64,000 bases of DNA from Candidatus Saccharimonadales bacterium. Its GTDB lineage: Bacteria; Patescibacteriota; Saccharimonadia; Saccharimonadales; UBA10212. Location: positions 331,242 to 395,241 of the forward strand of contig DASTXL010000001.1 in assembly GCA_035758565.1 (NCBI GenBank), read 5' to 3'. Positions 1 through 64,000 of the stretch are shown here, piece after piece. The notes beneath the pieces are model-generated. The model was not told the origin of the DNA. It worked only from the letters and a program-made list of their open reading frames with translations, and made no database searches. The position numbers were made by a program, and so were the translations under genes. The first letter of the stretch is position 1. Each line of letters starts with the position of its first letter.

Positions 1-49
1 CGGGACCGGTGTCGACCGGAAACAGATTATTGTAAGATAGAGTCTGAAG

Positions 50-688
50 ATGGCTTTATTTCAAAAAAAACCAAACGTCACCAGTAACGCTCCGCTTTAC
101 ACTTTGGGGTCTAATAAAACTGTATTAATTATCGGCTTGGGCAATCCAGGGAACGAATACAAAAATACTCGCCATAACATTGGTTTTGTCGCGCTAGATT
201 ACTTTGCAGATAAAAACAACTTCCCGGCCTGGATCAGCAAGAAAGATTTAAAATGCGAGCTTAGCTCTACGAATTTGGGTGAAACCCGCGTGATTCTTTG
301 TAAACCGGCGACCTTTATGAATAACAGTGGCTGGTCCGCCCAGGCTGTGCAGCATTTTTATAGGATTTATAATCAAAGCACCCTGGTGATTTACGACGAG
401 CTGGCTATCCCATTTGGCAGCTTGCGCACAAGGGTTGGTGGTATCGACGCCGGCCACAATGGAGTAAAGTCGCTTATTCAGCATATTGGCGATGACTTTG
501 GCCGCTTGCGCCTTGGCGTAGCCAATGAATTTAGCGGCAAAGCCGATACTTCAGATTTTGTGTTGGGAAAATTTACTAAAGACGAGCAGGATCGGCTGCC
601 ACAGGTTCTACGCGAAGCCAACGCCATAATCACCGAGTTTATTTTTAATGGAAAACTACTGCCGGAGACTCGTAGCGTTCTAAGTTAG
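50..688 (+). CDS. pth: peptidyl-tRNA hydrolase
   Basis: 212-aa ORF with the N-terminal GLGNPGNEYKNTRHNIGF signature and GHNGVKS motif of the Pth family. Confidence 0.95.
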   Translation: MALFQKKPNVTSNAPLYTLGSNKTVLIIGLGNPGNEYKNTRHNIGFVALDYFADKNNFPAWISKKDLKCELSSTNLGETRVILCKPATFMNNSGWSAQAVQHFYRIYNQSTLVIYDELAIPFGSLRTRVGGIDAGHNGVKSLIQHIGDDFGRLRLGVANEFSGKADTSDFVLGKFTKDEQDRLPQVLREANAIITEFIFNGKLLPETRSVLS

Positions 689-1421
689 ACCTGACGAAGT
701 CGCCCCAAGCCCCAATAGCTTCATGATGAGCTTGCCTGCGACTTATCCCTCCACGATCGGGCCCCATAGCCATTTCAAGCTTTCCTGGTGTTTCCGGGAT
801 AGTGTCTACGATGGAGAGATCTTCTGAACCTTGCGGTCCAACCATTAAAACATTGCCAGGACCGAAAAGATCGGGATACATGCCTGTTACGCAGTGAAGT
901 TCTTTGATGCTTTCGACAATATCTCCAAGGTGCCGAAGTAGCTCTGAGGAAACAGGGTAGGAGAGCAGCTCTTCTGGAGATTGTAGGCTCTTTATAGGAT
1001 TAACCTCCGGCTGAACGGCAACAACAGCGTAGCCGCCAATTACTCTTGGCATCTTTTCGGCTGAGAAAGTAGTATCGACCCACCGATTACCTATAAATGA
1101 TTGAGCTATATCAGAGAGTTTCTGATACGATTTAGCTTCTTCTGCGGCCGTCTCTTTCGGCAGTCCGGTGGTGGATCGTAATATTTTCACGACTTCGCCG
1201 CTCTTGCGGAAAGCTATTTGTTCTCCACCAATTCCAAAGAATTCAGCACCAAGGTATCGCTCAACTTGACCCACAATTGGAGCGCTCATAGTTTTATAAA
1301 CCCCGACCAAAGCTAGACGCAGCATCGCGTTGCGATGTGGTCGTTCATCCAACATTTCTTGCGCAGTAGATTTATGAGCCTCTATGGCAAAACCGACAAA
1401 TTTATTCTTCACGCTACTCAT
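645..1421 (-). CDS. hypothetical protein, possibly a protein-kinase-like fold enzyme
   Basis: Track ORF 645..1643 trimmed to Met75 (MSSVKNKF...), because the upstream 74 codons are an R/G/K-rich read-through of perfect hairpin DNA. YPDLFGPGNVLMV...LSIVDT resembles a kinase catalytic-loop plus metal-binding Asp pattern. No SD seen. Convergent 44-nt overlap with the pth 3' end. Confidence 0.4.
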   Translation of the reverse strand: MSSVKNKFVGFAIEAHKSTAQEMLDERPHRNAMLRLALVGVYKTMSAPIVGQVERYLGAEFFGIGGEQIAFRKSGEVVKILRSTTGLPKETAAEEAKSYQKLSDIAQSFIGNRWVDTTFSAEKMPRVIGGYAVVAVQPEVNPIKSLQSPEELLSYPVSSELLRHLGDIVESIKELHCVTGMYPDLFGPGNVLMVGPQGSEDLSIVDTIPETPGKLEMAMGPDRGGISRRQAHHEAIGAWGDFVRSNLERYESPAVVFH

Positions 1422-1463
1422 AATTAAGATCTTGTATCTGATTCTATACTTAAAGAATCTACT

Positions 1464-1539
1464 CCGAAACTGGAAAGACTTCCGGAGGGGGTGGGCACCG
1501 CCGGAAGTCTTTCCAGGGGACGAGCACCTGGCTCGTCCC
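1464..1539 (-). terminator. tandem perfect hairpins (9-bp stem 1517..1539; 16-bp stem 1470..1516) followed by TTT on the minus strand
   Basis: GGGACGAGC-5nt-GCTCGTCCC directly abutting CTGGAAAGACTTCCGG-15nt-CCGGAAGTCTTTCCAG, then TTTCGG. Confidence 0.5.
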
Positions 1540-1964
1540 TTAAATACACCCTTCAACCCACCATGAAGCGAAGCTGTCCGGAGGCTCCTCGGAGCAAAAA
1601 CCGCGCCGGTCTTACGACCATCTTTTACGACTCGCCGACCCACATTGAATTGGGGTCCCCATTAAATTGCAAAGCAATTTCATGGGGTGAAAGTTAAAGG
1701 GGTTAGTTTGTTTAAGAGTTCCCAGCACCTAGAATGCAGATAATGGCGCGGCCATTATGTAGCTCAAACTTTATGGACAGTTAAACCGAAACCATATAAA
1801 GTTTTATCTAAGTTGAAGACTTGTCTTCGCTGCATTCTAAGTGCTGGGCTAGAAAGGTAAGTGGAGGGTACAACTTTGCCTCATCTAGATGCTCTTAAAC
1901 AATCTAACAAGATGTTAGAAATGGGGGTATAAGGTGCGTAAGTTCAGACAAACTGTACTTACGA
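1464..1964 (-). ncRNA. candidate ~500-nt structured RNA, unclassified (free-standing ncRNA or very long 5' leader of the 645..1421 gene)
   Basis: Bounded by a near-consensus promoter and tandem terminator-like hairpins. Contains a 19-bp helix (1721..1739/1830..1848) closing a three-hairpin junction, an 8-bp helix (1711..1718/1892..1899) and several more hairpins. No credible ORF. A G-U pair and a GNRA loop appear only in the minus-strand reading. Confidence 0.45.
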
Positions 1965-1970
1965 GTTGCA

Positions 1971-1999
1971 ATTTTAGCAAAATAGTTACGTTGTGTCAA
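1971..1999 (-). promoter_or_regulatory. sigma70-like promoter TTGACA-17 nt-TAAAAT
   Basis: Minus strand: TTGACA (1999..1994), 17-nt spacer, TAAAAT (1976..1971). Predicted start near 1964. Confidence 0.5.
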
Positions 2000-2018
2000 T
2001 ACTACTTAATGATTAACT

Positions 2019-2882
2019 ATGAAAGTCAATAGTCTTAAGCGGGATGACCCCAGTTTTCCGGCTATTCTAAAGCAGATTCATAGCGTTCCAGAACAGCTAT
2101 TCTGGTTAGGCTCGACCCCTGAAGAATGGCTACAGTTGCCGAGGGTTGCTGTTGTTGGTAGCCGCAAGGTAAGTGCTTACGGCCGAGAAGTTACCAGCCA
2201 ACTGGCAAAAGAGCTTGCCAAGCATGGCGTTGTAGTTATTAGTGGACTCGCGCTAGGTGTCGATTCGATTGCTCACCAGGCAGCCTTAGAAGTCGGAGGT
2301 CAAACAATAGCAATTTTGCCAGCCGGACTGGATAAGATTTACCCCGCTAGTCACGCTGGCTTGGCCCGGAGCATTATCGCCCATGGCGGAGCGTTAGTAA
2401 GTGAATACCCCCTTGGCGCAACACCCCATAAGCAAAACTTTATTGCTCGCAACCGAATAGTTAGCGGTCTTGTCGACGTATTAGTCATTACCGAAGCCGC
2501 AGCCGCCAGCGGCAGCCTGCACACCGCTCGCTTTGCCCTGGAGCAAGGGAAAACGGTGATGGCCGTACCGGGCAATATCACTAGTCCATTAAGCGAGGGA
2601 GCTAATAACTTAATCAAGAGCGGTGCAGTGCCGGTTACTGGCGTCGAAGATGTGTTATTTGCCCTAGGGTTGGAAATCGGGCAACAAAAAATTCCAAGAC
2701 TATTTAGCGGCAACGATCAAGAAAGAGCGGTATTTGAATTAATCACTAGCGGCATTACCGCTCAAGAAGATTTAGCCATTGAATTATCTCTGGACGGTGC
2801 AAGTTTGGCCACTATCTTAACAATGCTGGAAATTAACGGCCATATTCGTCCAGCTGGCGCCGGTTATTGGCTTGTTGCGTAA
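2019..2882 (+). CDS. dprA: DNA processing protein DprA
   Basis: 287 aa. VAVVGSRKVSAYG...ISGLALGVDSIAHQAAL Rossmann-like DprA core and C-terminal winged-helix-like tail. Confidence 0.9.
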   Translation: MKVNSLKRDDPSFPAILKQIHSVPEQLFWLGSTPEEWLQLPRVAVVGSRKVSAYGREVTSQLAKELAKHGVVVISGLALGVDSIAHQAALEVGGQTIAILPAGLDKIYPASHAGLARSIIAHGGALVSEYPLGATPHKQNFIARNRIVSGLVDVLVITEAAAASGSLHTARFALEQGKTVMAVPGNITSPLSEGANNLIKSGAVPVTGVEDVLFALGLEIGQQKIPRLFSGNDQERAVFELITSGITAQEDLAIELSLDGASLATILTMLEINGHIRPAGAGYWLVA

Positions 2883-2984
2883 AAAACGGCTTGTAAAAAG
2901 CGCATCTGGGGTTTAGCATTAGCGACTGAGCCTTTTATTTGCATATATATAAGAAGCTCCCTAAACTCTTAATACGTAGAACCT

Positions 2985-5270
2985 ATGCCTAAGAACCTAG
3001 TAATAGTAGAAAGTCCAGCTAAAGCCAAAACCATCGCCCGTTTTTTGGGCAGCGATTACGAAATAAAAAGCAGCTTTGGCCACATCCGCGACCTCCCTAA
3101 AAAGGGAATCGGTGTTGATATTGATAAAAATTTTGAGCCTACTTATGAGGTTAGTCCAGATAAAAAGAAAGTTGTTAGCGAATTAAAAAAAGCGGCTCAC
3201 GGCGCAACTGTTTGGCTGGCCAGCGATGAAGACCGCGAAGGTGAAGCCATTGCTTGGCATATTGCCGAACTTCTAGGCTTAGACCCCGCAAAAACCAAAC
3301 GAATTGTTTTTCACGAGATCACCAAGCCAGCGATTACGGCAGCTATTGAAAAGCCGCGCACTATCGACATGAAGTTGGTTGACGCCCAGCAGGCCAGGCG
3401 AGTATTGGACCGCCTGGTGGGCTACGAGCTCAGCCCAGTTTTATGGAAAAAGGTCCGAACTGGCTTATCCGCCGGCCGAGTACAAAGTGTAGCTGTGCGC
3501 CTAATCGTGGAACGGGAACGTGAGATTCGTGATTTTAAGCCGGAAAGCAGCTACAAAATTTCGGCAACTTTTAACGTCGACGGCCAAGAATTACCAGCCG
3601 AGCTGCCTGATAAATTAGATGGTTACGACACAGCCAAAAAATTCTTAGAAGATTTGCTGGGTGCCAAGTTTAGCGTTGAGCGTATTGAACAGAAACCGGG
3701 GCTACGCAATCCCGGCGCGCCATTTACTACCAGTACCTTACAGCAAGAAGCTGCCCGCAGGCTGGGTTATAGCGTGCGCCAGACTATGAGCCTGGCCCAG
3801 CGTTTGTACGAGGCTGGCCACATCACCTATATGCGCACCGATAGCACTATTTTGTCAGGCTTGGCCATAAACGCAGCCAAAGAGTACATCACCCGCGAAT
3901 ACGGTGAAAAGTATTCTAAAGTAAGACAATTCAAGACCAAGAATCAGTCCGCTCAAGAAGCCCACGAGGCTATTCGCCCAACAGATTTGACCAAACCGAG
4001 CCGCGGAGCCGACGCCCAGCAAAAGAAATTGTATGAACTTATTTGGCGGCGCACATTATCAAGCCAGATGGCAGCCGCCAACGTCCAAAAGACTGAGATT
4101 ACCATCAATATAAGCACTCGCAAAGAGAAACTTTTAGCCACTGGCGAGATTGTAAGTTTTGAAGGATTTTTGAAGGTTTATGGCGGCGGCAAAGAAGATA
4201 AACTACTGCCAGCCGTAACAGAGGGCCAAAGTTTGGCACTTAAAAGCGCCAGTGGTGTCGAGACTTTCAGCCGCCCGGCCGCCCGCTATTCCGAGGCCAG
4301 CCTCGTTAAAAAGCTAGAAGCGCTCGGTATTGGCCGCCCAAGCACCTATGCCCCCACAATCAGTGCCATTCAAGACCGTGGCTACATAGAAAAGGCTGAT
4401 TTAGAGGGCGAGGATAGGACTATTCAGGAAATTACGCTAAATAGCGGCAAGATTGAAGAAAAAACCGAGACAGTGAAAGTTGGCGCCGACCGCAGCAAGC
4501 TATTGCCAACCCACTTAGCCGAAGTAGTGACCGACTTTTTAATGAAGTATTTTGGCAATATTGTTGATTATGATTTTACCGCCCGCGCCGAAGAAGAATT
4601 CGATACTATTGCTGAGGGCAAGCGCCAATGGCAAGAAGCTTTAAAAGATTTTTACACTCAATTCCATCCATTGGTTGAAAAATCGGAAGGGGCTAGTCGG
4701 GCCGAAGCCAGCCAGGCCCGCAAACTTGGAACAGATCCAAAAACCAAACTGCCGGTGGTAGTTCGTTTTGGCCGCTACGGCCCGGTGCTCCAGCTTGGCG
4801 ACAGCGAAGACGAAGACCAAAAGCTCCGTTTCGCACCATTGCCTAACGGGGTGCGTATGGAAGACATCACCCTAGAACAAGCATTGCCAATGTTTCAATT
4901 GCCACGCGAAGTTGGCAAAACAGAGCAAGGAGAAGTGATTATTACTGATATTGGCCGCTTTGGACCATATCTAAAAGTTGGAAGTAAGTTCACGAGCATC
5001 AAGGGTCACGATCCTTTTTCGGTAACAGAAAAAGAAGCCCGCCAGATCTTATCCGAACAAGAAAAGAAGGCCAGAGAACGAACCATCGCTGACTTTGGTG
5101 TCATAAAGATATTGCGCGGCCCATACGGCCCATACGTAAGTGACGGCAAAAAGAATGCCCGCATACCAAAAGATACTGACGCCGAAAAGCTTAGCGAAGC
5201 CGAAGCCAAAAATTTACTGGATAAAGCGCCCGATAAACCTAGGTTTCGTCGCCGTAGCAAAAAAGCATAA
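2985..5270 (+). CDS. topA: DNA topoisomerase I
   Basis: 761 aa. N-terminal Toprim (LVIVESPAKAKTI), ITYMRTDS active-site Tyr region, C-terminal GRFGPY/RGPYGPY repeats and a basic tail. No Cys4 zinc fingers. Confidence 0.95.
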   Translation: MPKNLVIVESPAKAKTIARFLGSDYEIKSSFGHIRDLPKKGIGVDIDKNFEPTYEVSPDKKKVVSELKKAAHGATVWLASDEDREGEAIAWHIAELLGLDPAKTKRIVFHEITKPAITAAIEKPRTIDMKLVDAQQARRVLDRLVGYELSPVLWKKVRTGLSAGRVQSVAVRLIVEREREIRDFKPESSYKISATFNVDGQELPAELPDKLDGYDTAKKFLEDLLGAKFSVERIEQKPGLRNPGAPFTTSTLQQEAARRLGYSVRQTMSLAQRLYEAGHITYMRTDSTILSGLAINAAKEYITREYGEKYSKVRQFKTKNQSAQEAHEAIRPTDLTKPSRGADAQQKKLYELIWRRTLSSQMAAANVQKTEITINISTRKEKLLATGEIVSFEGFLKVYGGGKEDKLLPAVTEGQSLALKSASGVETFSRPAARYSEASLVKKLEALGIGRPSTYAPTISAIQDRGYIEKADLEGEDRTIQEITLNSGKIEEKTETVKVGADRSKLLPTHLAEVVTDFLMKYFGNIVDYDFTARAEEEFDTIAEGKRQWQEALKDFYTQFHPLVEKSEGASRAEASQARKLGTDPKTKLPVVVRFGRYGPVLQLGDSEDEDQKLRFAPLPNGVRMEDITLEQALPMFQLPREVGKTEQGEVIITDIGRFGPYLKVGSKFTSIKGHDPFSVTEKEARQILSEQEKKARERTIADFGVIKILRGPYGPYVSDGKKNARIPKDTDAEKLSEAEAKNLLDKAPDKPRFRRRSKKA

Positions 5271-5336
5271 GAAAACTAGGACTTTTTTAGGCAAAAAGGT
5301 CTAATTTGTGATACAATAAACATATCAATAAAGTGT

Positions 5337-5365
5337 TTGACTTTTGAAAATTAAGGTTTTATAAT
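5337..5365 (+). promoter_or_regulatory. sigma70-like promoter TTGACT-17 nt-TATAAT
   Basis: TTGACT 5337..5342, 17-nt spacer, TATAAT 5360..5365. AAGGAG SD further downstream, before the ATG at 5409. Confidence 0.5.
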
Positions 5366-5408
5366 TAAGAAAACTTCGAGTTCGCTAAGGAGTTATTTTA
5401 AAATTTTT

Positions 5409-6440
5409 ATGGAAGAAAATTCAACGCAATTTAATCTGGAATCAACGGTCCAAGACATCCTTGGCACTATTGAGCGTGAGCGGGAAAGAGAGATCATTGC
5501 CCGCCGCTTTGGCTTGTTTGACCGCCGTGAAACTCTGGAACAGATTGGCGAGCTCCTAGGTATTACTCGCGAGCGCGTCCGCCAACTGGAGAAGGCGGTG
5601 ATTACCAAGTTGAAGGCTTCAGCGCAAAACGATCTACCACACATCAAAGAAGTTGAAACCCTTCTTAGCGACCACTTGGGCCAAATGGGTAAAGTTGCCC
5701 GAATTAGCGACATCACTGCTAAGCTGACACCAGAAGCCAACAAAATAGATCAGGCCCGCGTGGCCTTCTTAGCTAGCCTAGCCCCAGGCATTGCGGTCAT
5801 AGAGGACAACGACCACTTCTTCCACTCTATTGGGCTGGCCGCGGAGCACACCGAAAAGGCTATCCGTGATCAGGTTAACAAAATCATCGAAGCCATCAAT
5901 GGCATTGGCGAACCGACCGAAATTGAAAAGGTTGCCGACAAAGTAGGGAGCAGCGATCCGAGACACGTTGAGGCTCTAGCCAGTGTATCCAAGAACATCG
6001 CCAGCCTACACGGCCGCTGGGGCCTAACTAAATGGCCAATGGTAAATCCAAAGAATATCCGCGATAAGATTTACGTTATCTTGCACGATAACAAGAAGCC
6101 TATGCACTTTAGCGAGATTGCCAAGGCTATTCAATCTAGCGACTTAAAGCGCAAAGATGTGACGACCCAAGCTATTCACAACGAACTAATTAAAGATGGT
6201 CGTTTCGTCTTGATCGGCCGCGGAATTTACGCCCTCAAGGAATGGGGCTACAAAAAGGGCACCGTATCCGACGTAATTGCCGAAATCTTGAGAAAAGAAG
6301 GCGGCCCATTACACCGCGACGAAATTGTTAAGCGCGTACTAAAAAGTCGTCACGTTAAAGAAACAACTATTCTTTTGAACTTGCAGGGCAAACCCCAGTT
6401 TAAGCGGGTAGCTAAAGCCACCTACACGCTGGCCGACTAG
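5409..6440 (+). CDS. sigma-70 region-4-like HTH protein with C-terminal HARE-HTH-like domains
   Basis: ARRFGL...ETLEQIGELLGITRERVRQLEKAVITKLK matches sigma70 region 4. Two C-terminal winged-helix-like modules (MHFSEIAKAI...GRGIYALKEWGY; PLHRDEIVKRVL...KATYTL). No sigma region 2. Confidence 0.55.
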   Translation: MEENSTQFNLESTVQDILGTIEREREREIIARRFGLFDRRETLEQIGELLGITRERVRQLEKAVITKLKASAQNDLPHIKEVETLLSDHLGQMGKVARISDITAKLTPEANKIDQARVAFLASLAPGIAVIEDNDHFFHSIGLAAEHTEKAIRDQVNKIIEAINGIGEPTEIEKVADKVGSSDPRHVEALASVSKNIASLHGRWGLTKWPMVNPKNIRDKIYVILHDNKKPMHFSEIAKAIQSSDLKRKDVTTQAIHNELIKDGRFVLIGRGIYALKEWGYKKGTVSDVIAEILRKEGGPLHRDEIVKRVLKSRHVKETTILLNLQGKPQFKRVAKATYTLAD

Positions 6441-6474
6441 TTGGCGCCACGCTCCACTTTTAGCTAGGCTAAAA

Positions 6475-9132
6475 GTGTATAATAAAACAGTAGTCATGAT
6501 ATTAGGTGGAAGAAACAAAATAGCTCAGTCCCACCAGCATTGCTTATTGATGCTGGAGGTGCCGCGAACTAACGACAAAAAGGAGTTGGCCGCCGAGCAA
6601 ATGCTAGCGGCGCTGCACGGAATTTTGCGCTCCAAAAAGGAGCTTAGGCTGTCTGGCACGCTTCAGGAACACATTAGTCTGGAAGTTGCCGCCATTGGCC
6701 AGCGAATTCGTTTTTATATTTGGACTCCTAAGCACTTGCAAGCCTTCGTAGAGGGTCAGATTTATGCCCAGTATCCAACTGTGCAGATCTTTGAGCAGCA
6801 AGAAGATTATGCCGAACGCCGGCTTCACCAAACGGTCATCCACACTAGCGAGCTAAGCTTAGTTGATGCCGAAACTATACCTATCAAGACCTTCCCAAGC
6901 TTTGAAGTTGACCCGTTAGCCGCTATCACCGCCACTTTGGCCAAGCTTGATCGTGAAGATGAAGAAATGTGGATTCAAATCATGGCCCGGCCCATCCACG
7001 ATGATTGGCACCGCAAAGGAGCAAAAGACGTTGCCCGCATCAAGCGCGGCAGCGGTATCTTAGGCGGAGCAGGGGGCTCTATGCTCGGCTATGCCGGTGA
7101 AGCGCTAGCCGCTTTAGTTCGCCCACCAACTGGTAGCGGAGAGAGTAAGGCGCCTGAAATTTCTGAACGCGACAAAGGTCGCATCACCGCCATAGAAGAG
7201 AAGAGTAAAAAGCTAGGCTACGAAGTTAAAATTCGCTTGCTCTATGCGGGCCACGACCAACACACCGCCAAACTCCGCATGCAGGCTCTGGTGGGTGCTT
7301 TTAAGCAGTTTAATAGCACTAATCTCAACGGTTTTGCCGCTAAAAACCCCAGTTTCAGCCGTGATAAGCAACTCGAATACCAAACCAGGTTTTTTATTAC
7401 CAAGGGCTTTATATTAAACATAGAAGAGCTGGCCAGCCTATTCCACCTGCCGCACACCTCGGTAGAAACTCCTAACATAGTTTGGGCAACCACTAAAACG
7501 GCTGAACCACCCAGTAATGTACCCATTGCCCAGCCGGGCATGGAAGACGAGATCAGTCTATTTGGCGTGACCAACTTCCGCGGTGATAATACTATTTTTG
7601 GCATCTTAAGGGCCGATCGCGGGCGGCACGTTTACATTCTGGGCCAGACAGGTACCGGTAAGTCCGGCGGCTTGGAGCTTTTAACTTTGTCTGACATTTA
7701 TTACGATCAAGGATTCGCTGTTATTGACCCGCACGGTGACTACGCCCAACATATTTTGCGCTTTATACCAGAACGCCGGCTCGACGACGTAATTTACTTT
7801 AATCCGGCCGACACCGAGTTCCCGATTGGCTTCAATCCATTAGAAATCAGCGATCCATCGCTCAAAGGCCATATAAGCTCAGAATTGGTTGGCGTCCTAA
7901 AAAGACTGTTTGCCGATAGCTGGGGGCCGCGCCTGGAATATATCTTGCGTTATACTTTGCTAGCTCTGCTTGATTATCCGAACTCAACCATGCTCGACAT
8001 TACAAGAATGCTGACCGACAAGAAATTCAGAAAAGACGTGATTAGTTACATCGATGACCCAGTAGTTAAGAACTTCTGGGTAACCGAATTCGCCAGTTGG
8101 AATGATAAGTTCGCCGCCGAAGCCGTAGCCCCGGTCCTCAACAAGGTCGGCGCCTTTACGGCGAACCCAATGATCAGGAATATTATTGGCCAGCCAAAGA
8201 GCACCTTTAACATCCGAAAGATCATGGACGAGGGCAAGATTTTGGTAGTTAATCTTAGTCGCGGTTTGATGGGCGAAGATAACGCCGGTATTTTGGGTGC
8301 CATGATGGTCACCAAAATTCAGTTAGCCGCCATGGGTAGAGCTGACATGCACGAGCACGAACGCCGGCCATTTTACCTATATGTTGACGAGTTTCAGAAC
8401 TTTGCCACCGATTCATTTGCGGTTATCCTGTCCGAAGCCCGAAAGTACGGCCTAAACCTAACTGTAGCCAACCAGTACATTTCTCAGATGAGCGAGGCTG
8501 TACGCGATGCTGTATTTGGCAATGTGGGCACGATTGTGTCTTTTAGAATCAGTCCAGATGATGCACCGTTCTTGCAGAAGTATTTTGAGCCGCAGTTTGA
8601 AGCTGCTGATCTCATACAACAGCATTCCCGGTTCTTCGTGACGACTATGATGATAAACGGCGAAAAGGCGCCCGCGTTTTCGGCTAAGACCCTAAACTTG
8701 CCCCAGCCGCCAGAAGACGTAACTAAGCAAATTATCGAGCTGTCCAGGCAAAGATATTCTGGACGCCGCCAAGAAGTCGAGGAGGCTGTACGTGAGCGCG
8801 CCGGGCTTAATACAGCTCCGCTGTTGCCAGAAGTTCCCGCAGCCGGCGATAATCTAAGACCTAAAGCCCGGGCTCGCGTGATCGAGGCGTCTAAAGCCAG
8901 CCCCACACATCTGATAGGCAAAGCTGTTACTAATCTATTGGCAACTGGTGATGGTGGCTCAAAGCAAAACCAAGCCGAACAAGCGGGATCTACTACTACC
9001 GCTGAGGTCGCAAAAACATCTAAAAGGCGCAGAGGGCGCCGCGGCAAAGGCTCTAAAGCAAAAACCGCTGCGACCGCGCCCAAAGAGGCAACTCCCGCAG
9101 AAGTTACCGAAGAGACAGTTAAGCTCCGCTAG
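6475..9132 (+). CDS. FtsK/HerA-superfamily ATPase resembling TraG/TraD/VirD4 coupling proteins, with an unknown ~330-aa N-terminal domain and a K/R/A-rich tail
   Basis: Walker A ILGQTGTGKSG, Walker B FYLYVDEFQNF, SEARKYGLNLTVANQYISQ (TraG-D C-like). The start is uncertain: the track uses GTG at 6475, with ATG candidates at 6496 and 6550. Confidence 0.6.
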   Translation: MYNKTVVMILGGRNKIAQSHQHCLLMLEVPRTNDKKELAAEQMLAALHGILRSKKELRLSGTLQEHISLEVAAIGQRIRFYIWTPKHLQAFVEGQIYAQYPTVQIFEQQEDYAERRLHQTVIHTSELSLVDAETIPIKTFPSFEVDPLAAITATLAKLDREDEEMWIQIMARPIHDDWHRKGAKDVARIKRGSGILGGAGGSMLGYAGEALAALVRPPTGSGESKAPEISERDKGRITAIEEKSKKLGYEVKIRLLYAGHDQHTAKLRMQALVGAFKQFNSTNLNGFAAKNPSFSRDKQLEYQTRFFITKGFILNIEELASLFHLPHTSVETPNIVWATTKTAEPPSNVPIAQPGMEDEISLFGVTNFRGDNTIFGILRADRGRHVYILGQTGTGKSGGLELLTLSDIYYDQGFAVIDPHGDYAQHILRFIPERRLDDVIYFNPADTEFPIGFNPLEISDPSLKGHISSELVGVLKRLFADSWGPRLEYILRYTLLALLDYPNSTMLDITRMLTDKKFRKDVISYIDDPVVKNFWVTEFASWNDKFAAEAVAPVLNKVGAFTANPMIRNIIGQPKSTFNIRKIMDEGKILVVNLSRGLMGEDNAGILGAMMVTKIQLAAMGRADMHEHERRPFYLYVDEFQNFATDSFAVILSEARKYGLNLTVANQYISQMSEAVRDAVFGNVGTIVSFRISPDDAPFLQKYFEPQFEAADLIQQHSRFFVTTMMINGEKAPAFSAKTLNLPQPPEDVTKQIIELSRQRYSGRRQEVEEAVRERAGLNTAPLLPEVPAAGDNLRPKARARVIEASKASPTHLIGKAVTNLLATGDGGSKQNQAEQAGSTTTAEVAKTSKRRRGRRGKGSKAKTAATAPKEATPAEVTEETVKLR

Positions 9133-9331
9133 CTTATAAATACTAATCAAGTCAAAACAGAACATTTTGCGAACATACTAGATTGCACATATGGCAATCT
9201 AGTAAACAAGGCGCTGGGTCTGTGTCGACGTAGGGCAGCGAAAAACCATAAGCAATAAATAAATTTAAAAAGATTTCGAAAAATAGAGCGGCCGGAAGCA
9301 GTAGAGTAGCATAAAGTCAGAGATAAACAGA

Positions 9332-9359
9332 ATGTCGCACAATGTATATTTTGCGACTC
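9332..9359. other. dif-like 11-6-11 site (candidate Xer recombination site)
   Basis: ATGTCGCACAA-TGTATA-TTTTGCGACTC. Inverted arms GTCGCA/TGCGAC around a TGTATA centre, in a 616-bp AT-rich gap between convergent genes. Confidence 0.3.
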
Positions 9360-9748
9360 TATATATCTTATGTGGAGATGATGAACTATACCCCGAATAA
9401 CAGGGGTGTTTTTAATAAATGGCTAATAATTAGATTATTTACCGCTCTTTTATATAATCGTACCGCATTATATTTATACGTTGGTCTACAGACAAACCCG
9501 CCATCTATTATCGATAGTCATGTTGTGACCCTGGCCAAAGTTATCCACAGTAAGTACATTGTTTGACTTTTGTGTTATTTCGTATTGTTTTTATATATTT
9601 TCCCTTTTTCCCTGATTTATTGCTCTATTTGACTTTATGTGAAAAAGACAGCCTTGCTCCCCACCAGTCGATCATTAGCATTAAAGATGAGATTAAACAA
9701 AATACGAACACGAGAGAGAAGAGATAGTGATCATAATCACACTTTTAA

Positions 9749-10303
9749 CTATTTAGTGACTAGCTCGTGAAACGGCCGGCGCTTAGAGGTGGAAGTTAAC
9801 CTGAGCACCTCCCAACTCACCAACTCAATCCCCCGCCCCTTAGGAAATAGCTCTGACGCCAGCTCCAGCGACCGTGCATCAAAAGGAACACCGAGGCGAA
9901 CGCTAGCGTGCGGATAATAAAACATGGCATTGGAGCTGAGCCCAAAGCCGCCGCCCCTCAGGTGCGCCAGCAAACTGATGTGTTCGCGCCCTAACACCGA
10001 TGACATGGCCATGACTATGGCGCTGGTAATTTTATAGGGCCCGCCTGTTAAATTCGATAAATAACTTACGCGAACGTGCGCCTCGGGTTTGATCAAACGG
10101 TTAAGAGCCGGAGTTATGGCTCTTAGAATTTCTTCGTCGCTCATAGTCACGCTCGGATGTATGCCTTGCAGCAGAGTTACGTGCGGCGGGTCGTCTCTAT
10201 AAGGCGAAGCCGGCATTAATTGCCTGACGCGCTCTAAATCCCTGCTTGCTTGCTCGTCAAGATGCAGTATCACAGAAAATTCATCATGTTTTTGTATTTG
10301 CAT
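9749..10303 (-). CDS. 2H phosphoesterase family protein (2'-5' RNA ligase / cyclic phosphodiesterase-like)
   Basis: Two H-x-T/S-x motifs (PPHVTLL and PHASVRL) with the spacing typical of LigT/ThpR-like proteins. Confidence 0.7.
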   Translation of the reverse strand: MQIQKHDEFSVILHLDEQASRDLERVRQLMPASPYRDDPPHVTLLQGIHPSVTMSDEEILRAITPALNRLIKPEAHVRVSYLSNLTGGPYKITSAIVMAMSSVLGREHISLLAHLRGGGFGLSSNAMFYYPHASVRLGVPFDARSLELASELFPKGRGIELVSWEVLRLTSTSKRRPFHELVTK

Positions 10304-10338
10304 AGTGTTTATATTTTACAACAAAGGGCTCTGTTGGC

Positions 10339-11085
10339 CTAGTTGGCGTCTCGACGCAAGAACAAACTCCAGCCAATCAGCCATCCCACTACCAAGTAGA
10401 GACTAAACACTAGCGCCCCCTTCCCTGGTGAAAGCGAGCCACCTTTGATAGTCTGTTCGCTGAATACCTGACTCAAAGAAGTGAACGGCAAATAGACGGC
10501 GTTGCTTTTTAGCAATAGTCCAAGTAATTGTTCTATGGCACCCGGAACAATAAACAACGAAGCGATAGCCCCTACTTGATTACGCGCCAAGGTAGCAATC
10601 AACAAAGCGGCCATGCTATAGCCCCAGCCATAAAACAGGCTACGCCAGGCTAAATCACCGTAATGTAGCACCTGATGAGCCGGAGTATGGCCGGCAGCAT
10701 GCACTCCTAGATAAGTCATTACTGGCGACAAGACAGCTAAGAAAGCCGTCACAACCAACGCATACGTGCTGATAGCTAGTACTTTAGCCAGCAGAACCTT
10801 GCTGCGGCTACTGCTGTTGGTCAAAGTATACATAATAGTGTTGTAACGATACTCGTGAGTCATCAACAAGATGGCAATAAGGGCGCCAAAAATTGCTACA
10901 CTTGTCACGGCTCCTGACACCGCAGTAGAAAGCATGTCTGGCTTATTGTAGTCAGCTGCCGTCAATCGAAAGCCTTGAATATAGAAAGCAAACAAAATTA
11001 CTAGAGCTATTGAGATACCCGTTAGAATATAAGTCGAACGGACACTGAGGAGTTTTTTGAATTCTGAGCGTAGGGCTGTTTTCAT
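10339..11085 (-). CDS. ABC-2 type transporter permease
   Basis: 248 aa, about 6 predicted TM helices, start/stop-adjacent to the ABC ATPase. Confidence 0.7.
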   Translation of the reverse strand: MKTALRSEFKKLLSVRSTYILTGISIALVILFAFYIQGFRLTAADYNKPDMLSTAVSGAVTSVAIFGALIAILLMTHEYRYNTIMYTLTNSSSRSKVLLAKVLAISTYALVVTAFLAVLSPVMTYLGVHAAGHTPAHQVLHYGDLAWRSLFYGWGYSMAALLIATLARNQVGAIASLFIVPGAIEQLLGLLLKSNAVYLPFTSLSQVFSEQTIKGGSLSPGKGALVFSLYLVVGWLIGWSLFLRRDAN

Positions 11086-12011
11086 TATTTAACCCCCTTG
11101 TGCGAGGTATATTCTTCAGAACCTTCTGTTAATTCTAAGAAGGCTTCTTCAAGTGAGGCTTCGCGCTTTGATAACTCTAGAACAGTTAAGCCCGCACCAA
11201 ATGCCAGTTTACCGACTTCGTCAGTTTTAACTCCGGAGACACTAAAGCCGCCGGCAGTTTTTTCATAGTCAAACTTCTTATTACGCAGCAATTCCTCTAG
11301 CTTGGAGGAGTTAGTAGATCTAACAAAAATACCAGTATGCGAACTACCGGCGATTATTTTCTCTACAGATCCGCTGGCTATTAGTTTGCCCTTGCCAATT
11401 ACAACTACGTTATCGGCCATTTGTGACATTTCGCTAAGCAAATGAGACGACACAAAAACGGCGTTGCCGTCTTTGGCATAATCTTTTATGAACTGACGCA
11501 GCCAAGCTACGCCTTCGGGGTCGAGACCGTTGGCTGGCTCGTCCAAAATCAGGTACTTAGGCTTGCCCAGCAAGGCCGCGGCAATACCCAAGCGCTGGCT
11601 CATGCCAAGGCTAAATTTGCCAGGAGATTTTTTGCCAACATCGGAAAGACCGACGATATCTAAGACTTCGTCAACACGGCTGTAAGGAATGTTGCCGGCG
11701 GCAGCTAAAACCTTGAGGTGGTTTACGGGCGTACGCGTAGGATGAAAGGCCTTAGCCTCCAAGAGAATGCCAACTACTTTAGAAGGCTGCTCGTATTCGT
11801 TAAGCTTTTTTCCGTCATAAGTGACGCTGCCGTTGCCATAATCTAGACCGAGCATCAGACGCATGGTTGTTGATTTACCAGCGCCGTTAGGTCCTAAAAA
11901 GCCAGTAACTTTACCCGGTTCAACGTTAAAAGACAGGTTGTCGACCGCTAATTTTTTATCACGAAAATTTCGGCTGCGGTATGATTTGGTTAAACCATTA
12001 GCTTTAATCAC
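11085..12011 (-). CDS. ABC transporter ATP-binding protein
   Basis: Walker A GPNGAGKST, signature FSLGMSQR, Walker B LILDEP. Confidence 0.9.
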   Translation of the reverse strand: MIKANGLTKSYRSRNFRDKKLAVDNLSFNVEPGKVTGFLGPNGAGKSTTMRLMLGLDYGNGSVTYDGKKLNEYEQPSKVVGILLEAKAFHPTRTPVNHLKVLAAAGNIPYSRVDEVLDIVGLSDVGKKSPGKFSLGMSQRLGIAAALLGKPKYLILDEPANGLDPEGVAWLRQFIKDYAKDGNAVFVSSHLLSEMSQMADNVVVIGKGKLIASGSVEKIIAGSSHTGIFVRSTNSSKLEELLRNKKFDYEKTAGGFSVSGVKTDEVGKLAFGAGLTVLELSKREASLEEAFLELTEGSEEYTSHKGVK

Positions 12012-12078
12012 TAGATCAGTATAGCATTAAATATTTTCGAGTCTATAATTAGCAGTAAGTAACATAAGGAGGGTCATT

Positions 12079-12504
12079 ATGCGTAATCGAGTTTTAGTTC
12101 TACTGCTTACAGTAATAGTTATCGCGGTGGCGGCATGGGCGATCTTTGGTTCTGGAGGCAACAAAGACAATAATGGTTCGAATACAAATTCCTCCACGTC
12201 CTCTCAAACAAATAACTCAAATAACAATTCCAGCAGCACGCCAGTTGCGACCAACAAAGTTAGTATTGCGAACATGGCCTTCAGTCCGGCTGATATTACC
12301 GTCAAAAAAGGCACTACGGTGACATGGACCAATAACGACTCCATTGAGCACACCGTAACCGAAAATGATGGCAAGAACGGGCCGAGCGCTCCACCGCTAG
12401 CTAGTGGTAAAAGCTACTCTTTTACCTTTAACGAAACGGGCACCTTTAACTATCACTGCTCGATTCACCCCGAAATGACCGGATCTGTTACCGTCACCGA
12501 TTAG
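12079..12504 (+). CDS. membrane-anchored cupredoxin (plastocyanin/amicyanin-like blue copper protein)
   Basis: N-terminal TM helix, N/S-rich linker, type-1 copper ligand pattern H(EHTV)...YHCSIHPEM (C-x2-H-x2-M). Confidence 0.8.
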   Translation: MRNRVLVLLLTVIVIAVAAWAIFGSGGNKDNNGSNTNSSTSSQTNNSNNNSSSTPVATNKVSIANMAFSPADITVKKGTTVTWTNNDSIEHTVTENDGKNGPSAPPLASGKSYSFTFNETGTFNYHCSIHPEMTGSVTVTD

Positions 12505-12528
12505 GTCCCTTGCTCAAATAACCTAGTA

Positions 12529-12555
12529 GGCGCCCCTTAGGTTTTAAGGGGCGCC
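12529..12555. terminator. perfect 11-bp hairpin between convergent genes
   Basis: GGCGCCCCTTA-GGTTT-TAAGGGGCGCC. No clear U-tract on either side. Confidence 0.45.
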
Positions 12556-12658
12556 ACTCTGTCAATTTCGGAGTTCTCCTTGCTCATAGGCAATGCCTCC
12601 TTAATTGCAATCCTAGTATCCCGCAACTAACGCTGCCTCTCTGTGAGAATTCCCGCGT

Positions 12659-12817
12659 TTAATCATCCTTAGACGGTGGAACTTTGCCGCCTTCGCGTCG
12701 GGCTTTAGACAAGCCGACCGCTACCGCTTGTTTTTTGTTTTTATACCTGCCCTGATGCTTATGCTCGTGCATCGCTTGTTCTACTTCGTCTTGAGCCTTT
12801 TTGCCATACTTCGCCAT
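12659..12817 (-). CDS. small basic protein (52 aa), below the ORF-track cutoff
   Basis: Hand translation gives MAKYGKKAQDEVEQAMHEHKHQGRYKNKKQAVAVGLSKARREGGKVPPSKDD, preceded by a strong G-rich SD (AAAGGGGGGATTTTTAATG). It resembles a widespread small conserved protein type (recalled from memory, not searched). Confidence 0.7.
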   Translation of the reverse strand: MAKYGKKAQDEVEQAMHEHKHQGRYKNKKQAVAVGLSKARREGGKVPPSKDD

Positions 12818-12893
12818 TAAAAATCCCCCCTTTGCTAAATAAACAATGTAGAAGATCTAACCGTCTACACGCTGTTAGATTATTAACTTTAAG

Positions 12894-13751
12894 CTACTTG
12901 TAAAAAACTTTTCCTGCCACTCGAACATCAAGATACTGGGCGGGGTCCTGATGTTCGGCAGCAAATTGGTGTCTAGCGGCCAAGAATTGCCCGCTTTGCA
13001 GCGTGGCGTTGCCACCGATATAGAATTTTACAAGATAATTTTTATCAGAAGTTTTGAGGTCTAATTCTTGGGCAGCCGCCGGCAGAACGAGCGACTTTAT
13101 AGGCACCTTTGCCCTCTGGCACTGTGCTACCACCTGAGCGATAAAATCCACTTCGCTGGCGCTAACAGCCGCCTGGCCAAGCTTGGCACGGTAGCCACTC
13201 TGATCGTCTATCAGCGGCAACGACTTAGCGGAAGACAAAGACGCGGCATTTGCTACCAGCACGCCATCCGAAGACAGAACGTAGGTTTGGCTTTGATTCC
13301 TATATAAGAACTTGGGGGTAGCGATGGTCAAATGGATAATTGGCTTTTGGCCAATTATGGGCAACTCTACATCAGCCGAGGATATCTCGGGGAATTCTTT
13401 CTTGAGGTCGCTCACCAAACTAGTCTCGTCAAAACTAAGCTTGGTGCGGTCTTTGATACTTTTTAACTTAACGGCTGCCGCTGACTGATAAGCCGATGCT
13501 GGTCGATAAATGCTGCTGCTGACAATAACTTTAGGATCAGGTTTAACAATCAAGCTGTAAACAAAGCAAAAAACAATCACTAAAACAAAAAGCCAGTCAA
13601 AGTACTGGGCAAACCTTTTGTGCCAAGAGATCTTTGGTACCTTGCTAACAAACGGGCTGCTGTCTTTTGGTGTGCCACGGTAGTACTTGGTCATTGATGA
13701 GCGTTGAGCGCGCGCTTTTATCCGGGTCCTACCGTTACCACCCTCGTGCAT
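12894..13751 (-). CDS. ftsQ: FtsQ/DivIB-like cell division protein
   Basis: 285 aa, single N-terminal TM helix, POTRA-like region, located directly downstream of murG in the dcw cluster. Confidence 0.55.
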   Translation of the reverse strand: MHEGGNGRTRIKARAQRSSMTKYYRGTPKDSSPFVSKVPKISWHKRFAQYFDWLFVLVIVFCFVYSLIVKPDPKVIVSSSIYRPASAYQSAAAVKLKSIKDRTKLSFDETSLVSDLKKEFPEISSADVELPIIGQKPIIHLTIATPKFLYRNQSQTYVLSSDGVLVANAASLSSAKSLPLIDDQSGYRAKLGQAAVSASEVDFIAQVVAQCQRAKVPIKSLVLPAAAQELDLKTSDKNYLVKFYIGGNATLQSGQFLAARHQFAAEHQDPAQYLDVRVAGKVFYK

Positions 13752-13753
13752 AG

Positions 13754-14938
13754 CTACACTTTGCCTTTTTTGGCAACATTTGCAATAACGACAGCTAAAT
13801 CTTTAGCGGCGTTTGGCTTGGCCAGTTTTGCTAAATTCTTGGCGAGTTGAAAGCGACGGTGGTCGTCACTTAAAAGTTCATTTATGACCGCCAGGAGCTC
13901 GTCTGGTTCGGTTTCTTCTGGCAGAACAACGGCCGCATCGTGTGCCGATAGCTCCTCGGCGTTTTTTAGTTGGTGCCCGCCAGTCAAGAATGGGCTCGGT
14001 ATGATTATGCAGGCTTTATTGAAGAGCGCGTATTCAGCCAATGATGTTGCCCCCGCTCTACTGAATATAAGATCGGCTGCCGCTTGATATTTGTAAAAGT
14101 CTGAAGAAAAGCCAAATACTTTTACCCTTTTGAGTTCTGTCGGGTCTAGCAGATCTTCGTAAGCCTTTTTAACAGCTTGTTCATGGGCAGACCCGCTGAA
14201 GTGGATAATATGCAGCGCCAAATTACTCTTCATTAAGTGCGGCGCAACTAGGGTAGTAAGATCATTAAGTTTCTTTGAGCCGTTGCCTCCGCCCGCCACC
14301 AACAGAACTTGGCTGGCAGCCGGCAATTTTATGGCCGTTTTAAATTTAGCTAAGCTAGTTGCACCTACCGATTTAATGTCGGGCGAAGATACAGGTACGC
14401 CCACGTATTTAATTTTATTTTTGGGGTAGTGATAGTATCTTGCCGGCATACCGGTGGCATTAACCACCGCCCACCTGCCAACAATTCGGTTAGCTAGCCC
14501 CGGGACGCTATCAGAATCATGGGTCACAATTGGGATTCTTAGAAGCTTAGCAGCAATTCCTACCGGCACCACTACGAATCCGCCTTTGCTAAAAACAACA
14601 TCCGGGTGGACTTTACGCAGAATTTTTATGGCCGAGCCGATGCTCGCAATAACCTTGAAAAAATCACGTATATTCAGGACTATTGTTCGCCAATCGAGCA
14701 AATGAGACAACAAGCTCTCGCTGTGGTAGCGACGAAACTTGCCACTATCAATAAAGCTCATAAAATCAAAATCGGCTGAGCTAGTTTGCAAGCTGTCGAA
14801 TCTATCGCCCTTATGGCCAATGTAGACAATCTCGCAATTAGAGTCGAGCTGTTTAAGTTCGTGGGCGAGTGACAATAGCGGAGTTATATGCCCGCCCGAT
14901 CCGCCGCCCGTCAATACTATTACCTGCGATTTTTTCAT
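13754..14938 (-). CDS. murG: UDP-N-acetylglucosamine--N-acetylmuramyl-(pentapeptide) pyrophosphoryl-undecaprenol N-acetylglucosamine transferase
   Basis: LTGGGSGGHITP N-terminal G-loop, GT28 architecture, dcw context. Confidence 0.9.
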   Translation of the reverse strand: MKKSQVIVLTGGGSGGHITPLLSLAHELKQLDSNCEIVYIGHKGDRFDSLQTSSADFDFMSFIDSGKFRRYHSESLLSHLLDWRTIVLNIRDFFKVIASIGSAIKILRKVHPDVVFSKGGFVVVPVGIAAKLLRIPIVTHDSDSVPGLANRIVGRWAVVNATGMPARYYHYPKNKIKYVGVPVSSPDIKSVGATSLAKFKTAIKLPAASQVLLVAGGGNGSKKLNDLTTLVAPHLMKSNLALHIIHFSGSAHEQAVKKAYEDLLDPTELKRVKVFGFSSDFYKYQAAADLIFSRAGATSLAEYALFNKACIIIPSPFLTGGHQLKNAEELSAHDAAVVLPEETEPDELLAVINELLSDDHRRFQLAKNLAKLAKPNAAKDLAVVIANVAKKGKV

Positions 14939-16112
14939 TACTACCTTGCGGTTCGGTTACTCTGTAACTAGTATACCGTGAAATCTGAAAAATCAGTCCC
15001 AGAGCCCCTGTTAGAAATATTAGACTGGTACCACCCTGGCTAACAAGCGGCAACGTTATGCCTTTTAGTGGCAGTAGGCCCGTCATAGCTCCGACATTGA
15101 TTATCATCTGTACCGATAACCAGGCCATAACGCCAATGGTAATAAGTCGACTGAACTGGTCTGTGGTGCGCTCGGCAATGTATTTAAAACGAGTTATGAA
15201 AGCTCCATAAATTACCAGCAAAACTACAGTGCCAATGAAGCCAAACTTCTCAGCGATGATAGCGAAAATTGAGTCGTTCGAGGCTTCTGGCAAATAACCG
15301 TAAGCTTGCACGCTATAACCCAACCCGAGCCCAAATAAACCACCCGAGCCCACCGAAATTAGAGCCTGGCACTCTTGATAGCCAGTGCTCTGGCAATTCG
15401 TTTCGGGGTGCAAATAGGTAGCGAGCCTTTCCCGACGATAGGCGCTTGAAGAAATGGCTAATACAAGAAGAATAACTATCAAGCCGCCAATCATCGCGAT
15501 TCGTTTCAGCGGCACCCCAACGCTAAAGGCCATAGCCGCCATCATAGCCAGCATGACCCCAGTCGACCCAAGATCGCTCTGGAATTTGGCTACTACAAGA
15601 CCCAGACCCAGTAGCAAGAATAGTAACGGCTTAAACGTTGCATTGAAATCACCCAGTTTTCCTGCCCGCCATTGAGTAGTCAAAAAACTAGCCATCCATA
15701 CTAAAAGCGCTACCTTTATGAGCTCGGCAACCTGGAACGAAAAGCTACCTAGTCTAATCCATCGATGTGCCGGATAGGCAGCATTTATGGGGGTAACCAT
15801 TACGATCAGGCAGCCGATAATTGCCGCAATGGCTAACGGCTTAGCCGACCTACGCCAAATCTCAACAGGTATGTGCGCCGCCAAGGCAAAGGTAGCCGCG
15901 CCCAAGCCTACGGCTATTAATTGTTTGGTTATGAAGTAGTTCTGACTAATGTGCTGGCTAACAGCCAACGCCGGACTGATTGAATAAACGACCACCAATC
16001 CGATCACCATTAATAAGGCGCTTAAAATCAAAATCCAATAGTCGGGCTTGTGTCGCCTGGAGCCTTCGCCCGCTTGCGACCTGATGGCGCTTCGTCGGGG
16101 CCGACCGTCCAC
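14853..16112 (-). CDS. ftsW: FtsW/RodA/SpoVE (SEDS) family protein
   Basis: About 10 TM helices with conserved SEDS blocks (PSEFAK-like EASNDSIFA, LPLKGITLPLVSQGGTS). The 3' end overlaps murG by 86 nt. Confidence 0.9.
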   Translation of the reverse strand: MDGRPRRSAIRSQAGEGSRRHKPDYWILILSALLMVIGLVVVYSISPALAVSQHISQNYFITKQLIAVGLGAATFALAAHIPVEIWRRSAKPLAIAAIIGCLIVMVTPINAAYPAHRWIRLGSFSFQVAELIKVALLVWMASFLTTQWRAGKLGDFNATFKPLLFLLLGLGLVVAKFQSDLGSTGVMLAMMAAMAFSVGVPLKRIAMIGGLIVILLVLAISSSAYRRERLATYLHPETNCQSTGYQECQALISVGSGGLFGLGLGYSVQAYGYLPEASNDSIFAIIAEKFGFIGTVVLLVIYGAFITRFKYIAERTTDQFSRLITIGVMAWLSVQMIINVGAMTGLLPLKGITLPLVSQGGTSLIFLTGALGLIFQISRYTSYRVTEPQGSNEKIAGNSIDGRRIGRAYNSAIVTRPRT

Positions 16113-16114
16113 CG

Positions 16115-17152
16115 TTACCTGCTCCCAAGAATATAAACTATAATGCCAGCGAACGCCGCTATCTGGCCGAGTACCCAGAAGCGCATGGTAATTTTAGTTT
16201 CTGGCCAACCGATTGCTTCAAAGTGATGATGTATAGGACTAGACAGAAAAACTTTTTTGCCGTTCCTAAATTTTTTGCTGGTTATATTAATAACTACCGA
16301 ACCGGTTTCGATTACAAACACGATTCCAATAATCGGCAGGAGTAAAACCGTGTTGGTTAGCATGGCCACCACACCAAGCGCAGTGCCTAACGCGAACGAA
16401 CCAACATCACCCATAAAGAATCTAGCCGGATAAATATTGAACCACGTGTAGCTAAGTAGGCCGCCGACAATCGTCATACAAAAACCAGAGACTGCGTACT
16501 TGCCTTCTAGCAAGGCAATTATGGCGTAGGCGCCAAAAGCAATCGCACTCAACCCGCCGGCTAGCCCATCCAGACCGTCGGTAATATTTACGGCATTGGC
16601 AGTCGAATAAAGTACCAGCATAAACAGAGGAATAACCCAAATACCAATATGCAAAGCGTGCCAGAAAGGTATATCAATGCTGGTCACACCCAGCTTGGAA
16701 TAAAACCACCAACCGGCTACCAAGGCTATCAAAAGTAAAAATAGAGACTTAACTTTGGCTCGCATTCCGGCAATACCGCCGCCGATACTGTGAATATTGA
16801 TGACGTCGTCGACTAGACCAATAAGCCCCGCTCCTGCCATTGCGGCTAAAGGCAGCCATGTGCCATCACGGCTCAAGTTATCTACCACTGTTACGACTAT
16901 AGTAGCAACGACAAAAATAACACCAGCCATAGTTGGAATGTTGCGCTGATGTTTGGCGGCATGTAATTTTTGGTAAACAGTAGCCTTCTCTCCTGTCATG
17001 GTTGTGGTTCTAGCTTTTTTCCACCATTGCCCGCGAAAGGCCGCTGTCGTATAAAGCGGAGTAAGAATCATGCTAACAAGAAAGCCCAGAAAGCCGTATA
17101 TGAAAATCTGCTCAATATTATGCGAGTTAACGACGAAGTTGAAATTGGTCAT
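16115..17152 (-). CDS. mraY: phospho-N-acetylmuramoyl-pentapeptide transferase
   Basis: NAVNITDGLDGLA and PIHHHFE motifs, polytopic membrane protein. Confidence 0.95.
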   Translation of the reverse strand: MTNFNFVVNSHNIEQIFIYGFLGFLVSMILTPLYTTAAFRGQWWKKARTTTMTGEKATVYQKLHAAKHQRNIPTMAGVIFVVATIVVTVVDNLSRDGTWLPLAAMAGAGLIGLVDDVINIHSIGGGIAGMRAKVKSLFLLLIALVAGWWFYSKLGVTSIDIPFWHALHIGIWVIPLFMLVLYSTANAVNITDGLDGLAGGLSAIAFGAYAIIALLEGKYAVSGFCMTIVGGLLSYTWFNIYPARFFMGDVGSFALGTALGVVAMLTNTVLLLPIIGIVFVIETGSVVINITSKKFRNGKKVFLSSPIHHHFEAIGWPETKITMRFWVLGQIAAFAGIIVYILGSR

Positions 17153-17193
17153 GTCTGTTTTCCTTAAAGGCTCCTTAGATTATAGCATTAGCA

Positions 17194-18981
17194 CTAACTT
17201 TTTGGCGTAACATTAAAGTCGTTTATCAACATGTGCGCCAGATCCGCAAATACTGGCTGGCCGCCATACGAACCAGCATAGCCAGGGACATTAGGTTCAA
17301 TGTTGTAAACCACTATGACGTACTGCGGCTTATCGCCGCCAACAAAGCCGGCGTAGGTGCCATTATACCTATTGGCATAGTAGCCGCCGTTCGGGTTGGC
17401 GATTTGAGCAGTGCCGGTTTTGCCGCCTACGCTATACTGCGCCGGGAAGTTAAGATAAGTAAATCCGCCCGGGTTGTAGTGCTGATCAACCACATACTCC
17501 ATCAAACTCTGCATCTCTTGACTAACTTCAGGCTTTACCACGTTTCGTTTAACGACCGTGGGTTTTTGGGTCGTGACTTTACCGTTAGCAGACACCGTCT
17601 CATCGACCAGATGCGGTTTATAATAAGTGCCGCCGTTTAACGTGCTAGATAGAGCCGCTGCCATTTGTATAGCTGTAATGGTTACGCCCTGCCCGAAGGC
17701 GGTGTTAGCATATTTAAGATCAGGCGCGTAACCGGCGTTTGGCCCCGGAACATAGCCGGCTGATTCGTAACCTTGTTCAACATTAGTCTGCTTGCCTAAC
17801 TGGAAATGATTTACCATGTAGTCATACCAACGATTACGGCCCTGACTATCAAGCTGGCCACCGCCCATTTGCATTAGCTCCCAAGTAGCGCCGGTGTTTA
17901 GCGAAAGATTCAAAATGTCACCAATGCTTTTAGTGCCGGCACCGCCGTCTTCTTCAATGTCGGTGATATTGAAACCATCAACCATCCAATGTGCCGGATC
18001 GTAAAAAGTCGTGGTGGGCTTAATTACACCCTGGTCAAGCGCCGCCGCCGTAGTCAGGTTCTTCATAGTTGAGCCCGGCTCGATAGCATTATCAACAGCC
18101 GCATTTAAAAACAGTGATGAATCGCTCACGTCTTGGTATTTTGACGGATCATACGTTGGATAGTTAGCCATGGCTTTAATCTCGCCGCTGTTAGGATCGA
18201 TAATCACGGCACTCAAGCCCTTGGACTTGGTCTTTTTATAGTCGTTAGCCAATATTTTTTCCATTTGGGCCTGCATACCGACGTCAATCGTCAGTACTAC
18301 GTTGTCGCCATTTTTTGGATCAACCTGAATGTTGTCTTTGCTGGCTGCCAATGGCACACCGCTGGCGTCTGTTATGGCCTTGAGCTCTCCGGGCGTGCCG
18401 GCCAGTTCTTTATTTAGAGCCTGTTCTACGCCGTAACTTCCCTGCCCGCTATCATTGACGAAGCCTAGTAGTTGCGAGGCCAGACTGCCCTGAGGATATG
18501 TTCGATAGTCTTGCCCCTGCGTACCTACGCCCGACAACTTCAAGGCCGCTATTTGTTTGCTCTCGTCTTCGCTGATCTTTTTAGCCAAGATCACGTATCT
18601 GGTATTTTTGGTTTTCATAAGTTTCTCGTAGCTACTGACGTCACCATGAGTAACAGCCGCCACCTTAACAGCATCCTGGGCAGGGTTTTTTATGAATGTT
18701 GGGTCTGCGTAGAGCGTGTAGAGCTTTTGGTTAAGTACCAATGGGACGATATTGCCCTGCTCGTGGGCCTCTATGATCCCCCGCTCTGGCGCAATTGAAT
18801 ATTGTTTGAGTTGATCGTTTAGCGCCGCCGCTTGGTAATGATCATGCTTAATAACTTGAAGGTAAAATAGCCTGCCAACGATAACTACGATTATAAGAAT
18901 CAAAAAGCCGTACCATACTAACAGGCGGCGGTTGGCGCTTGGGTTGCGCTGGGCGAGAGTTTTTGGCGGGCGATCGTCCAT
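17194..18981 (-). CDS. ftsI: class B penicillin-binding protein (FtsI-type transpeptidase)
   Basis: N-terminal TM anchor, SxxK (STMK), SxN (SLN) and KTG (KTGTA) motifs. Confidence 0.9.
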   Translation of the reverse strand: MDDRPPKTLAQRNPSANRRLLVWYGFLILIIVVIVGRLFYLQVIKHDHYQAAALNDQLKQYSIAPERGIIEAHEQGNIVPLVLNQKLYTLYADPTFIKNPAQDAVKVAAVTHGDVSSYEKLMKTKNTRYVILAKKISEDESKQIAALKLSGVGTQGQDYRTYPQGSLASQLLGFVNDSGQGSYGVEQALNKELAGTPGELKAITDASGVPLAASKDNIQVDPKNGDNVVLTIDVGMQAQMEKILANDYKKTKSKGLSAVIIDPNSGEIKAMANYPTYDPSKYQDVSDSSLFLNAAVDNAIEPGSTMKNLTTAAALDQGVIKPTTTFYDPAHWMVDGFNITDIEEDGGAGTKSIGDILNLSLNTGATWELMQMGGGQLDSQGRNRWYDYMVNHFQLGKQTNVEQGYESAGYVPGPNAGYAPDLKYANTAFGQGVTITAIQMAAALSSTLNGGTYYKPHLVDETVSANGKVTTQKPTVVKRNVVKPEVSQEMQSLMEYVVDQHYNPGGFTYLNFPAQYSVGGKTGTAQIANPNGGYYANRYNGTYAGFVGGDKPQYVIVVYNIEPNVPGYAGSYGGQPVFADLAHMLINDFNVTPKS

Positions 18982-18986
18982 TAAAT

Positions 18987-19337
18987 CTATTGAGAAATCG
19001 AGCCGACCGGAGTTGTAGAGACCAAATTCTTGGCAACACTGCTATCGGCAACGCGCTGCAAACTTTGTGAACGGGCAGCTGTAACCTCGAGGTTTGATTT
19101 CTGATCCATGAGCTGGCTTTGCTGCTCCTCGAGACTGTTGATAGTATAGCCGTAACTGTTTGTTTTAGTCACTTGTGTTAGATACAACAAGCCGATCAAA
19201 CAGGCTAAAACTATCAAAATAATAGTGTTGCTAACCGGACCCAAACTTTTAGCCGAGTCTAAGAAGCTAACTGAATTCTGGTTGCGCCTAGCATAAGAGC
19301 GGCGCTGACTCATGGCCACAGATGAAGAATATGTCAT
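18987..19337 (-). CDS. FtsL/DivIC-like septum formation protein
   Basis: 116 aa, single TM helix followed by a coiled-coil (EEQQSQLMDQKSNLE). Position between rsmH and ftsI. Confidence 0.55.
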   Translation of the reverse strand: MTYSSSVAMSQRRSYARRNQNSVSFLDSAKSLGPVSNTIILIVLACLIGLLYLTQVTKTNSYGYTINSLEEQQSQLMDQKSNLEVTAARSQSLQRVADSSVAKNLVSTTPVGSISQ

Positions 19338-19516
19338 ATTTTTGTTTTTCTTGGAGGCAGCGTCAGCGAAACGTGGATTGCATACAAACCGACGCTGCTT
19401 TACTCCCGTCGTCCGGGATCTAAGAGTTTAAGCTAAAACTCTTACGCGGACTTTGTATGCTCGGGAAGTACTCTGTACCTTAATTGGCATCGAGTTCCTT
19501 CTTCCTTTCTTTGTTT

Positions 19517-20413
19517 TTATTTTGCTACGGCTCGCAGTTTAGCACTGCGGGCTCGCGGATTTAAACGAATTTCAGGGTCGGCGGCGGTAATAGGTTTTTT
19601 GGTAAGCAACTTTAGTTCAGCGTCAAATCGGTCGCCGGCATGCTCGGCAAAATACTGCTTAACTATTCGATCCTCCAGGCTGTGAAAGCTGATGATTGCT
19701 AGCCGCCCACCCGGGGCCAGCAGACGTGCCATCAGCGACAGACTGTCAGATAATTGGTTAAGCTCATCGTTCACGGCAATCCTTAGTGCCTGGAAGGTCC
19801 TGGTAGCCGGATTGACTCTGGATCTTGCCGCCCAAGGGCCGTAAGCTTTTGCCACTACGTTTGATAACGCAGTCGTGTCCTCTATTGGCCGGTTTTCGGT
19901 TATGCGCCTGGCAATCACTCTTGCTTTTGGCTCTTCTCCGTATTCTTCTAAGATGCGGATGAGTTCTTGCTCGCTAGCTGTATTGACTAGCTCGGCGGCG
20001 GTTAAGTCCTGGCTTTGGTCCATTCGCATGTCCAAAGGCCCGGAATTTCCGAACGAAAACCCTCGTGAGGCTATATCAAGGTGCGGTGAGCTAATGCCCA
20101 AATCAGCCAACACCATGGAAAAGTGCTTCCCCTGCTCGACCAAATCTTCGCAAGCCCGCTTAAAATCACTGTGGATTATCTGGGCTTTCTCGAATTTAGT
20201 TTTAAGCGTAGATATGGCCAGTTCGTCCCGGTCGACTAGATAGGCTTTCTCGGGTGATTTGGTTTTATCTATGATGAGTTCGGCATGTCCACCGTAGCCG
20301 GCTGTTAAATCCAAGTAGCTTTCCCCAGCCCGCGGTCGCAGGCATTCTAAAACTTCTTGAACTAGAACCGGCCGATGAATCAACTCCCCATTTTGTTGTT
20401 GATTTTTTGGCAT
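19517..20413 (-). CDS. rsmH: 16S rRNA (cytosine1402-N4)-methyltransferase
   Basis: HRPVLVQEVL, DLTAGYGGHA, DLGISSPHLD, SFHSLEDRIVK motifs. Confidence 0.95.
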   Translation of the reverse strand: MPKNQQQNGELIHRPVLVQEVLECLRPRAGESYLDLTAGYGGHAELIIDKTKSPEKAYLVDRDELAISTLKTKFEKAQIIHSDFKRACEDLVEQGKHFSMVLADLGISSPHLDIASRGFSFGNSGPLDMRMDQSQDLTAAELVNTASEQELIRILEEYGEEPKARVIARRITENRPIEDTTALSNVVAKAYGPWAARSRVNPATRTFQALRIAVNDELNQLSDSLSLMARLLAPGGRLAIISFHSLEDRIVKQYFAEHAGDRFDAELKLLTKKPITAADPEIRLNPRARSAKLRAVAK

Positions 20414-20944
20414 TTGCCACTTTTGTTTTTGTTTTGGTGATTTTTGTTTTTGTATAGAACCAGCTATTTTGGCGATTCTACTTTGCTAACAAGGTCTTGG
20501 TTATCTCCCGGGGCTTCGCGCCCTGGTCGATTAGCCAACTTCTTAGCTTCGCTAACAAGGTCACCTAATCAGCAGTCAACGTTTTGTTTTTGTGTGTAAG
20601 TTTTTGTTTTTGTACGAACGCTTACTAAGTGAGGGAAGTAAGCTCTGAGGTGAAGCTTAAGACGCGAATTTTTGCTCTTATTTCTAAGAGTCTCTTATCT
20701 TGGGCTTCGAAGTTCTTTTTTAGAGAGACTTTTGTGAGGTGGAGTTTTGGGAGGTGTTACAAATAGAGTTAAATGTACGAGGGACTTTTTTAACGGTGTT
20801 TCCCCGGAGTCTCACCGGTTGACTGCCGATTAGCTAACCTCTAGCCCCACAAAATAAGATTTTGCGGGAACCCCGAATTTCTTCGAGATCATAATCGGTT
20901 TATCTGCTTAGATCTAGTTTGTTAAATAACGACTGTTTACTTAC

Positions 20945-21301
20945 CTACACTTTGGCCATTAGACGCCAGTAACGTCCGGCCCGCACTGCTACTAACTCCC
21001 GGCTAATCCCGGCATAGTCTAATAAGTGCTGTTCGATAGTGATTCGACCCTGTTTGGCGTCGATTTCACTCTCTACCTTACCCATCCTGAACTGTACGTT
21101 AAGGTCGGCCACCCGCTCATCAAGGATACTTCCCTGCAAACCAGGCTCGACCAGCTCGTCCCATACAGCCTTGGGGTAAAGGTGTAGGTAATTCTGGAAC
21201 CCTCTGGTAATGACTACGCCGCTTTTAAACTCATCGCGAAGCTCGGCTGGAATTGTCAGCCTTCGCTTGTCGTCAAGCTTTCTTTCGAAGTAGTCTCCCA
21301 T
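20945..21301 (-). CDS. mraZ: division/cell wall cluster transcriptional regulator MraZ (short, 118 aa)
   Basis: LDDKRRLTIPAELR and second GRITIEQHL SpoVT/AbrB-like repeat. AAGGAA SD. Confidence 0.85.
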   Translation of the reverse strand: MGDYFERKLDDKRRLTIPAELRDEFKSGVVITRGFQNYLHLYPKAVWDELVEPGLQGSILDERVADLNVQFRMGKVESEIDAKQGRITIEQHLLDYAGISRELVAVRAGRYWRLMAKV

Positions 21302-21363
21302 GGTTTCCTTCTTTTTAGTTACTAGTGGTTTTTGTTTTTTGGTGAGATAAGCTATTTTGGCTT

Positions 21364-21411
21364 ACCCACTTCTACCCACTGACAACAGTTTATAACCCAC
21401 TCTTACCCACT
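21364..21411 (-). promoter_or_regulatory. four phased AGTGGGT direct repeats, candidate MraZ operator
   Basis: ACCCACT on the + strand at 21364, 21374, 21395 and 21405 (spacings 10/21/10 bp), 60-110 bp upstream of the mraZ start. Confidence 0.5.
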
Positions 21412-21426
21412 GCAAGTACTTTTTCA

Positions 21427-21451
21427 AAGAAAAAATGGCGATTTCTCGCCA
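21427..21451 (-). terminator. intrinsic terminator of the 21505..21801 gene
   Basis: Minus strand: TGGCGA-GAAA-TCGCCA followed by TTTTTTCTTT. Confidence 0.6.
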
Positions 21452-21504
21452 CTTTTCCACAAAATTCCTGAGATTAACCTAAATGCACAATATATAGTGT
21501 TTTG

Positions 21505-21801
21505 CTACTTCTCGTGTCCGCTATTAGTTAAGGTAGGCATTGAGTGAGTATGTTCACGGATCGACTGATCAGCCGCCCTACCAATAAGCTCAACTGCTCC
21601 GGCAGCGACCAGTAAGATGCCTGCCCCTGCAGCTACGCGCCTTAGCTTATTGCTTGCTCCCCCGGTCTCTACCCGACGACGCTTTAAAGCATCGACTCTG
21701 TCGTTGAATTCTAATTGAGAATTCATCCGCGAATCTATTGATGCTAGATCAACTGAGCGTTCATAAGCTGGCCTTAATTCGCTTGGTAGTCGTTTTGTCA
21801 T
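21505..21801 (-). CDS. hypothetical membrane protein
   Basis: 98 aa, one central hydrophobic helix (AAGAGILLVAAGAVELI). No recognisable family. Confidence 0.4.
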   Translation of the reverse strand: MTKRLPSELRPAYERSVDLASIDSRMNSQLEFNDRVDALKRRRVETGGASNKLRRVAAGAGILLVAAGAVELIGRAADQSIREHTHSMPTLTNSGHEK

Positions 21802-21880
21802 TTTGGTTTCCCGTTTAAGAAATTTTTGTTTTTGTCAGTCTTAAATAGAACTCTAGCATAAAATGCCAAAATGGTCAAGC

Positions 21881-23152
21881 TTACTGAGGAGATGTGAGCT
21901 TAACAATACGCTCGGCGAACCACTTGGCGCTGGGTCGAATTGTGCGCTTCATGTCGTGCTCTCTGTCGACCTCGATCAAACCAAACTTTGGCCACCAGCC
22001 AGTGGCCCATTCAAAATTATCCAATAAGCTCCAGTGTAAATAGCCGGCTATCTTAACACCCTCGCTGTGCGCCCTCTCCATAGCTACGATTGTCTCTTCT
22101 ATCCACCAGCGACGATATTCGTCGGCGGCGTCGGCCACACCGTTTTCGGATATTAATATTGGTTTGTTGTAATGACTCCAAGCTCGCAGCATTAACGGGT
22201 ACAAGCCTTCTGGCTCCATGTACCAGCCAAGATCATTAAGCGGTGCCTTAGGGTTATTCTTTCTAAATAAACCGTCGTAATAATCGGTAAAGTAGTAGTT
22301 TATGCCGACAAAGTCCTGGCAGCGTCTGATGCGATTCAGGAACCACCAGTTCCAGAAATAGCGCATCACCTTAGTAGACAGCTCGTCACTAAAATCATGA
22401 GGATCCCTAGCTTGAATATTACCCAGCTGGGCGGCCACGCCAACCTGTAATTCTGGTTTTATGTTTTTAAGAATTCTGTATGCCTTGCGATGTGCCCAGG
22501 CAAGATTATAAAAGACTCTGAACATAGCTACCGGGCTTTTTTGCTGCGGCGGCCATAAGCCCAGTTGATAGCTAAAACTGGCATAGACGTTGGGTTCGTT
22601 GATGGTGATCACATACTTTAAGTGGTGAGCATACTCGCTGCCAACCCTCTGGACAAAGCGCTCAAAGTATTTAATATTTTCTCTCTTGGCAAAACCGCCC
22701 TTATCGGCAAACCAAACCGGCATGGTCCAGTGCCAAATATTCATAATGGGCTCGATCTTGCGTTTGCGCATCTCTTCTATGTAATTACGGTAGTGCTCTA
22801 TGGCCTGCTCGTCCCAAACGCCTTCTTCGGGTTCCAGCCTGGACCACTCAATACCAAAACGCAAGGCGTTAAGGTTAAGTTTTTTGGCCAAATCGAAATC
22901 TTCTTTATACCGGTTGAAGTGATCGACGCCCTTGCCGCTAATGTAGTTGCCAGGACTCTCTGCTTGTTTTTTGATCTTTTCCCAGTTGGGCAACCAGCCT
23001 AAGGTTTTATGGGCGTTTTTAGCTAACCGCTCGGCATGAGTTTTTTCCCAGATAGTCCATTGATTCTGCGTGCCACCCTCTACTTGGTGGCTGGCCGTAC
23101 TGGCGCCCCACATAAATGTTTTTGGGAATTCTGCCTTAGTATCTTCGGGCAT
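21881..23152 (-). CDS. GH1 family beta-glucosidase
   Basis: TINEPNV (acid/base Glu) and ISENGVA (nucleophile Glu) motifs, 423 aa. Confidence 0.9.
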   Translation of the reverse strand: MPEDTKAEFPKTFMWGASTASHQVEGGTQNQWTIWEKTHAERLAKNAHKTLGWLPNWEKIKKQAESPGNYISGKGVDHFNRYKEDFDLAKKLNLNALRFGIEWSRLEPEEGVWDEQAIEHYRNYIEEMRKRKIEPIMNIWHWTMPVWFADKGGFAKRENIKYFERFVQRVGSEYAHHLKYVITINEPNVYASFSYQLGLWPPQQKSPVAMFRVFYNLAWAHRKAYRILKNIKPELQVGVAAQLGNIQARDPHDFSDELSTKVMRYFWNWWFLNRIRRCQDFVGINYYFTDYYDGLFRKNNPKAPLNDLGWYMEPEGLYPLMLRAWSHYNKPILISENGVADAADEYRRWWIEETIVAMERAHSEGVKIAGYLHWSLLDNFEWATGWWPKFGLIEVDREHDMKRTIRPSAKWFAERIVKLTSPQ

Positions 23153-23166
23153 ACTAGCGGCTAAAG

Positions 23167-23246
23167 CCTTATGAGGACAAACCTACGGTTTTTCCTCATC
23201 GCGCCGGGCGCGGAATAAATCCGCCGCTCGGGCTGCTCTTTTTCCC
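23167..23246 (-). repeat. structured intergenic element, copy X of a 3-member family
   Basis: Shares the ordered blocks TGAGGA..ACC..CGG, a conserved-loop hairpin (GCGGA-ATAAA-TCCGC at 23210..23224) and CTCTTTTTCCC with copies at 54791..54877 and 61061..61155. Confidence 0.55.
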
Positions 23247-23312
23247 TTATTTTAGACTTAATCATAAGCCTATTGTAGCAAACAGCTTAATCCAGAAAGA
23301 TAGCGAGCTTTT

Positions 23313-24089
23313 TTAGTTACTTAGATTGTTGATTTGCTGCATATCTTTATCGGATAGTTCAAAGTCAAAAATCTGGATATTTTCTTTGATGCGTCTGGGT
23401 GTTTCTGACTTGGGCAGCGGCACCGTGCCTTGTTGAGTTGCCCAGCGAAGCATAATTTGAGCCGGAGACTTATGGTATATATCGGCGATTTTACTTAGCG
23501 TTGGGTGATTGACTCCGCCCCTGGCTAGCGGGCTATAGGCTTCAACCACAATTCCCTGCTGTTTGCAAAAGTCCAAAACTGGCCTTTGCTGTTCATATAT
23601 AAAAGGGTGAAGTTCTATTTGATTAACCGCGGGCGTCAGCTTGGAATTTTTTAGAATTTCTTCCAGATGCTTCACTCCGAAATTAGATACGCCAACCGCC
23701 CTTGCCCTACCCGATCCATAGATTTCGCTCAAAGCCCGCCAGGAATCCAGGCGTTTTTTGGAGTCTCGGCCCGGCCAATGGATAAGGTATAAATCAATGA
23801 AGTCCAGCGCCAGCCGGTCAAGGCTTTGGTCGAAAGCATCAAGCGCAGTCCCGTAGCCCTGATCGCCGTTCCAAAGCTTGGTAGTTACGAATAGTTCATC
23901 GCGCGGTATGTCGCTGCCATCAATCGCCCTGCCAACACCCTTCTCATTATCGTAAATCTTAGCGGTATCAATTAGCCGATAGCCCAGATCGATGGCCCGG
24001 CTGACGGCATCAATCACCGCCTCGCCGTCTTCTATTTGCCACGTGCCAAACCCAATGTCCGGTATTTGTGTGCCTGTGTTTAATTTCAT
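23313..24089 (-). CDS. aldo/keto reductase (2,5-diketo-D-gluconate reductase-like)
   Basis: GFGTWQ, IDTAKIYDNE, LYLIHWP, PKSETPRRIKEN motifs. Confidence 0.9.
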   Translation of the reverse strand: MKLNTGTQIPDIGFGTWQIEDGEAVIDAVSRAIDLGYRLIDTAKIYDNEKGVGRAIDGSDIPRDELFVTTKLWNGDQGYGTALDAFDQSLDRLALDFIDLYLIHWPGRDSKKRLDSWRALSEIYGSGRARAVGVSNFGVKHLEEILKNSKLTPAVNQIELHPFIYEQQRPVLDFCKQQGIVVEAYSPLARGGVNHPTLSKIADIYHKSPAQIMLRWATQQGTVPLPKSETPRRIKENIQIFDFELSDKDMQQINNLSN

Positions 24090-24134
24090 CTTTTTAATAT
24101 TAAGCGAGGGAGCTTGGGGTTGGCTGTTGGATTT

Positions 24135-24866
24135 CTAACCAAGGAGTATCGGATGTACGCCTAATCGGGCGAAACTCTTTTTAATTAATCTAATATCCTT
24201 AGGTGTTATAGATTGAGAAAATTGTCTATGGATACTGTCCGAATAATAAGGAGTGTGCTCGTCGCTGTCTCCTATCCCGTATGTGACAGAATCAGATGAC
24301 CATACGCAGTCGTGGTCTTCGTCCAATAGTTCAAAGCAAGCTTCTACTTGCATGTCGGAAAAGTCAAAAGGATTGAAGTAATACCTTCTTGTCTCCCAGG
24401 CAACCGCTCCGTCCCAAATCCCTATTTGCACGTCGGGTTCATCGTCGTCTTCCTCATCGAAGTCCACTTCGTCGGGCTGGGGTTTGGCTTGATCTTTCTC
24501 TGCCATGGATCTTATACGCTCTTCGACTTCTCGGTTTCTGGCCTCTACTATCTGTTCGGTTAAGTCGTTCCGTGCTCGACTAACGGTCATATCTATAAAA
24601 ACAGCAAAATCTTCCGGGTCGTCGGACGTATCGTCTTGTGACTTGCCGATTCTAAACTCATAGAACATGTCGCCAAGCCTCAAAGACCATGTTTGCAAAT
24701 CGAATGGCGGTTGAGCTACTTGCAGAAAATCCGTGCCACCGCAAAGGTAATCAACTACTGGCATTACGGTGCATTCTTGAAAATCGATGACTTCTTCTTC
24801 AGAAAGACATCGTTCTCCGAGGTCGTCGTACCATTCGTCCCTTGACTCCCGAAAATTATATTCCAT
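24135..24866 (-). CDS. highly acidic hypothetical protein
   Basis: 243 aa, D/E-rich throughout (e.g. DEVDFDEEDDDEPD). No recognisable family. Confidence 0.45.
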   Translation of the reverse strand: MEYNFRESRDEWYDDLGERCLSEEEVIDFQECTVMPVVDYLCGGTDFLQVAQPPFDLQTWSLRLGDMFYEFRIGKSQDDTSDDPEDFAVFIDMTVSRARNDLTEQIVEARNREVEERIRSMAEKDQAKPQPDEVDFDEEDDDEPDVQIGIWDGAVAWETRRYYFNPFDFSDMQVEACFELLDEDHDCVWSSDSVTYGIGDSDEHTPYYSDSIHRQFSQSITPKDIRLIKKSFARLGVHPILLG

Positions 24867-24913
24867 AAGAAATAGCTTGGTACTATCTGTGCTTTATTGC
24901 AAGCATGAGCAAA

Positions 24914-25465
24914 TTATTTTCTGGCAGGAACTCTTTTTTTGTCGTAATACGCGAGTTCGCGGCGGTGCTCGTCTACTCGCTCAACATAATCTTGGAACTG
25001 ATGGTAAAGACTGGAATATTGCCCTGTGGGGGTCAGAATCTTAAGGAGTTTGTTGCGGCCAACTAAGAACTCCACCAAACTGAAGAAGTCGCCGTCGCCA
25101 CTGACAATCACAGCCTTGTCGTAGTTGTTCATTTCTTTCATGGCCCAAAGCACAAGATCGGCATCTACATTGCCTTTGACCTTTTTGTCCGGTTCGTTTT
25201 TAGGCTCATTATTTTCTTCGCGCGGTTTGGTCATGTCGAAGGTCGGCTTGAGCACGACGGCGTAACCGGCGTCGTGCATTTTTTCGTAAAGGTCTTCGTT
25301 CTCTGGTACGTAGCCAATAAACATATAAGCATTAGTTACGCCGTAACGCTCGCTCAAAAATTCGCGGAACTTGCGCCAGTTCATCTTCCAGCCGTAGTTC
25401 TGGACACTGACATTCAGGTTCTGGCTATCGATAAAGGCGTAGTTGCCTTTTCTTTTTCTTCTCAT
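24914..25465 (-). CDS. NYN domain (LabA-like) protein, putative RNase
   Basis: AFIDSQNL...GNVDADLVLWA...VIVSGDGDF acidic residue pattern of NYN/PIN-like nucleases. Confidence 0.8.
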   Translation of the reverse strand: MRRKRKGNYAFIDSQNLNVSVQNYGWKMNWRKFREFLSERYGVTNAYMFIGYVPENEDLYEKMHDAGYAVVLKPTFDMTKPREENNEPKNEPDKKVKGNVDADLVLWAMKEMNNYDKAVIVSGDGDFFSLVEFLVGRNKLLKILTPTGQYSSLYHQFQDYVERVDEHRRELAYYDKKRVPARK

Positions 25466-25474
25466 TTGGTCTAA

Positions 25475-26095
25475 TTATAGCTCAATAGTCTCGCCGTGGG
25501 CTAATGCGTGGCCACGGAATGGCATATTGTACCTAATTGCCATGTTGGCGTAAAAGTCCGGCTTGGCGCTCATCATATCGTAATGAATTGGAATAGACTC
25601 TTTGGCGCCGACCTGGCGAGCAAAGTCGCAGGCATCTTTTGGCGAGATATCCGGCCCGGCAATTGGCGTTAATAAAATCTCGGCCTTCAGGCCTTCTAAG
25701 TTAATCCCGTCGCCAGGATGGAAAGCGCGGTCATTAAGCAAAAAACCGGTGTTTTGCACACTGGTACTGCCGTCTACCATTAAGCAGTGCGGCAACTCTA
25801 ATGCCTTAACTTTCATATCACCAACACTGAATTCCTGGCCGTCTTCGACAACATTAACCTTGCCGTCGACTTGCTTGGCGGTTGAGGCATTGGCATAAAC
25901 AGGAACTCCCTGTTCGGCAAAATTTTTGGCCATGTCGGCATCAAAATGATCACCGTGTTCGTGGGTATAAAGTACAGCGTCAACCCGATCGATTTCGCCG
26001 AGTCTGTCTTTGTCTGCGGCATAAATATCTATAAGCACGCGGGCACCAGAATCCTCGATTACCGCGCAGCTCTGGGTATATTTGGTAATTTTCAT
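25475..26095 (-). CDS. MBL-fold metallo-hydrolase
   Basis: HEHGDH (HxHxDH) motif and downstream His/Asp ligands. Confidence 0.8.
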   Translation of the reverse strand: MKITKYTQSCAVIEDSGARVLIDIYAADKDRLGEIDRVDAVLYTHEHGDHFDADMAKNFAEQGVPVYANASTAKQVDGKVNVVEDGQEFSVGDMKVKALELPHCLMVDGSTSVQNTGFLLNDRAFHPGDGINLEGLKAEILLTPIAGPDISPKDACDFARQVGAKESIPIHYDMMSAKPDFYANMAIRYNMPFRGHALAHGETIEL

Positions 26096-26159
26096 AAACT
26101 CGCTCCTTTCAGCAAATGATTATACGCCGCACTTGAGCGAGCGCATTGTAATCATTTAA

Positions 26160-26633
26160 TTAGATTTTTGCTCTCAAAATTATCTCGAACTCATCAAAGC
26201 CATGGGCTTTATAAAATTTAACAGCCCGATCGTTGCCGGCCAAAGTGCCAACAATAACATGCTCGGCGCCTTTACTTTTGCACCAATCCAAGAATGTTTG
26301 TGCCAGCCTGCCGCCTATTCCCTGACTGCGCATAGTCTCTTTAACATACATGTTTTCGAGCTCGGCACGCTTGGTTTTGAACGCTGCGTGGGGCTTACGC
26401 AAGCAGCCAGCTAGATAGCCTACGACTTCTTGATCCGCCTCGGCCACGAAACAAACACCTAATTCTCCGGCTATCACGCCCTTAAAATAATCCTCACCGG
26501 CCTGTTCGTACGGCCAGTTGAGATTATAGCCATCTTGATATTGAGAGTCAGATAAAAATAGCTCGTGATTCAAGTCTTGGATAACTTTCAAATCTTCGGT
26601 CTTGGCAAGTCTAATTTTTATGTCTGCAGACAT
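26160..26633 (-). CDS. GNAT family N-acetyltransferase
   Basis: RSQGIGGRL acetyl-CoA binding motif (Q/RxxGxG/A), 157 aa. Confidence 0.85.
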   Translation of the reverse strand: MSADIKIRLAKTEDLKVIQDLNHELFLSDSQYQDGYNLNWPYEQAGEDYFKGVIAGELGVCFVAEADQEVVGYLAGCLRKPHAAFKTKRAELENMYVKETMRSQGIGGRLAQTFLDWCKSKGAEHVIVGTLAGNDRAVKFYKAHGFDEFEIILRAKI

Positions 26634-27461
26634 CTACTTTTCTTTCTTTTTTAAACCTTTGACCATTAGAAGAACTTCGTGTGATGGCATGGCCTGGATG
26701 TGTGCAACAAAAGTTTCGTGACCGTTGATAAGCCGGCGATTGTAACCCAGCTTTTCGTACATAGAAATAGCCTTGGCGTTGTCTGGCCTAACAGCCAGCG
26801 CCACTATGTCCGGCAATTTCTTGTCGCGGAGAATCTCTTGCTCGACTTCTTTCATTAACCTTTGACCGATGCCGCTACGCCTATAACCTTCCATGACGGC
26901 TAGATCTTCAATCCACGGTAATGAGCCGCCGAGAGTTTCTACTACGTCCACTTCACTCGGCTTGCCCTCAAATTCTGGTGATTCCTCGTTGGCGTCGATT
27001 TTCGTTACCCTTGGGCCGTTAACAATTAAGCTAATCCTGCCTGCTGGTTCGCCATCTTCGTCTGTGGCTAGCATCATTCGTCGCTGGCCCTCGCGTATCT
27101 GCTCTAGATAGCTTTCGCGAATCATCGGGTGAATCCTAAAAGCGTTTCCCCAGTCTTCGATTTGCTCTGGCGTAGCGATCTCATCCAGATTCACGACATG
27201 GACATTTGCGCCAAGATTGGCTCCGTCATTATCTCTTTCGGCTATATGGGCCCGTTCGTACTCTTCACTTAAAATCTCGCTGCCAAAAACCGGCTCTGCC
27301 TCATCTGCAAGCGCCGAGCTAATAATGGCATCTAACGCGTTTAAATTGCTGGCCTCTTTTAACCGCTGCTCAATTACTTCGCGCAGAGCCTCGCGCCGCG
27401 GATAATCTCTTTGCCAGGCATCTAGTTCTTTGCCCTTGAGGTCTCTGACTTTCTTTTTCAT
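26634..27461 (-). CDS. GNAT family N-acetyltransferase with ~120-aa acidic N-terminal extension
   Basis: YRRSGIGQRL motif in the C-terminal half. The stop of this gene abuts the next GNAT start. Confidence 0.7.
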   Translation of the reverse strand: MKKKVRDLKGKELDAWQRDYPRREALREVIEQRLKEASNLNALDAIISSALADEAEPVFGSEILSEEYERAHIAERDNDGANLGANVHVVNLDEIATPEQIEDWGNAFRIHPMIRESYLEQIREGQRRMMLATDEDGEPAGRISLIVNGPRVTKIDANEESPEFEGKPSEVDVVETLGGSLPWIEDLAVMEGYRRSGIGQRLMKEVEQEILRDKKLPDIVALAVRPDNAKAISMYEKLGYNRRLINGHETFVAHIQAMPSHEVLLMVKGLKKKEK

Positions 27462-27475
27462 ATTTTTATTGTACG

Positions 27476-27847
27476 CTACATCTGGCTGAGGCCGAGGATG
27501 TTGCCTGACGGGTCACGGAACCAGGCGGCTTTGGCGCCTTCCCAAATGTGCACTACTCCTTCGTGGGTGGCGCCTGGATAATCGTAGCGCTCAAATTCTA
27601 GACCTTTTGCTTGCAACTCGTCGCACACGGATTTAATGTCGCTAACTTCCCAAGTTGCTACAGTTGACTTGGCCGTTCCGGCCGTTGGCGTTGGATAAAC
27701 AAATAACTTTGTAGCTCCGCATTGGTAACTAATGCCGCCAGGATTCTCATCAACCTTTTTTAAGCTCAAGGTTTCACTATAAAATTTTTCGGCTTCTTTT
27801 ATATCTTTGACCGGTACCATAGCCATAACTTCTGCATTGTCTAACAT
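27476..27847 (-). CDS. VOC/glyoxalase family protein
   Basis: 123 aa, paired beta-alpha-beta-beta-beta pattern, FYSETLSL...WFRDPSGN. Confidence 0.7.
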   Translation of the reverse strand: MLDNAEVMAMVPVKDIKEAEKFYSETLSLKKVDENPGGISYQCGATKLFVYPTPTAGTAKSTVATWEVSDIKSVCDELQAKGLEFERYDYPGATHEGVVHIWEGAKAAWFRDPSGNILGLSQM

Positions 27848-28374
27848 AGTGCGCCTCCCTCTTCTATAGCTTCTATTTTACTCTCTTTGGTTATCGGTTT
27901 AATGCCCATTACGTCGTCTATATATCCGCTTACTGCTAAATGATCAGCGGCTACACAGTGAGCCCCTGCTTCTATGAGTTCGCCTGGCCGGATTTTGAAC
28001 TTATCAACCACTAAGCCAATTGAATAATAACCAAGCCGCCTGGCGGCAAAGATGCCAATAGGAGATGTATCAACGACGATAGAGTTATTTGGGCTCACGC
28101 CCAGGTCTGTGGCTATTGCGGCGTATAGGTCGATTTCTGTTTCGGCGGACTGGCGCGACCTTACTTTTTTAAACCATTGGCCTAGGCCAGCCCGGATCAA
28201 AAGCTGGGCTGTTTGTTCCGGCGGCTGCATTGATACCACTCCGAGGTTTGGCGTATAGGTTGAGACCAACGGAACAAAAATATCTATGCCAGGGTACGGA
28301 ATGTTGCCATCACTAATTAGAGCTTCGTCAAGCCGGTAAACTATGCTCTTTGGACTGTCTGGCGTGCTAGACAC
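27841..28374 (-). CDS. HAD-like hydrolase with degenerate motif I
   Basis: C-terminal YAAIATDLGVSPNNSIVVDTSPIGIFAARRLG matches HAD motifs III/IV. The N-terminal DxD is replaced by LDEAL. Confidence 0.45.
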   Translation of the reverse strand: MSSTPDSPKSIVYRLDEALISDGNIPYPGIDIFVPLVSTYTPNLGVVSMQPPEQTAQLLIRAGLGQWFKKVRSRQSAETEIDLYAAIATDLGVSPNNSIVVDTSPIGIFAARRLGYYSIGLVVDKFKIRPGELIEAGAHCVAADHLAVSGYIDDVMGIKPITKESKIEAIEEGGALC

Positions 28375-28460
28375 GTATTAATTTTATAACGCTGGGCGAA
28401 CACCTAAACTTAGGTGTAGTGTGGATAAACTTAGTCCTTTAGCCTATAGCACCCGCGAAC

Positions 28461-29144
28461 TTATTCTACTCCGGGTTGAAGGGCAATTTCTGATAGGGCG
28501 GTTGACGCCTCGGCTGGGCGCCTTAAATCAGGAGTTAATACACCAATAGCCGTTCTAGCTGCCCGCCTAATTATGGCTACGTCGTGCTTAAGGCTGGCGT
28601 TATTGAAGTCGACTATATCCATTCTGGCTTTAGTTATAAATCCTCTTTCGGTTTCGGGTTGGCGAATATTTATGCCAAACGAAGAAAACCCGCCGGGACG
28701 AGAAAGTTCAACGGCGTTAAGCCACTCATCATAGGTATTGCGGTCTAGGGCCGCTTGCATGTTGGCCCGAACATGCGCTGTTTGCGCCCGCGGCCCAACT
28801 AGCGACATTGTGCCCTCTAAAACATTTATTAGTTGCGGTATTTCGTCAACTGCCACAGGCCGCATTATTGCGCCAAAAGGCGTGGGAACGCGAATACCGT
28901 TACTTTCTGAGGTTTCGCGCATACTGGTGATTTTTCTGACCATAAAACCTTCGGTCCTGCCGTCTCCGTAGCGAGTTTGCCTGAAGATCGTGTCATCTCC
29001 ATCCAGTATTCTGGTAAGAGCCAGCGCCGTTAAGCCCACGGGAATGGCCACGGGAGAAACACCCAACGTTAGCGCTATATCAAAATTCCTCTTATATGGG
29101 CTCGTAACCCAATCTTCGCCCTGCAGGCGGAACACATTTTTCAT
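28461..29144 (-). CDS. sugar transferase (bacterial polyprenyl-phosphate hexose-1-phosphate transferase family)
   Basis: KRNFDIALTL..., DEIPQLINVLEGTMSLVGPRA motif typical of WbaP/WcaJ C-terminal domains. Confidence 0.8.
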   Translation of the reverse strand: MKNVFRLQGEDWVTSPYKRNFDIALTLGVSPVAIPVGLTALALTRILDGDDTIFRQTRYGDGRTEGFMVRKITSMRETSESNGIRVPTPFGAIMRPVAVDEIPQLINVLEGTMSLVGPRAQTAHVRANMQAALDRNTYDEWLNAVELSRPGGFSSFGINIRQPETERGFITKARMDIVDFNNASLKHDVAIIRRAARTAIGVLTPDLRRPAEASTALSEIALQPGVE

Positions 29145-29157
29145 TATTTAAAGTATT

Positions 29158-29505
29158 TTACTCCTTTTTGCGCGGATATGAACCAGTGCCGCGCTGACGA
29201 TCAAGCTCATCGACTTCATCAACCAGGTAATGGCCGGTTCGTTCGGCTATTTCGGCTTGGTTGTATTTTCTAAAAGCTTCGACTATTCCCGTCCCGATCA
29301 TAACTCCTTCTGGATTGTCCACACCGGCCTCAAGCAAAGCTACGTAGACGTAATTTTCCAGTTCGTCTTCTTCCATAGCTGCCAGGTGCTCGACGTCTGA
29401 CTCTTCGAAATCAACACCTAGTTCGCGCAGTTGCCCTAAGATAGCTACAATTTCTTGAAGAAATTGCTCTTTTGGACTTTCGGGGTTTGCTGGCTGTTCG
29501 CCCAT
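29158..29505 (-). CDS. acidic hypothetical protein
   Basis: 115 aa, E/D-rich. Its start overlaps the stop of the upstream 76-aa ORF. Confidence 0.4.
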   Translation of the reverse strand: MGEQPANPESPKEQFLQEIVAILGQLRELGVDFEESDVEHLAAMEEDELENYVYVALLEAGVDNPEGVMIGTGIVEAFRKYNQAEIAERTGHYLVDEVDELDRQRGTGSYPRKKE

Positions 29506-29735
29506 TACTTTACCCGAATGTGGCCGTTGGATTGTTGACGCCTGATTAGCTCTGCCAGCTCTAATATTGCCCGGCCATTTTTGGTGGCCCGAAACACTAA
29601 GTGGAACGGATCTTCTCCAGCAGCGATTACTTCTCGCACCCGGTTGGCAAGTGTCGAATTGCCTGTCTTTGGATCTTCTGCAACCCCTAAAGCAGCCTGG
29701 GCTATGACTTCCGGCGAATATTGCTCTCTTCTCAT
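29505..29735 (-). CDS. small hypothetical protein
   Basis: 76 aa, basic C-terminus. Translationally coupled to 29158..29505. Confidence 0.4.
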   Translation of the reverse strand: MRREQYSPEVIAQAALGVAEDPKTGNSTLANRVREVIAAGEDPFHLVFRATKNGRAILELAELIRRQQSNGHIRVK

Positions 29736-29744
29736 ATTTTTATT

Positions 29745-30314
29745 CTACTCCGCCAGGCATTCTTTGAGCAGTTCTGGGAACGTGTCGTCCGGCATGTATT
29801 TGTGCGTGAAATGCCCGCGACCTTCGAATTCTACGTATTTAAAGTCATTGAGGTTATCGGTTAGATATTTGACCGACGTTTGGATTTCTTCTACATCATC
29901 TGTTGAATGAAAGATTGTTAGACCGTGGGTGCGCTTGGCAATATCTGGGTCAAGAGTAAAGTCAAAGGCCGGCCAGTCGTCTTTTTCTAGATCTATCCAC
30001 GGCGCAACCAGCACAACTTTGCCGACTTTGGCCTGCGGATTTTTGCTGAGCCACTGCACAATCATTCCGCCGCCGCAGCTGTGGCCGACAAGGACTGTTT
30101 CTTCATCGGGATGGAATCTTTCGATTTCTGTTGCCCACTTTTGGTAGGTTGGCGCGTAGGGTTGGAATATTTCAGGAGTTTGGGCTCAGACATCACGGCG
30201 CATGAATTGCTTCTGCAACCACGGCAACCAATGGCTGTTGGATTCGCTGGGCCATTTATCGCCGTAATAATCTTTTTTAGCCGGCCGTCCGTGTAAAATA
30301 ATCGCCCGCTTCAT
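29745..30314 (-). pseudogene. YdeN/RBBP9-like alpha/beta serine hydrolase interrupted by one in-frame TGA
   Basis: Hand translation from the ATG at 30314 gives MKRAIILHGRPAKK...FMRRDV-TGA(30186..30188)-AQTPEIF...LVGHSCGGGMIVQW. This continues in the same frame into track ORF 29745..30065. The GHSCG nucleophile elbow lies between the stop and the track ORF's Met. Confidence 0.6.
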
Positions 30315-30363
30315 GGTTTTATTTTACTCCTACCAATACTTATCGATGAATTCGCCGAGTTTA

Positions 30364-31044
30364 TTATTTACGACCTCGACCCTTCTTATTGTCCGTTCTA
30401 ATTACTTGTAGCGGCTTCTTTAGCTGAAAACCATGACTAGCTCCGCTAGTTCGACCTGTGCCAGATGGAGGCATTAACATTGCCGATAGGGAGACATCAA
30501 TAGGTTCGTTAAACTGAATCTTTATGTTATTCCTGACATATGTTTCCTGCATACTTATGAGGTTGTTTTCAAAGATTCGGCTTAGTGCCTGGTCTTCGTT
30601 CAACTCCGCTTTCAATCGAGATACAGCAGTCTTGAATTCTTGAAATAGTTTGGATGCATCGATATTTAATAAATTGTCTCTTCTTTCAATAGCTTGACTA
30701 AGCTGTTTCTTGTAGACCATGACATGGTTATCTGTTAGAAAAGAATGCGCCAATCTATTCCTTACCGATTCTCTCAGCTCTTGTATTAAGTTTTCGTCGC
30801 CGTAGCCCATATATTCTTTAAGGAAATGCTTAAAATATTTTTTCTGTTTCCGTGGGTCGTCTGACCACTTCGGCGAGCTTAGGCCGCCAAGAAGATCGGC
30901 TCCACTAAATATTGTGAGGAGCATAGGATAACCACAGTTACCATAACCTTCCATCGATATTCGATCCATGGCTTCAAGGTCCAACAATAAATAACCGTCA
31001 ATGACACGATCAAAGAATTCAGACCACTGTGGCTGCGAGCTCAT
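30364..31044 (-). CDS. hypothetical protein with a HEPN-type RNxxxH motif
   Basis: 226 aa, VRNRLAHSF fits the Rx4-6H HEPN signature. Visibly more AT-rich than its flanks. The start overlaps the glyQS 3' end by 26 nt. Confidence 0.4.
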   Translation of the reverse strand: MSSQPQWSEFFDRVIDGYLLLDLEAMDRISMEGYGNCGYPMLLTIFSGADLLGGLSSPKWSDDPRKQKKYFKHFLKEYMGYGDENLIQELRESVRNRLAHSFLTDNHVMVYKKQLSQAIERRDNLLNIDASKLFQEFKTAVSRLKAELNEDQALSRIFENNLISMQETYVRNNIKIQFNEPIDVSLSAMLMPPSGTGRTSGASHGFQLKKPLQVIRTDNKKGRGRK

Positions 31045-32449
31045 TGATTGTTACTCGATTTTGTTCGGTGGTGTCACGGTTGCGGACGGTCACAGTATCG
31101 TCTTCTAAGGTTTGGAAGTCGATGGTGACGCAGTATGGCGTGCCTATTTCGTCCATGCGGCGGTAGTTTTTACCGATGTTGCCGCTATCAACCCACATTA
31201 CGTTCCCAATTTCCTTCTTTAGATTCTTATAGACTTCTTGGGCTTTGGCGGTCAGTTCCGGCTTGTTTTTAACAAGCGGCAAAACGGCTGCTTTGACGGG
31301 CGCCAAATGTGCCGGAAGCCTCAAAACAGTTCGTCTTTCTCCGCCCTGTTCGTCTTCATCATAAGCGGCAGTAAGCACAGCCATGATGGTTCGCTCGACG
31401 CCAAAAGTTGGTTCGATTACGTGCGGCACAAATGACTCGCTGCCGTCCTTTGGCCGGTATTCCATGCTTTTGCCAGAATGTTTTTGAATATTCTGCAGGT
31501 CAAAATCAGTGCGGTAGGCCAGGCCGTAAAGTTCTTCCTTGCCAATTGGAAAGTCGAATTCAAAGTCTATAGTGCGCTTGCTGTAATGGGCACGATCCTC
31601 TTCTGGGACTTCCAGCTCGTGGATAGATTCAGCCGGCAGACCGAGCAGTTTGCACCAGTCATGCATTTGCACCCGCCACATTTCAAAAGCTTCTTCCCAC
31701 TTATCGGGGTGTACGAAATATTCAATTTCCATTTGTTCCAGTTCACGGTCGCGGAAAATAAAATCACGCGGAGAAATTTCGTTACGAAAAGCTTTGCCTT
31801 GCTGGGCTATACCGAATGGCATGTCCGGATAAAAACTATCAACGATATTTTTGAAATTGGTAAAGATACCCTGCGCAGTTTCGGGTCGGAGGTAACTAAC
31901 GTCAGCCGAATCATAAAACATGAATCCGCCCAATTCATTAAAAGAGTCTTTGAGGTTAAATTCTTTTTCCGGCTTGCCTTTTTCATTCTTAAAAACTATG
32001 TGAGCTTCAAGGCCGCCGGACTTTTTTCTATCCCAACTGGAGTACTTAGGCCCAACGATCGTTTTAAACATCATATTAAATTGTTCTGGTTCGCTAAATG
32101 CTCCTGTTTTGCCGCAAGTCGGACATGGTTTGCTCGTATCTATTTTGTCTGCGCGGAAACGAGAATGGCAATTCATACATTCAGTTAAAGGATCCGTGAA
32201 AGTTTCGGTGTGGCCGCTGGCCTGCCAAACTTTTTGGTTCATAAGAATGGCGGCATCAACCCCAAGCATATCGTCGCGACTTTCTACAAAAGTCTTCCAC
32301 CACAGGCTCATTATGTTTTTTTTGAGCTCTACGCCGAGCGGGCCGTAATCCCACGTACCGGCCAGACCGCCATAAACTTCACTACCCTGATATATAAAAC
32401 CGCGGCGCTTGCACAAAGAAACAATATCGTCTAATTTAACTTCACTCAT
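31019..32449 (-). CDS. glyQS: glycine--tRNA ligase (dimeric GlyQS type)
   Basis: 476 aa, class II aaRS motifs (FRNEISPR, GVERT...), C-terminal anticodon-binding domain. TGA stop. Confidence 0.95.
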   Translation of the reverse strand: MSEVKLDDIVSLCKRRGFIYQGSEVYGGLAGTWDYGPLGVELKKNIMSLWWKTFVESRDDMLGVDAAILMNQKVWQASGHTETFTDPLTECMNCHSRFRADKIDTSKPCPTCGKTGAFSEPEQFNMMFKTIVGPKYSSWDRKKSGGLEAHIVFKNEKGKPEKEFNLKDSFNELGGFMFYDSADVSYLRPETAQGIFTNFKNIVDSFYPDMPFGIAQQGKAFRNEISPRDFIFRDRELEQMEIEYFVHPDKWEEAFEMWRVQMHDWCKLLGLPAESIHELEVPEEDRAHYSKRTIDFEFDFPIGKEELYGLAYRTDFDLQNIQKHSGKSMEYRPKDGSESFVPHVIEPTFGVERTIMAVLTAAYDEDEQGGERRTVLRLPAHLAPVKAAVLPLVKNKPELTAKAQEVYKNLKKEIGNVMWVDSGNIGKNYRRMDEIGTPYCVTIDFQTLEDDTVTVRNRDTTEQNRVTINELAATVV

Positions 32450-32727
32450 CCCGTTAGAGCCAGAAAACGCTTAATCCTGTTTTTGATATAACGCTTTCCC
32501 ATTCCTGTCTTTAAATACTTCTCTCTAGCATAAGCATCGCTTATATTCATACACGCTTCATAGTATATCAGTTCATAAGGTGTATGTTTTTTTGAATAAG
32601 TTGAGTCACCGGAGTTATGTTGAGTTAAGCGTTTTCGTAAGTCGGTCGTACAGCCCGTATACATAGTTCCGTCCTTCAAGCTACGCAATACGTAAACATA
32701 TGTAAAGCCGGCTCTAACGGGACTCAT
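32446..32727 (-). CDS. GIY-YIG nuclease family protein
   Basis: YVYVLRS...MYTGCTTDLRKRLTQHN pattern. 4-nt ATGA overlap with the glyQS start. Confidence 0.85.
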   Translation of the reverse strand: MSPVRAGFTYVYVLRSLKDGTMYTGCTTDLRKRLTQHNSGDSTYSKKHTPYELIYYEACMNISDAYAREKYLKTGMGKRYIKNRIKRFLALTG

Positions 32728-32752
32728 TAGTTACAGATTATATAGCTTAGCT

Positions 32753-33418
32753 TTAAATTTCGTAAGACTTGAGGTGTTCGATGATGGGCACGATAGTCTC
32801 GTTGGTTATGTCGGCCGGCTTAATGCGGCTGTGGGCGAATATCTGATCCTGGATTTCATAACAAGCTTTGACGAGCTCTTCCCTGCGCTCTTCCGGCATC
32901 CAGCGATCCGGCCGGTTCCTGTATCTTTTATAACCGTCTTCTAATCTCTGCTCGATAGAAACTACGCTGCTTGGACTGACACGCATGTCTGCGTTATCAC
33001 AAATTTTAGCTTCGAATTCTGGATCTTTGGCCGTTTGGGGAGCGAAGGAAAAACCTACTGAGGCTATACAATGGAGCACTTTGTCGGAGACCCCTAACTC
33101 TCTGGCAATGCTCAGACTGGCTTCGTGTTCACTGTCGCCATACTTTTGCCGGAATTCTTCCTGAACGCTTTGCCAATATTCTACTCCCTCCGGCTCGAAA
33201 TATTGCGCTGGATAGCTGAAGTCAAACTTTAAAACATTGCCCATATCGTGCAGCAAGCAAGCGGTGATTATTGACTGCTTATCTATTTTAACGGTTAGAC
33301 TGTCGCAGACCTGAGAAGCCACTGCTGCTACCCGTAACTGATGTAGCTGTAACATAGGGGTTATTTTGTATTTTTTATAAATATCTAAGATATTAGTCAT
33401 CGATACTAAGCATAACAA
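32753..33418 (-). CDS. HD domain-containing phosphohydrolase
   Basis: LLHDMGN HD motif plus upstream His. An alternative start is Met7 (33400). Confidence 0.7.
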   Translation of the reverse strand: MLCLVSMTNILDIYKKYKITPMLQLHQLRVAAVASQVCDSLTVKIDKQSIITACLLHDMGNVLKFDFSYPAQYFEPEGVEYWQSVQEEFRQKYGDSEHEASLSIARELGVSDKVLHCIASVGFSFAPQTAKDPEFEAKICDNADMRVSPSSVVSIEQRLEDGYKRYRNRPDRWMPEERREELVKACYEIQDQIFAHSRIKPADITNETIVPIIEHLKSYEI

Positions 33419-33518
33419 ACAGGTGTGATAAATCTAACTTACAGATCGCTTGCTTTATGGCTTAATTGTCTTATACCGACTTTTGGGGACAAGCCGACAA
33501 TTCAAGGAGGATGTCGCC

Positions 33519-34061
33519 ATGAAAAGAATCTCTAGATTTATCGTGGCCACGGTCGCGAGCTTATTTATGATGGCAGGCGTTAGTATGGCCGCCAGCATAA
33601 GTAATACCGGCCCTGGATCCACTAATAAAATAAGCACCTCAAACAACAATAGCGCAACTAGCAAGTGCAACAATAATACCAATGTAAACAACAAAAATAA
33701 CCAGAGTTCGTCTTCTGGCAATTCAACATCTAGCAATAACACCAACGGCGGAGGAGCCTCTTCTGGTTCGGCTAGCAATTCTAACAGCACGCACGTGAGC
33801 ACCAACAGCAACTGTGGCACTTCGTCTACGCCTGGCACAGGTGGTGGTGGAGGCGGCGGAACTACGCCTGGCACAGGTGGTGGTGGAGGTGCCGCTAGTA
33901 CCCTCGCGGCTGGCGGAGGCTCGGGCGCCGGAGTCGGCTCCCTGCCCGAAACCGGAAGCAATCCAGTAGCAATGACTGGCATAGTCGCGGCCGTTTTAGG
34001 CACTTTAGCGGCTGCCGTACGTCTAGGCGCATCGGCTTATGGCGCAAAAACAAAAGTTTAA
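33519..34061 (+). CDS. LPXTG-anchored N/S/G-rich surface protein
   Basis: Trimmed to MKRISRF (AAGGAGG SD 7 nt upstream). Signal peptide, NTGPGSTN module, poly-Gly stretch, then LPETG plus hydrophobic helix plus basic tail. Confidence 0.75.
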   Translation: MKRISRFIVATVASLFMMAGVSMAASISNTGPGSTNKISTSNNNSATSKCNNNTNVNNKNNQSSSSGNSTSSNNTNGGGASSGSASNSNSTHVSTNSNCGTSSTPGTGGGGGGGTTPGTGGGGGAASTLAAGGGSGAGVGSLPETGSNPVAMTGIVAAVLGTLAAAVRLGASAYGAKTKV

Positions 34062-34662
34062 GCAATTTGCAGCAGCTAATTATAGTCGCCGGCTAAGGTT
34101 CTGTCTTAGCCTCGCGGCTATCTATGCTGTGACCGCGATTTTTGGGTGGCTGGTCTTTAGACCGGCCCCCTATTCCCTGGCACAAGTTGAGTCCGCAAAG
34201 CAATTTCAGCATATTGCCAGCGTGCCAAAAATCGCGCCGATATCCGGAATTCCGGTAAGAATTGTTATTTCAACAATTTCTGTTGATCTTCCCGTAGACC
34301 CAGGTACTTACGACAAAGCTACCGACAGCTGGACGCTCAGCGGCTATGACGCGCAGTATGCAGTTATTACGCCGCCAGCCAATAACCAAAATGGCGACAC
34401 TTTTATTTATGGTCACAATAACCATTATGTTTTTTGGAATCTACAATACATTCAGCCAGGCGCCCAGGCACTGGTATACACCAACAATGGGCATATATTT
34501 TCTTATATTTATCAATCCACGGTTGCTCTTTCACCGAATGATACTTCTATATTGAAACGAAGCGACAGCGGCCCGCCGATGATGACTGTGCAAACATGTA
34601 GCGGAAGCTTATTTGAGTGGCGACAAATGTATAAATTTAACTTCGACAAGGTAGTGCAGTAA
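34039..34662 (+). CDS. sortase
   Basis: N-terminal TM anchor, catalytic His (FIYGHN), TVQTC (TLxTC) Cys motif, downstream Arg (EWRQ). Overlaps the LPETG gene by 23 nt. Confidence 0.8.
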   Translation: MAQKQKFKQFAAANYSRRLRFCLSLAAIYAVTAIFGWLVFRPAPYSLAQVESAKQFQHIASVPKIAPISGIPVRIVISTISVDLPVDPGTYDKATDSWTLSGYDAQYAVITPPANNQNGDTFIYGHNNHYVFWNLQYIQPGAQALVYTNNGHIFSYIYQSTVALSPNDTSILKRSDSGPPMMTVQTCSGSLFEWRQMYKFNFDKVVQ

Positions 34663-35225
34663 TGGATATCTTGCGGATTGGCCTTGATGTCGAAATAATT
34701 TCTTGCTTGGCAGCCGCTAGCGGGTTGGTAATAGCTACTAGCGCAGCGGACGTCCTAGGACAGCACAGCACGGCACCTGCAGCTCAACAGAAGTTCGATG
34801 GCTTGAGTCTTACTGGGGTCTACAAAGACTACAAGACAGTGGCTGTTCAACAATCTCTACAAGCCAGAAGTTTATTGCCTAACACAAAAAAGAATCTTAT
34901 TCTTGAGAAAATTATTTTAAATTATTACGCAGTCGTTGCCGTATTCTTGCCGATCACACTAACTTATATAACCTACATCGCTATTAGATTTCACTTTGCT
35001 TTTTTGGCCGGCGTCATTTGGGCTAGTCTGTGCGGTTTTATGCTTTTAGCAATTACAGCCGCACACAATTTGAGTCTTGTCCAAAAAATTCGAATGATTT
35101 TAATCACTCCAGTTATTTATATCCCCTTTTTGGTAATTACCATCTATTGGGCCGTAAAATTAGCAACCGTTTTTTTAAGAGCGGCTGCTAATTTTTTTAT
35201 GAAAGTCAAGGTGATACCGGCCTAA
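34662..35225 (+). CDS. hypothetical polytopic membrane protein
   Basis: 187 aa, about 4 TM helices. Its start abuts the sortase stop. Confidence 0.45.
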   Translation: MDILRIGLDVEIISCLAAASGLVIATSAADVLGQHSTAPAAQQKFDGLSLTGVYKDYKTVAVQQSLQARSLLPNTKKNLILEKIILNYYAVVAVFLPITLTYITYIAIRFHFAFLAGVIWASLCGFMLLAITAAHNLSLVQKIRMILITPVIYIPFLVITIYWAVKLATVFLRAAANFFMKVKVIPA

Positions 35226-37333
35226 TGGCGGCGAAGCTTGTACGACAAGAAAGCTACGCTGAACTTGTTGCTTAGTTCTTCTATGTAGCCAACTGCGAAG
35301 CTTAAACCAAATACTCCAAGTCCAACGGCTGGTATGACCCAACTGATACTTCCATCACCACTGCCGGATGTGGGAGTTGGCGGGTTGGGGTTGTCGGTAG
35401 AAGCTCCCAAAACTTGGGGTGTGGTTTTATGATTATTTTGACTAGACGAATCATTGCCCGAGTTCGAAGTAGTTGCGCCATAATCCGCGGCACTAAAACC
35501 CCCATCCTGATTTGGGATAAAACCAAAGACAAAGACTTTTGCAGAACTGCCGCTGCTCGCCGGCGCATGGAAGCCCGAGTTAAAACCAAGCGCCTCGCCA
35601 CCTCCACTGCCAGCCGGCAAGTTTCCGGCATCGGTGTTAATACCAAAGCTGCCGTGCCATGTTCCTAGAACGTTAATGAACAAGATTCCGAACCAGTCGG
35701 ACAGTGAAAAATTGTCGCCGCTCATATTTATAAGATTGGCACTGGCTGTGGCGTTGCCCGTGGTGGCGCTGCCAGCGTTAGTGTTATTGGCTACGACCGC
35801 GTCGCCAGATTTTGAGCTAACGCTAAGGTTATTATTGATCGTGTTGTGACTGTCTGATGTTAGTGTAACGTTACTACTCGTAATGGTTGATGTTTGACAA
35901 GTCCCGCCGCATAAAGCAGCCGTTGTGCTACCAGCCGGCGCGTTCATGATCAAGCCCACCCACTGGCCAAGCACATTAACAAATACCAGCAAGCTGTTTT
36001 TGGCAATCACTTGGTTGCCGGTTAGATTAAATATCGTCAAGTTCGTTGAGGCGTTGCCGCTGGTGGCATTACCGGCATTAGTGTTGTTCGCTACCGTAGC
36101 GCTGCCGCTAGCTGCCGTGAGGTTTACATTATTATTTATAGTCTGCGTACCGGTGCTGTCAGCAACTACGTTGTTATTCTTAATTTGCGAAAGATTAATG
36201 GTTGAACTAGGTGCACCGCTGGCAATTAATTGATTAACAAAGTCTGGCGGCAGCAGAATATCACCGTTTAGATTACCGTTAATGTTAACAACCCCTAGGA
36301 AGGATTGGCCGGCGCTGATTGCCGTATTAAGTACGTTAACTACATTGGCTACAGCATTTGCGTTGCCACTCAGCGCACTGCCAGCGTTAGTGTTATTAGC
36401 TACCGTGGCGCTGCCGCTGGTGGCACCAATATTTATATCGTTGGTAATTAATCCGCTGCCTTTGTTGTTGATGGTCAGATTATTATCCGTCTGAGAATTT
36501 GATGTATTTGTAGACAATGGTCCAGTGTTTGCGGCTGGAGTTAGATTAATTGTTATGTCGCCGGTAACATCGCCGTTAATATTGTCGGTGAAAGTCAGCA
36601 AATTGGCCGCAGACTGTAAGTTCCACTGCGACTGCAGCATATTTATGATATTGCTAACATCAAGCGCGTTGCCACTCAGCGCACTGCCAGCTACGGTGTT
36701 GTTGACCACCAACGCGTTGCCACTAACAGCGTTAGAATTAACCTGATTGCTAATAGCGGCGTTATAAAAATTACCGAAGTAGCCATTGTTCGTAGTTGAG
36801 CTGTTCGTCGTATTGTTGGAGCCAGCACCCGTATTGCTGGCTAAAGCGGTTGCGGCCGCGGCCACCGGCGCACTCATTCCGTCCGGAGCCATTGGGCTAG
36901 ACGAGATAACATTTGGCACATATTTGCCTGCCAACGGATCGTAAACCCATTGCGTGGTATCCCACATGCCAGTTGCTGGATTATAGCTATAGGTCGGCGG
37001 ATTTTTGGGAGTAGACTTGCCAGTTGTTGGGTCCCAGGTGTAATATTGGTTTTCCCAAAGACCAGTGCTTTGATTATAAGTATAGGTATTGGCGTCGGGC
37101 CCAGTAGGTCCTTGGGGAATGGAGCCCACCGGCTGGTTGGACTGGTTGTCGGTTGATGAGTTATTAGTAGTTTGCGACTGGTCGGTCAAGTTATCGGTAG
37201 CAGGCGCCTGGGCTGTGCCTGCAACACTAGAGTCTGCTCCCGAAGTGGACTGGTCTGCCGCCATTGAATTAAGCGGAAAGACAAAAATCATTAGTAAGCT
37301 AATTGTTCCGTTTATCAAAAGTCTTCTAATCAT
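35222..37333 (-). CDS. large secreted repeat protein with C-terminal TM anchor
   Basis: Trimmed to MIRRLLING (signal peptide). Y-x-Y-N-x-x-TG-x-W repeats, then four ~100-aa repeats centred on (V)ANNTNAGSA(L/T)SGNA. Hydrophobic helix near the C-terminus. Confidence 0.7.
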   Translation of the reverse strand: MIRRLLINGTISLLMIFVFPLNSMAADQSTSGADSSVAGTAQAPATDNLTDQSQTTNNSSTDNQSNQPVGSIPQGPTGPDANTYTYNQSTGLWENQYYTWDPTTGKSTPKNPPTYSYNPATGMWDTTQWVYDPLAGKYVPNVISSSPMAPDGMSAPVAAAATALASNTGAGSNNTTNSSTTNNGYFGNFYNAAISNQVNSNAVSGNALVVNNTVAGSALSGNALDVSNIINMLQSQWNLQSAANLLTFTDNINGDVTGDITINLTPAANTGPLSTNTSNSQTDNNLTINNKGSGLITNDINIGATSGSATVANNTNAGSALSGNANAVANVVNVLNTAISAGQSFLGVVNINGNLNGDILLPPDFVNQLIASGAPSSTINLSQIKNNNVVADSTGTQTINNNVNLTAASGSATVANNTNAGNATSGNASTNLTIFNLTGNQVIAKNSLLVFVNVLGQWVGLIMNAPAGSTTAALCGGTCQTSTITSSNVTLTSDSHNTINNNLSVSSKSGDAVVANNTNAGSATTGNATASANLINMSGDNFSLSDWFGILFINVLGTWHGSFGINTDAGNLPAGSGGGEALGFNSGFHAPASSGSSAKVFVFGFIPNQDGGFSAADYGATTSNSGNDSSSQNNHKTTPQVLGASTDNPNPPTPTSGSGDGSISWVIPAVGLGVFGLSFAVGYIEELSNKFSVAFLSYKLRRH
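35621..36763 (-). repeat. four tandem ~300-bp coding repeats inside the large surface protein gene
   Basis: Core motif NNT.AG.A.SGNA at about aa 235, 338, 440 and 540 of the 727-aa track ORF. The repeats generate the recurring antisense LPL..ALPALVLLATVALPL shadow ORFs. Confidence 0.7.
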
Positions 37334-37433
37334 CAGGTAGTCCAATCTAGAGTTAAGAATTAACTTGAGGGAGAGCCTTGGGGCAAAAGGCTCTCCTTTT
37401 TTCATACCGCTTTTGAGGCTTTAGCTTCTAAAA

Positions 37434-38021
37434 TTAGTTGCTAACGCTTAGGTCAAAAGTTGAAGAATTTGTGTTTGAGGCATTACCAGTAGTGGCTGAG
37501 CCGCCGTTGGTAGTGTTGGTGACAGTAGCATCGCCGCTAGTGGCGCACTGCGTATTGTCGTTGTGCACGTAAACATTGTTGTCATTGTCTACGCGGACAC
37601 TGTTTGAATTCTGTGTGTCAATTGCGTTGTGTGAATTGGGACCTGTGGTGTCAATTGAACCACCAGAGTCTCCACCCGAACCGACAGTCGACATACCGGC
37701 CACCCAGGCGCCAGACCCGGAATTATCTACGTTAACGGTGGCATCAAAAGTGTTGTCGTTTGATGCATCGCCGGTAGTCGCATCGCCAGCGTTAGTGCTG
37801 TTCGATACCACGGCCGTGCCTGTATAGGCTGCTTGGTGATTGTTGTTGTGTACGCTTACGTGGTTGTCGTTATCGACACTCACATGATTTCTATTTGACG
37901 AATGAACCCAATTCCATGAGTTCGGGCCAGTTGTACTAATGGTGCTCTGCGCAGCAGCAACACCCGTTGTGAGAGTGGCGCTCACCACGGCTGCCGTCGC
38001 TAGCCTTATTAGCTTATGCAT
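37434..38021 (-). CDS. secreted protein with two TTGPNS...TN.G.ATTG.A modules
   Basis: Signal peptide (ATLTTGVAAAQS). Two copies of the module also seen in 33519..34061 and 35222..37333. Confidence 0.65.
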   Translation of the reverse strand: MHKLIRLATAAVVSATLTTGVAAAQSTISTTGPNSWNWVHSSNRNHVSVDNDNHVSVHNNNHQAAYTGTAVVSNSTNAGDATTGDASNDNTFDATVNVDNSGSGAWVAGMSTVGSGGDSGGSIDTTGPNSHNAIDTQNSNSVRVDNDNNVYVHNDNTQCATSGDATVTNTTNGGSATTGNASNTNSSTFDLSVSN

Positions 38022-38142
38022 ACACTGCTCCTTTCTATTAATTATTAGTTGATGAAATTTCGGGTTTAATTACCCGGCACCGCCAAGAAGTTTTCTTGCC
38101 GATGACCGGTAATTAAATGCTCAGGAAGTTAATTAAGCTACT

Positions 38143-38649
38143 CTATAGACCCTCCGTTGTCGTGTTACTTTCTACATGCACAGAGCTACTGCTTGATCCA
38201 CCGGAGTCATCGCTATGAACGGAAATATTCAACTGGGTATTGGTATTGTCGCTTTTAATGTTTTTGTTTAATTGTCCGTTACCGCTAACGCTATATGTTT
38301 GACCGTTCACGCTCACGGACCCGCTGGCGCCACCTTGACTGTTTGATGATGTGGAGACATCGCTTTCAATGTTGGTTGCCGGAGTCTGAGAAGTAATTTC
38401 GCTAGCTGCCATTGGCTGAATGTCGGCTGGGCTGTTAGCGTTCGAGCCGTTGGAAGTGGGCGGCGGTTCCGCTCCGCTAAAGGCATTTAACCCACCAGCG
38501 GTCAGCCCTGCCAAAACGGCAAGCAAAAACGCCGCGTAATAATACGGGCGTCTACGAGGCTTTTGGTCGTTATTGCTCAGGTTTTGATGCCGCAGGAACA
38601 TACTGACGAGTTCGGGTTGATTAGAAATAGTATGCCGGCTAGTGTTCAC
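38143..38649 (-). CDS. membrane-anchored S/N-rich hypothetical protein
   Basis: 168 aa, one TM helix (YYAAFLLAVLAGLTAGGL), low-complexity ectodomain. Confidence 0.45.
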   Translation of the reverse strand: MNTSRHTISNQPELVSMFLRHQNLSNNDQKPRRRPYYYAAFLLAVLAGLTAGGLNAFSGAEPPPTSNGSNANSPADIQPMAASEITSQTPATNIESDVSTSSNSQGGASGSVSVNGQTYSVSGNGQLNKNIKSDNTNTQLNISVHSDDSGGSSSSSVHVESNTTTEGL

Positions 38650-38756
38650 TGATGGGCCCCCTCCTTAATGCTCGTATACTACCACCGAGCGCACGAGGAT
38701 TCCGCGACCCAAATTACTATCTTCTGGTGATATATTTTACACTTAAAACACTTATG

Positions 38757-39461
38757 CTAAATAATTGCAATGCTCTGCGCTTGTAGCATTGGCTTAATTA
38801 AAGTTTGCAGTTGGACGGCAATTGATTCAATATCTTTAACTTGAGCTAGTTGAGTTGGGCGACCCCCCGCAAACAACAATCTTAGAACTTTAATTTGGTC
38901 GGCACCAAAACTTGAACTTCCGGCCCGGCTAGGCTGGAAACTCATAGCGTCAAAGTTAAAGTCGTACTTTTTATCTGCTTCCAGGCGATAGCCTTCGAGA
39001 TCAGTTTTTAAATTCGGCGCATGGCCGGCCAATTTTAAGAGTTGCGAGCAAAACCAAACATATATGAGCGGCAAGCTGATAGTTTGATCATCAAGCGCAG
39101 CGAAAGCTTCATCTAGTAAGTGAAAATACTCGCTTTCTGGGTTGTCTTCGGTTGATTTGTTCAGCAACTTTATGAGTTCGTAGCCCGCGTTTGTTCGCTC
39201 CAAATTTTTAACAATGTTGCCATAATGTCGAACCAAGCGCGTAGAAATAATTGTGCTAGTTTCGCCGCGCCCGGGTATAAAAGTTATGTCGCTAACGCTA
39301 AAAAGTTCTATGCCGCCGGCTAGCTTACTTTTGCTTTTGCGCACGCCTTTAACTAGACCACTTATTTTACCCTGGTCCGGTGTCAGGAAAGTGATAATAC
39401 GATCAGCCTCACCAAAGTTGGTACGACTTAAAATAATCGCTTGAGTGGAGCGTTGCTGCAT
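38757..39461 (-). CDS. recO: DNA repair protein RecO
   Basis: N-terminal OB-fold pattern (AIILSRTNFGEADRIITFLT..GKISGLVKG), 234 aa. Confidence 0.85.
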   Translation of the reverse strand: MQQRSTQAIILSRTNFGEADRIITFLTPDQGKISGLVKGVRKSKSKLAGGIELFSVSDITFIPGRGETSTIISTRLVRHYGNIVKNLERTNAGYELIKLLNKSTEDNPESEYFHLLDEAFAALDDQTISLPLIYVWFCSQLLKLAGHAPNLKTDLEGYRLEADKKYDFNFDAMSFQPSRAGSSSFGADQIKVLRLLFAGGRPTQLAQVKDIESIAVQLQTLIKPMLQAQSIAII

Positions 39462-39463
39462 AG

Positions 39464-39847
39464 TTAAACCTTGCTTTTAGCAGCTAGCCTCTCGACCTCA
39501 GCGACCAGATCACTAATTTTGGTGGTGGGTTTATGAAATACTTGCTCAATACCTAGCTGACTGATGTCGCATTCCAGAATTAAATTGGCCGGCGCAAGGT
39601 TGCTATAAACAATCACCGGCAGAGTTTGCCAATCTGGATAACTTCTTAGTTCGTACAAAAATTCAATACCCGAACGGCCTGCCAGCATTAGGTCCAGAAT
39701 AATTACATCCGGAGTCTTAGCGTCGGCGGCATTGATAGCGGCTTGGGCGTCGGGCGTAAATGTAGCGCTATGTCCGCGTAGTGTAAAAGCCGCGGCAATG
39801 TTGTTGCCAAGCAGGCGGTCAGCCTCCACTATCAAAACATGGGTCAT
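39464..39847 (-). CDS. single-domain response regulator (receiver only)
   Basis: Acidic pocket (VEAD), phospho-acceptor Asp (VIILDLML), Ser (VYSNL) and Lys (HKP) are all present. Confidence 0.85.
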   Translation of the reverse strand: MTHVLIVEADRLLGNNIAAAFTLRGHSATFTPDAQAAINAADAKTPDVIILDLMLAGRSGIEFLYELRSYPDWQTLPVIVYSNLAPANLILECDISQLGIEQVFHKPTTKISDLVAEVERLAAKSKV

Positions 39848-40587
39848 ACAAACTGTAGTTGCTTAGATGTCGGCAAGGTGGTAGCTAGGCCGCCAAGACT
39901 TTTATGAGCGGCCGACCTTAGCGGCTGCCACAGATTGGCGCACAACATATCTGCAACTAAAATACCGCTGGCAGTTCCAGGCGGTACCGACGGCAAAGGT
40001 TGCCGGGCCTGTCCGACTAGCGAATGAGCAGCTCGCAATGATCTATCACTCAGACCCTGCACATCGCTAAATGCTCCGGCAGCAATCACATTATCTACTG
40101 TTCGGTGAGCGCCTAAGATGAGTCTATACTCTGCCCTTTCGGACTGAGCCGCTTGGGCCCTGATAAGACTAAAGCCCAGGGCTTGCATAGCGGCGGTAAG
40201 ACTTGGCTGATGAACCAATACAGGGGTCAAGCGGCCCTGAATATCTACCTCAAGCTTGGTGGAATATTCTTGGGCAAAAGGTGTCAAGCCGTGTGCGACT
40301 TCCTCTAGAACCGCGCCTATAGATACGGGTTGAAAATCAAAACTCACTAACTGATCACTGGCCAATAACAAGCGGTAGGCTTCTATGAGTTGAAAACCAG
40401 CTTCTACGCTTAAATTCATAGCGCGAGTTTGCTGGCGAGCCAACGGCTTGGCAAAATTAGCGTCCTGCATAAGTTCTAGACCGGTTTTTATTTGAACGAG
40501 CGGCAAGGCCAAATCTTCACTTAAAGCCACCAATAGCGCATGGTGCCGCGCGAGACTGTCCGAACGACGGTGAAGCTGCCTTTTCAC
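39844..40587 (-). CDS. degenerate histidine-kinase-like protein (no H-box His, no N/G boxes)
   Basis: ALSEDLALPLVQI aligns with the HisKA consensus SHELRTPL, with Glu in place of His. The C-terminal half has HATPase_c-like spacing but lacks the N-box Asn. No TM segments. 4-nt overlap with the receiver gene. Confidence 0.45.
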   Translation of the reverse strand: MKRQLHRRSDSLARHHALLVALSEDLALPLVQIKTGLELMQDANFAKPLARQQTRAMNLSVEAGFQLIEAYRLLLASDQLVSFDFQPVSIGAVLEEVAHGLTPFAQEYSTKLEVDIQGRLTPVLVHQPSLTAAMQALGFSLIRAQAAQSERAEYRLILGAHRTVDNVIAAGAFSDVQGLSDRSLRAAHSLVGQARQPLPSVPPGTASGILVADMLCANLWQPLRSAAHKSLGGLATTLPTSKQLQFV

Positions 40588-40681
40588 GTACCCTTCTCTT
40601 GTTAGAACTATACGAAAAATTATAACCCGGCGTTAAGCCATAATTAAGTCTTAGTTGTAAAACTCACCTAGGATTTTAAGC

Positions 40682-41404
40682 TTAAGGTTTATAGCTTAGG
40701 CTAGCCAGAATAGTGTTATTAAAGTCGCTAAGGTAGTCATTGGACTCGGTATATATTTGCAAGGTTTTGTCGCGTACTTTTAGCACCACCATAGATCCAT
40801 TTTGGTTGTTGCCCTGAGAGTCTTGACTGATTGCGCCATCAAAACGCGTACCTATCTGGGTGTTGGCTACACCGTTCATCTTAGGAGGAGTATAGGCAGA
40901 AGCTCGTACTTGGCCTTGCTGGACTTTACCTTGGAAGTTGCTAATCACGCTAGAATAGTCGGTGTTAACCAACTCTACTCTAAGGGCAAAGGCCGTGCCA
41001 CCATTGATGCCAGGAACTTGGTTTGGGTAAAAATAACCCTCGATCGGCTGGCCGCTGCCAGTTTCGTCTACGTAGGCACTCCAGTTCTTGGGATAATTAA
41101 AGTTAATGCTGCCGTAGGTGGCTGAGCCGGTATAGGTCTTATATGGCTGTTTGCTCTGCTGAGTAAATTGAGTTTGGAGCTGAGCGGCTTGTGACTTTTC
41201 GGCAGCAGCCACAGCATCGGCTACTTTTTTATCGGAATTATTTTTATAATCCTGGCGGCCGCTAAAAGCCCAATAGCCAAAAACTGCCGCGGCTACAAAC
41301 AGCAAACCAAAAACAATCGCAAACATAAGAGGCTTTTTAGACTGCCTGGGCAGCATCGGTCCCATAGGCGCTGGCGGTTGGGCGTACGGTGTCTGCGGAT
41401 TCAT
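40682..41404 (-). CDS. hypothetical membrane-anchored protein
   Basis: Trimmed to MNPQTPYAQ, which removes the overlap with the upstream methyltransferase gene. P/Q-rich N-terminus, one TM helix. Confidence 0.45.
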   Translation of the reverse strand: MNPQTPYAQPPAPMGPMLPRQSKKPLMFAIVFGLLFVAAAVFGYWAFSGRQDYKNNSDKKVADAVAAAEKSQAAQLQTQFTQQSKQPYKTYTGSATYGSINFNYPKNWSAYVDETGSGQPIEGYFYPNQVPGINGGTAFALRVELVNTDYSSVISNFQGKVQQGQVRASAYTPPKMNGVANTQIGTRFDGAISQDSQGNNQNGSMVVLKVRDKTLQIYTESNDYLSDFNNTILASLSYKP

Positions 41405-41423
41405 ACCCCTTATGGTAAATGAT

Positions 41424-41951
41424 TTATTTGCTCGAAGCAATTGGCTCGTAAGAATATAAAAAGACGGCATTCTGTTTTTTAACGGGTTCTTTGCCCGGTA
41501 TTTCAAAGGTGTAGCTGGCAACTTTAATAGGTTTGTTTAGGTTTTTGACCTTTTTATCAAACTTAGTCATGTACTTATCGAGCAGAAAAATAAATATACC
41601 GTCGGCCTTAGAAATATCAGTTGACCAGTAATTGCCCCAGACCACCCTGACTTGCTTGCGATAAGGCCAGTTTATTATTTTGGCAACCGCCACTAGCACC
41701 GGGTTAAGTTCGTAGCCTACGGCGTACAGACCAGCTTGAGCGGCCGTCTTTAGCATCCGCCCGTCGCCGCAGCCTAAGTCGTACAGAGTTTGGCCAGGTT
41801 TGAGGTCGAGCAATTTAAGAGCTGTCTGGCGCTGAGACTGCAAAGTTGGTAAATACGGAGCGCCAAAAAAGACTACTATTCCAAAGCCGACCATAACAAT
41901 CGTTCCAAAAACTATTAAAAGGATTGTTAGGATTAGAGCCAAAGCTATCAT
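41424..41951 (-). CDS. membrane-anchored class I SAM-dependent methyltransferase
   Basis: N-terminal TM helix. LYDLGCGDGRML motif I. Confidence 0.7.
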   Translation of the reverse strand: MIALALILTILLIVFGTIVMVGFGIVVFFGAPYLPTLQSQRQTALKLLDLKPGQTLYDLGCGDGRMLKTAAQAGLYAVGYELNPVLVAVAKIINWPYRKQVRVVWGNYWSTDISKADGIFIFLLDKYMTKFDKKVKNLNKPIKVASYTFEIPGKEPVKKQNAVFLYSYEPIASSK

Positions 41952-42148
41952 TCGAACTTCGTGGCGATTTTTTTGATTTTGTTTTCAGCCGTTTTTAGAT
42001 AATCTTCCATGGAAGCAAGCAGCTTCATAGCCTGTTCGTATTTAGCTACCGCTTGATCCAAATCTACTTGCTCACTTTCAAACCAGGCAAGAATCTCGGC
42101 CAGCTCTTCGTTCATTTGTCGGTAAGTTTTAGTTGGTTTGTCGGCCAT
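41948..42148 (-). CDS. xseB: exodeoxyribonuclease VII small subunit
   Basis: 66 aa, helical, ELAEILAWFE...LDQAVAKYEQAMKL pattern. Coupled to xseA. Confidence 0.85.
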   Translation of the reverse strand: MADKPTKTYRQMNEELAEILAWFESEQVDLDQAVAKYEQAMKLLASMEDYLKTAENKIKKIATKFE

Positions 42149-43257
42149 TATTTTTCCTTAACATTCACCTTAATTTTACCATCAGATAAACCCACTTCTA
42201 GCTCATCGCTGACTTTAAGCTGCGACTTTTTGGTGACTATCCGGCCCTGTTTGCGCACAATTGCGTAGCCGCGGCGTAAGGCAGCCTCTGGATTAAAGAG
42301 TGCGGCTAGCCGCCGGCTAGTGGTCAAACGCTCGTCCTCTATATCTAGCACATTCAGGATTTTGGCGGCTAGGACTTCCCTGTTTTGCTGCACTTTGCTG
42401 ACCTGTGCGTCATACATATCTAATAGTTCGCCGTAAAGTCCGGTGCGCTTAATTCCTAGATTGGCTAGTTCGTGGCCGCGATCCGGCACTACGATTTGAG
42501 CGGCGTTACTTGGAGTGCTGGCTCGCTGGTCGGCAGCTAGCTCTGCCAAGCTTTCGTCAACCTCATGACCAATCGCCACAACTACCGGGATGCGGCTGGC
42601 CGCCACAGAGCGAACCACTCGTTCGTCGTTAAAGGCTGCCAAATCCTCGGCACTACCGCCACCGCGCGTAATCACTAAAACTTCCGGCGGTTTAGCCCGC
42701 TGATTCATGTGCTCGATAGCTTTTACTATCTGCAACGGCGCTTGGTCGCCCTGAACGTAAACATCAGCAAACAAAATTTCTACCCCTCCCCAGCGCTCAC
42801 CCATAATTTTTATAAAATCGGCATAAGCCGCTGAGTTTCCTGCCGTTATAAGACCAATAGTTTCGGGAGCTCTGAGCAAAGGGCGTTTGCGCTCTAGCGC
42901 AAACAAGCCTTCGGCGGCAAGTTTGGCCGCCAGCAGATCAGCCGTTTTTTTAATAGAGCCCTCGCCAACGGGCGCCATACTGATGACATTAACACTGAAG
43001 CCGAACTTGGCGTGCAAGCGCGGACTACCCAGCACTCTTATTGACAGGCCATCTTCTAGTGGTCCAGGCAGCTGATACACCGTGCCAAAAAACTGCACCA
43101 CGCTTACGTCGTCCTTGAGTGCGAAATAAACCCACCGGTTTTTTGCCACTCTAAAATTACAAAGCTCACCCTCGATCGCCACCGCGGGATAGGCAAACTC
43201 CAAGGTTTGATTAACCAGCGCCACAAAATCAGTGGGCGTTAAAATAACACCTTGCAT
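42148..43257 (-). CDS. xseA: exodeoxyribonuclease VII large subunit
   Basis: N-terminal OB fold (VAIEGELCNFR), ITRGGGS and catalytic-domain blocks. Confidence 0.9.
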   Translation of the reverse strand: MQGVILTPTDFVALVNQTLEFAYPAVAIEGELCNFRVAKNRWVYFALKDDVSVVQFFGTVYQLPGPLEDGLSIRVLGSPRLHAKFGFSVNVISMAPVGEGSIKKTADLLAAKLAAEGLFALERKRPLLRAPETIGLITAGNSAAYADFIKIMGERWGGVEILFADVYVQGDQAPLQIVKAIEHMNQRAKPPEVLVITRGGGSAEDLAAFNDERVVRSVAASRIPVVVAIGHEVDESLAELAADQRASTPSNAAQIVVPDRGHELANLGIKRTGLYGELLDMYDAQVSKVQQNREVLAAKILNVLDIEDERLTTSRRLAALFNPEAALRRGYAIVRKQGRIVTKKSQLKVSDELEVGLSDGKIKVNVKEK

Positions 43258-44306
43258 TATTCAACCTTACTTAAGCCGTGGTTCACCGACCGCTGGTAAA
43301 GTATGTAGCCTGGCGTTAGCTGAATTATCATATTCAAGACCCGATACATGATGGTTACTGGAATCGATACGTCCGCCGGAATGCCGGTAGCAGCCAAAAC
43401 AGCCGTCATTAAACCTTCGTAAATTCCTATGCCCGCCGGCAAAACGCTAATCAACCCAGCAAAGTTAGCCACAGCATAAGCCAGTATTACTGCGCCCACG
43501 TTGACCAACTGGCCAAAAGCTATATAAACGCTGTAGATCGCCGCAACTTCGGTAACGTTGGCAATCAACATGAATAAAAATGGTTTTTTAAGATCGCGCC
43601 ACTGGCTCTTTAAAAGTTGGTAGTTTTCATGCAGTTCAATAAATGTTTCTTGAGCTCTGTCGATTTTAATAGTCTCGGGATGCTTGCGCCTAACAAGATT
43701 TATAATCCTATTTAGTAAACGCGTTATAAATGTTAACGATGAGTTAATGCGCGAGCGGTCTTCGATAATATAAACGACAATCAAACTGCCAATTACCAGC
43801 AAGGTAATTAGTGCGGTAGCTACCATGATCACCAGATTGCTAGCGTGCCCACGAGCCGCCAAAAGTATAATGCCAAGGATCAATAGTGGTTGAAAACTCG
43901 AATAAAGCAAGAATAGCTTCATGACTTGACTCAAGCTGGCTTTGGCGCCGCTGACCTGGAACGATCGCATCCGCACGTTAAAGTAGCTAATGCCGCTCAC
44001 TCCGCCGCTGGGCAAAATATGATTAATAAAATTAAGTTCGAGGTTCAACCGGTACATCGGCCAGTAACGAACCTTCTCGCCTAGAGTCCTGAATATATTC
44101 TGGTAAAAACGAGCGTAGGCATCGTAATTCCAGGCCTCGAACGGGAGTATAAGCAAAAGCGCCAAAGTATTAACTTTGCCTAAGTTTTTAATAACGGCGC
44201 CAATATCTTTGCGTAAGCCATATATAAGAACAGCCAAAGCCAAGAAGGTTGCAACAGTTAGAATTGTTCGCCAGTTAACACGACCGGCCTGATTTTTCTG
44301 GTTCAT
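43257..44306 (-). CDS. YbhN/flippase-like (lysylphosphatidylglycerol synthase TM region) family membrane protein
   Basis: 349 aa, about 8 TM helices, family assignment by overall pattern only. Confidence 0.45.
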   Translation of the reverse strand: MNQKNQAGRVNWRTILTVATFLALAVLIYGLRKDIGAVIKNLGKVNTLALLLILPFEAWNYDAYARFYQNIFRTLGEKVRYWPMYRLNLELNFINHILPSGGVSGISYFNVRMRSFQVSGAKASLSQVMKLFLLYSSFQPLLILGIILLAARGHASNLVIMVATALITLLVIGSLIVVYIIEDRSRINSSLTFITRLLNRIINLVRRKHPETIKIDRAQETFIELHENYQLLKSQWRDLKKPFLFMLIANVTEVAAIYSVYIAFGQLVNVGAVILAYAVANFAGLISVLPAGIGIYEGLMTAVLAATGIPADVSIPVTIMYRVLNMIIQLTPGYILYQRSVNHGLSKVE

Positions 44307-44398
44307 CTTATGGGGCTAATTATCTCATTATTGGACGATCTGGGCAAAAACAGCCCGCTTACCGTTCTTCTTAAGCCATCTTTTGACATACAATAATA

Positions 44399-45778
44399 AT
44401 GATGAAAGATTTTGAAGCTAAAAGTTTGTGTGTTTTGGGGCGCCAACCCAAACTTGGTGCGGCCGAACTGGAAAGTTTATTTGGAGCCGATCACGTTAAA
44501 TATGCTGGCAAGTTCGCCTTGCTAGATTTGCCGGGCGAAGAGATTAATTTTAAGCGCCTGGGTGGCACTGTTAAGACGGCTCGCATTTTAGCGACTCTTC
44601 CCTATACCAATTGGCCCAAGGTCGCCGCCTATTTGCGCGATAGCGTGCCAGAACATTTAAAATCTGCCGAACCTGGCAAATTCACGCTCGGCATCAGCGT
44701 TTACGGGCTTAGCGCTAAACCAAACGACATCAACAAGCTTAACCTGGGACTTAAAAAGCAAATCAGGGCCAGCGGCCGGCCAGTGCGTGTAGTGCCAAAC
44801 AAAACATTGGATTTAAACAGCGCTCAGGTATTGCACAACGGCTTAACTCGACGCGGCGCCTGGGAACTTTTGCTCGTGCGCCACGGCGAGCAGACCTTAA
44901 TCGCCCAAACTTTGTTTATTCAAGATATTGAGACCTACGCCGCCCGCGACCAAAACCGACCTAAGCGAGACGCCCGAGTCGGCATGCTGCCGCCCAAATT
45001 AGCCCAAATTATTGTTAATTTAGCCACCGGACAAATCGAGCAAAGACTAAATTCCACCGAAGACCGTCCAAAAGTAAGAATTCTTGACCCATTCTGCGGT
45101 ACTGGCGTGATCTTGCAAGAAGCCATGCTGATGGGTTACAGCGTGATGGGCACCGATCTAGAGCCAAGAATGGTTGATTTCACCAAACAAAATTTGGCTT
45201 GGCTGGTTGAGCGCGAGCCTAAAATTGAAACCCAGGCCACGGTAGAAGTTGGCGACGCCACCAACTATTCCTGGCCCGGATTTTCGGTTGTGGCTAGCGA
45301 GATTTTCTTGGGGCGGCCACTAGCCAAGCTGCCATCACAAACAGACTTAAAGCAAATAATTTCCGACACCAATACTATAACCAAAAAATTTCTAGCTAAT
45401 ATTGCCGGTCAGTTGAAAAGCGGCCAGCGAATGTGTCTGGCCGTGCCAGCTTGGCGCATAGACAACGATATTCTGCAAAAGTTGCGCTTGAGTGAAGCGC
45501 AAGGCAGCGGCGAGCAGCGGGCTGAGACGTATACAAAATACGGTGAAGGAGCAGCGGAGTCGACAACGCAGCGATTTGCCAAGAGCACCAGCGGAGCGGC
45601 CGGCTCTGCCGGACGGCAGTCTGGTGCGGCGCAGTTTTTGCGTCTGCCGCTTATTGACCATTTAACAGATATGGGTTACAATTATTTGGATTTATCTACT
45701 GCGGCACATGAAGATTTAATTTACTTTCGTGAAGACCAAGTGGTCGCCCGCCAGTTAATAATTTTAGAAAAGAAGTAA
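44399..45778 (+). CDS. putative SAM-dependent methyltransferase (UPF0020/Trm11-like) carrying an in-frame low-complexity insertion
   Basis: ILDPFCGTGVILQEA motif I. Non-canonical motif IV. A 52-codon G/A/S/Q-rich insert (45482..45637) corresponds to repeat copy A. Confidence 0.5.
   Translation: MMKDFEAKSLCVLGRQPKLGAAELESLFGADHVKYAGKFALLDLPGEEINFKRLGGTVKTARILATLPYTNWPKVAAYLRDSVPEHLKSAEPGKFTLGISVYGLSAKPNDINKLNLGLKKQIRASGRPVRVVPNKTLDLNSAQVLHNGLTRRGAWELLLVRHGEQTLIAQTLFIQDIETYAARDQNRPKRDARVGMLPPKLAQIIVNLATGQIEQRLNSTEDRPKVRILDPFCGTGVILQEAMLMGYSVMGTDLEPRMVDFTKQNLAWLVEREPKIETQATVEVGDATNYSWPGFSVVASEIFLGRPLAKLPSQTDLKQIISDTNTITKKFLANIAGQLKSGQRMCLAVPAWRIDNDILQKLRLSEAQGSGEQRAETYTKYGEGAAESTTQRFAKSTSGAAGSAGRQSGAAQFLRLPLIDHLTDMGYNYLDLSTAAHEDLIYFREDQVVARQLIILEKK
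45497..45612. repeat. ~116-nt GC-rich repeat, copy A (inside the methyltransferase CDS)
   Basis: About 65-70% identical by eye to 45818..45932. Shared hairpins show compensatory changes. Confidence 0.6.
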
Positions 45779-45817
45779 TTTAACAAGCCAGTTCTAAAGC
45801 CTTCTTGCTTGGATGCA

Positions 45818-45932
45818 GCGCAAGGAAGTAGCGAGGAGCGAGCGAAACGTACTAAGGTACGGCAAGCGAGCGATAGAGCGTTACTGACGCCGCGATGCGC
45901 CAAGAAGCCAGCAGAGTTTCCAGCTCTGCTGG
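45818..45932. repeat. ~115-nt GC-rich repeat, copy B (intergenic, directly upstream of rpmA)
   Basis: Begins with the same GCGCAAGG as copy A and ends with a CCAGC-TCT-GCTGG hairpin (A has CCGGC-TCT-GCCGG). Confidence 0.6.
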
Positions 45933-45962
45933 AAAGCGGGCTGGCTGGCAAGAGGTTTTAGA

Positions 45963-46235
45963 ATGAGTCATGTCAAAGCTGGTGGTTCCAGCAAAAACGT
46001 CCACGATAGCCCCGGCCAGCGCCTGGGTGTCAAGGTGTTTGGCGGCCAAAAAGTTAAGGCCGGCGATGTTATTGTTCGCCAGGTCGGCATGACCAAGCGC
46101 GCCGGTAAGGGCACGTTTTTATCACGCAACTTTACTATTCATGCCGCAAAAGACGGCGTAGTAGCCTTTAAGACTCGCCGAATTAAAACTTTTAGCGGTG
46201 CCAGCAAACCTCGCACCGAAGTTACTGTCGAATAA
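45963..46235 (+). CDS. rpmA: 50S ribosomal protein L27
   Basis: MSHVKAGGSSKNVHDSPGQRLGVKVFGGQ... canonical L27 N-terminus. Confidence 0.95.
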   Translation: MSHVKAGGSSKNVHDSPGQRLGVKVFGGQKVKAGDVIVRQVGMTKRAGKGTFLSRNFTIHAAKDGVVAFKTRRIKTFSGASKPRTEVTVE

Positions 46236-46280
46236 AAGCTGTTCTTGAACTTTAGAAAATGCTCATTAGTTGAGCATTTT

Positions 46281-47891
46281 CTATTTTTTGAGAGCCGCAC
46301 GAATCAGGCCGGCGAACAACGGGTGCGGGCGGTTCGGGCGGCTGCGGAATTCTGGATGAGCCTGGGTAGCTATAAAGTAAGGGTGGTCGATAGCTTCGAT
46401 AATTTCTACCAAGTGACCATCGGGGCTCAAGCCACTGGCACGGATTCCCCAGCTCTCGTAACTATCGCGATATTCATTATTACATTCGCAGCGGTGGCGG
46501 TGCCTTTCGACTATTTCGCTCAACCCGTAAGTTTTGCGGGCCAGACTCTGCGGTTCAATTTTACAAGCATAATCGCCCAAGCGCATACTGCCGCCGGTGT
46601 TCTTTTTGCCGGCCTGGTCGGCCATATAATCAATGAGTTTGTATTTGCTGTCCGGCTTTAACTCCACAGTAGTCGCTTCTTGGAGGCCGGCGTTGCGGGC
46701 GGCGGCTATAACCGCCATTTGCAACCCCAAGCACAGGCCAAGATATGGAATCTTATTATTAAGAGCGTATTGGGCCGCCATAATCTTGCCTTCTAAGCCC
46801 CGTTCACCAAAGCCGCCAGGTACCAAAATACCATCCAGAGTGTCGAGTAATTCTCTTTCTTTTTTATCGGTTTTGAGAGTCTCGGCTTTGAGCCACAAAA
46901 TTTCTATATTAACTTCGTTGGCCCAGGCTGCTGCCCTCAAAGCTTCAAAAACCGACATATAGGTATCTTGATTGTCTATATACTTAGCAATCACGCCTAT
47001 TCGGACCGATTTCTTGTAATCGGTCAAAGCATGACGTACAACTTGCCGCCACTCGGCGAGTTCTGCCTTGCGTGCTCTAAGCCCCAAACTCTCTACGATA
47101 ACGTCGCCAATTCCGGCGTCTTCTAAAGACAATGGGACCTCGTAGATAGTTTTGGCGTTGGGCATTAGGGCGATAGAGTCTTGGTCTACGCCGCTGAATA
47201 AACTAAGTTTTGATAGTACGGATTTAGGCGGTTTGGCTTCAGACCGGGCCACCAGCACATCCGGCACAATTCCAAGGCCCCGCAGTTCGCGAACAGCATT
47301 CTGAGCCGGTTTGGTCTTGAATTCACCACTGGTGCCTAGGAACGGGATGTAAACGACGTGCACAAACAGGCAATTCTCCGGGCCAACTCTTTGCGACATT
47401 TCCCTGATGGCCTCTATGAAACCTATTGATTCATAGTCTCCAACGGTTCCACCAATTTCCACGATGTGCACGTCAAAACCTTTGCCTGTTTTGGCGATGG
47501 TGTCCTGAATGTGGTTAGTAACATGCGGTATCATCTGCACGGTCTTACCAAGATATTTGCCGGCGCGCTCGCCAGCTATAACCTCGCTAAAAATCCTGCC
47601 GCTCATCAGCGAACTGGATTGTGTCAGCTCTGTGTCTAGGAAACGTTCGTAATGTCCGAGGTCAAGGTCGGTCTCTGCCCCATCGCGGGTCACAAAGCAT
47701 TCGCCATGCTCTGCCGGATTAAGCGTACCGGCATCAAAATTAAGATACGGATCGCACTTCTGGATGTTCACAGATAGCCCGCGGGCTTTTAGGATGGTGC
47801 CAATGGAGGCGGCGGTGATACCCTTGCCGACGCCCGAAAGAACGCCGCCAGTCACAAACACATACTTTGTCTGGCCAGATCTCGCCGCCAC
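46281..47891 (-). CDS. pyrG: CTP synthase
   Basis: KYVFVTGGVLSGVGKG, the GATase Cys block LGLCLGLQ and HPEF. Start re-set to GTG at 47891, preceded by AGGAGG with a 6-nt spacer. The track's ATG at 47945 would add 18 non-conserved residues. Confidence 0.95.
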   Translation of the reverse strand: MAARSGQTKYVFVTGGVLSGVGKGITAASIGTILKARGLSVNIQKCDPYLNFDAGTLNPAEHGECFVTRDGAETDLDLGHYERFLDTELTQSSSLMSGRIFSEVIAGERAGKYLGKTVQMIPHVTNHIQDTIAKTGKGFDVHIVEIGGTVGDYESIGFIEAIREMSQRVGPENCLFVHVVYIPFLGTSGEFKTKPAQNAVRELRGLGIVPDVLVARSEAKPPKSVLSKLSLFSGVDQDSIALMPNAKTIYEVPLSLEDAGIGDVIVESLGLRARKAELAEWRQVVRHALTDYKKSVRIGVIAKYIDNQDTYMSVFEALRAAAWANEVNIEILWLKAETLKTDKKERELLDTLDGILVPGGFGERGLEGKIMAAQYALNNKIPYLGLCLGLQMAVIAAARNAGLQEATTVELKPDSKYKLIDYMADQAGKKNTGGSMRLGDYACKIEPQSLARKTYGLSEIVERHRHRCECNNEYRDSYESWGIRASGLSPDGHLVEIIEAIDHPYFIATQAHPEFRSRPNRPHPLFAGLIRAALKK

Positions 47892-48108
47892 GCATATCCT
47901 CCTGAATTTAAGCCCAGTGTATCTTAAAAACAGCTTAGGGCGCAAATTTCTACAACTTGGATTCCATTATTTGGTAGGCGGCGTCTTTTTGAGGGTCCTG
48001 GCCGTACTTGCGGCTCCGCTTGCGCTTCGCCTTATGAGACACCGCTTCGCAGTTTCTCATCGCGCCGGCAAAATGGTTCACATTTTGTCGGGCTGCTCTT
48101 CCGGAGGG

Positions 48109-49332
48109 TCACAATTTGGATTCGACCACTTGGTAGGCGGCGTCTTTTTGAGGATCCTGGCCGTTTTTGATGTCATTATCGGAAATACTGACTGATTTAT
48201 CTGGAGTAATTCCCTGCTTGTTGATGTTCTTGCCGTTGGGCGTATACCAATGGGCTACAGTCACCTTAAGCTCCGAACCGTCTGACAGGCTAATGACCTG
48301 CTGAACACTGCCCTTGCCAAAGCTCTTTTCGCCAACCAGGGTTGCTGCGCCGTTATCATGCAAGGCTCCGGCTGTAATTTCGCTGGCGCTGGCGCTACCG
48401 CCATCAATCAGCACCACTGTTGGCAGACCTTTAAGCGGATTATTGCCGGTGGCTGTTTCGGTATCCATGACTGTACTGCCGCGGCGCTCGCTCACTACAG
48501 TTTTGCCTTGATCAAGCCAGAGGCTGGAAACATTTACCGCATCTGTTAAATAGCCGCCAGGATTGCCACGCAGATCAAGAATTACGCCCTTTACGCCCTT
48601 GGCCTTAAATTCATTAGCTGCTTTTTGAGCTAAACCGACTGTATCATCGGTGAACTGATTGATCTTCATATAGCCAATGTTGTCTTTATCTTCGTTCCAG
48701 GTAACACTTGGCACAGTAATTTTCTGTCGGGTAATTGTAACGTCAAAAGGATTGCCATTGCCGCGCACAATCGTCAACTTCACCTGGGTGCCTTCTTTGC
48801 CGCGAATCTTGGAAACAGCGGCGTCAACACTCATACCAGAAGTGCTTTGACCATTAATACCCGCGATTAGATCCTTAGGTTTTAAGCCGGCCTTTTCTGC
48901 CGGATAGCCGGAAATTGGTGAAACAACCTGGATATTACCGCTAGCATCCGAGCCTATCTCGGCACCAATACCGGTAATGCTGCCGGATAGTTGATCGTTG
49001 AAAGTTTTAGCGTCAGTCGGGTTAAAGTACTCTGTATAAGGATCGCCGGTGGCGGCCACCAGCCCTTGTTTGGCACCGTCTATGAGCTTGGTCGTGTCTA
49101 AATTGCCGTCAAAGTCTTTCTGCAACAGACTGTAGACTTGATCAACCGAAGAAAAGTTCAGTTGGTTATTAGCGCTGGCCGCTTTAACACTCAAGCCATT
49201 GAGGTGTATGTCGCCGCGGCCGACAGCCACGCCAGCAAAGAAGAATATTACTACTAGAGTCAACGTACTGATCATTCTTTTTAGCGACGATTTTTGTCTA
49301 TTGTGAGGCACATGGCCGGCAGAACTTTCCAA
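48109..49332 (-). CDS. S41 family C-terminal processing peptidase
   Basis: TM anchor, PDZ region, DLRGNPGGY, GGSASASE and GKGSVQ motifs. Confidence 0.9.
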   Translation of the reverse strand: MESSAGHVPHNRQKSSLKRMISTLTLVVIFFFAGVAVGRGDIHLNGLSVKAASANNQLNFSSVDQVYSLLQKDFDGNLDTTKLIDGAKQGLVAATGDPYTEYFNPTDAKTFNDQLSGSITGIGAEIGSDASGNIQVVSPISGYPAEKAGLKPKDLIAGINGQSTSGMSVDAAVSKIRGKEGTQVKLTIVRGNGNPFDVTITRQKITVPSVTWNEDKDNIGYMKINQFTDDTVGLAQKAANEFKAKGVKGVILDLRGNPGGYLTDAVNVSSLWLDQGKTVVSERRGSTVMDTETATGNNPLKGLPTVVLIDGGSASASEITAGALHDNGAATLVGEKSFGKGSVQQVISLSDGSELKVTVAHWYTPNGKNINKQGITPDKSVSISDNDIKNGQDPQKDAAYQVVESKL

Positions 49333-49377
49333 GAACTCCCCCTCTTAATTTTTAGTTGCTAGATCTATTATATCAGC

Positions 49378-50526
49378 CTAGTTGGACGGGAAATGGATGA
49401 AGTATAGTCCGGAAGTTGATTTGCTAGCTACGTAACTGTATTGGCCATTTAAGTTCGCGTTGTATTGGCTAACGGCGATAGTGCCGTCGCCGTTGATGCT
49501 TTCAACATACATGGCGTGGCCGACATCTTGTTCACCATTAAAGAAGACTAGGCTCGGATTGGCCGGGCGGATGGCTACATCGCCAATTTGAGGCGTCGTG
49601 CTTACCCAGCTTGATGGTACGTTGTAGATCCAGTCGCCAGCATTGCCTAAGCCGTAAGGCACGTAGTGGCCAGTAGCAGCCTCTTTCCAGGCTGTGTAGC
49701 TAACACATTCGCGGTTATACATTCCCCAGCTGTCAATGATGGAATCTTGCGGAGCGTTACATAAATATCCCGGATAACCACCGCCACAGGCGCCGCCGTA
49801 CGATATACCGCTGCTGCCGGCTAAGTTGGCAGCTATCTGCTCTTGGCGGAGTTTTTGAATTTGGGAGTTATTAGACGAAATTTGCTGGTCATAGGCAGCT
49901 TTTTGCCCCTCGGTAAACGCCAGCATTTGACTTTGCTGTGATTCGGCCTGGTCTAACTGCTGCCGCTGAACTTGCTGCGCTTTAATAGCGCCGTCCAACG
50001 ACTGCTGTTGTTGTTGAAGCTTAACCTGCAGTGCGGCAATTTGATCGACGGTAGTTTTTACTTTATCTTCGACCGAGTTGCGGTAAGTTTGCTTATTAAC
50101 ATATTGGCTGATGTCTTTGCTGCTAGCCAGCATCTCTAATGTAGAGACATTTCCCTCAAGATACATGGCTTTAATGTTCTCGCCCAGGGTTTTTCTTTCT
50201 TGGGCAAGCTGAGCCTGAGCTTGGGCAATCTGCTGCTTTAGCTCATCGCTTTTATTCTGGTTGGCAACAATTGCCTGCTGCAAGGTATCGATTTGGGTCT
50301 GGAGCTTATTAATGGCATCCTGATAGCTATTAGCCTGCAAGGCCAGCTGGTTGGATTGTTCCTGATTAGCAGCGTTTTGCTGTTGCAACGCCTGAATCTG
50401 CTGATCGTACTGATCGGCCTTAACATAGCCAGCACCTAGCGTGGCGCCAGCCAAAATAACACCGGCCACGATAGCCAGGCTGAATCTATTAAATGTTTCT
50501 AGTTGTTTTATTTTTTGTTTTAGCAT
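49378..50526 (-). CDS. coiled-coil + CHAP domain peptidoglycan hydrolase (PcsB-like architecture)
   Basis: Long Q-rich coiled coil, then CHAP Cys (NRECVSYTAWK) and His (GHAMYVES). Confidence 0.8.
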   Translation of the reverse strand: MLKQKIKQLETFNRFSLAIVAGVILAGATLGAGYVKADQYDQQIQALQQQNAANQEQSNQLALQANSYQDAINKLQTQIDTLQQAIVANQNKSDELKQQIAQAQAQLAQERKTLGENIKAMYLEGNVSTLEMLASSKDISQYVNKQTYRNSVEDKVKTTVDQIAALQVKLQQQQQSLDGAIKAQQVQRQQLDQAESQQSQMLAFTEGQKAAYDQQISSNNSQIQKLRQEQIAANLAGSSGISYGGACGGGYPGYLCNAPQDSIIDSWGMYNRECVSYTAWKEAATGHYVPYGLGNAGDWIYNVPSSWVSTTPQIGDVAIRPANPSLVFFNGEQDVGHAMYVESINGDGTIAVSQYNANLNGQYSYVASKSTSGLYFIHFPSN

Positions 50527-50557
50527 CGAACTTTTTGTTTTTAGTGCTAACGCTTTA

Positions 50558-50586
50558 ATGATATGCCCCCTATATCCTTATGTCAA
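50558..50586 (-). promoter_or_regulatory. sigma70-like promoter TTGACA-17 nt-TATCAT
   Basis: Minus strand: TTGACA (50586..50581), 17-nt spacer, TATCAT (50563..50558), about 30 nt upstream of the CHAP gene start. Confidence 0.5.
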
Positions 50587-50675
50587 CCGCAGACCTCGAA
50601 TAATCCGACAGTCGTCTTGCCCTCTTAATTTAAGTTGTTATCGAATGTTTATTATCTGGTTCAAAAAAGCTGCTC

Positions 50676-51620
50676 TTATCGATTCAGCCTTAGGTACCGC
50701 CGGGTCGCTGTATAGGAAGATGCGGCACCAATCAGTATACCAATCGCAATTTGCCCAAGCAAGATTACTAGGAAATGACTGGTGAAAAAACTGTTAGAAT
50801 AGTCGATTTTTAAGAGGCCCAAACTGCTAGCCTGCAGGGTTGTGCTTGCAATGTGGAACAGTGACCAGCAGAAAATAAACGAGATTAGGGCAGCCACCGC
50901 CCCGTAAAGCATAGTCTCTACAATGAACGGCCCGCGAATAAAGCTGGTGCTGGCGCCCAACAAGCGCATAATTACGAGTTCGTCGCGGCGGTTAAAGATA
51001 GCCATGCGGATTGTGTTGAAAATAATCAGCATCGAGATAAATATAAACACAATGATCCCGACTATGCCTGCTTGCTGGAAGAAGTGCGTAGCTTTAGTAA
51101 TATTGTCGATAGCCGCTTTGCGGTCGCCGCTATAGCTGGTTGGATCCGACTGCATAGCCTGGACCTCCGGCCTATCTAAGAAGTCTTTGATAGATTGCAG
51201 CTGATTGGGGTCTTTGGGTTTGATATCCAGGCTGGCTGGCAGCGGGTTGTCTGTTTCGCTGATAGCTGTTAGCAGGTCTTTATTACCAGCGTTAGCCTCC
51301 TCGTAGTTCTTTAAAGCCTGCTCTTTAGTCACAAAACTCACCGAAGCGACGTTATCAAGACCGCTGATCTGTTTCATAAGCTGCTCCCGCTGGCTGGTAG
51401 TAACGCTGTCTTTCAAATACATAGAGACGTCAATGTGCTGGGTCAGGTCGCTAACCGTGTGATTAAAAGTAGCGTTAGAAACAATCGCGAATAGCAAAAT
51501 CGTCAGCGTAATGGTCATCATGGCAATCGCGGCGATAGCCAGCCAAATATTGCGGCCAAAAGAAATAAAACCGTTTTTAACGATGCGTTCGAAGGTTATG
51601 AATTTTCTATCCCACTTCAT
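50676..51620 (-). CDS. ftsX: cell division permease-like protein FtsX
   Basis: 4 TM helices with a large first extracellular loop, downstream of ftsE. Confidence 0.85.
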   Translation of the reverse strand: MKWDRKFITFERIVKNGFISFGRNIWLAIAAIAMMTITLTILLFAIVSNATFNHTVSDLTQHIDVSMYLKDSVTTSQREQLMKQISGLDNVASVSFVTKEQALKNYEEANAGNKDLLTAISETDNPLPASLDIKPKDPNQLQSIKDFLDRPEVQAMQSDPTSYSGDRKAAIDNITKATHFFQQAGIVGIIVFIFISMLIIFNTIRMAIFNRRDELVIMRLLGASTSFIRGPFIVETMLYGAVAALISFIFCWSLFHIASTTLQASSLGLLKIDYSNSFFTSHFLVILLGQIAIGILIGAASSYTATRRYLRLNR

Positions 51621-51672
51621 CTATCTTTTCCCTTTGAGCTACAGCCTGCTTGTGCAGTGAAGCAGATGTAGC

Positions 51673-52356
51673 TCATGATGCTTTATATTGCCCTACGGCT
51701 TTGTCGGATACAATTTTGCCATCTTTAATGGTTACCACCCGGCGCTTTAGCGCGTTCACAATCTCTTGGTTGTGAGTGGTCAAAAGCACGGTTGTACCAA
51801 ACTTGTTAACCTTTTCTAGAACTTTAATAACATCCCAGGCGTGCTTGGGGTCAAGATTGCCTGTTGGCTCATCGGCGATCAAAATTTTGGGCTGACGTAC
51901 AATTGCCCGGGCAATGGCTACCCGCTGACGCTCGCCTCCCGATAGCTCCATTGGATAATTGTTGCCCTTATCCTTTAAGCCAACAATGTCTAGGACTTTT
52001 GGCACGGTAAATTTAATTTCGTTATTCGGAATGCCGGCGATTTCTAGCGCAAAAGCTACATTTTCATAAACTGTCTTATTTAGTAGGAGTTTAAAATCCT
52101 GGAACACTACCCCAATTTTACGACGCAGCAGTGGTACGTCCTTGTCTTTTAACTTGTCGTAATCGATACCGCCAACAATAATTTTGCCGCTGGTTGGTTT
52201 TTCTTCGCGGGTTAATAATTTAAAAAGGGTTGATTTGCCCGCGCCGCTAGGGCCGACGATAATCACGAATTCTTTAGGCTCAACATGGAGAGAAATGCGC
52301 TCTAGCGCTTGCCCTCGGCGACTATAAGATTTGCTCACCCTATCTAGTAAAATCAC
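51673..52356 (-). CDS. ftsE: cell division ATP-binding protein FtsE
   Basis: Walker A GPSGAGKST, LSGGERQR, Walker B LIADEPTGNLD. Confidence 0.9.
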   Translation of the reverse strand: MILLDRVSKSYSRRGQALERISLHVEPKEFVIIVGPSGAGKSTLFKLLTREEKPTSGKIIVGGIDYDKLKDKDVPLLRRKIGVVFQDFKLLLNKTVYENVAFALEIAGIPNNEIKFTVPKVLDIVGLKDKGNNYPMELSGGERQRVAIARAIVRQPKILIADEPTGNLDPKHAWDVIKVLEKVNKFGTTVLLTTHNQEIVNALKRRVVTIKDGKIVSDKAVGQYKAS

Positions 52357-52397
52357 GTACTAAGTATAGCAGACGCTCTAGTTGTCGACTAAAACCG

Positions 52398-53474
52398 CTA
52401 GCGTTTTTCTAACGCGGCGTTGATGAGCGGATTGAGATTGCCGTCTAAAATTTTTTCGGCGTCGGATGTTTCGTAACCGCTGCGCAAATCCTTCACCTGT
52501 TTATACGGATGCAGTACGTAGCTGCGAATTTGATTACCCCATTCCGCCGATTGATTTGGCCCTTTGATCTCACTCAAATCTTTAGCGTGCTGTTCTTGCT
52601 GGAGCGCCACCAGACGCGAACGCAGGATAGCTAGAGCCGTTTCTTTATTTTGTAGCTGCGAACGCTCATTTTGAATTGATACTGTAATGCCGGTTGGCAA
52701 ATGAGTTACGCGTACTGCAGAATCAGTAGTATTTACTGATTGACCGCCATGGCCGCCGGCTCTGAATACATCGATCTTCAGGTCTTTATCATCTATTTCA
52801 ACTTCGCCCGGCTGATCGATCAATGGCAGAACGTCAACCTTGGCAAAGCTGGTCTCTCTGGAGGCCGCCGAATTAAAGGGACTCTGGCGTACCAGACGAT
52901 GAACTCCCTGCTCTTCTTTTAAACGACCATAGAGATAATCGCCGCCGATAATTTTGAAAGTAGCACTTTTAATGCCGGCTTCTTCGCCCGCTGACTGATC
53001 GATCATTTCCGCCCGGCAGCCGTTCGATTCCGCCCAGCGCGTATACATTCTAAGTAGCATTTGCGCCCAGTCTTGGGCGTCGGTGCCACCCGCTCCTGCG
53101 TAAATAGAGATTATTACGTCTCGCTCGTCGTAAGGTCCGTTAAATCTCAGCTCTTGTTTAAGTTCTTCCAGGCGTTTACTGATTTTTTCTGCTTGGTCGT
53201 CTATTTCTGCCCGCATAGCTGGGTCGGCAACCAATGTTAGTTCTATAAGGTCGTTCGCTAAAGCCAGCAAACCATGCCAGGTCTCTACGCGAGCTCGCAA
53301 TTTTGCCTCCCTCTGAGCAACGTCGGCAGCTTTTTTAGGATCCTGCCAAAAATCTGCAGACTTCATTTGCTCTTGCAACTGGCTTAATTCATTAGCTGCT
53401 TGGTCAAGATTTAGCCGCTGCATTGTCGCGGCTATTTCGTCGCGGAGTTCAATAAGCTCTGGTGATGGCTTCAT
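52398..53474 (-). CDS. prfB: peptide chain release factor 2 (single uninterrupted frame)
   Basis: SPF tripeptide (RQSPFNS) and GGQ (GGHGGQSVN). No internal frameshift site. Confidence 0.95.
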   Translation of the reverse strand: MKPSPELIELRDEIAATMQRLNLDQAANELSQLQEQMKSADFWQDPKKAADVAQREAKLRARVETWHGLLALANDLIELTLVADPAMRAEIDDQAEKISKRLEELKQELRFNGPYDERDVIISIYAGAGGTDAQDWAQMLLRMYTRWAESNGCRAEMIDQSAGEEAGIKSATFKIIGGDYLYGRLKEEQGVHRLVRQSPFNSAASRETSFAKVDVLPLIDQPGEVEIDDKDLKIDVFRAGGHGGQSVNTTDSAVRVTHLPTGITVSIQNERSQLQNKETALAILRSRLVALQQEQHAKDLSEIKGPNQSAEWGNQIRSYVLHPYKQVKDLRSGYETSDAEKILDGNLNPLINAALEKR

Positions 53475-53477
53475 TTT

Positions 53478-54779
53478 TTAGGCTCCAGATTTTTCCCAAA
53501 GTGGCCGAACTATTTCGTTGAGTCGTTCGGTCAGCTCACGGCTGCGGCTGCCGCCGCCCAACACTGCCAGACCGCCAATGCTATCACCAAACATTTGGCT
53601 AGTAGCTTCAACAATCCTGTCTTTAGTGACAGCTTTGATTCTTTCTGGAATAGCGTTGTAATCATTTAAAATACCGTCAAAATAGTAACGACCAGTGTAG
53701 CCAGACATTGTCCCGCCGACTGTTTGAGCACTGCGCTGATGGCGACCCAACCAATATTGCTTAGCGGCATCTAGGTCTTCGCTGCTAATATCGCCTTCAC
53801 GCACCCGTTTAAGTTCGCGTACTATAATTTCAAAAAGCGCCGGGGCGTTGCGAGCAATAACCTGGGCGCTAAACCACCATTCGGTGGCACTGCGCATAAC
53901 TTCCACACCGGAACCCATGTTGTAGACCAATCCTCGTTCGCGGGCTTCGCCTAAGATTCGGGAGTAAAGCGTGCCGGTTAACATGCCATTGACCAACTCG
54001 AGGGCGTCCATATCGGCGTCATCAAATCGCTTCATAGCAAAGGTGTCTAAGTCAAAATAAACATTCTTAACAGATGGCCTGGCAACAAAAACCGGTTGAT
54101 TAAGGTTCTTTGGTGTTTCAACTGGCAGATCAAACTGGTTGCGACCTTTAGGCAAATCAACGCCTTCTAGCATGCGTTTAATGGCCGCCGCTCGACCCTT
54201 TAAGTTGCCGGCAATTACAAACCGCATATTTTTGGTGGTGTGAGTTCGCTCGTAGTGTTCCTGCAAATCTTTGAGCTTTACGTTCTTCATCATTTTGAGA
54301 CGCTCGCGGTCGGTCATGGCCAGCAAGCCGTGAGCTTCACGGGCTGTCAGGCTTAAAGTGCGAAAATGATTGTTAGAACGGCTAACAAGTTCGTCCTTTA
54401 CGTTGCCGTATTCAGCCAAGTATTCTTCGCGTAAAAACAAAGGTTTAGAAATAGCCACGAGCATTAATTCTAAAATCCTCTGCCATTCAAAGTCAGCACA
54501 CTCGGCCTCGTAAGTTATATAGTAAAAGCCGGTGCTAGCATTGTTGCCAGCCCCGTTTTTTTCGAATTCGGCCTGAAAAAGCCGGGCCTTTGGAATAAAT
54601 TTATTGGCGCCAAGTAACACATGCTCCATCAGGTGCGGTACTTCCCATTTGGTGCGGTCTACTAAATATTCTCCTGCTCGGAAATTGAACTCAAAGTCCA
54701 TAACGGTAGCACCCGGGATGTCTACTAGCAGTCCTTTGGCGCCGTTAGCGAGTTCGATTTCTATTGCGGTATGAGTCAT
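53478..54779 (-). CDS. M16 family (pitrilysin-like) zinc peptidase
   Basis: Inverted zinc motif HLMEH (HxxEH) near the N-terminus, 433 aa. Confidence 0.8.
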   Translation of the reverse strand: MTHTAIEIELANGAKGLLVDIPGATVMDFEFNFRAGEYLVDRTKWEVPHLMEHVLLGANKFIPKARLFQAEFEKNGAGNNASTGFYYITYEAECADFEWQRILELMLVAISKPLFLREEYLAEYGNVKDELVSRSNNHFRTLSLTAREAHGLLAMTDRERLKMMKNVKLKDLQEHYERTHTTKNMRFVIAGNLKGRAAAIKRMLEGVDLPKGRNQFDLPVETPKNLNQPVFVARPSVKNVYFDLDTFAMKRFDDADMDALELVNGMLTGTLYSRILGEARERGLVYNMGSGVEVMRSATEWWFSAQVIARNAPALFEIIVRELKRVREGDISSEDLDAAKQYWLGRHQRSAQTVGGTMSGYTGRYYFDGILNDYNAIPERIKAVTKDRIVEATSQMFGDSIGGLAVLGGGSRSRELTERLNEIVRPLWEKSGA

Positions 54780-54790
54780 GGCGCCTCCGG

Positions 54791-54877
54791 CTTATGAGGA
54801 ACCCCGTACGGGTTCCTCGTCGCAACTTCCGAAGTAAATTCGGATTCGCCCGAAGGCGAATCGTTGTTACTTTTCCT
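54791..54877 (-). repeat. structured intergenic element, copy Z
   Basis: CTTATGAGGA..., perfect 9-bp hairpin GAGGAACCC/GGGTTCCTC, conserved-loop hairpin CCGAA-GTAAA-TTCGG (54829..54843), 8-bp hairpin GATTCGCC/GGCGAATC, TACTTTTCC. Confidence 0.55.
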
Positions 54878-54926
54878 GCAAAATTTAAAATGAATTTCTG
54901 TCATTATATAAGCGTTTCCAGATTAA

Positions 54927-57563
54927 CTACTTACGCTTTTTCTTTTTAGCCGCAGGTTTCTTCTTGCGTTGGCGCTCAGCTTTACGGGCTTTTTTGCGTG
55001 TATTATGCAAGTGAGCTTGCTTAGCAAGTTCATCGCGCTGCGGCGTAAAGTCGTTTTCTTCGTACTGTTCGGCTTTTTGAATTTGGCTGGCATTATCAAC
55101 AGAACCGCGAGCTGCGCGGGTCAGCTCCGTCTCTACCGCCTTAGTCAAAGTAGCTTCGGCATCAATCGGTTGCGCATGGGCGATAGCCCGAACAATTTCA
55201 TGTCGCAAGGCTGCCTGCATTTCATCAAAAATACGCTGGCCTTGACGACGATACTCAACTAGCGGGTCGCGCTGACCAACGCTAATCCAGTGAATACCTT
55301 CGCGCAGGTGGTCCATGTTTTCTAAGTGCTGCATCCATAGATTGTCTAAGACCTGTAAGAACACATCGCGCTCGACTTTGCGCATAACTTCCGGGGTAAA
55401 CTTCTCTTCTTGCTCTTTATATTGTTTGGCGGCGGCCTTTTCTAGAGCGGTCTGGAATTTATCGGCTTCGGTATCAAACAGCTTATCCAGAGTTTTTTCG
55501 TCCAGCGGGAATGTCTCGGTTAGGATTGATTCATATAGCTCGCTAGTTGATTCCGGGTGGTTAGTCAGCCACTCCACTTCTTCGTTAATCAACTTTTTGA
55601 TACGAGGACTGATGTCTTCGGCGCGCAAAACTTCGCGGCGCATAGCGTAAATTGCTCGGCGATGACGGTTCATAACGTCATCGTACTGGACGACGTTTTT
55701 GCGCTGGTCAAAGTTAAAGCCCTCTACCTTCTTTTGGGCGCCTTCCAAGCTCTTGGTAATCATGCGGCTTTCAATCGGCGTTTCATCATCGACTTTGAGC
55801 CGATCCATTAGGCTGGCAATGCGGTCACCGCCGTAAATACGCATTAGGTCGTCTTCGCAAGAAACGTAAAACTGTGTCATGCCGGGATCACCCTGGCGTC
55901 CGGAACGACCGCGCAACTGGTTATCGATACGGCGCGATTCGTGACGTTCAGTACCAAGCACGAACAAACCACCAAGTTCTTTAATGCCTTCGCCTAGCAC
56001 GATGTCCGTACCGCGGCCGGCTATGTTGGTCGCCAGCGTTACCGCTCCCTTTTCACCGGCTTTGGCGACAATCGCTGCTTCTTTCTCGTTGTTTTTGGCG
56101 TTCAAAGTTTCGTGCGGTACGCCGGCGTTTTTGAGCAATCTGCTCAAGTGCTCGTTCTTTTCGATACTCACGGTGCCGAGCAAAACCGGCTGGCCCTTTT
56201 CGTGCAAGGCTTTAACTTCCTTGGCAATAGCCTTAAACTTGCCGGACTCTGTCTTATATATACGGTCGGGCAAATCCTGGCGAGCAATCGGGCGGTTCGG
56301 CGGTATTTCTACTACATCTAGCTTGTAGATTTGATGGAACTCTTCGCTTTCGGTCATGGCCGTACCGGTCATACCAGATAATTTTTCGTACAATCGGAAA
56401 TAGTTCTGGAAAGAAATAGTGGCCAGCGTCATGGACTCTTCTTGGACCTCAACGCCTTCTTTAGCTTCAATGGCCTGGTGCAAACCTTCGTTATACCGCC
56501 GGCCACGCAAAAGACGACCCGTGAAGTCGTCGACTATTACAATCTCGCCCTCGGTAGTTACCACATAATCTTTATCTCGGTGGAATAGAACCTGGGCCTT
56601 GAGCGCTTGCTCTAAGTGATAAATGGTGCGCAGGTTCTCAGTGGCGTAAAGATTTTTGATGCCAAGGATTTTTTCTACCAGTTCAATGCCGGCGTCGGTC
56701 AAAACTACGCTTTTGCGCTTCTCGTCTTTTTCGTAGTGCTCGGTTTCTTTAAGACTGCGGACAACTTTGGCAAATTGAGCATAGGCCGCGCCACTCGCGG
56801 TAGCCGGCGCGCTAATGATCAAAGGCGTACGGGCTTCGTCAATAAGAATGGAGTCGACTTCGTCCACGATGGCATAGTGCAGGTCGCGTTGGCGCAGCTG
56901 ATCAACTTCGCGCACCATATTATCGCGCAGATAATCAAAGCCAAACTCGTTGTTTGTACCGTAGGTAATGTCGGCAGCGTAAGCTTCCTGGCGAGTAGCT
57001 GGCCTAAGATGGTGCATGCGGGCATCAAAGTGCTCTTTGTTTTCGTAGGTCGGATCATATACATAGGACTGATCCGGAATAACCACGCCGGTAGTTAAAC
57101 CCAAAAAGCCATAAACCTGACCCATCCAGCCGGCGTCGCGTTGGGCCAAATAATCGTTAACTGTCACCACGTGCGCACCTTTGCCTTCTAGCGCGTTCAA
57201 ATAAACCGGCAATGTAGCCACCAATGTTTTACCTTCACCGGTTTTCATTTCGGCCACGTTACCTTCGTGCAATACCATGCCGCCAATCAATTGAACATCA
57301 AAGTGATATTGACCGAGCGTTCGCTTGGCGGCCTCACGCACGGCAGAGAATGCTTCTGGCAAAAGTTTATCCAGGCTTTCGCCCTTGGCAATACGTTCTT
57401 TAAACTCTTTAGTCTTAGACTTCAGTTTGGCATCCGTTAGCTTCTCGTATTCTGTCGACAACGCATTAATTTCATTAACGCGCTTTTTTAGCCGCTTAAT
57501 AGTTGCGGCTTGCGGATCACCAAGCACACGTTTTAGAGCCTTTGTATTTATAGTAAGCGCCAA
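54927..57563 (-). CDS. secA: preprotein translocase ATPase SecA
   Basis: 878 aa, MKTGEGKTL Walker A, DEVDSILIDEARTPLIIS, TNMAGRGTDI-like block. The C-terminus is a Lys-rich tail rather than a Cys/His zinc motif. Confidence 0.97.
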   Translation of the reverse strand: MALTINTKALKRVLGDPQAATIKRLKKRVNEINALSTEYEKLTDAKLKSKTKEFKERIAKGESLDKLLPEAFSAVREAAKRTLGQYHFDVQLIGGMVLHEGNVAEMKTGEGKTLVATLPVYLNALEGKGAHVVTVNDYLAQRDAGWMGQVYGFLGLTTGVVIPDQSYVYDPTYENKEHFDARMHHLRPATRQEAYAADITYGTNNEFGFDYLRDNMVREVDQLRQRDLHYAIVDEVDSILIDEARTPLIISAPATASGAAYAQFAKVVRSLKETEHYEKDEKRKSVVLTDAGIELVEKILGIKNLYATENLRTIYHLEQALKAQVLFHRDKDYVVTTEGEIVIVDDFTGRLLRGRRYNEGLHQAIEAKEGVEVQEESMTLATISFQNYFRLYEKLSGMTGTAMTESEEFHQIYKLDVVEIPPNRPIARQDLPDRIYKTESGKFKAIAKEVKALHEKGQPVLLGTVSIEKNEHLSRLLKNAGVPHETLNAKNNEKEAAIVAKAGEKGAVTLATNIAGRGTDIVLGEGIKELGGLFVLGTERHESRRIDNQLRGRSGRQGDPGMTQFYVSCEDDLMRIYGGDRIASLMDRLKVDDETPIESRMITKSLEGAQKKVEGFNFDQRKNVVQYDDVMNRHRRAIYAMRREVLRAEDISPRIKKLINEEVEWLTNHPESTSELYESILTETFPLDEKTLDKLFDTEADKFQTALEKAAAKQYKEQEEKFTPEVMRKVERDVFLQVLDNLWMQHLENMDHLREGIHWISVGQRDPLVEYRRQGQRIFDEMQAALRHEIVRAIAHAQPIDAEATLTKAVETELTRAARGSVDNASQIQKAEQYEENDFTPQRDELAKQAHLHNTRKKARKAERQRKKKPAAKKKKRK

Positions 57564-57643
57564 GAATCTCTCCCTCTTATAATCAAGAAAAGTTAACCTT
57601 ATTATTTTAGCCTAAACTCAAATCAAAATCTAACCTCTAACAA

Positions 57644-58942
57644 TCAGATTTCAGTTCGGCCGCCCATATAGGGCTGCAATACTTTAGGAACTTTTATTTT
57701 GCCTTCTTTGGTTTGATAGTTTTCTAGGATAGCCAGCAGCGGGCGCTGCGAAAAAGCCGTAGCGTCATTGTTGTGAGCGATTACTAGCTCTCCGTCTTTG
57801 CGACGAACGCGAGTATTCATTCCGCGTGATTGATAGTCGCCAATGTAGTCTGCTGTGTGAGTTTCGCGGTACTTGCCTTCGGATGGGAACCATGCCTCAA
57901 GGTCCATACCGCGAGCGTTCGGACGGCCAATATCCGCCGTGCATTTGTTCAGCAGATGGTACGGAAGTTCTAACTGCTGCATCAAATATTCTTCTATGGC
58001 CACCATGAAAAAGTGCTCGTTCAAAGAGTCTTCTGGCGTGGTAAAGCTTTCCATTTCGAGTTTGTCGAACTGATGCAGGCGCATCATGCCCTCGGTGTCT
58101 TTACCATACGTGCCTGCCTCGCGCCGAAACGCAGTCGTATAGCCAACATAGCGCAGCGGCAAGTCAGCCTCGCTCAAAATCTCGTTCAAATACATGGGCG
58201 CTAGTGTGTGCTCAGCGCTGGCGTTTAGCCATAAATCTTCGTCTTCAATCTTATAGGTCTGCTCCTGCTTATTTAGGCGGCCAGTTGCCTCGAAGGCTTC
58301 GGTCCGAGCCATCGCCGGGGGTAAAACCGGCACGAATGGTTTTGACGAAACATTTTTAAGACCAGCGCCCTTGATGATTCGCTTTAGAGTTTCTTCGTTT
58401 GTCAAAACATCAAAACCGTACTGCATTAACGCAAACTGCAGACGAACCAGCTCGCCCTTAACATACACAAAGCGGCTGCCAGCAATTTTGGCCGCTCTTT
58501 CCTGATCCAACCAGCCACGCTCTTTGGCGATCTGGTAGTGGGCCTTGGGCTCAAAGTCGAATTCGGGCTTTTTGCCCCAAACTTTAACCTCTACATTTTC
58601 GTCTTCACTAGCGCCAACCGGCACATCGTCGGCTGGCATGTTGGGAACCATTTTAAGTAATTTGAGAAACTCTTCATTAACCGGCCCAAGTTGGTCTTCT
58701 AGCTGAGCTAGTTTTTCTTTAAGCTCTTTGCCTCGCTTGATATCTTCGTCGCTCGGCTTACCAGACTTTAGCTTGCCAGCTAATTCATTCCGCTCTGCCC
58801 GCACGGTCTCGACTTCGCTTGTCAGCTTGCGCCGACTTTCATCGACGCTCAAAAGTTTGCGCACATCAACGTCGTAGCCTTTTTGCTTGGATTTTTCGGC
58901 CACCAGTTCGGGATTCTCTCGGATAAAACGGATATCTAACAT
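57644..58942 (-). CDS. serS: serine--tRNA ligase
   Basis: N-terminal coiled-coil arm, class II motifs (FRREAG, ...TAFSQRPLLAILENYQ). Confidence 0.95.
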   Translation of the reverse strand: MLDIRFIRENPELVAEKSKQKGYDVDVRKLLSVDESRRKLTSEVETVRAERNELAGKLKSGKPSDEDIKRGKELKEKLAQLEDQLGPVNEEFLKLLKMVPNMPADDVPVGASEDENVEVKVWGKKPEFDFEPKAHYQIAKERGWLDQERAAKIAGSRFVYVKGELVRLQFALMQYGFDVLTNEETLKRIIKGAGLKNVSSKPFVPVLPPAMARTEAFEATGRLNKQEQTYKIEDEDLWLNASAEHTLAPMYLNEILSEADLPLRYVGYTTAFRREAGTYGKDTEGMMRLHQFDKLEMESFTTPEDSLNEHFFMVAIEEYLMQQLELPYHLLNKCTADIGRPNARGMDLEAWFPSEGKYRETHTADYIGDYQSRGMNTRVRRKDGELVIAHNNDATAFSQRPLLAILENYQTKEGKIKVPKVLQPYMGGRTEI

Positions 58943-59033
58943 GCTTTAAATTATACCTTCTTTAACGCACTTTTTGCATTTTGGTTTTATCGGCCTATAA
59001 TCTGGCTTAAAGGGTAAGCATAAGGATAATAAA

Positions 59034-59618
59034 GTGGATAGATTAATAAAGCACGTAAACCTCTGGGTAGTTATTTTGATAGCCGTGCTGGTTGGACAGT
59101 CTTTGGTGCTAGCCATTGTGGTGGACCGCCTTGACGCATTGTGGACGCAGGTTAATGAACCCGAACCAGGCAGAGAGATGACATTTGAGACTAGTCAAAT
59201 GATACATAACGCTGTTTCTGGGATTTATACGCGCCCTAGCGTGGATGCTCCCACCAACAGGCTCTACTTCCCTGATCTAAGGATATATCTGCCATATAAC
59301 GAACAGTCTAAACAAATAGTCTACGATTACATGCCAGCCTACAATAAAGTCCCGGGCGAAGTCACCTTAAACTCCAACACTACCGTAAATATAGTTCCTC
59401 TGTCTTTTAGCGACATCTCTTGCATGCAGGGGATGGTCGACGTAAGCATAAATAAGGCCCAGGGCAATCCTCAAGCTACCGTAAAGCTAGCCGATGGTCG
59501 TACGCTCTACATGAAAACTCACCCGGCAAAGGAAGATGTAGCTCACTGTAACGACGTCTGGGGAGACTTGGGGCCTACCCAGATGATGGACTTATTTAAG
59601 CAGGCTAGGTCTTACTAG
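59034..59618 (+). CDS. hypothetical membrane-anchored protein
   Basis: GTG start in the track, one N-terminal TM helix. No family recognised. Confidence 0.4.
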   Translation: MDRLIKHVNLWVVILIAVLVGQSLVLAIVVDRLDALWTQVNEPEPGREMTFETSQMIHNAVSGIYTRPSVDAPTNRLYFPDLRIYLPYNEQSKQIVYDYMPAYNKVPGEVTLNSNTTVNIVPLSFSDISCMQGMVDVSINKAQGNPQATVKLADGRTLYMKTHPAKEDVAHCNDVWGDLGPTQMMDLFKQARSY

Positions 59619-60426
59619 CAACTTTTTTAGCGGATTTGGGCTTGGCAGATTTCTTTTGCAGCGCTTCAACAGTAAGCATTGTTCGACTGCGAGCATAATC
59701 GCAAAATTCACAAGGTTTGGACGGGTCCATAACATTTTTGCCTACCTCTGGCATGTCGTCCGAGTCCAGGCATTCTTTCATTTTGAAAATTGTCTGCTCC
59801 ACCCAGCTGTCGTCGCCTTCATAGTCTAAGAGTTTGGTCTTGAACTCTAGTTTATCGCCGAATTTGTCGGCATCTAGCCGAGCATTGGTGTAAAGAAAAT
59901 AGCCGACATTTTTAACCTTAAAAGCATTGCTGCGCAGTAACCATTGGTAAACTTCGATTTGGCGTTTATAGCCAATTTGCCAACCAGCATCCAGACTTAC
60001 TTCACCGGCTTTGGCTGTGGCTTTATAATCAACTACTACTAGCTCGTCAGTTTCCAGATCAACCCAAATATCGTCAACACCGCCAGTAATCAATAAGTTG
60101 GTCGGCTCATGCAAAAAAGTTACTCCGCGGCGTAACGCATCGCGCCATTCATCCATTTTCTCGTGCTTAAATGGAACTAGCTTGAGGCCGTATGTTTCAC
60201 AAATCGGATGGGCGGTTTGTGTTTCCCGATGGACATCGAACTCTTTTTTATAAAGTTCGTCTATAGCGCTATTGATGCGAAAAGGAGGGCTGCTTGGCCG
60301 CTTAATTTTCAGCCGGGCGTCCAGCCAAAAACACCGCGGGCAATTCAAAAAAAGATCGATTTTGCTGCGGCTGACCCGGTAAGGCGCTGTTTGCCCCGGC
60401 TTATAAGGTAAAGATCTCTCTCTCAT
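59605..60426 (-). CDS. PD-(D/E)XK nuclease superfamily protein with Cas4/AddB-like Cys cluster
   Basis: GGVDD...VVVDYK (D...D/ExK) core. CPRC near the N-terminus and CEFC near the C-terminus (2+2 Cys). Confidence 0.65.
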   Translation of the reverse strand: MRERSLPYKPGQTAPYRVSRSKIDLFLNCPRCFWLDARLKIKRPSSPPFRINSAIDELYKKEFDVHRETQTAHPICETYGLKLVPFKHEKMDEWRDALRRGVTFLHEPTNLLITGGVDDIWVDLETDELVVVDYKATAKAGEVSLDAGWQIGYKRQIEVYQWLLRSNAFKVKNVGYFLYTNARLDADKFGDKLEFKTKLLDYEGDDSWVEQTIFKMKECLDSDDMPEVGKNVMDPSKPCEFCDYARSRTMLTVEALQKKSAKPKSAKKVASKT

Positions 60427-60596
60427 ATTTTTTCCCTTGCGAAGAGCAGCTCTGGCAAATATGGTGAACCATTTGCCGGCTCTGGTGAGAAACCCAGAAT
60501 GGGTGTCTCATAAGGCGTTAGCTGCCTATAAGGTTGGCTTCGTTCGTACCCCATTACTAATAGTTTAACAGGCTTATGCAAATATATGCGGCCATT

Positions 60597-60640
60597 AAAA
60601 ATACCGAGCTCTTTTTAGGCTCGGTATTTTGTTTGTTTTA
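60597..60640. terminator. bidirectional intrinsic terminator
   Basis: AAAAATACCGAGC-loop-GCTCGGTATTTTGTTTGTTTT, 20 nt downstream of the 60651..60968 gene. Confidence 0.6.
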
Positions 60641-60650
60641 TATATGGATA

Positions 60651-60968
60651 TTAGCGGCGGCCGCTTGGAGTCCAGCGGGCAGCCAGGCTAACCAAAAGAT
60701 AGCCAGCAGCTACGTAGACTGCCATAGCGAACAGGGCTACCCAGTCGACATACCAGTTGCCTGGAGTGTGAGTTGGGTTTGGGAATACACCGCGGAAAGG
60801 CGCCAAAAGCGTATCCGTTGTGCTAAACGCCCAATGAACGAACCCGCCACCAGCGTTGGTGAAGAAAAACTTCAAGACAACGCGGAGCAAGAGCAAAAGC
60901 TCTGTTAAACCGACAAACAAGTTAACCAAATGGCCAACAGCCTGCCTGTTTGCTTTGTAGAGATCCAT
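60651..60968 (-). CDS. YggT-like small membrane protein
   Basis: 105 aa, two TM helices, LLRVVLKFF...LLAPFR pattern. AAGGAGG SD. Confidence 0.45.
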   Translation of the reverse strand: MDLYKANRQAVGHLVNLFVGLTELLLLLRVVLKFFFTNAGGGFVHWAFSTTDTLLAPFRGVFPNPTHTPGNWYVDWVALFAMAVYVAAGYLLVSLAARWTPSGRR

Positions 60969-61060
60969 ATGTCCTCCTTAGTTAATAAGCTCATCATATG
61001 CCCGCTTCAGCAAATTTTCAAGTTAGATTTCTAACAAAAGCGCACTTATACACAACTCCT

Positions 61061-61155
61061 CCTGAGGACAAACCTAGCGGTATTCCCTTAACGCGCCTTC
61101 TGGAGTAAATCCAGATTCGGCTTTTATGAGCCGAATCGGCGCTACTCTTTTTCCC
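61061..61155 (-). repeat. structured intergenic element, copy Y
   Basis: CCTGAGGACAAACCTAGCGGT..., conserved-loop hairpin CTGGA-GTAAA-TCCAG (61100..61114), 9-bp hairpin GATTCGGCT/AGCCGAATC, CTCTTTTTCCC. Confidence 0.55.
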
Positions 61156-61172
61156 TAGCCTGTAAAAGAAAC

Positions 61173-61565
61173 CTACTTTTCGAGTTCGTGAATGCGTTCG
61201 TGATTTAGGCCAAAGTAGTGCGCGACTTCGTGCCACAAAGTGTGGCGGATATTTTCGTTCAGCTCGCTTAAGTTGGCGCTTTCATTCAAAAGAGGTTTTT
61301 TGAATAAAGTTATTTTATCCGGCAGTATTTTCGTCGCGCCACCACGAGCCGGCAACGGCACTCCCTCATATAAACCAAGCAAGGTTTGATCATTGCGCAG
61401 CGCTAGTTTTTCCCGTTGCTCGCTCGTCGGCTCGTCTTCATAAAGTATGGCAACATTGCCCATACGTGCTTTATATTTTGGCGCGATGGCTTCCGCCGCC
61501 TCGGCAATTAAGTCTTGGAACTTTTCGTCTGATATTTGCATCACTATAAGAATAACATTGGTCAT
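61173..61565 (-). CDS. zincin-like metallopeptidase family protein (DUF1025-type)
   Basis: HEVAHYFG (HExxH) near the C-terminus. An alternative start is Met9 (61541). Confidence 0.65.
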   Translation of the reverse strand: MTNVILIVMQISDEKFQDLIAEAAEAIAPKYKARMGNVAILYEDEPTSEQREKLALRNDQTLLGLYEGVPLPARGGATKILPDKITLFKKPLLNESANLSELNENIRHTLWHEVAHYFGLNHERIHELEK

Positions 61566-61727
61566 TGCACTTGTGCTTAATAGCTAAATATGTTGTTTTG
61601 TAATTTTTTATACGCCTGAGCTGTTAACTTGCTCGCTACTGTCTTGTAAAAGCCCCTACTGTGCGCATACGCGTCGTCGGCTACAGTAAGGTTTGTATGA
61701 GCAACAACAATGTTTTGGGGAGTTCTT

Positions 61728-62162
61728 ATGACTATAAAAGTTACCGCTCTTTTGACCAGTGCGTCCGTTGCGCTGATGTACGTACTTAGTGCTGTGATTC
61801 CAAATGATCCATATTTCTTTTTAATTTCGAGCAACATAGCCGTAGCTATCGGCAGAGTATTGCTAGCCGCTATTTTGGTACAGTTAGTCTTTAGAAACAA
61901 ATTCCGTACAATATACGGGCACGTTGCAAGTTGCGCGGCCGGCTGCGTGTTGATAGGCTTCGGTATAGCCGGTATTGTAATCGCCCCGCTAGATTATTCT
62001 TTGTTTAGTTATATAAAGCCGCTAGATTATATTTTTATGATTGGTAGCGGGCTTTTATTAACTCACGCTGCATTAGGCTACGAGCGCGGAACCGAGCGTT
62101 TGCCGCGCCTGAGCCGGCCGCGCAACTTGCAACTGCGTTTATTCTCTACTGGTCGAGCTTAA
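61728..62162 (+). CDS. hypothetical polytopic membrane protein
   Basis: Trimmed to MTIKVTALL. About 4 TM helices. Preferred over the antisense ORF 61577..61900 on hydrophobic periodicity. Confidence 0.4.
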   Translation: MTIKVTALLTSASVALMYVLSAVIPNDPYFFLISSNIAVAIGRVLLAAILVQLVFRNKFRTIYGHVASCAAGCVLIGFGIAGIVIAPLDYSLFSYIKPLDYIFMIGSGLLLTHAALGYERGTERLPRLSRPRNLQLRLFSTGRA

Positions 62163-62263
62163 TGCAAATAGATTTGTAATTAAACCGACAGAACAAGCGC
62201 ACTTTTAAGTGGTTAAATCTAGTTAATTTCCGATGATGATCATAAAAATTAACTGGAGCTTCC

Positions 62264-62944
62264 ATGAAAAAATCCCCGTACGAGATCAACGTAGAGAAAT
62301 TATTTAGTGGCGCCCGTGTCCGCAAGTTTCCTAAAAACCAGATAGTTTATTATCAAGGCGATCTGCTAACGCAAGTCTATTTAGTAAAAGAAGGCCACCT
62401 CAAAGCCTATACGATTTTAGACTCTGGCGATACGCGCACCATTTTACTCCTCAGTCCCGGCGATATTTTTCCTCTAACTTTTTCGGTGACCCTCGATTGG
62501 GAAAAGTACCGGACCAAACATTTTTACCAGACGCTTACTCCGACGACTTTGGAAGCTTTGGAGGTAAGCCAGCTAAAAGAAAGGGTCGATAACAATCCGA
62601 CTATGATGGAGACCTACCTTAACTACTTGGCCGCTTCTAACCAAACGGTGATAAATCAACTAGAAATTATGAAAAATAAAAAAGCCATCGATAAGATTGA
62701 GTTTTTGTTGCCTTATTTAGTTATGAAGCTTGCCGACAAGATCGGGCCAAATACTTATCGCCTGCGGATACGCATTAGCCATCAGGAGTTCGCCGACCTC
62801 TGCGGCGTAACCCGCGAGACCACAACGGCGCTTATAAAACAGCTAGAGCGAGCAAAAATACTAGACCAATCCAGCGGCCACTGGATTCTGCACGTGGATA
62901 AGCTGGGTGGACCATTCGAGGAAGATTACAAATATTCAGAGTAA
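62264..62944 (+). CDS. Crp/Fnr family transcriptional regulator
   Basis: N-terminal cNMP-binding-like beta barrel and C-terminal HTH (SHQEFADLCGVTRETTTALIKQLE). Confidence 0.85.
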   Translation: MKKSPYEINVEKLFSGARVRKFPKNQIVYYQGDLLTQVYLVKEGHLKAYTILDSGDTRTILLLSPGDIFPLTFSVTLDWEKYRTKHFYQTLTPTTLEALEVSQLKERVDNNPTMMETYLNYLAASNQTVINQLEIMKNKKAIDKIEFLLPYLVMKLADKIGPNTYRLRIRISHQEFADLCGVTRETTTALIKQLERAKILDQSSGHWILHVDKLGGPFEEDYKYSE

Positions 62945-63008
62945 AAATTAACTGACTATATGCTGGGCGCCCGTCTAAGATAGCTAATGTAAGGTTAGGA
63001 GAGATTTA

Positions 63009-63488
63009 ATGGATTTACAAAATGAAGCGCCTGAGTCTGACTTTCAAATTATCAGCCAGGTATTTAGGGATGGCTCACCTATTCCGCCTCAATACACCTG
63101 CAAGGGTCAAAATGTTAGCCCGCCATTGAATTTTCTGAATGTTCCAGATGGGGCCCAATGCTTGGCACTTATTATGCACGACCCGGACGCGCCGGTTGGT
63201 GACTTTACTCATTGGCTAGTTTGGGACATCCCGACATCGACCGAAACAATTGCCGCCAACAGTATTCCAGTCGGTGCCGTGCAAGGAATGAACGACATGG
63301 ACGAGGTTGGCTACACAGGACCTTGCCCGCCCGCCGGCACCGGCACACATCGATACGTATTTGAGGCTTACGCTTTAAGTGCAGCCTTAAGCTTGGAGTC
63401 AGGCTCTAATCGCGCCCAGTTGCAGCAAGCCATGAGCGGTAAAGTTGTGGCCGCTGCTACGCTCGTTGGCACTTTTGCCGCCGATTAA
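63009..63488 (+). CDS. YbhB/YbcL family Raf kinase inhibitor-like (PEBP) protein
   Basis: MHDPDAP, HWLVWDI, GYTGPCPPAGTGTHRYVFEAYAL motifs. Confidence 0.88.
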   Translation: MDLQNEAPESDFQIISQVFRDGSPIPPQYTCKGQNVSPPLNFLNVPDGAQCLALIMHDPDAPVGDFTHWLVWDIPTSTETIAANSIPVGAVQGMNDMDEVGYTGPCPPAGTGTHRYVFEAYALSAALSLESGSNRAQLQQAMSGKVVAAATLVGTFAAD

Positions 63489-64000
63489 ACTGGCGCGTAA
63501 TCAACGTGACACGCGCCGCGGCCGGTCTTTTCTGTAAATTTTTGGTGATACTCTTCGGCGGGCCAGAACTGTCCAGCAGGTTCCAGTTGGGTAACTACTT
63601 TGCCGGAGTATTCTTTTTCGTTTAATTCATTTATCATCTGCTGCGCCTGTTCTTTTTGTTCGTTGTCACTATAAAAAATAGCCGAGCGGTAATTATCACC
63701 CACATCCGGCCCCTGCCTGTTAAGCTGCGTTGGATCATGCAGCCTAAAAAAGTGCTTCAAGAGTGTTTGGTAGCTAACTTTACTCGGATCGAATTCTACT
63801 CGCACCGCTTCAGCGTGACCGGTCGCGTGCGATAGCACATCCTCGTAGGTCGGGTGGCTCTTGTGCCCGCCGGCGTAGCCAGCGGTTGTCTTGGTAACTC
63901 CTGGAACTTGGTCAAAATAATACTGCACTCCCCAAAAACACCCTGCCGCAAAAAGCGCAACGCCACTAGCCGCCCGACCCTGTTGCCCGGCAAAGCCGGC
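63485..64000 (-). CDS. msrA: peptide-methionine (S)-S-oxide reductase MsrA, 5'-truncated by the window edge
   Basis: The frame stays open to position 64000. The catalytic GCFWG lies upstream of the track's GTG start at 63928. Confidence 0.9.
   Translation of the reverse strand, partial: AGFAGQQGRAASGVALFAAGCFWGVQYYFDQVPGVTKTTAGYAGGHKSHPTYEDVLSHATGHAEAVRVEFDPSKVSYQTLLKHFFRLHDPTQLNRQGPDVGDNYRSAIFYSDNEQKEQAQQMINELNEKEYSGKVVTQLEPAGQFWPAEEYHQKFTEKTGRGACHVDYAPV

Follow-up and report, generated by a model that had tools for sequence, protein, structure and literature searches.

The question raised by this locus is what occupies an intergenic gap of 597 bp (1422..2018) between the 645..1421 gene and dprA in the 64-kb stretch of DNA that was analyzed, which is referred to here as the window. 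An earlier note on this DNA, which had remarked on the size of the gap, described within it a promoter-to-terminator unit for a structured transcript and proposed either a free-standing large ncRNA or an unusually long attenuator-type leader for the downstream gene; the gap and all of the sequence features listed in that note were found where it had placed them. The results presented below support the free-standing ncRNA, with a promoter, a terminator hairpin and helices that are conserved or covarying in more than 100 homologues. The candidate RNA gene is located on the minus strand from approximately 1966 to 1465 and is about 500 nt in length here. We consider it very probable that it is an independently transcribed, stable and highly structured ncRNA gene, and that its family, which has no match in Rfam, occurs across the Saccharibacteria (Saccharimonadia) as a whole. 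Sequence signals are the source from which the transcript, both of its ends and its abundance are predicted. The coordinates of the features are presented in Table 1.

Table 1. Predicted features of the RNA gene in 5' to 3' order of the RNA, with positions given in the window.
Feature	Position	Strand	Description
Sigma-70-type promoter	1971..1999	-	-35 TTGACA 1999-1994, 17-nt spacer, -10 TAAAAT 1976-1971
P1, 5' hairpin	1937..1963	-	CGUAAGUACAG-UUUGU-CUGAACUUACG; from repeat list/MFE fold
Block A	1923..1937	-	GCACCUUAUACCCCC, C-rich, between P1 and P2
P2 hairpin	1903..1919	-	UCUAACA-UCU-UGUUAGA
P3, 5' strand	1892..1902	-	UUGUUUAAGAG; pairs with 1718-1708
P4 hairpin	1849..1889	-	Loop/top AAGUUGUACCCUCCACUU at 1876-1859, invariant
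Variable insertion domain in P3	1721..1848	-	19-bp helix 1848-1830/1739-1721 and three hairpins
P3, 3' strand	1708..1718	-	CUCUUAAACAA; from covariation and RNAalifold
Block E	1693..1707	-	ACUAACCCCUUUAAC, nearly invariant
E-H long-range helix	1693-1701/1549-1557	-	CCCUUUAAC (1701-1693) with GUUGAAGGG (1557-1549)
P6, variable hairpin	1657..1687	-	From repeat list/MFE fold; absent or different in many homologues
P7 hairpin	1638..1656	-	ACCCC-AAUUCAAU-GUGGGU; conserved 3' side UCAAUGUGGGU
P8	1568..1636	-	GGCGAG (1636-1631) with GCUUCGC (1574-1568)
Block H	1546..1562	-	GGUGGGUUGAAGGGUGU; contains E-H 3' strand 1557-1549
Optional 9-bp hairpin	1517..1539	-	Perfect stem 1517-1525/1531-1539
Terminal hairpin and U tract	1467..1516	-	Stem 1516-1470, U tract 1469-1467, intrinsic-terminator-like

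Promoter, 3' end and RNA strand

The near-consensus minus-strand promoter described previously matches the consensus at 11 of 12 positions and carries in addition an extended -10 TG (1979-1978). From its position, transcription is predicted to start near 1967-1964. The ATG of dprA (2019), on the opposite strand, lies 20 nt beyond the -35 box. This promoter is among the best in the neighbourhood. The pattern TTGACN-(16-18)-TANNNT was present in all 110 homologues tested, with the extended -10 TG in 106 and a 17-nt spacer in 101 of the 110, and a conserved sigma-70-type promoter is therefore found 5' of a conserved RNA body.

At the 3' end, the 16-bp hairpin followed by TTT that had been reported was recovered and extended to a stem of 19 nt with 95% complementarity (1470-1488/1498-1516), in which the 16 perfect pairs are continued by two G-C pairs beyond a C.U mismatch. 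A strict terminator scan of the window did not call this hairpin because only three U follow it here; a run of 3-8 U follows it in 109/110 homologues, and the run is at least four in 92 of these 109. The 9-nt loop, UGCCCACCC (1497-1489), is invariant among homologues, while the stem is 89.8% paired across 118 sequences compared with 40-54% in slid controls. Changes on both sides were observed at 13 of its 14 pairs, and none of 500 shuffles reached the observed values. These sequences accordingly share a stable hairpin at the 3' end with a U run after it.

With respect to folding, the minus strand gave a minimum free energy (MFE) of -205.4 kcal/mol compared with -139.4 +/- 6.8 for 100 dinucleotide shuffles (z = -9.76), none of which folded as well. 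The plus strand folded equally well (z = -9.61), and folding energy alone therefore cannot choose the strand. One pair of the terminal stem is G-U in 49/118 sequences and one pair of the E-H helix is U-G in 51/56, each of which would be an A.C mismatch when read on the other strand. These pairs, together with the promoter and terminator, support the minus strand as the predicted RNA strand, as the earlier note had argued.

Homologues and genomic context

The relatives of its DprA assign the window to Saccharibacteria. A profile HMM of the element identified homologues in 38 of 51 DprA loci from GTDB genomes, and all 38 were labelled or placed as Saccharibacteria. No match to the profile was obtained in the non-Saccharibacteria DprA loci (L043-L047, L049 and L050), and no copy adjoined dprA in a distant 'Saccharibacteria' MAG (L048) or in the Gracilibacteria locus (L049). 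Metagenomes were searched with a pattern of 19 positions taken from block H and the terminal loop, which covers only those homologues in which block H is followed by the terminal hairpin with no optional hairpin intervening. This returned at least 120 loci, and among the matches listed approximately 115 of 120 fit the profile; the same pattern gave no matches in viral contigs. The homologue set is biased towards dprA-anchored loci and towards the block H and loop sequences on which the pattern was built. The earlier note had named conservation in relatives as a check on its reading, and both searches returned homologues.

In relatives the RNA is 250-560 nt in length. One copy of the element is present in the window, and a single copy is found per locus, between dprA and pth. 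The element and dprA diverge in nearly every case, and the element and pth generally converge. The divergent dprA lies 0-20 nt from the promoter or profile start in nearly all loci with room there; room on the 5' side and no adjacent dprA were observed in a few loci (L055, L066, L165, L170). On the other side, several loci have the 3' end of the RNA directly against the end of pth; the separation from pth spans 0 to more than 5 kb, and unrelated genes intervene. A variant form (L080, L110, L138) is located downstream of pth in the same orientation.

This synteny bears directly on the leader reading of the earlier note. In the window a 258-aa gene (645..1421) is on the same strand 43 nt downstream of the terminal hairpin, as a long attenuator-type leader would require, but a homologue of this gene occupies that position in only 2/51 loci (L003 and L014), the commonest downstream neighbour is convergent pth, and the RNA is conserved whatever lies downstream. 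No same-strand downstream gene or gene class is conserved. As the 258-aa gene is absent from most relatives, the leader reading fails, and we regard it as extremely improbable. The 'kinase-like' label given to the gene is likewise unsupported, since the ORF had no match in Pfam, NCBIfam or PADLOC.

Conserved core and variable domains

Invariant blocks alternate along the RNA with helices that either covary or are wholly different in sequence, and lineage-specific helices are inserted at fixed points. The tested helices together are 95.6% paired compared with 32-62% in slid controls, with 0/500 shuffles reaching the observed values. RNAalifold, applied to an unguided MAFFT alignment of 29 sequences, recovered P1, P3 and the terminal hairpin, with double changes in 28 of the 52 pairs it predicted. 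Compensatory changes are thus present beyond the controls. The conserved core is made up of the invariant C-rich single strands, the E-H helix and the invariant 9-nt terminal loop.

In the favoured model the 5' half would be arranged as P1, single-stranded GCACCUUAUACCCCC, P2 and then P3, which would enclose P4 (loop UACCCUCCAC) and the variable domain. The hairpins at 1903-1919 and 1937-1963 that had been noticed previously correspond to P2 and P1. At the P1 position, a single hairpin of at least 7 bp was found in 95/95 distinct homologues with 34 different stem starts, and per-sequence folding gave a mean MFE of -9.7 compared with -4.3 for shuffles. Aligned with MAFFT and given to RNAalifold, the P1 region alone yielded no predicted structure, because two hairpin sequence classes were misaligned. 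Block A is nearly invariant and is single-stranded in this model. P2 is 84% paired with few changes, its loop carries extra inserted hairpins in L003, L020, L022, L025 and L030, and its 3' strand GUUAG (1908-1904) has an alternative partner in the CUAAC of block E (1706-1702). Block A and P2 are absent from the most compact forms (L035, L038-L042), and both are therefore outside the universal core. The L038-L042 form, about 240 nt long, is the one that strains living with a host would be expected to carry.

P3 takes in the 8-bp helix (1711-1718/1892-1899) of the earlier note, which proved to be part of a 17-nt complementarity (1702-1718/1892-1908) and covaries. In the 56-sequence set P3 is 95.5% paired with 8/11 pairs changed on both sides; a separate count found double changes in 11/13 pairs, and RNAalifold recovered the helix independently. 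The GUUAG/CUAAC extension of P3 is 94.6% paired, with 3/5 pairs changed on both sides. Loop C of P4, UGUACCCUCC (1872-1863), contains CCUCC and reads UACCCUCCAC in the majority of homologues, with UACCUCCAC in its place in the variant form (L080, L110, L138); its ACCCUCC is at least 97% conserved. The P4 top stem AAGU/ACUU covaries (A-U 106 and C-G 4; A-U 93 with G-C and U-A), and the sequence of the lower stem differs in every lineage. The 19-bp helix (1721-1739/1830-1848, with one G-U pair) and the cloverleaf-like hairpins on it (1740-1758, ~1760-1810 and 1815-1828) are present in the repeat list or MFE fold as had been described, but they constitute a lineage-specific insertion outside the conserved core, and this insertion gives way to shorter or different structures, or is absent, in L003, L010, L014, L024, L030, L032, L051 and others. 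The distance from loop C to block E ranges from 8 to 231 nt across homologues.

The 3' half would continue with ACUAAC and the E-H helix (CCCUUUAAC/GUUGAAGGG), enclosing P6, P7 and P8, and would end in the terminal hairpin (loop UGCCCACCC). The E-H helix is 99.8% paired in 56 sequences. Its end pair is C-G in 50, A-U in 3 and G-C in 3 of these (C-G 107, G-C 3 and A-U 3 in the 113-sequence set), another pair is U-G in 51 and U-A in 5, and in the variant form (L080, L110, L138) both sides have changed so as to add one A-U pair to the helix. P7 is kept in compact forms as GACCCC...GGUGGGUC and is missing or replaced in L024, L030 and L051. P8 encloses variable hairpins, including the GGUC-GUAA-GACC hairpin with its GNRA loop (1619-1608) seen in the repeat list or MFE fold, and its interior is lineage-dependent; the pair tested was C-G in 29, U-A in 17, U-G in 9 and C.A in 1 of the 56 sequences in which both motifs were located. 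The optional 9-bp hairpin is present in 13/29 homologues; where it is lacking, block H and the terminal loop are separated by 15-17 nt, and where it is present by 44-58 nt or more. While the hairpins at 1517-1539, 1657-1687 and 1608-1619 are present here as earlier claimed, they are lineage-variable and many homologues are without them.

The GGUGGG of block H (1562-1557) is invariant and is complementary to CCCACC of the terminal loop; because both sides are invariant, complementarity is what points to this pairing. For this putative loop-GGUGGG pseudoknot, and for the suggested roles of blocks A and C, the evidence is invariance, which is neutral on pairing. Two further pairings were considered. 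RNAalifold predicted pairing of block A (ACCCCC) with GGUGGG of block H, which was not adopted because ACCCCC varies in L007, L020, L024 and L032 with H unchanged. The 3' side of P7 (GUGGGU) was rejected as a partner for the terminal loop, since L024, L030 and L051 have P7 missing or replaced and still keep the invariant loop. The C-rich strands, the E-H helix and the terminal loop had not been singled out in the earlier description of the locus.

The same data were weighed against the reading that there is no RNA gene here, the locus being palindromic or repetitive DNA (a MITE, a REP-like element or a recombination site) or a small coding region. Several stems (19 and 16 bp) have an unusual length and perfection that would be expected rather of DNA palindromes, folding is as good on one strand as on the other, and the hairpins are traversed by an ORF rich in R, G and K (645..1643). 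It is precisely the long perfect stems, however, that lack conservation, the strand is defined by G-U pairs, promoter and terminator, and the element is single copy in the window and held at one syntenic site across the class. Insertions between the invariant blocks ignore the reading frame. A coding region was rejected on anchor distances showing no preference for multiples of three and a median longest ORF of 51 codons, and a repeat or mobile element on the single copy in the window and the lack of matches in viral contigs. We attach next to no probability to this reading, and the RNA gene is retained.

Searches against known RNA families

The earlier note could not assign the transcript to a known RNA family, and with Rfam now searched the same holds for the window and for related loci. 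At gathering threshold, Rfam 15 (4227 covariance models) gave no matches in the whole 64-kb window and none to the element in 20 homologous loci. When E values up to 10 were admitted for 1300-2150, only chance-level matches to unrelated families were observed, the best being BjrC80 with 23.4 bits compared with a gathering score of 80, and at E values up to 5 nothing consistent was found across ten homologous loci. A literature search found no description of this RNA. Given class-wide conservation, no Rfam match and no description found, this is a good candidate new class of RNA in bacteria.

The absence of a match could also be explained by a Saccharibacterial form of a universal RNA that has drifted beyond Rfam, with RNase P RNA foremost, followed by tmRNA, SRP and 6S RNA. 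The element is like class A RNase P RNA (RF00010) in size range, single copy number, strong promoter, class-wide presence and a conserved core with gain and loss of variable peripheral helices. Its G-rich block H (GGGUUGAAGGGUG) is also reminiscent of what we take to be the J11/12 region of E. coli M1 RNA (GGGUGAAAGGGUG), and this was counted in favour of RNase P. A precedent for RNase P RNAs that are hard to detect is provided by CPR forms found only at lowered RF00010 thresholds, 10/35 complete CPR genomes having needed thresholds at 5 bits and manual refolding (Lui et al. 2021, PMC8172020). Against this reading, the same study reported that RNase P RNAs of the RF00010 type, with 'many conserved features', were present in every one of its genomes, among them two Saccharimonadia in which they were detected at lowered thresholds (PMC8172020).

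The candidate RNA also differs from RNase P RNA in motifs and topology. No match to RNase P (RF00010/RF00011), tmRNA, SRP or 6S RNA was obtained at E values up to 10 for the element or up to 5 for the ten loci. In regular-expression searches of 113 homologues, the CR-I motif (GNAANNUC / GGAAAGUC) was found in none under the strict form and in 3 under the loose form, and the CR-V motif ACNNRANNNGNCUUA in none. The AAGU that superficially resembles CR-I pairs locally with ACUU and covaries. With respect to topology, a P4-type pseudoknot is lacking, and the two ends, each folded into a hairpin of its own (5' in 95/95 homologues; 3' in 118 sequences), are not joined by a P1-type helix. ARAGORN found no tRNA-like or tmRNA feature in 113/113 homologues and no genes in the 64-kb window, and a T-loop motif was present in 0/113 homologues. 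A multi-domain fold with separate terminal hairpins does not fit the paired-end rod of 6S RNA. A drifted form of one of these RNAs therefore seems to us a very slim prospect, and the new-class candidate is preferred.

Proposed function

As a tentative proposal, more open to doubt than the existence of the gene, the RNA may act in trans as a scaffold with the invariant C-rich strands as its working surface. It would be part of a ribonucleoprotein, or else a fold with catalytic or ligand-binding capacity, with the helices presenting the single strands ACCCCC, ACCCUCC and GCCCACCC for contact with protein or G-rich RNA. One C-rich strand would probably lock the fold by pairing with GGUGGG, the invariant motif adjoining the E-H helix on its 5' side. 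No conserved partner protein is encoded nearby across the loci, and we know of no role for dprA or pth as RNA partners.

A built-in two-state switch is proposed on the ground that the RNA conserves two sets of pairings that exclude one another, and these may allow it to change between two folds. In the first choice GUUAG would pair with either of two CUAAC copies, and in the second block H would pair with block E or with block A. Folds forced to contain E-H or A-H differ by a median of 3 kcal/mol of about -180, and the MFE fold contains E-H in 37/56 sequences and A-H in 10/56. For the first choice, the GUUAG/CUAAC extension of P3 covaries and P2 is supported by the hairpins inserted in its loop. 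The apparent switch may be an artefact that arises because one molecule contains several C-rich and G-rich blocks of similar sequence.

These near-isoenergetic folds, with block H directly upstream of the terminator hairpin, would also suit action in cis, either as promoter interference in the divergent control region shared with dprA or as regulated read-through of the terminator with the alternative pairings as sensor, the read-through product being antisense to convergent pth or an mRNA for the 258-aa gene. The tight linkage to dprA (20 nt from -35 box to ATG here and 0-20 nt from the profile start in most loci) and the abutment on pth in several loci point in the same direction. However, the terminator stem is outside the competing folds and is long, stable and followed by its U run in 109/110 homologues. 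The distance to pth is highly variable, the variant form lies downstream of pth in the same orientation, and dprA is not adjacent in four loci. Cis action is very unlikely on this evidence, although slightly less so than a drifted universal RNA, and the trans-acting scaffold is favoured over it.

The C-rich loops may alternatively point to a base-pairing regulator or sponge, in which an anti-Shine-Dalgarno core CCUCC would bind G-rich or Shine-Dalgarno-like RNA in the manner of Gram-positive C-rich sRNAs, carried on a large scaffold. The loop C sequences of most homologues and of the variant form, the lack of a conserved G-rich partner for blocks A and C inside the RNA, and the possession of its own promoter and terminator are all in keeping with this. 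A covarying architecture of 250-560 nt far exceeds the needs of a seed-pairing sRNA, however, and Shine-Dalgarno use is modest, a lenient search having found GGAG- or GAGG-type motifs upstream of 16/57 long ORFs in the window. As a consequence of this weak use, anti-Shine-Dalgarno mimicry is kept only as a minor rival to the scaffold; we consider it unlikely, but less so than cis action.

Significance and relation to known systems

Taken as a whole, the fuller interpretation is one that we hold to be evenly balanced between true and false: that this is a new class of large housekeeping RNA, universal to Saccharibacteria, which forms a ribonucleoprotein core or is ribozyme-like, contains a two-state switch and has a role in epibiotic biology. 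If true, it would be a fold of 250-560 nt with invariant C-rich active or contact surfaces and a role tied to the reduced, epibiotic biology of these bacteria. Saccharibacteria have genomes of approximately 1 Mb with very little non-coding DNA. The retention of 250-560 bp at a fixed site across the class, together with a strong promoter, therefore argues for an important and possibly essential function.

To our knowledge, bacteria have yielded only a small number of large structured RNA classes, and new biochemistry has followed from each of them, as with RNase P, tmRNA, OLE and the ROOL and GOLLD RNAs, which form cages. A CPR-specific class would offer a way into the unusual biology of translation, competence and host dependence in these organisms, and the RNA could be used to mark the lineage. 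Since cultivation and genetic manipulation are feasible for some Saccharibacteria, the RNA is testable now.

Among smaller regulators, the RsaE/RoxS-type sRNAs of Firmicutes carry several unpaired C-rich loop motifs, their own promoter and an intrinsic terminator. The present RNA is like them in its C-rich loop motifs and in its predicted promoter and terminator-like end, but it has no Rfam match, is 3-5x larger and is multi-domain and covarying with long-range helices. A closer likeness in form is with the OLE, ROOL, GOLLD and raiA/ModT RNAs. Unlike these, the present RNA matches none of their Rfam models, its hosts are Saccharibacteria within the CPR and its motifs are C-rich single strands and a UGCCCACCC terminator loop. 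GOLLD and ROOL are phage- or tRNA-associated, in contrast to the fixed synteny with dprA and pth observed here. What it has in common with this group is a stand-alone gene of several hundred nt confined to one lineage, a function that is not deducible from its neighbours, and conserved junction and loop nucleotides set amid covarying helices and variable insertions.

Conservation and Extent of the RNA Gene

All of the spacer features listed in the earlier note were found in the 597 bp separating dprA (2019..2882) from the 258-aa minus-strand ORF at 645..1421. The promoter described there as near-consensus scored 11/12 against the consensus and additionally carries an extended -10 TG. A promoter of the form TTGACN-(16-18)-TANNNT was located upstream of the RNA body in 110/110 homologues, with the TG kept in 106 and a spacer of 17 nt in 101 of these. 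At the other end, a U run of 3-8 followed the terminal stem in 109/110 homologues; the 3' hairpin of the window was not called by a strict terminator scan because only UUU follows it. Estimated RNA length across homologues was 250-558 nt (median 354). Only 20 nt separate the dprA start codon (2019) from the -35 box of the RNA promoter, a layout which recurs in nearly all loci (site 1994-2021), so the dprA promoter must overlap the 5' end of the RNA gene, on the opposite strand.

DprA relatives, taken as one genome per GTDB species, were almost all from Saccharibacteria or Saccharimonadales MAGs (45-64% identity). BLASTN of the element against these loci returned stretches of 80-100% identity that sit immediately upstream of dprA, on the strand opposite to it. 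With 29 copies combined into a profile HMM, 38 of 51 DprA loci gave full-length matches, and the non-Saccharibacteria loci among them gave none. Six more distant genomes of host-associated type (L035, L038-L042) carry at the equivalent site a compact form of approximately 235-250 nt, which keeps the promoter layout and core motifs. When JGI and ENA metagenome contigs were scanned with a 19-position pattern from two invariant blocks, at least 120 loci were recovered; among the matches listed, about 115 fitted the profile along their length or to the contig end, and 3 chance hits were visible. No match to this pattern was obtained in IMG/VR viral contigs. Within the 64-kb window the element is single-copy.

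Architecture, Covariation and Strand

An inverted-repeat search of the spacer recovered the hairpins and long-range helices proposed previously, together with smaller hairpins (see table). The minus-strand RNA had a minimum free energy of -205.4 kcal/mol, compared with -139.4 +/- 6.8 for 100 dinucleotide shuffles (z = -9.76). As the plus strand folded comparably (z = -9.61), folding energy cannot choose the strand. The strand is fixed instead by G-U pairs, present at one terminal-stem pair in 49/118 sequences and in the long-range helix E-H in 51/56, and the earlier assignment to the minus strand was therefore upheld.

Features of the RNA gene, in window coordinates
Feature	Position	Strand	Remarks
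-35 box TTGACA	1999-1994	minus	promoter scan
-10 box TAAAAT	1976-1971	minus	17-nt spacer from -35; TG at extended -10
P1 hairpin	1963-1937	minus	5' end
Block A, GCACCUUAUACCCCC	1937-1923	minus	single-stranded in favoured model
P2 hairpin	1919-1903	minus	
P3, long-range	1902-1892 with 1718-1708	minus	
17-nt complementarity	1702-1718/1892-1908		inverted-repeat search; contains 8-bp helix of earlier note
P4 hairpin within P3	1889-1849	minus	loop C UACCCUCCAC
Variable domain within P3	1848-1721	minus	19-bp helix and cloverleaf of earlier note
19-bp helix	1721-1739/1830-1848		inverted-repeat search
Block E, ACUAACCCCUUUAAC	1707-1693	minus	
P6, variable	1687-1657	minus	
P7	1656-1638	minus	
P8	1636-1631 with 1574-1568	minus	variable hairpins enclosed
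Block H, GGUGGGUUGAAGGGUGU	1562-1546	minus	
Optional hairpin	1539-1517	minus	
Perfect 9-bp hairpin	1517-1525/1531-1539		inverted-repeat search
Terminal hairpin	1516-1470	minus	loop UGCCCACCC at 1497-1489
Terminal hairpin arms, 19 nt	1470-1488/1498-1516		inverted-repeat search

In homologue alignments, near-invariant blocks alternate with segments varying in length and sequence. The 3' domain is closed by helix E-H, in which block E (CCCUUUAAC) pairs with block H (GUUGAAGGG). In many homologues the variable domain, P6, the GNRA hairpin and the 9-bp hairpin are missing or different, and the distances from loop C to block E (8-231 nt) and from block E to block H (63-201 nt) vary widely, with multiples of three not favoured between invariant anchors. 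In locus L023 an insertion of approximately 190 nt (~2540-2735), bordered by inverted repeats TAGACTCCTCCCCAGATAAGTC and GATTTATCCGGGGAGAAGTCTA, lies inside the otherwise invariant block E and may represent a small mobile element within the RNA gene or an expansion helix. A degenerate second terminal-loop motif (UGCCCACC...) directly 3' of the terminator hairpin in L001 (2456-2504) and in the L005 3' flank suggests a partial tandem duplication.

The terminal hairpin was tested on a gapless alignment (A1) of 118 sequences, in which 89.8% of cells were paired compared with 40-54% when the partner was slid. Both-side changes were found in 13/14 pairs, the observed values being reached by 0/500 shuffles; the 9-nt loop is invariant, and the two loop-adjacent pairs switch jointly between GG/CC and GA/UU. 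For P3 and E-H, tested together on concatenated conserved columns of 56 sequences (alignment A3), 95.6% were paired versus 32-62% slid, and 0/500 shuffles were as high. P3 showed double changes in 8/11 pairs. E-H is near-invariant, although its end pair was C-G in 50 sequences, A-U in 3 and G-C in 3 (107, 3 and 3, respectively, in a 113-sequence profile alignment), and another pair was U-G in 51 and U-A in 5. P1 formed one hairpin, 7 bp or longer, in 95/95 distinct sequences, and 34 different stem starts were seen; the tested pair of P8 was C-G in 29, U-A in 17, U-G in 9 and C.A in 1. Run without guidance on 29 sequences of the other sequence class aligned with MAFFT, RNAalifold recovered the two end hairpins (P1 and the terminal hairpin), P3 including its extension and two internal helices, with double changes in 28/52 pairs.

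Two pairings have competitors. GUUAG (1908-1904), the 3' strand of P2 (partner 1914-1918), is also complementary to CUAAC (1706-1702) of block E. This P3 extension was 94.6% paired with both-side changes in 3/5 pairs, and in L005 AAUAA/UUAUU replaces GUUAG/CUAAC; P2 for its part showed 84% pairing, and several lineages have hairpins inserted into its loop. A similar choice exists for AAGG of block H (within 1549-1557), whose partner can be CCUU of block A (~1931-1934) or block E (1693-1701). RNAalifold picks the A-H pairing, yet all A-H columns are invariant. In L007, L020, L024 and L032 the ACCCCC segment of block A differs, and block H shows no compensating change. Folds forced to E-H or A-H were close in predicted energy, with a median difference of 3 kcal/mol, the minimum free energy fold being E-H in 37/56 sequences and A-H in 10/56. 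On covariation, E-H and the P3 extension are the preferred pairings. We infer that these conserved, mutually exclusive pairings (P2 versus the P3 extension, E-H versus A-H) may serve as a switch.

Genomic Context

In most loci pth is convergent and downstream, and the RNA occupies the 330-600 bp from the pth stop codon to the dprA start codon. Among the metagenome matches listed, divergent dprA lay 0-20 nt from the profile start in nearly every locus with room there, and convergent pth at 0 to >5 kb. The earlier note had offered an attenuator-type leader of the 258-aa ORF as one reading. This did not hold, as a homologue of the ORF occupies the equivalent position only in L003 and L014. The ORF had no match in Pfam, NCBIfam or PADLOC and appears to be a lineage-specific insertion that separates the RNA from pth; its 'N-terminal extension' to 1643 was, as the note had recognized, read-through of the 3' hairpins of the RNA. 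Given synteny with a varied downstream context, the RNA is a free-standing gene and no particular gene's leader.

A variant of about 300 nt (L080:~560-880, L110 and L138) follows pth in the same orientation, away from dprA. Its P4 loop, UACCUCCAC, is the exact anti-Shine-Dalgarno core, and its E-H helix is longer by one A-U pair on both sides. Locus L025, labelled 'Patescibacteria group', contains a c-di-GMP-II riboswitch (66-148; 54 bits against a gathering score of 53.5) approximately 2.4 kb from the RNA.

Proposed Function and Relation to Known RNAs

Saccharibacteria genomes are approximately 1 Mb in size. Class-wide retention in such genomes and the near-consensus promoter, with a conserved core bearing peripheral expansions and invariant nucleotides mostly in loops and joining strands, lead us to propose tentatively a stable RNA acting in trans, whose helices would scaffold invariant single-stranded C-rich segments. 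Such a scaffold or ribonucleoprotein mechanism is possible rather than probable. GGUGGG, which immediately precedes the E-H strand on its 5' side, is a perfect complement of the terminal loop CCCACC(C); both are invariant, and from their sequences they likely form a tertiary lock. Neither block A nor loop C has a conserved partner inside the RNA, and both are thus candidate contacts for protein or G-rich RNA. The anti-Shine-Dalgarno core CCUCC within loop C would suit a base-pairing regulator, but Shine-Dalgarno use in the window appears modest and we regard this role as unlikely. A cis role at dprA or pth is more doubtful still, and we give it very little credence.

With respect to known families, no match was found in the 64-kb window at Rfam 15 gathering scores, and a search of 1300-2150 at E up to 10 returned only chance-level matches to unrelated families, in agreement with the earlier failure to assign one. 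RNase P RNA was treated as a serious rival because diverged CPR forms are missed at default Rfam thresholds (Lui et al. 2021, PMC8172020); RF00010-type RNAs were found in both Saccharimonadia genomes of that study. It was rejected on motifs, topology and the lack of any RF00010 match to the element at E up to 10: the CR-I and CR-V motifs were not found in 113 homologues, and the element has neither an end-joining helix nor a P4-type pseudoknot. tmRNA, SRP RNA and 6S RNA were ruled out by ARAGORN (which found no tRNA or tmRNA genes in the 64-kb window), covariance-model searches and topology, and a protein-coding region or mobile DNA by frame-independent insertions, single copy and fixed synteny. 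No description of the RNA was found in the literature covered, which included Breaker-lab genome surveys, a human-microbiome RNA survey and Patescibacteria papers; given also the lack of an Rfam match, we regard it as a candidate for a new class of RNA.

Follow-up and report, generated by a model that had tools for sequence, protein, structure and literature searches.

Why should the same small folded element lie in three gaps within one 64,000-nucleotide stretch of Saccharibacteria DNA, hereafter the window? By Pfam, which bears out the genes named in the preliminary description, these gaps separate aldo-keto reductase from GH1 (copy X), SecA from M16 peptidase (copy Z), and Zincin_1 from YGGT (copy Y). 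Three options had been put forward: a cis-regulatory or processing RNA, a protein-binding site, or a REP/MITE-like mobile element. Here, we show that the copies belong to a large family of folded mobile repeats of ~80–110 bases in Saccharibacteria (TM7), previously undescribed; full-text searching of the published literature found no description of the element. Comparative sequence evidence makes it quite probable that this is a small non-autonomous mobile element of the REP/MITE/Rickettsia-palindromic-element kind, restricted to Candidatus Saccharibacteria (Saccharimonadales), and not a gene-specific regulator. Of the three options, the mobile element holds up best, and a gene-specific regulator is not supported.

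When the whole window was scored with a covariance model, filters off, five family copies were found. On rereading of the sequence blocks, the three copies listed earlier have the stems and the minus-strand placement attributed to them, but three is not the total. The copies and their parts are as follows, with nhmmer E values for Y and Z taken from a profile of the four-stem variant.

23157–23246, minus strand: copy X, three-stem subfamily (model match 23167–23244, 82 bits, E = 1.5e-24)
23234–23246, minus strand: 5′ purine block of copy X
23201–23233, minus strand: P1/P3 domain of copy X, GCC-CGAGC-[GCGGA TTTAT TCCGC]-GCCCG-GC, then the conserved linker GCGAU
23171–23199, minus strand: P4 hairpin of copy X, AUGAGGAAAAACC GUA GGUUUGUCCUCAU, with a conserved A·G mismatch
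23157–23170, minus strand: tail of copy X, AUAAGG plus the small hairpin GGC-UUUA-GCC
48011–48110, minus strand: fourth copy, absent from the earlier list (core 48030–48104, 83 bits, E = 7e-25; hereafter the 48030 copy)
48105–48110, minus strand: variable 5′ segment of the 48030 copy, GACCCT
48011–48029, minus strand: 3′ GNRA-type small hairpin region of the 48030 copy
48111–48169, minus strand: R, upstream copy of a 59-nt direct duplication flanking the 48030 copy
47952–48010, minus strand: R′, downstream copy of that duplication, 48/59 identical to R
54790–54878, minus strand: copy Z, four-stem subfamily (21 bits, E = 6e-5; nhmmer E = 2.2e-16)
60438–60515, plus strand: fifth copy, also absent from the earlier list, with an altered P1 region (CTCTGG; 63 bits, E = 1.5e-18; hereafter the 60438 copy)
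61055–61155, minus strand: copy Y, four-stem subfamily (14.8 bits, E = 0.007; nhmmer E = 1.7e-18)

On its own strand, the element runs from a conserved purine block, (C)GGRAAGAGCAG, through a short GC stem (GCC/GGC) with one or two variable hairpins inside it, to the linker GCGAU and a 12–13-bp hairpin, AUGAGAAA..UGUCUCAU, which carries the conserved A·G mismatch. Many copies are extended by an AUAAGG tail and a small GNRA-type hairpin. The core is ~76 nt, or 85–110 nt counting the variable ends. Conservation sets in sharply at the purine block's GG; the 3′ end is GGUKUGUCUCAU plus 4–6 nt. Invariant blocks include GAGCAGCC and GCGATGAGA; the unpaired nucleotides GAGCAG and GCGAU do not vary. 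A candidate fourth helix (P0), pairing the purine block with the upstream flank, has a duplex energy of −7.85 kcal/mol, only slightly better than the −7.05 kcal/mol of distant flanks (p = 0.09). Within the window, the motif RRATTTAYTYC occurs 4 times, versus 0.69 expected.

Two subfamilies are represented. Copy X reads, on the minus strand, GGGAAAAAGAGCAGC, GCGGA-TTTAT-TCCGC, then ATGAGGA..TCCTCAT followed by ATAAGG; the variable hairpin once called weak in X is missing from it altogether, and X falls in the three-stem subfamily. In the four-stem subfamily (Y and Z), an outer stem encloses two hairpins. In Y, GCGCC/GGCGC surrounds GATTCGGCT-CATAAA-AGCCGAATC and TGGA-TTTAC-TCCA; the 5′ block is GGGAAAAAGAGTAGC, the long stem GGGAATACC/GGTTTGTCC is imperfect, and GCG, a degraded P4 (AAGGGAATACC-GCTA-GGTTTGTCCTC) and AGGAGG lie 3′ of the outer stem. 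In Z, the 5′ block is AGGAAAAGTAAC and CAAC/GTTG surrounds GATTCGCC-TTCG-GGCGAATC and CCGAA-TTTAC-TTCGG; GCG, P4 (GAGGAACCC-GTACG-GGGTTCCTC) and then ATAAGCCGGAGG follow, and the SD-like purines of Z are GGAGG.

The earlier proposal that compensatory changes reflect selection on structure is strongly supported once ~160 homologues are aligned. In the copy alignment, pairing is kept in 96.3% of cells and double changes occur at 20 of 23 pairs. The covariation score is 0.370, versus 0.107 for shuffled alignments (0/500 reach the observed value) and at most 0.068 when the alignment is slid. For the four-stem variant, double changes are found at 13 of 18 pairs (0/500 shuffles). Such drift of stem sequence with pairing kept favors a folded single strand over a sequence-specific duplex site. 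G-U pairs outnumber A-C in the stems (64 versus 27), also in copies antisense to their host genes (12 versus 6), and the fraction of paired cells is 95.4% in antisense copies and 96.7% in sense copies.

These data bear on whether a host protein binds the element as double-stranded DNA, in the manner of REP/BIME elements, which bind gyrase or IHF, or whether it acts as a promoter, terminator or recombination signal. Repetition, a largely intergenic location, both orientations and palindromic stems are all in keeping with such a role. Freely varying stem sequences with preserved pairing, the excess of G-U over A-C on one strand, and copies inside rRNA and coding genes are not, and we regard this explanation as very improbable. 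Nor is there a conserved promoter motif in or beside the element, or a U-tract terminator. An internal or 5′-edge promoter was rejected, since no upstream positional motif was found and the promoter scanner made no calls; the best hexamers inside the element (ATGAGA .. CATAAG) do not have the conserved final T. The bases after P4 are AAGG or UACC, and terminator prediction made no call on the element in either orientation. This upholds the earlier view that it is not a standard intrinsic terminator, and on the same grounds an antisense copy acting as a terminator was rejected. The terminator behind YGGT is a separate hairpin (60598–60630).

How widespread is the family? Covariance-model and pattern scans of related Saccharibacteria genome and metagenome contigs bring the total to at least 161 copies. 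A covariance-model search, as had been recommended, thus yielded many more copies, among which covariation holds. Abundance is lineage-specific: in 1.29 Mb from 74 loci of related genomes, there are only 13 convincing copies, compared with 5 in the 64 kb of the window. Most of those 13 come from loci with an M16 peptidase 75–83% identical to that of the window (exceptions L022, L048 and L063). The element pattern had no match in viral contigs, and a phage origin was rejected accordingly. A larger parent element or half-copies found no backing either: no orphan 3′ halves turned up beyond the copies already counted, and the 5′-half pattern, with 460 off-element matches, is too loose to inform.

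Several lines of evidence indicate that the element has moved. The secA–M16 gap holds it in the window, L001, L002, L006 and L101, with differing subtypes; in L003–5 and L008–16 the gap lacks it, and the stop codon of secA directly adjoins the M16 start. Likewise, insertion sites in 23S rRNA genes are occupied in some loci and empty in others. Among the copies listed, 30 pairs share at least 97% identity despite unrelated flanks, one such case being two sites within a single 23S gene; of the copies that lie between co-directional coding genes, 26 have the sense and 20 the antisense orientation. Flanking direct repeats of at least 14 nt border 13 of 99 copies, versus 0 in the control; three of these repeats are 42–43 nt with 0–1 mismatch. 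Together, the target duplications and the near-identical copies at unrelated sites point to insertion, not conservation. Some copies are translated: L063 2181–2255, in a TRAM/U5-methyltransferase gene, and L089 2022–2098, in an S4/FtsJ gene, are in-frame insertions adding ~22–26 codons missing in homologues.

The duplications are long and variable (13–59 bp), with edges at start or stop codons. The longest flanks the 48030 copy, which sits between a 407-aa ORF and a CTP-synthase-like ORF. R encodes the final 17 codons of the 407-aa ORF plus the T of its TGA stop, the remaining GA falling in the 6-nt segment 48105–48110; R′ codes for GQDPQKDAAYQIMESKL and R for GQDPQKDAAYQVVESKL, each then reaching a stop. 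An in-frame bias of the unit formed by duplication and element was considered and rejected, as 6 of 14 units are in frame, no departure from chance. At the X, Y, Z and 60438 copies, which share 49–78% mutual identity, no target duplication was found above shuffled controls. Terminal inverted repeats are lacking: the 5′ end (variable segment plus GGRAAGAGCAGCC) is not the reverse complement of the 3′ end. No 5′-truncated copies were seen. In a weak test, a group II intron reverse transcriptase sequence had no tblastn match in 2.1 Mb of partial genomes. No transposase or other partner gene was noticed, RAYT and TnpA included.

The positions of X, Z and Y ahead of start codons bear on a regulatory reading. 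The distances stand as described: the model end of X is ~14 nt ahead of the GH1 start at 23152, Z is 10 nt ahead of the M16 start, and Y, 17 nt past the Zincin_1 stop, is ~86–95 nt ahead of the YGGT start. A riboswitch or gene-specific translational regulator of GH1, M16 peptidase and YGGT, in which the anti-SD-like UCCUC pairs alternately with GAGGA or the downstream SD, would accord with the 10–14 nt spacing of X and Z and with an SD-like tail adjoining a CCUC-containing hairpin. The SD-like purines are indeed present, but as the element's own conserved 3′ tail and not as a regulated platform. Most family members have GAGA/UCUC or AAGA/UCUU in place of GAGGA/UCCUC, and Rfam riboswitch matches are absent. 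Genes downstream of copies are functionally unrelated, and many copies have no same-orientation gene downstream. Within the window, the 60438 copy is antisense to both neighbors, a PD-(D/E)XK nuclease gene (59605–60426, minus strand) and YGGT (60651–60968, minus strand). Copies also lie in rRNA, tRNA leaders and coding sequences. These genomic contexts effectively refute the riboswitch reading, to which we assign almost no probability.

A more serious rival holds that the element mainly serves its host as a cis-acting RNA module. In a leader or spacer, it would direct the processing, or raise the stability, of transcripts of stable RNAs and highly expressed genes, by self-cleavage or by bringing in an RNase or an RNA-binding protein, and it would have spread by duplication because it is useful. 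Much about its settings is consistent with this. Among the copies listed, 27 lie 2–13 nt upstream of tRNA genes in the sense orientation, compared with ~4 antisense. Sense copies also occupy the transcribed leaders of rpsL, rpsJ, rplK, rpsM, tuf, dnaK and secY, and good sigma-70-like promoters are found 12–75 nt upstream of the element. Copies are found within the 23S rRNA genes of nine loci (L078, L086, L112, L122, L139, L155, L163, L168 and L193). The 23S insertions fall in the gaps at E. coli positions 543–667, 1143–1223, 1703–1770, 2207–2223 and 346–370, the first two of which we take to be the helix 25 and helix 45 regions, sites of the type from which other bacteria excise intervening sequences (IVS). 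Further copies directly precede the 23S 5′ end or lie in the 23S–5S spacer. The invariant unpaired GAGCAG and GCGAU and the GNRA-type tail hairpin also speak for a function. So do compensatory differences between copies at orthologous sites, namely L079 versus L104 upstream of tRNA-Lys, and copy Y versus L141 6523–6615, a four-stem copy at the site of Y, ~97 nt upstream of a YGGT homologue. The site shared by Y and L141 may reflect either inheritance or independent insertion.

Other observations run counter to a host module, and on balance we think it unlikely. About 20 antisense copies between co-directional genes fold as well as sense ones. The element is absent from most tRNA genes and most orthologous gaps of related genomes. 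In-frame copies are translated as part of proteins, and the target duplications and near-identical dispersed copies show insertion. Known ribozyme and leader families are not matched at E values up to 10. Rfam 15 gave no match in the window at the gathering threshold, so the check for a known family, suggested at the outset, came back negative; a permissive scan (E up to 10) of X, the 48030 copy and the consensus-like L006 copy returned chance-level matches only. A hammerhead-like core was considered by eye, as GAUGAG, GAAAC and GUC are all present, and was rejected: the stem order is wrong and U4 is missing, which agrees with the absent Rfam match.

Only the REP/MITE-like reading fits all of the data, in view of the in-frame and 23S insertions, both orientations, the duplications and the near-identical dispersed copies. 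The element enters new sites and leaves direct duplications of the target of 13–59 bp. Copies persist only where harm is small: in gene gaps that they join at a stop or start codon, in the leaders and spacers of pre-tRNA and rRNA, at variable 23S helix tips and, occasionally, in protein loops if in frame. The fold may be kept because a single-stranded copy of one strand (RNA or ssDNA) is recognized during copying; such strand-specific recognition is suggested by the preference for G-U over A-C on that strand, whatever the direction of the host gene. X, Y, Z and the 60438 copy would be old insertions, merely co-transcribed with their neighbors. The sense bias at tRNA genes and in leaders is not predicted by pure selfishness and counts against it, and co-option by the host is possible for some sense copies in the leaders of highly expressed genes. 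The compensatory differences at orthologous sites could reflect selection on the fold in place.

Among known systems, close parallels are found in Rickettsia palindromic elements (RPEs), reportedly described by Ogata et al. in 2000. Like RPEs, the Saccharibacteria elements are small non-coding structured repeats of a reduced genome, with neither a transposase of their own nor terminal inverted repeats, and they insert between genes, in RNA genes and in frame in proteins as a tolerated extra peptide. Compared by description only, they differ in host (Saccharibacteria/CPR versus Alphaproteobacteria), in size (~76–110 nt versus ~100–150 nt) and in form, with an asymmetric array of three or four stems and invariant unpaired blocks instead of a simple palindrome. 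They also differ in their long target duplications and strong sense bias beside tRNA genes. With the Correia/NEMIS, ERIC/IRU, RUP and BOX MITEs (~100–150 bp), they share non-autonomous dispersal in either orientation, co-transcription, stable RNA hairpins and possible SD-like or expression signals. MITEs, however, are defined by terminal inverted repeats and by target duplications of ~2–10 bp that match a parent IS. The present element has no such repeats, its duplications of 13–59 bp are not of short fixed length, and we know of no parent IS.

Short structure, a strand-specific fold and the lack of terminal inverted repeats also recall REP/REPIN-RAYT and IS200/IS605-derived elements, whose hairpins are recognized single-stranded. 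REPs, however, are lone hairpins of 20–40 nt that keep strictly outside genes, often come as inverted pairs and make no target duplication. Our element, with a 76-nt core folded into three or four stems, inserts inside genes as well and is flanked by long duplications. The 23S copies resemble IVS in occupying helix 25, helix 45 and other variable helices, and in being short, without an ORF and distinct from group I/II introns. Classical IVS occur in rRNA alone, and RNase III cuts them out at a long stem that their own ends form; in contrast, most of the copies listed here are outside rRNA, with the same module present in the leaders of tRNA genes, in intergenic gaps and in coding genes. Eukaryotic SINEs, finally, share small structured non-coding form, variable-length duplications, near-identical dispersed subfamily copies, tRNA-gene association and a conserved 3′ part with a variable 5′ flank. 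Unlike SINEs, the element has no A-tail, no 5′-truncated copies and no reverse transcriptase match in the 2.1 Mb searched. We know of no SINE-type element in bacteria, and 13–59 bp target duplications without terminal inverted repeats fit no transposition chemistry known to us.

A bolder proposal, which we offer as speculation with the odds well against it, is that this is the first bacterial small structured element to move via a single-stranded, probably RNA, intermediate, in a SINE- or template-switching-like manner that leaves long variable target duplications. Highly transcribed stable-RNA genes would attract or retain the element, which would lie behind most of the unexplained short rRNA insertions of Saccharibacteria; its RNA might be excised from pre-tRNA and pre-rRNA or signal their processing. 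Of the 66 rRNA insertions reported in Saccharibacteria, 64 are ≤250 bp and uncharacterized (Tsurumaki et al. 2024, PMC11270868).

The element would join three kinds of sequence so far regarded as separate: intergenic structured motifs, such uncharacterized rRNA insertions (Tsurumaki et al. 2024) and extra peptide segments of conserved enzymes. For annotation, the covariance model offers a simple means of flagging insertions that could otherwise pass for novel ncRNAs or riboswitch candidates, for expansion segments of rRNA, or for indels in proteins. The genomes of CPR bacteria, Saccharibacteria among them, are very small and usually thought to be poor in selfish DNA; nonetheless, one family gives ~5 copies per 64 kb in the window. 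The lack of terminal inverted repeats, the strand-specific fold and the 13–59-bp duplications edged by start or stop codons sit poorly with known prokaryotic transposition. The nearly always sense placement upstream of tRNA genes points either to copies co-opted for RNA processing or to an insertion bias linked to transcription.

Three gaps between minus-strand genes had been described as carrying a three-copy family of folded elements, and the blocks and stems claimed are seen at all three places (copies X, Y and Z) when read on the minus strand, between neighbour genes that Pfam confirms. Each copy has a purine-rich 5′ block, a 4–5-bp hairpin with the loop UUUAY and a stem that differs per copy (GCGGA/UCCGC, UGGA/UCCA, CCGAA/UUCGG), and a longer GAGGA..UCCUC hairpin with SD-like purines after it. 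A perfect variable hairpin is present in Y and Z only; in X, where it had been called weak, it is absent. The loop-and-stem pattern RRATTTAYTYC occurs four times in the window against 0.69 expected, and the folding z-scores of the three stretches are -2.8, -1.2 and -3.9. While these three copies are real, the window holds exactly five by covariance model with filters off, and the family is far larger.

Copies of the element in the window
48030-48104, minus strand: the 48030 copy; covariance model, 83 bits
23167-23244, minus strand: copy X, AKR/GH1 gap; covariance model, 82 bits
60438-60515, plus strand: the 60438 copy; covariance model, 63 bits
54790-54878, minus strand: copy Z, secA/M16 gap; covariance model, 21 bits, E 6e-5; four-stem profile E 2.2e-16
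61055-61155, minus strand: copy Y, Zincin_1/YGGT gap; covariance model, 14.8 bits, E 0.007; four-stem profile E 1.7e-18

The five share only 49–78% mutual identity, and the profile of the four-stem variant finds no window copies beyond Y and Z. The 60438 copy is antisense to both neighbour genes; distinct from it is a canonical bidirectional intrinsic terminator at 60598-60630 (AAAATACCGAGC..GCTCGGTATTTT, then a T-rich tail), directly after the YGGT gene. No tRNA gene lies in the window, and no Rfam family reaches its gathering score there. At 9133-9748, between the convergent ORFs 6475-9132(+) and 9749-10303(-), some 600 nt of AT-rich sequence have neither an ORF of at least 80 aa nor an Rfam match.

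Relatives were fetched with the M16 peptidase downstream of copy Z, giving 74 loci; almost every one bears the label Candidatus Saccharibacteria or Saccharimonadales, which assigns the window to this group. Searched with an nhmmer profile and then with covariance model R1 (76 positions, 23 pairs), they yielded 13 convincing copies. The conserved blocks, combined into a strict pattern, matched at least 120 stretches in metagenome contigs and none in viral contigs. Among the matches listed for the metagenome loci, 110 reach the model at E <= 0.01, about 100 of these being full-length copies, and 48 matches stand at E <= 1e-4. The covariance-model search proposed in the preliminary description thus found many more copies, of which 161 in all form our analysis set, short and spurious matches left out. 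One locus (L113) has two copies of different subtypes head to tail, 7 nt apart (757-829 and 837-912). Four loci labelled as Binatia, Babeliales, Parcubacteria and Myxococcales MAGs (L003, L006, L054, L074) encode M16 peptidases 46–79% identical to that of the window, the range of the Saccharibacteria-labelled loci, and the element also occurs in L006; the probable explanation is mis-binning of Saccharibacteria DNA.

Element-strand consensus, 5′ to 3′
Variable segment: 5-24 nt, at the 5′ start
Purine block: (C)GGRAAGAGCAG
Stem P1: GCC, closed by GGC, after the purine block
Hairpin region: after CGA, one hairpin (three-stem type, e.g. X) or two (four-stem type, e.g. Y, Z)
Linker: GCGAU, before P4
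Stem P4: GAGAAA(AA/CC)CC, loop, GG(UU/GG)UGUCUC, with an invariant A.G mismatch
3′ end: AU, then UACC, or AAGG plus a small GGC-GNRA-GCC hairpin

Across 106 distinct sequences, 96.3% of cells are paired and double changes occur at 20 of the 23 pairs. The covariation score is 0.370, against 0.107 in shuffled alignments (0/500 reach it) and at most 0.068 with partners slid; in the four-stem type, 90% of cells are paired, 13 of 18 pairs show double changes and again 0/500 shuffles reach the score. These figures lean towards structure because the alignments were partly fitted to the model, yet the raw sequences, like the slid controls, leave little doubt that a conserved, covarying fold is real. 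Selection on structure, as first suggested from three copies, is thus borne out by compensatory changes across the family. There are two main sequence subfamilies, GGAAAAG with AAAAACC/GGUUU (53 copies) and CGGGAAG with AAACCCC/GGGGU (39 copies); only four copies combine the CGGGAAG block with the AAAAACC stem, against 92 with matched subtypes. Common ancestry could explain this linkage, as could a tertiary contact, for instance base triples. Family-wide, a conserved mirror repeat also links the 5′ block ..AAGAG to the P4 5′ strand GAGAA.. (23234-23246 and 23171-23199 in X). The element lacks terminal inverted repeats, conservation starting abruptly at the purine block; no positional promoter-like signal was found upstream of it, and pairing of the element with its upstream flank into a further helix has marginal support.

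On which strand is the fold maintained? In the stems, G-U pairs outnumber A-C 64 to 27, and the direction is the same (12 versus 6) in copies antisense to their host genes, whose paired fraction is 95.4% versus 96.7% in sense copies. Because antisense copies show the same G-U direction and similar pairing, the fold goes with the strand of the element itself and was passed on from source copies; it is not maintained by each host transcript. Since the fold belongs to that strand, we infer a single-stranded intermediate (RNA or ssDNA), in which copying would need the fold.

Judged by where its copies lie, the element is mobile and not a regulator. In co-directional coding-gene gaps, 26 copies are sense and 20 antisense. 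In the secA-M16 gap of relatives, the element is present in three loci (L001, L002, L006) and absent from L003-5 and L008-16, whose secA stop directly adjoins the start of M16. Other copies lie within 23S rRNA genes, just 5′ of the 23S start and in the 23S-5S spacer of Rfam-annotated loci, and among six aligned 23S genes the same helices are filled in some and empty in others. Mapped on E. coli rrlH, the insertion gaps are 543-667, 1143-1223, 1703-1770, 2207-2223 and 346-370. We take the first three to be helices 25, 45 and 63 (E. coli numbering), all of them sites of expansion segments in eukaryotes, and helices 25 and 45 to be classical intervening-sequence sites. Two copies are inserted in frame, in a TRAM/U5-methyltransferase gene (L063) and an S4/FtsJ methyltransferase gene (L089); they share a reading frame, G-R-A-A-R/Y from GGAAGAGCAGCC, and exactly those 22–26 residues are missing from homologues in other loci. 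Recent copies are also evident: 30 pairs are at least 97% identical with unrelated flanks, among them two copies from one metagenome that are identical although one precedes tRNA-Lys and the other tRNA-Met, and the 97%-identical copies in helices 45 and 63 of one 23S gene. One 3.8-kb 23S gene (L086 3078-6922) holds the element, a long insertion with putative protein-coding content and, in several helices, A/T-rich expansions of CATTGACCATTT-like short repeats. Three copies (L144 3241-3316, L075 3399-3473, L143 9215-9293) are next to a tRNA gene on the opposite strand, 1–8 nt from its 3′ end, and in L144 a 16-nt tRNA-Ser 3′-end piece (TGGCGGAAGGGGCGGG) is duplicated on either side of the element.

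Direct repeats of at least 14 nt flank 13 of 99 copies, against none in a control of more distant flanks; refined lengths are 13–59 nt, three being 42–43 nt with 0–1 mismatch. The 59-nt duplication of the 48030 copy (48111-48169 and 47952-48010, 48/59 identical) takes in the final 17 codons of the 407-aa ORF upstream of the element, plus the opening base of the stop codon, and its differences are mainly synonymous or conservative (D/D, VV/IM, K/K, TGA/TAG). Past the TGA of this ORF, the frame stays open across the entire element and its tail hairpin (PSGRAARQNVNHFAGAMRNCEAVSHKAKRKRSRKY) and enters the duplicated 17 codons before a second stop (47952-48110, minus strand). On the element's 5′ side, the duplication edge falls at or in a same-strand gene's stop codon (the window, L105, L134), or otherwise exactly at an opposite-strand gene's ATG (L149, L154, L098), where the reverse complement of the pyrimidine-rich 5′ segment places GGAG at SD distance. 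Such junction positions would reflect survivorship: an insertion persists only if the gene can still be expressed. L099 3466-3542 and L105 1842-1917 are orthologous insertions 3′ of the same gene. The 42-nt duplicates of L105 are identical; those of L099 are mismatched at about 14 of 54 positions, some 12 of which are third codon positions, and its downstream duplicate resembles the L105 version. This suggests that homologous recombination also exchanges element-bearing segments between lineages.

Simple selfishness does not fit all of the data. At tRNA genes, the element almost always lies in sense orientation, 2–13 nt 5′ of the mature end, with 27 copies sense versus about four antisense upstream. 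Sense copies also occur in the leaders of rpsL, rpsJ, rplK, rpsM, tuf, dnaK and secY. Where found, a sigma-70-like promoter lies 12–75 nt upstream of the element in these and the tRNA leaders (none was found for tuf or dnaK), which places the element within the transcribed leader. Moreover, same-site copies differ by compensatory changes upstream of YGGT (Y versus L141 6523-6615) and of tRNA-Lys (L079 versus L104). All three observations speak for a primarily host-functional RNA module, a reading that we nevertheless consider unlikely; the cis-regulatory role first offered as an option has the contexts against it (both orientations, rRNA, in-frame coding copies). These observations may stem from loss of antisense copies by selection in units that are essential and highly transcribed, from a transcription-linked insertion bias, or from recruitment of the element as a module for leaders or processing.

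No Rfam family matches the element, permissive scans included, and full-text literature searches returned no description of it; within the reach of these searches, the element is undescribed. It fails the defining features of MITEs, having no terminal inverted repeats and long, variable duplications, and those of REPs by its size, several stems and intragenic copies. Rickettsia palindromic elements, which insert in frame into genes and into RNA genes of a reduced genome, are the nearest of the known elements in behaviour; the transcribed MITEs of other bacteria come near it too. Of the rRNA insertions reported in Saccharibacteria, 64 of 66 are short (<=250 bp), not introns and without homing endonuclease, and many short CPR insertions at known IVS sites were left uncharacterised (Tsurumaki et al. 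2024, PMC11270868). Our element would plausibly account for many of these.

We therefore call the element a small non-autonomous mobile repeat, not a member of any named family. The mobile-repeat option of the preliminary description was the correct reading, given insertion polymorphism, duplications and near-identical copies with unrelated flanks, and the finding was real but under-called. A tblastn search of 2.1 Mb, a weak test, gave no match to a group II-type reverse transcriptase. Copies X, Y, Z and 60438 have no flanking duplication above shuffled controls, which, with the low identity among window copies, indicates that these are old; they would now be passively co-transcribed. The unusual features of the element merit experimental attention.
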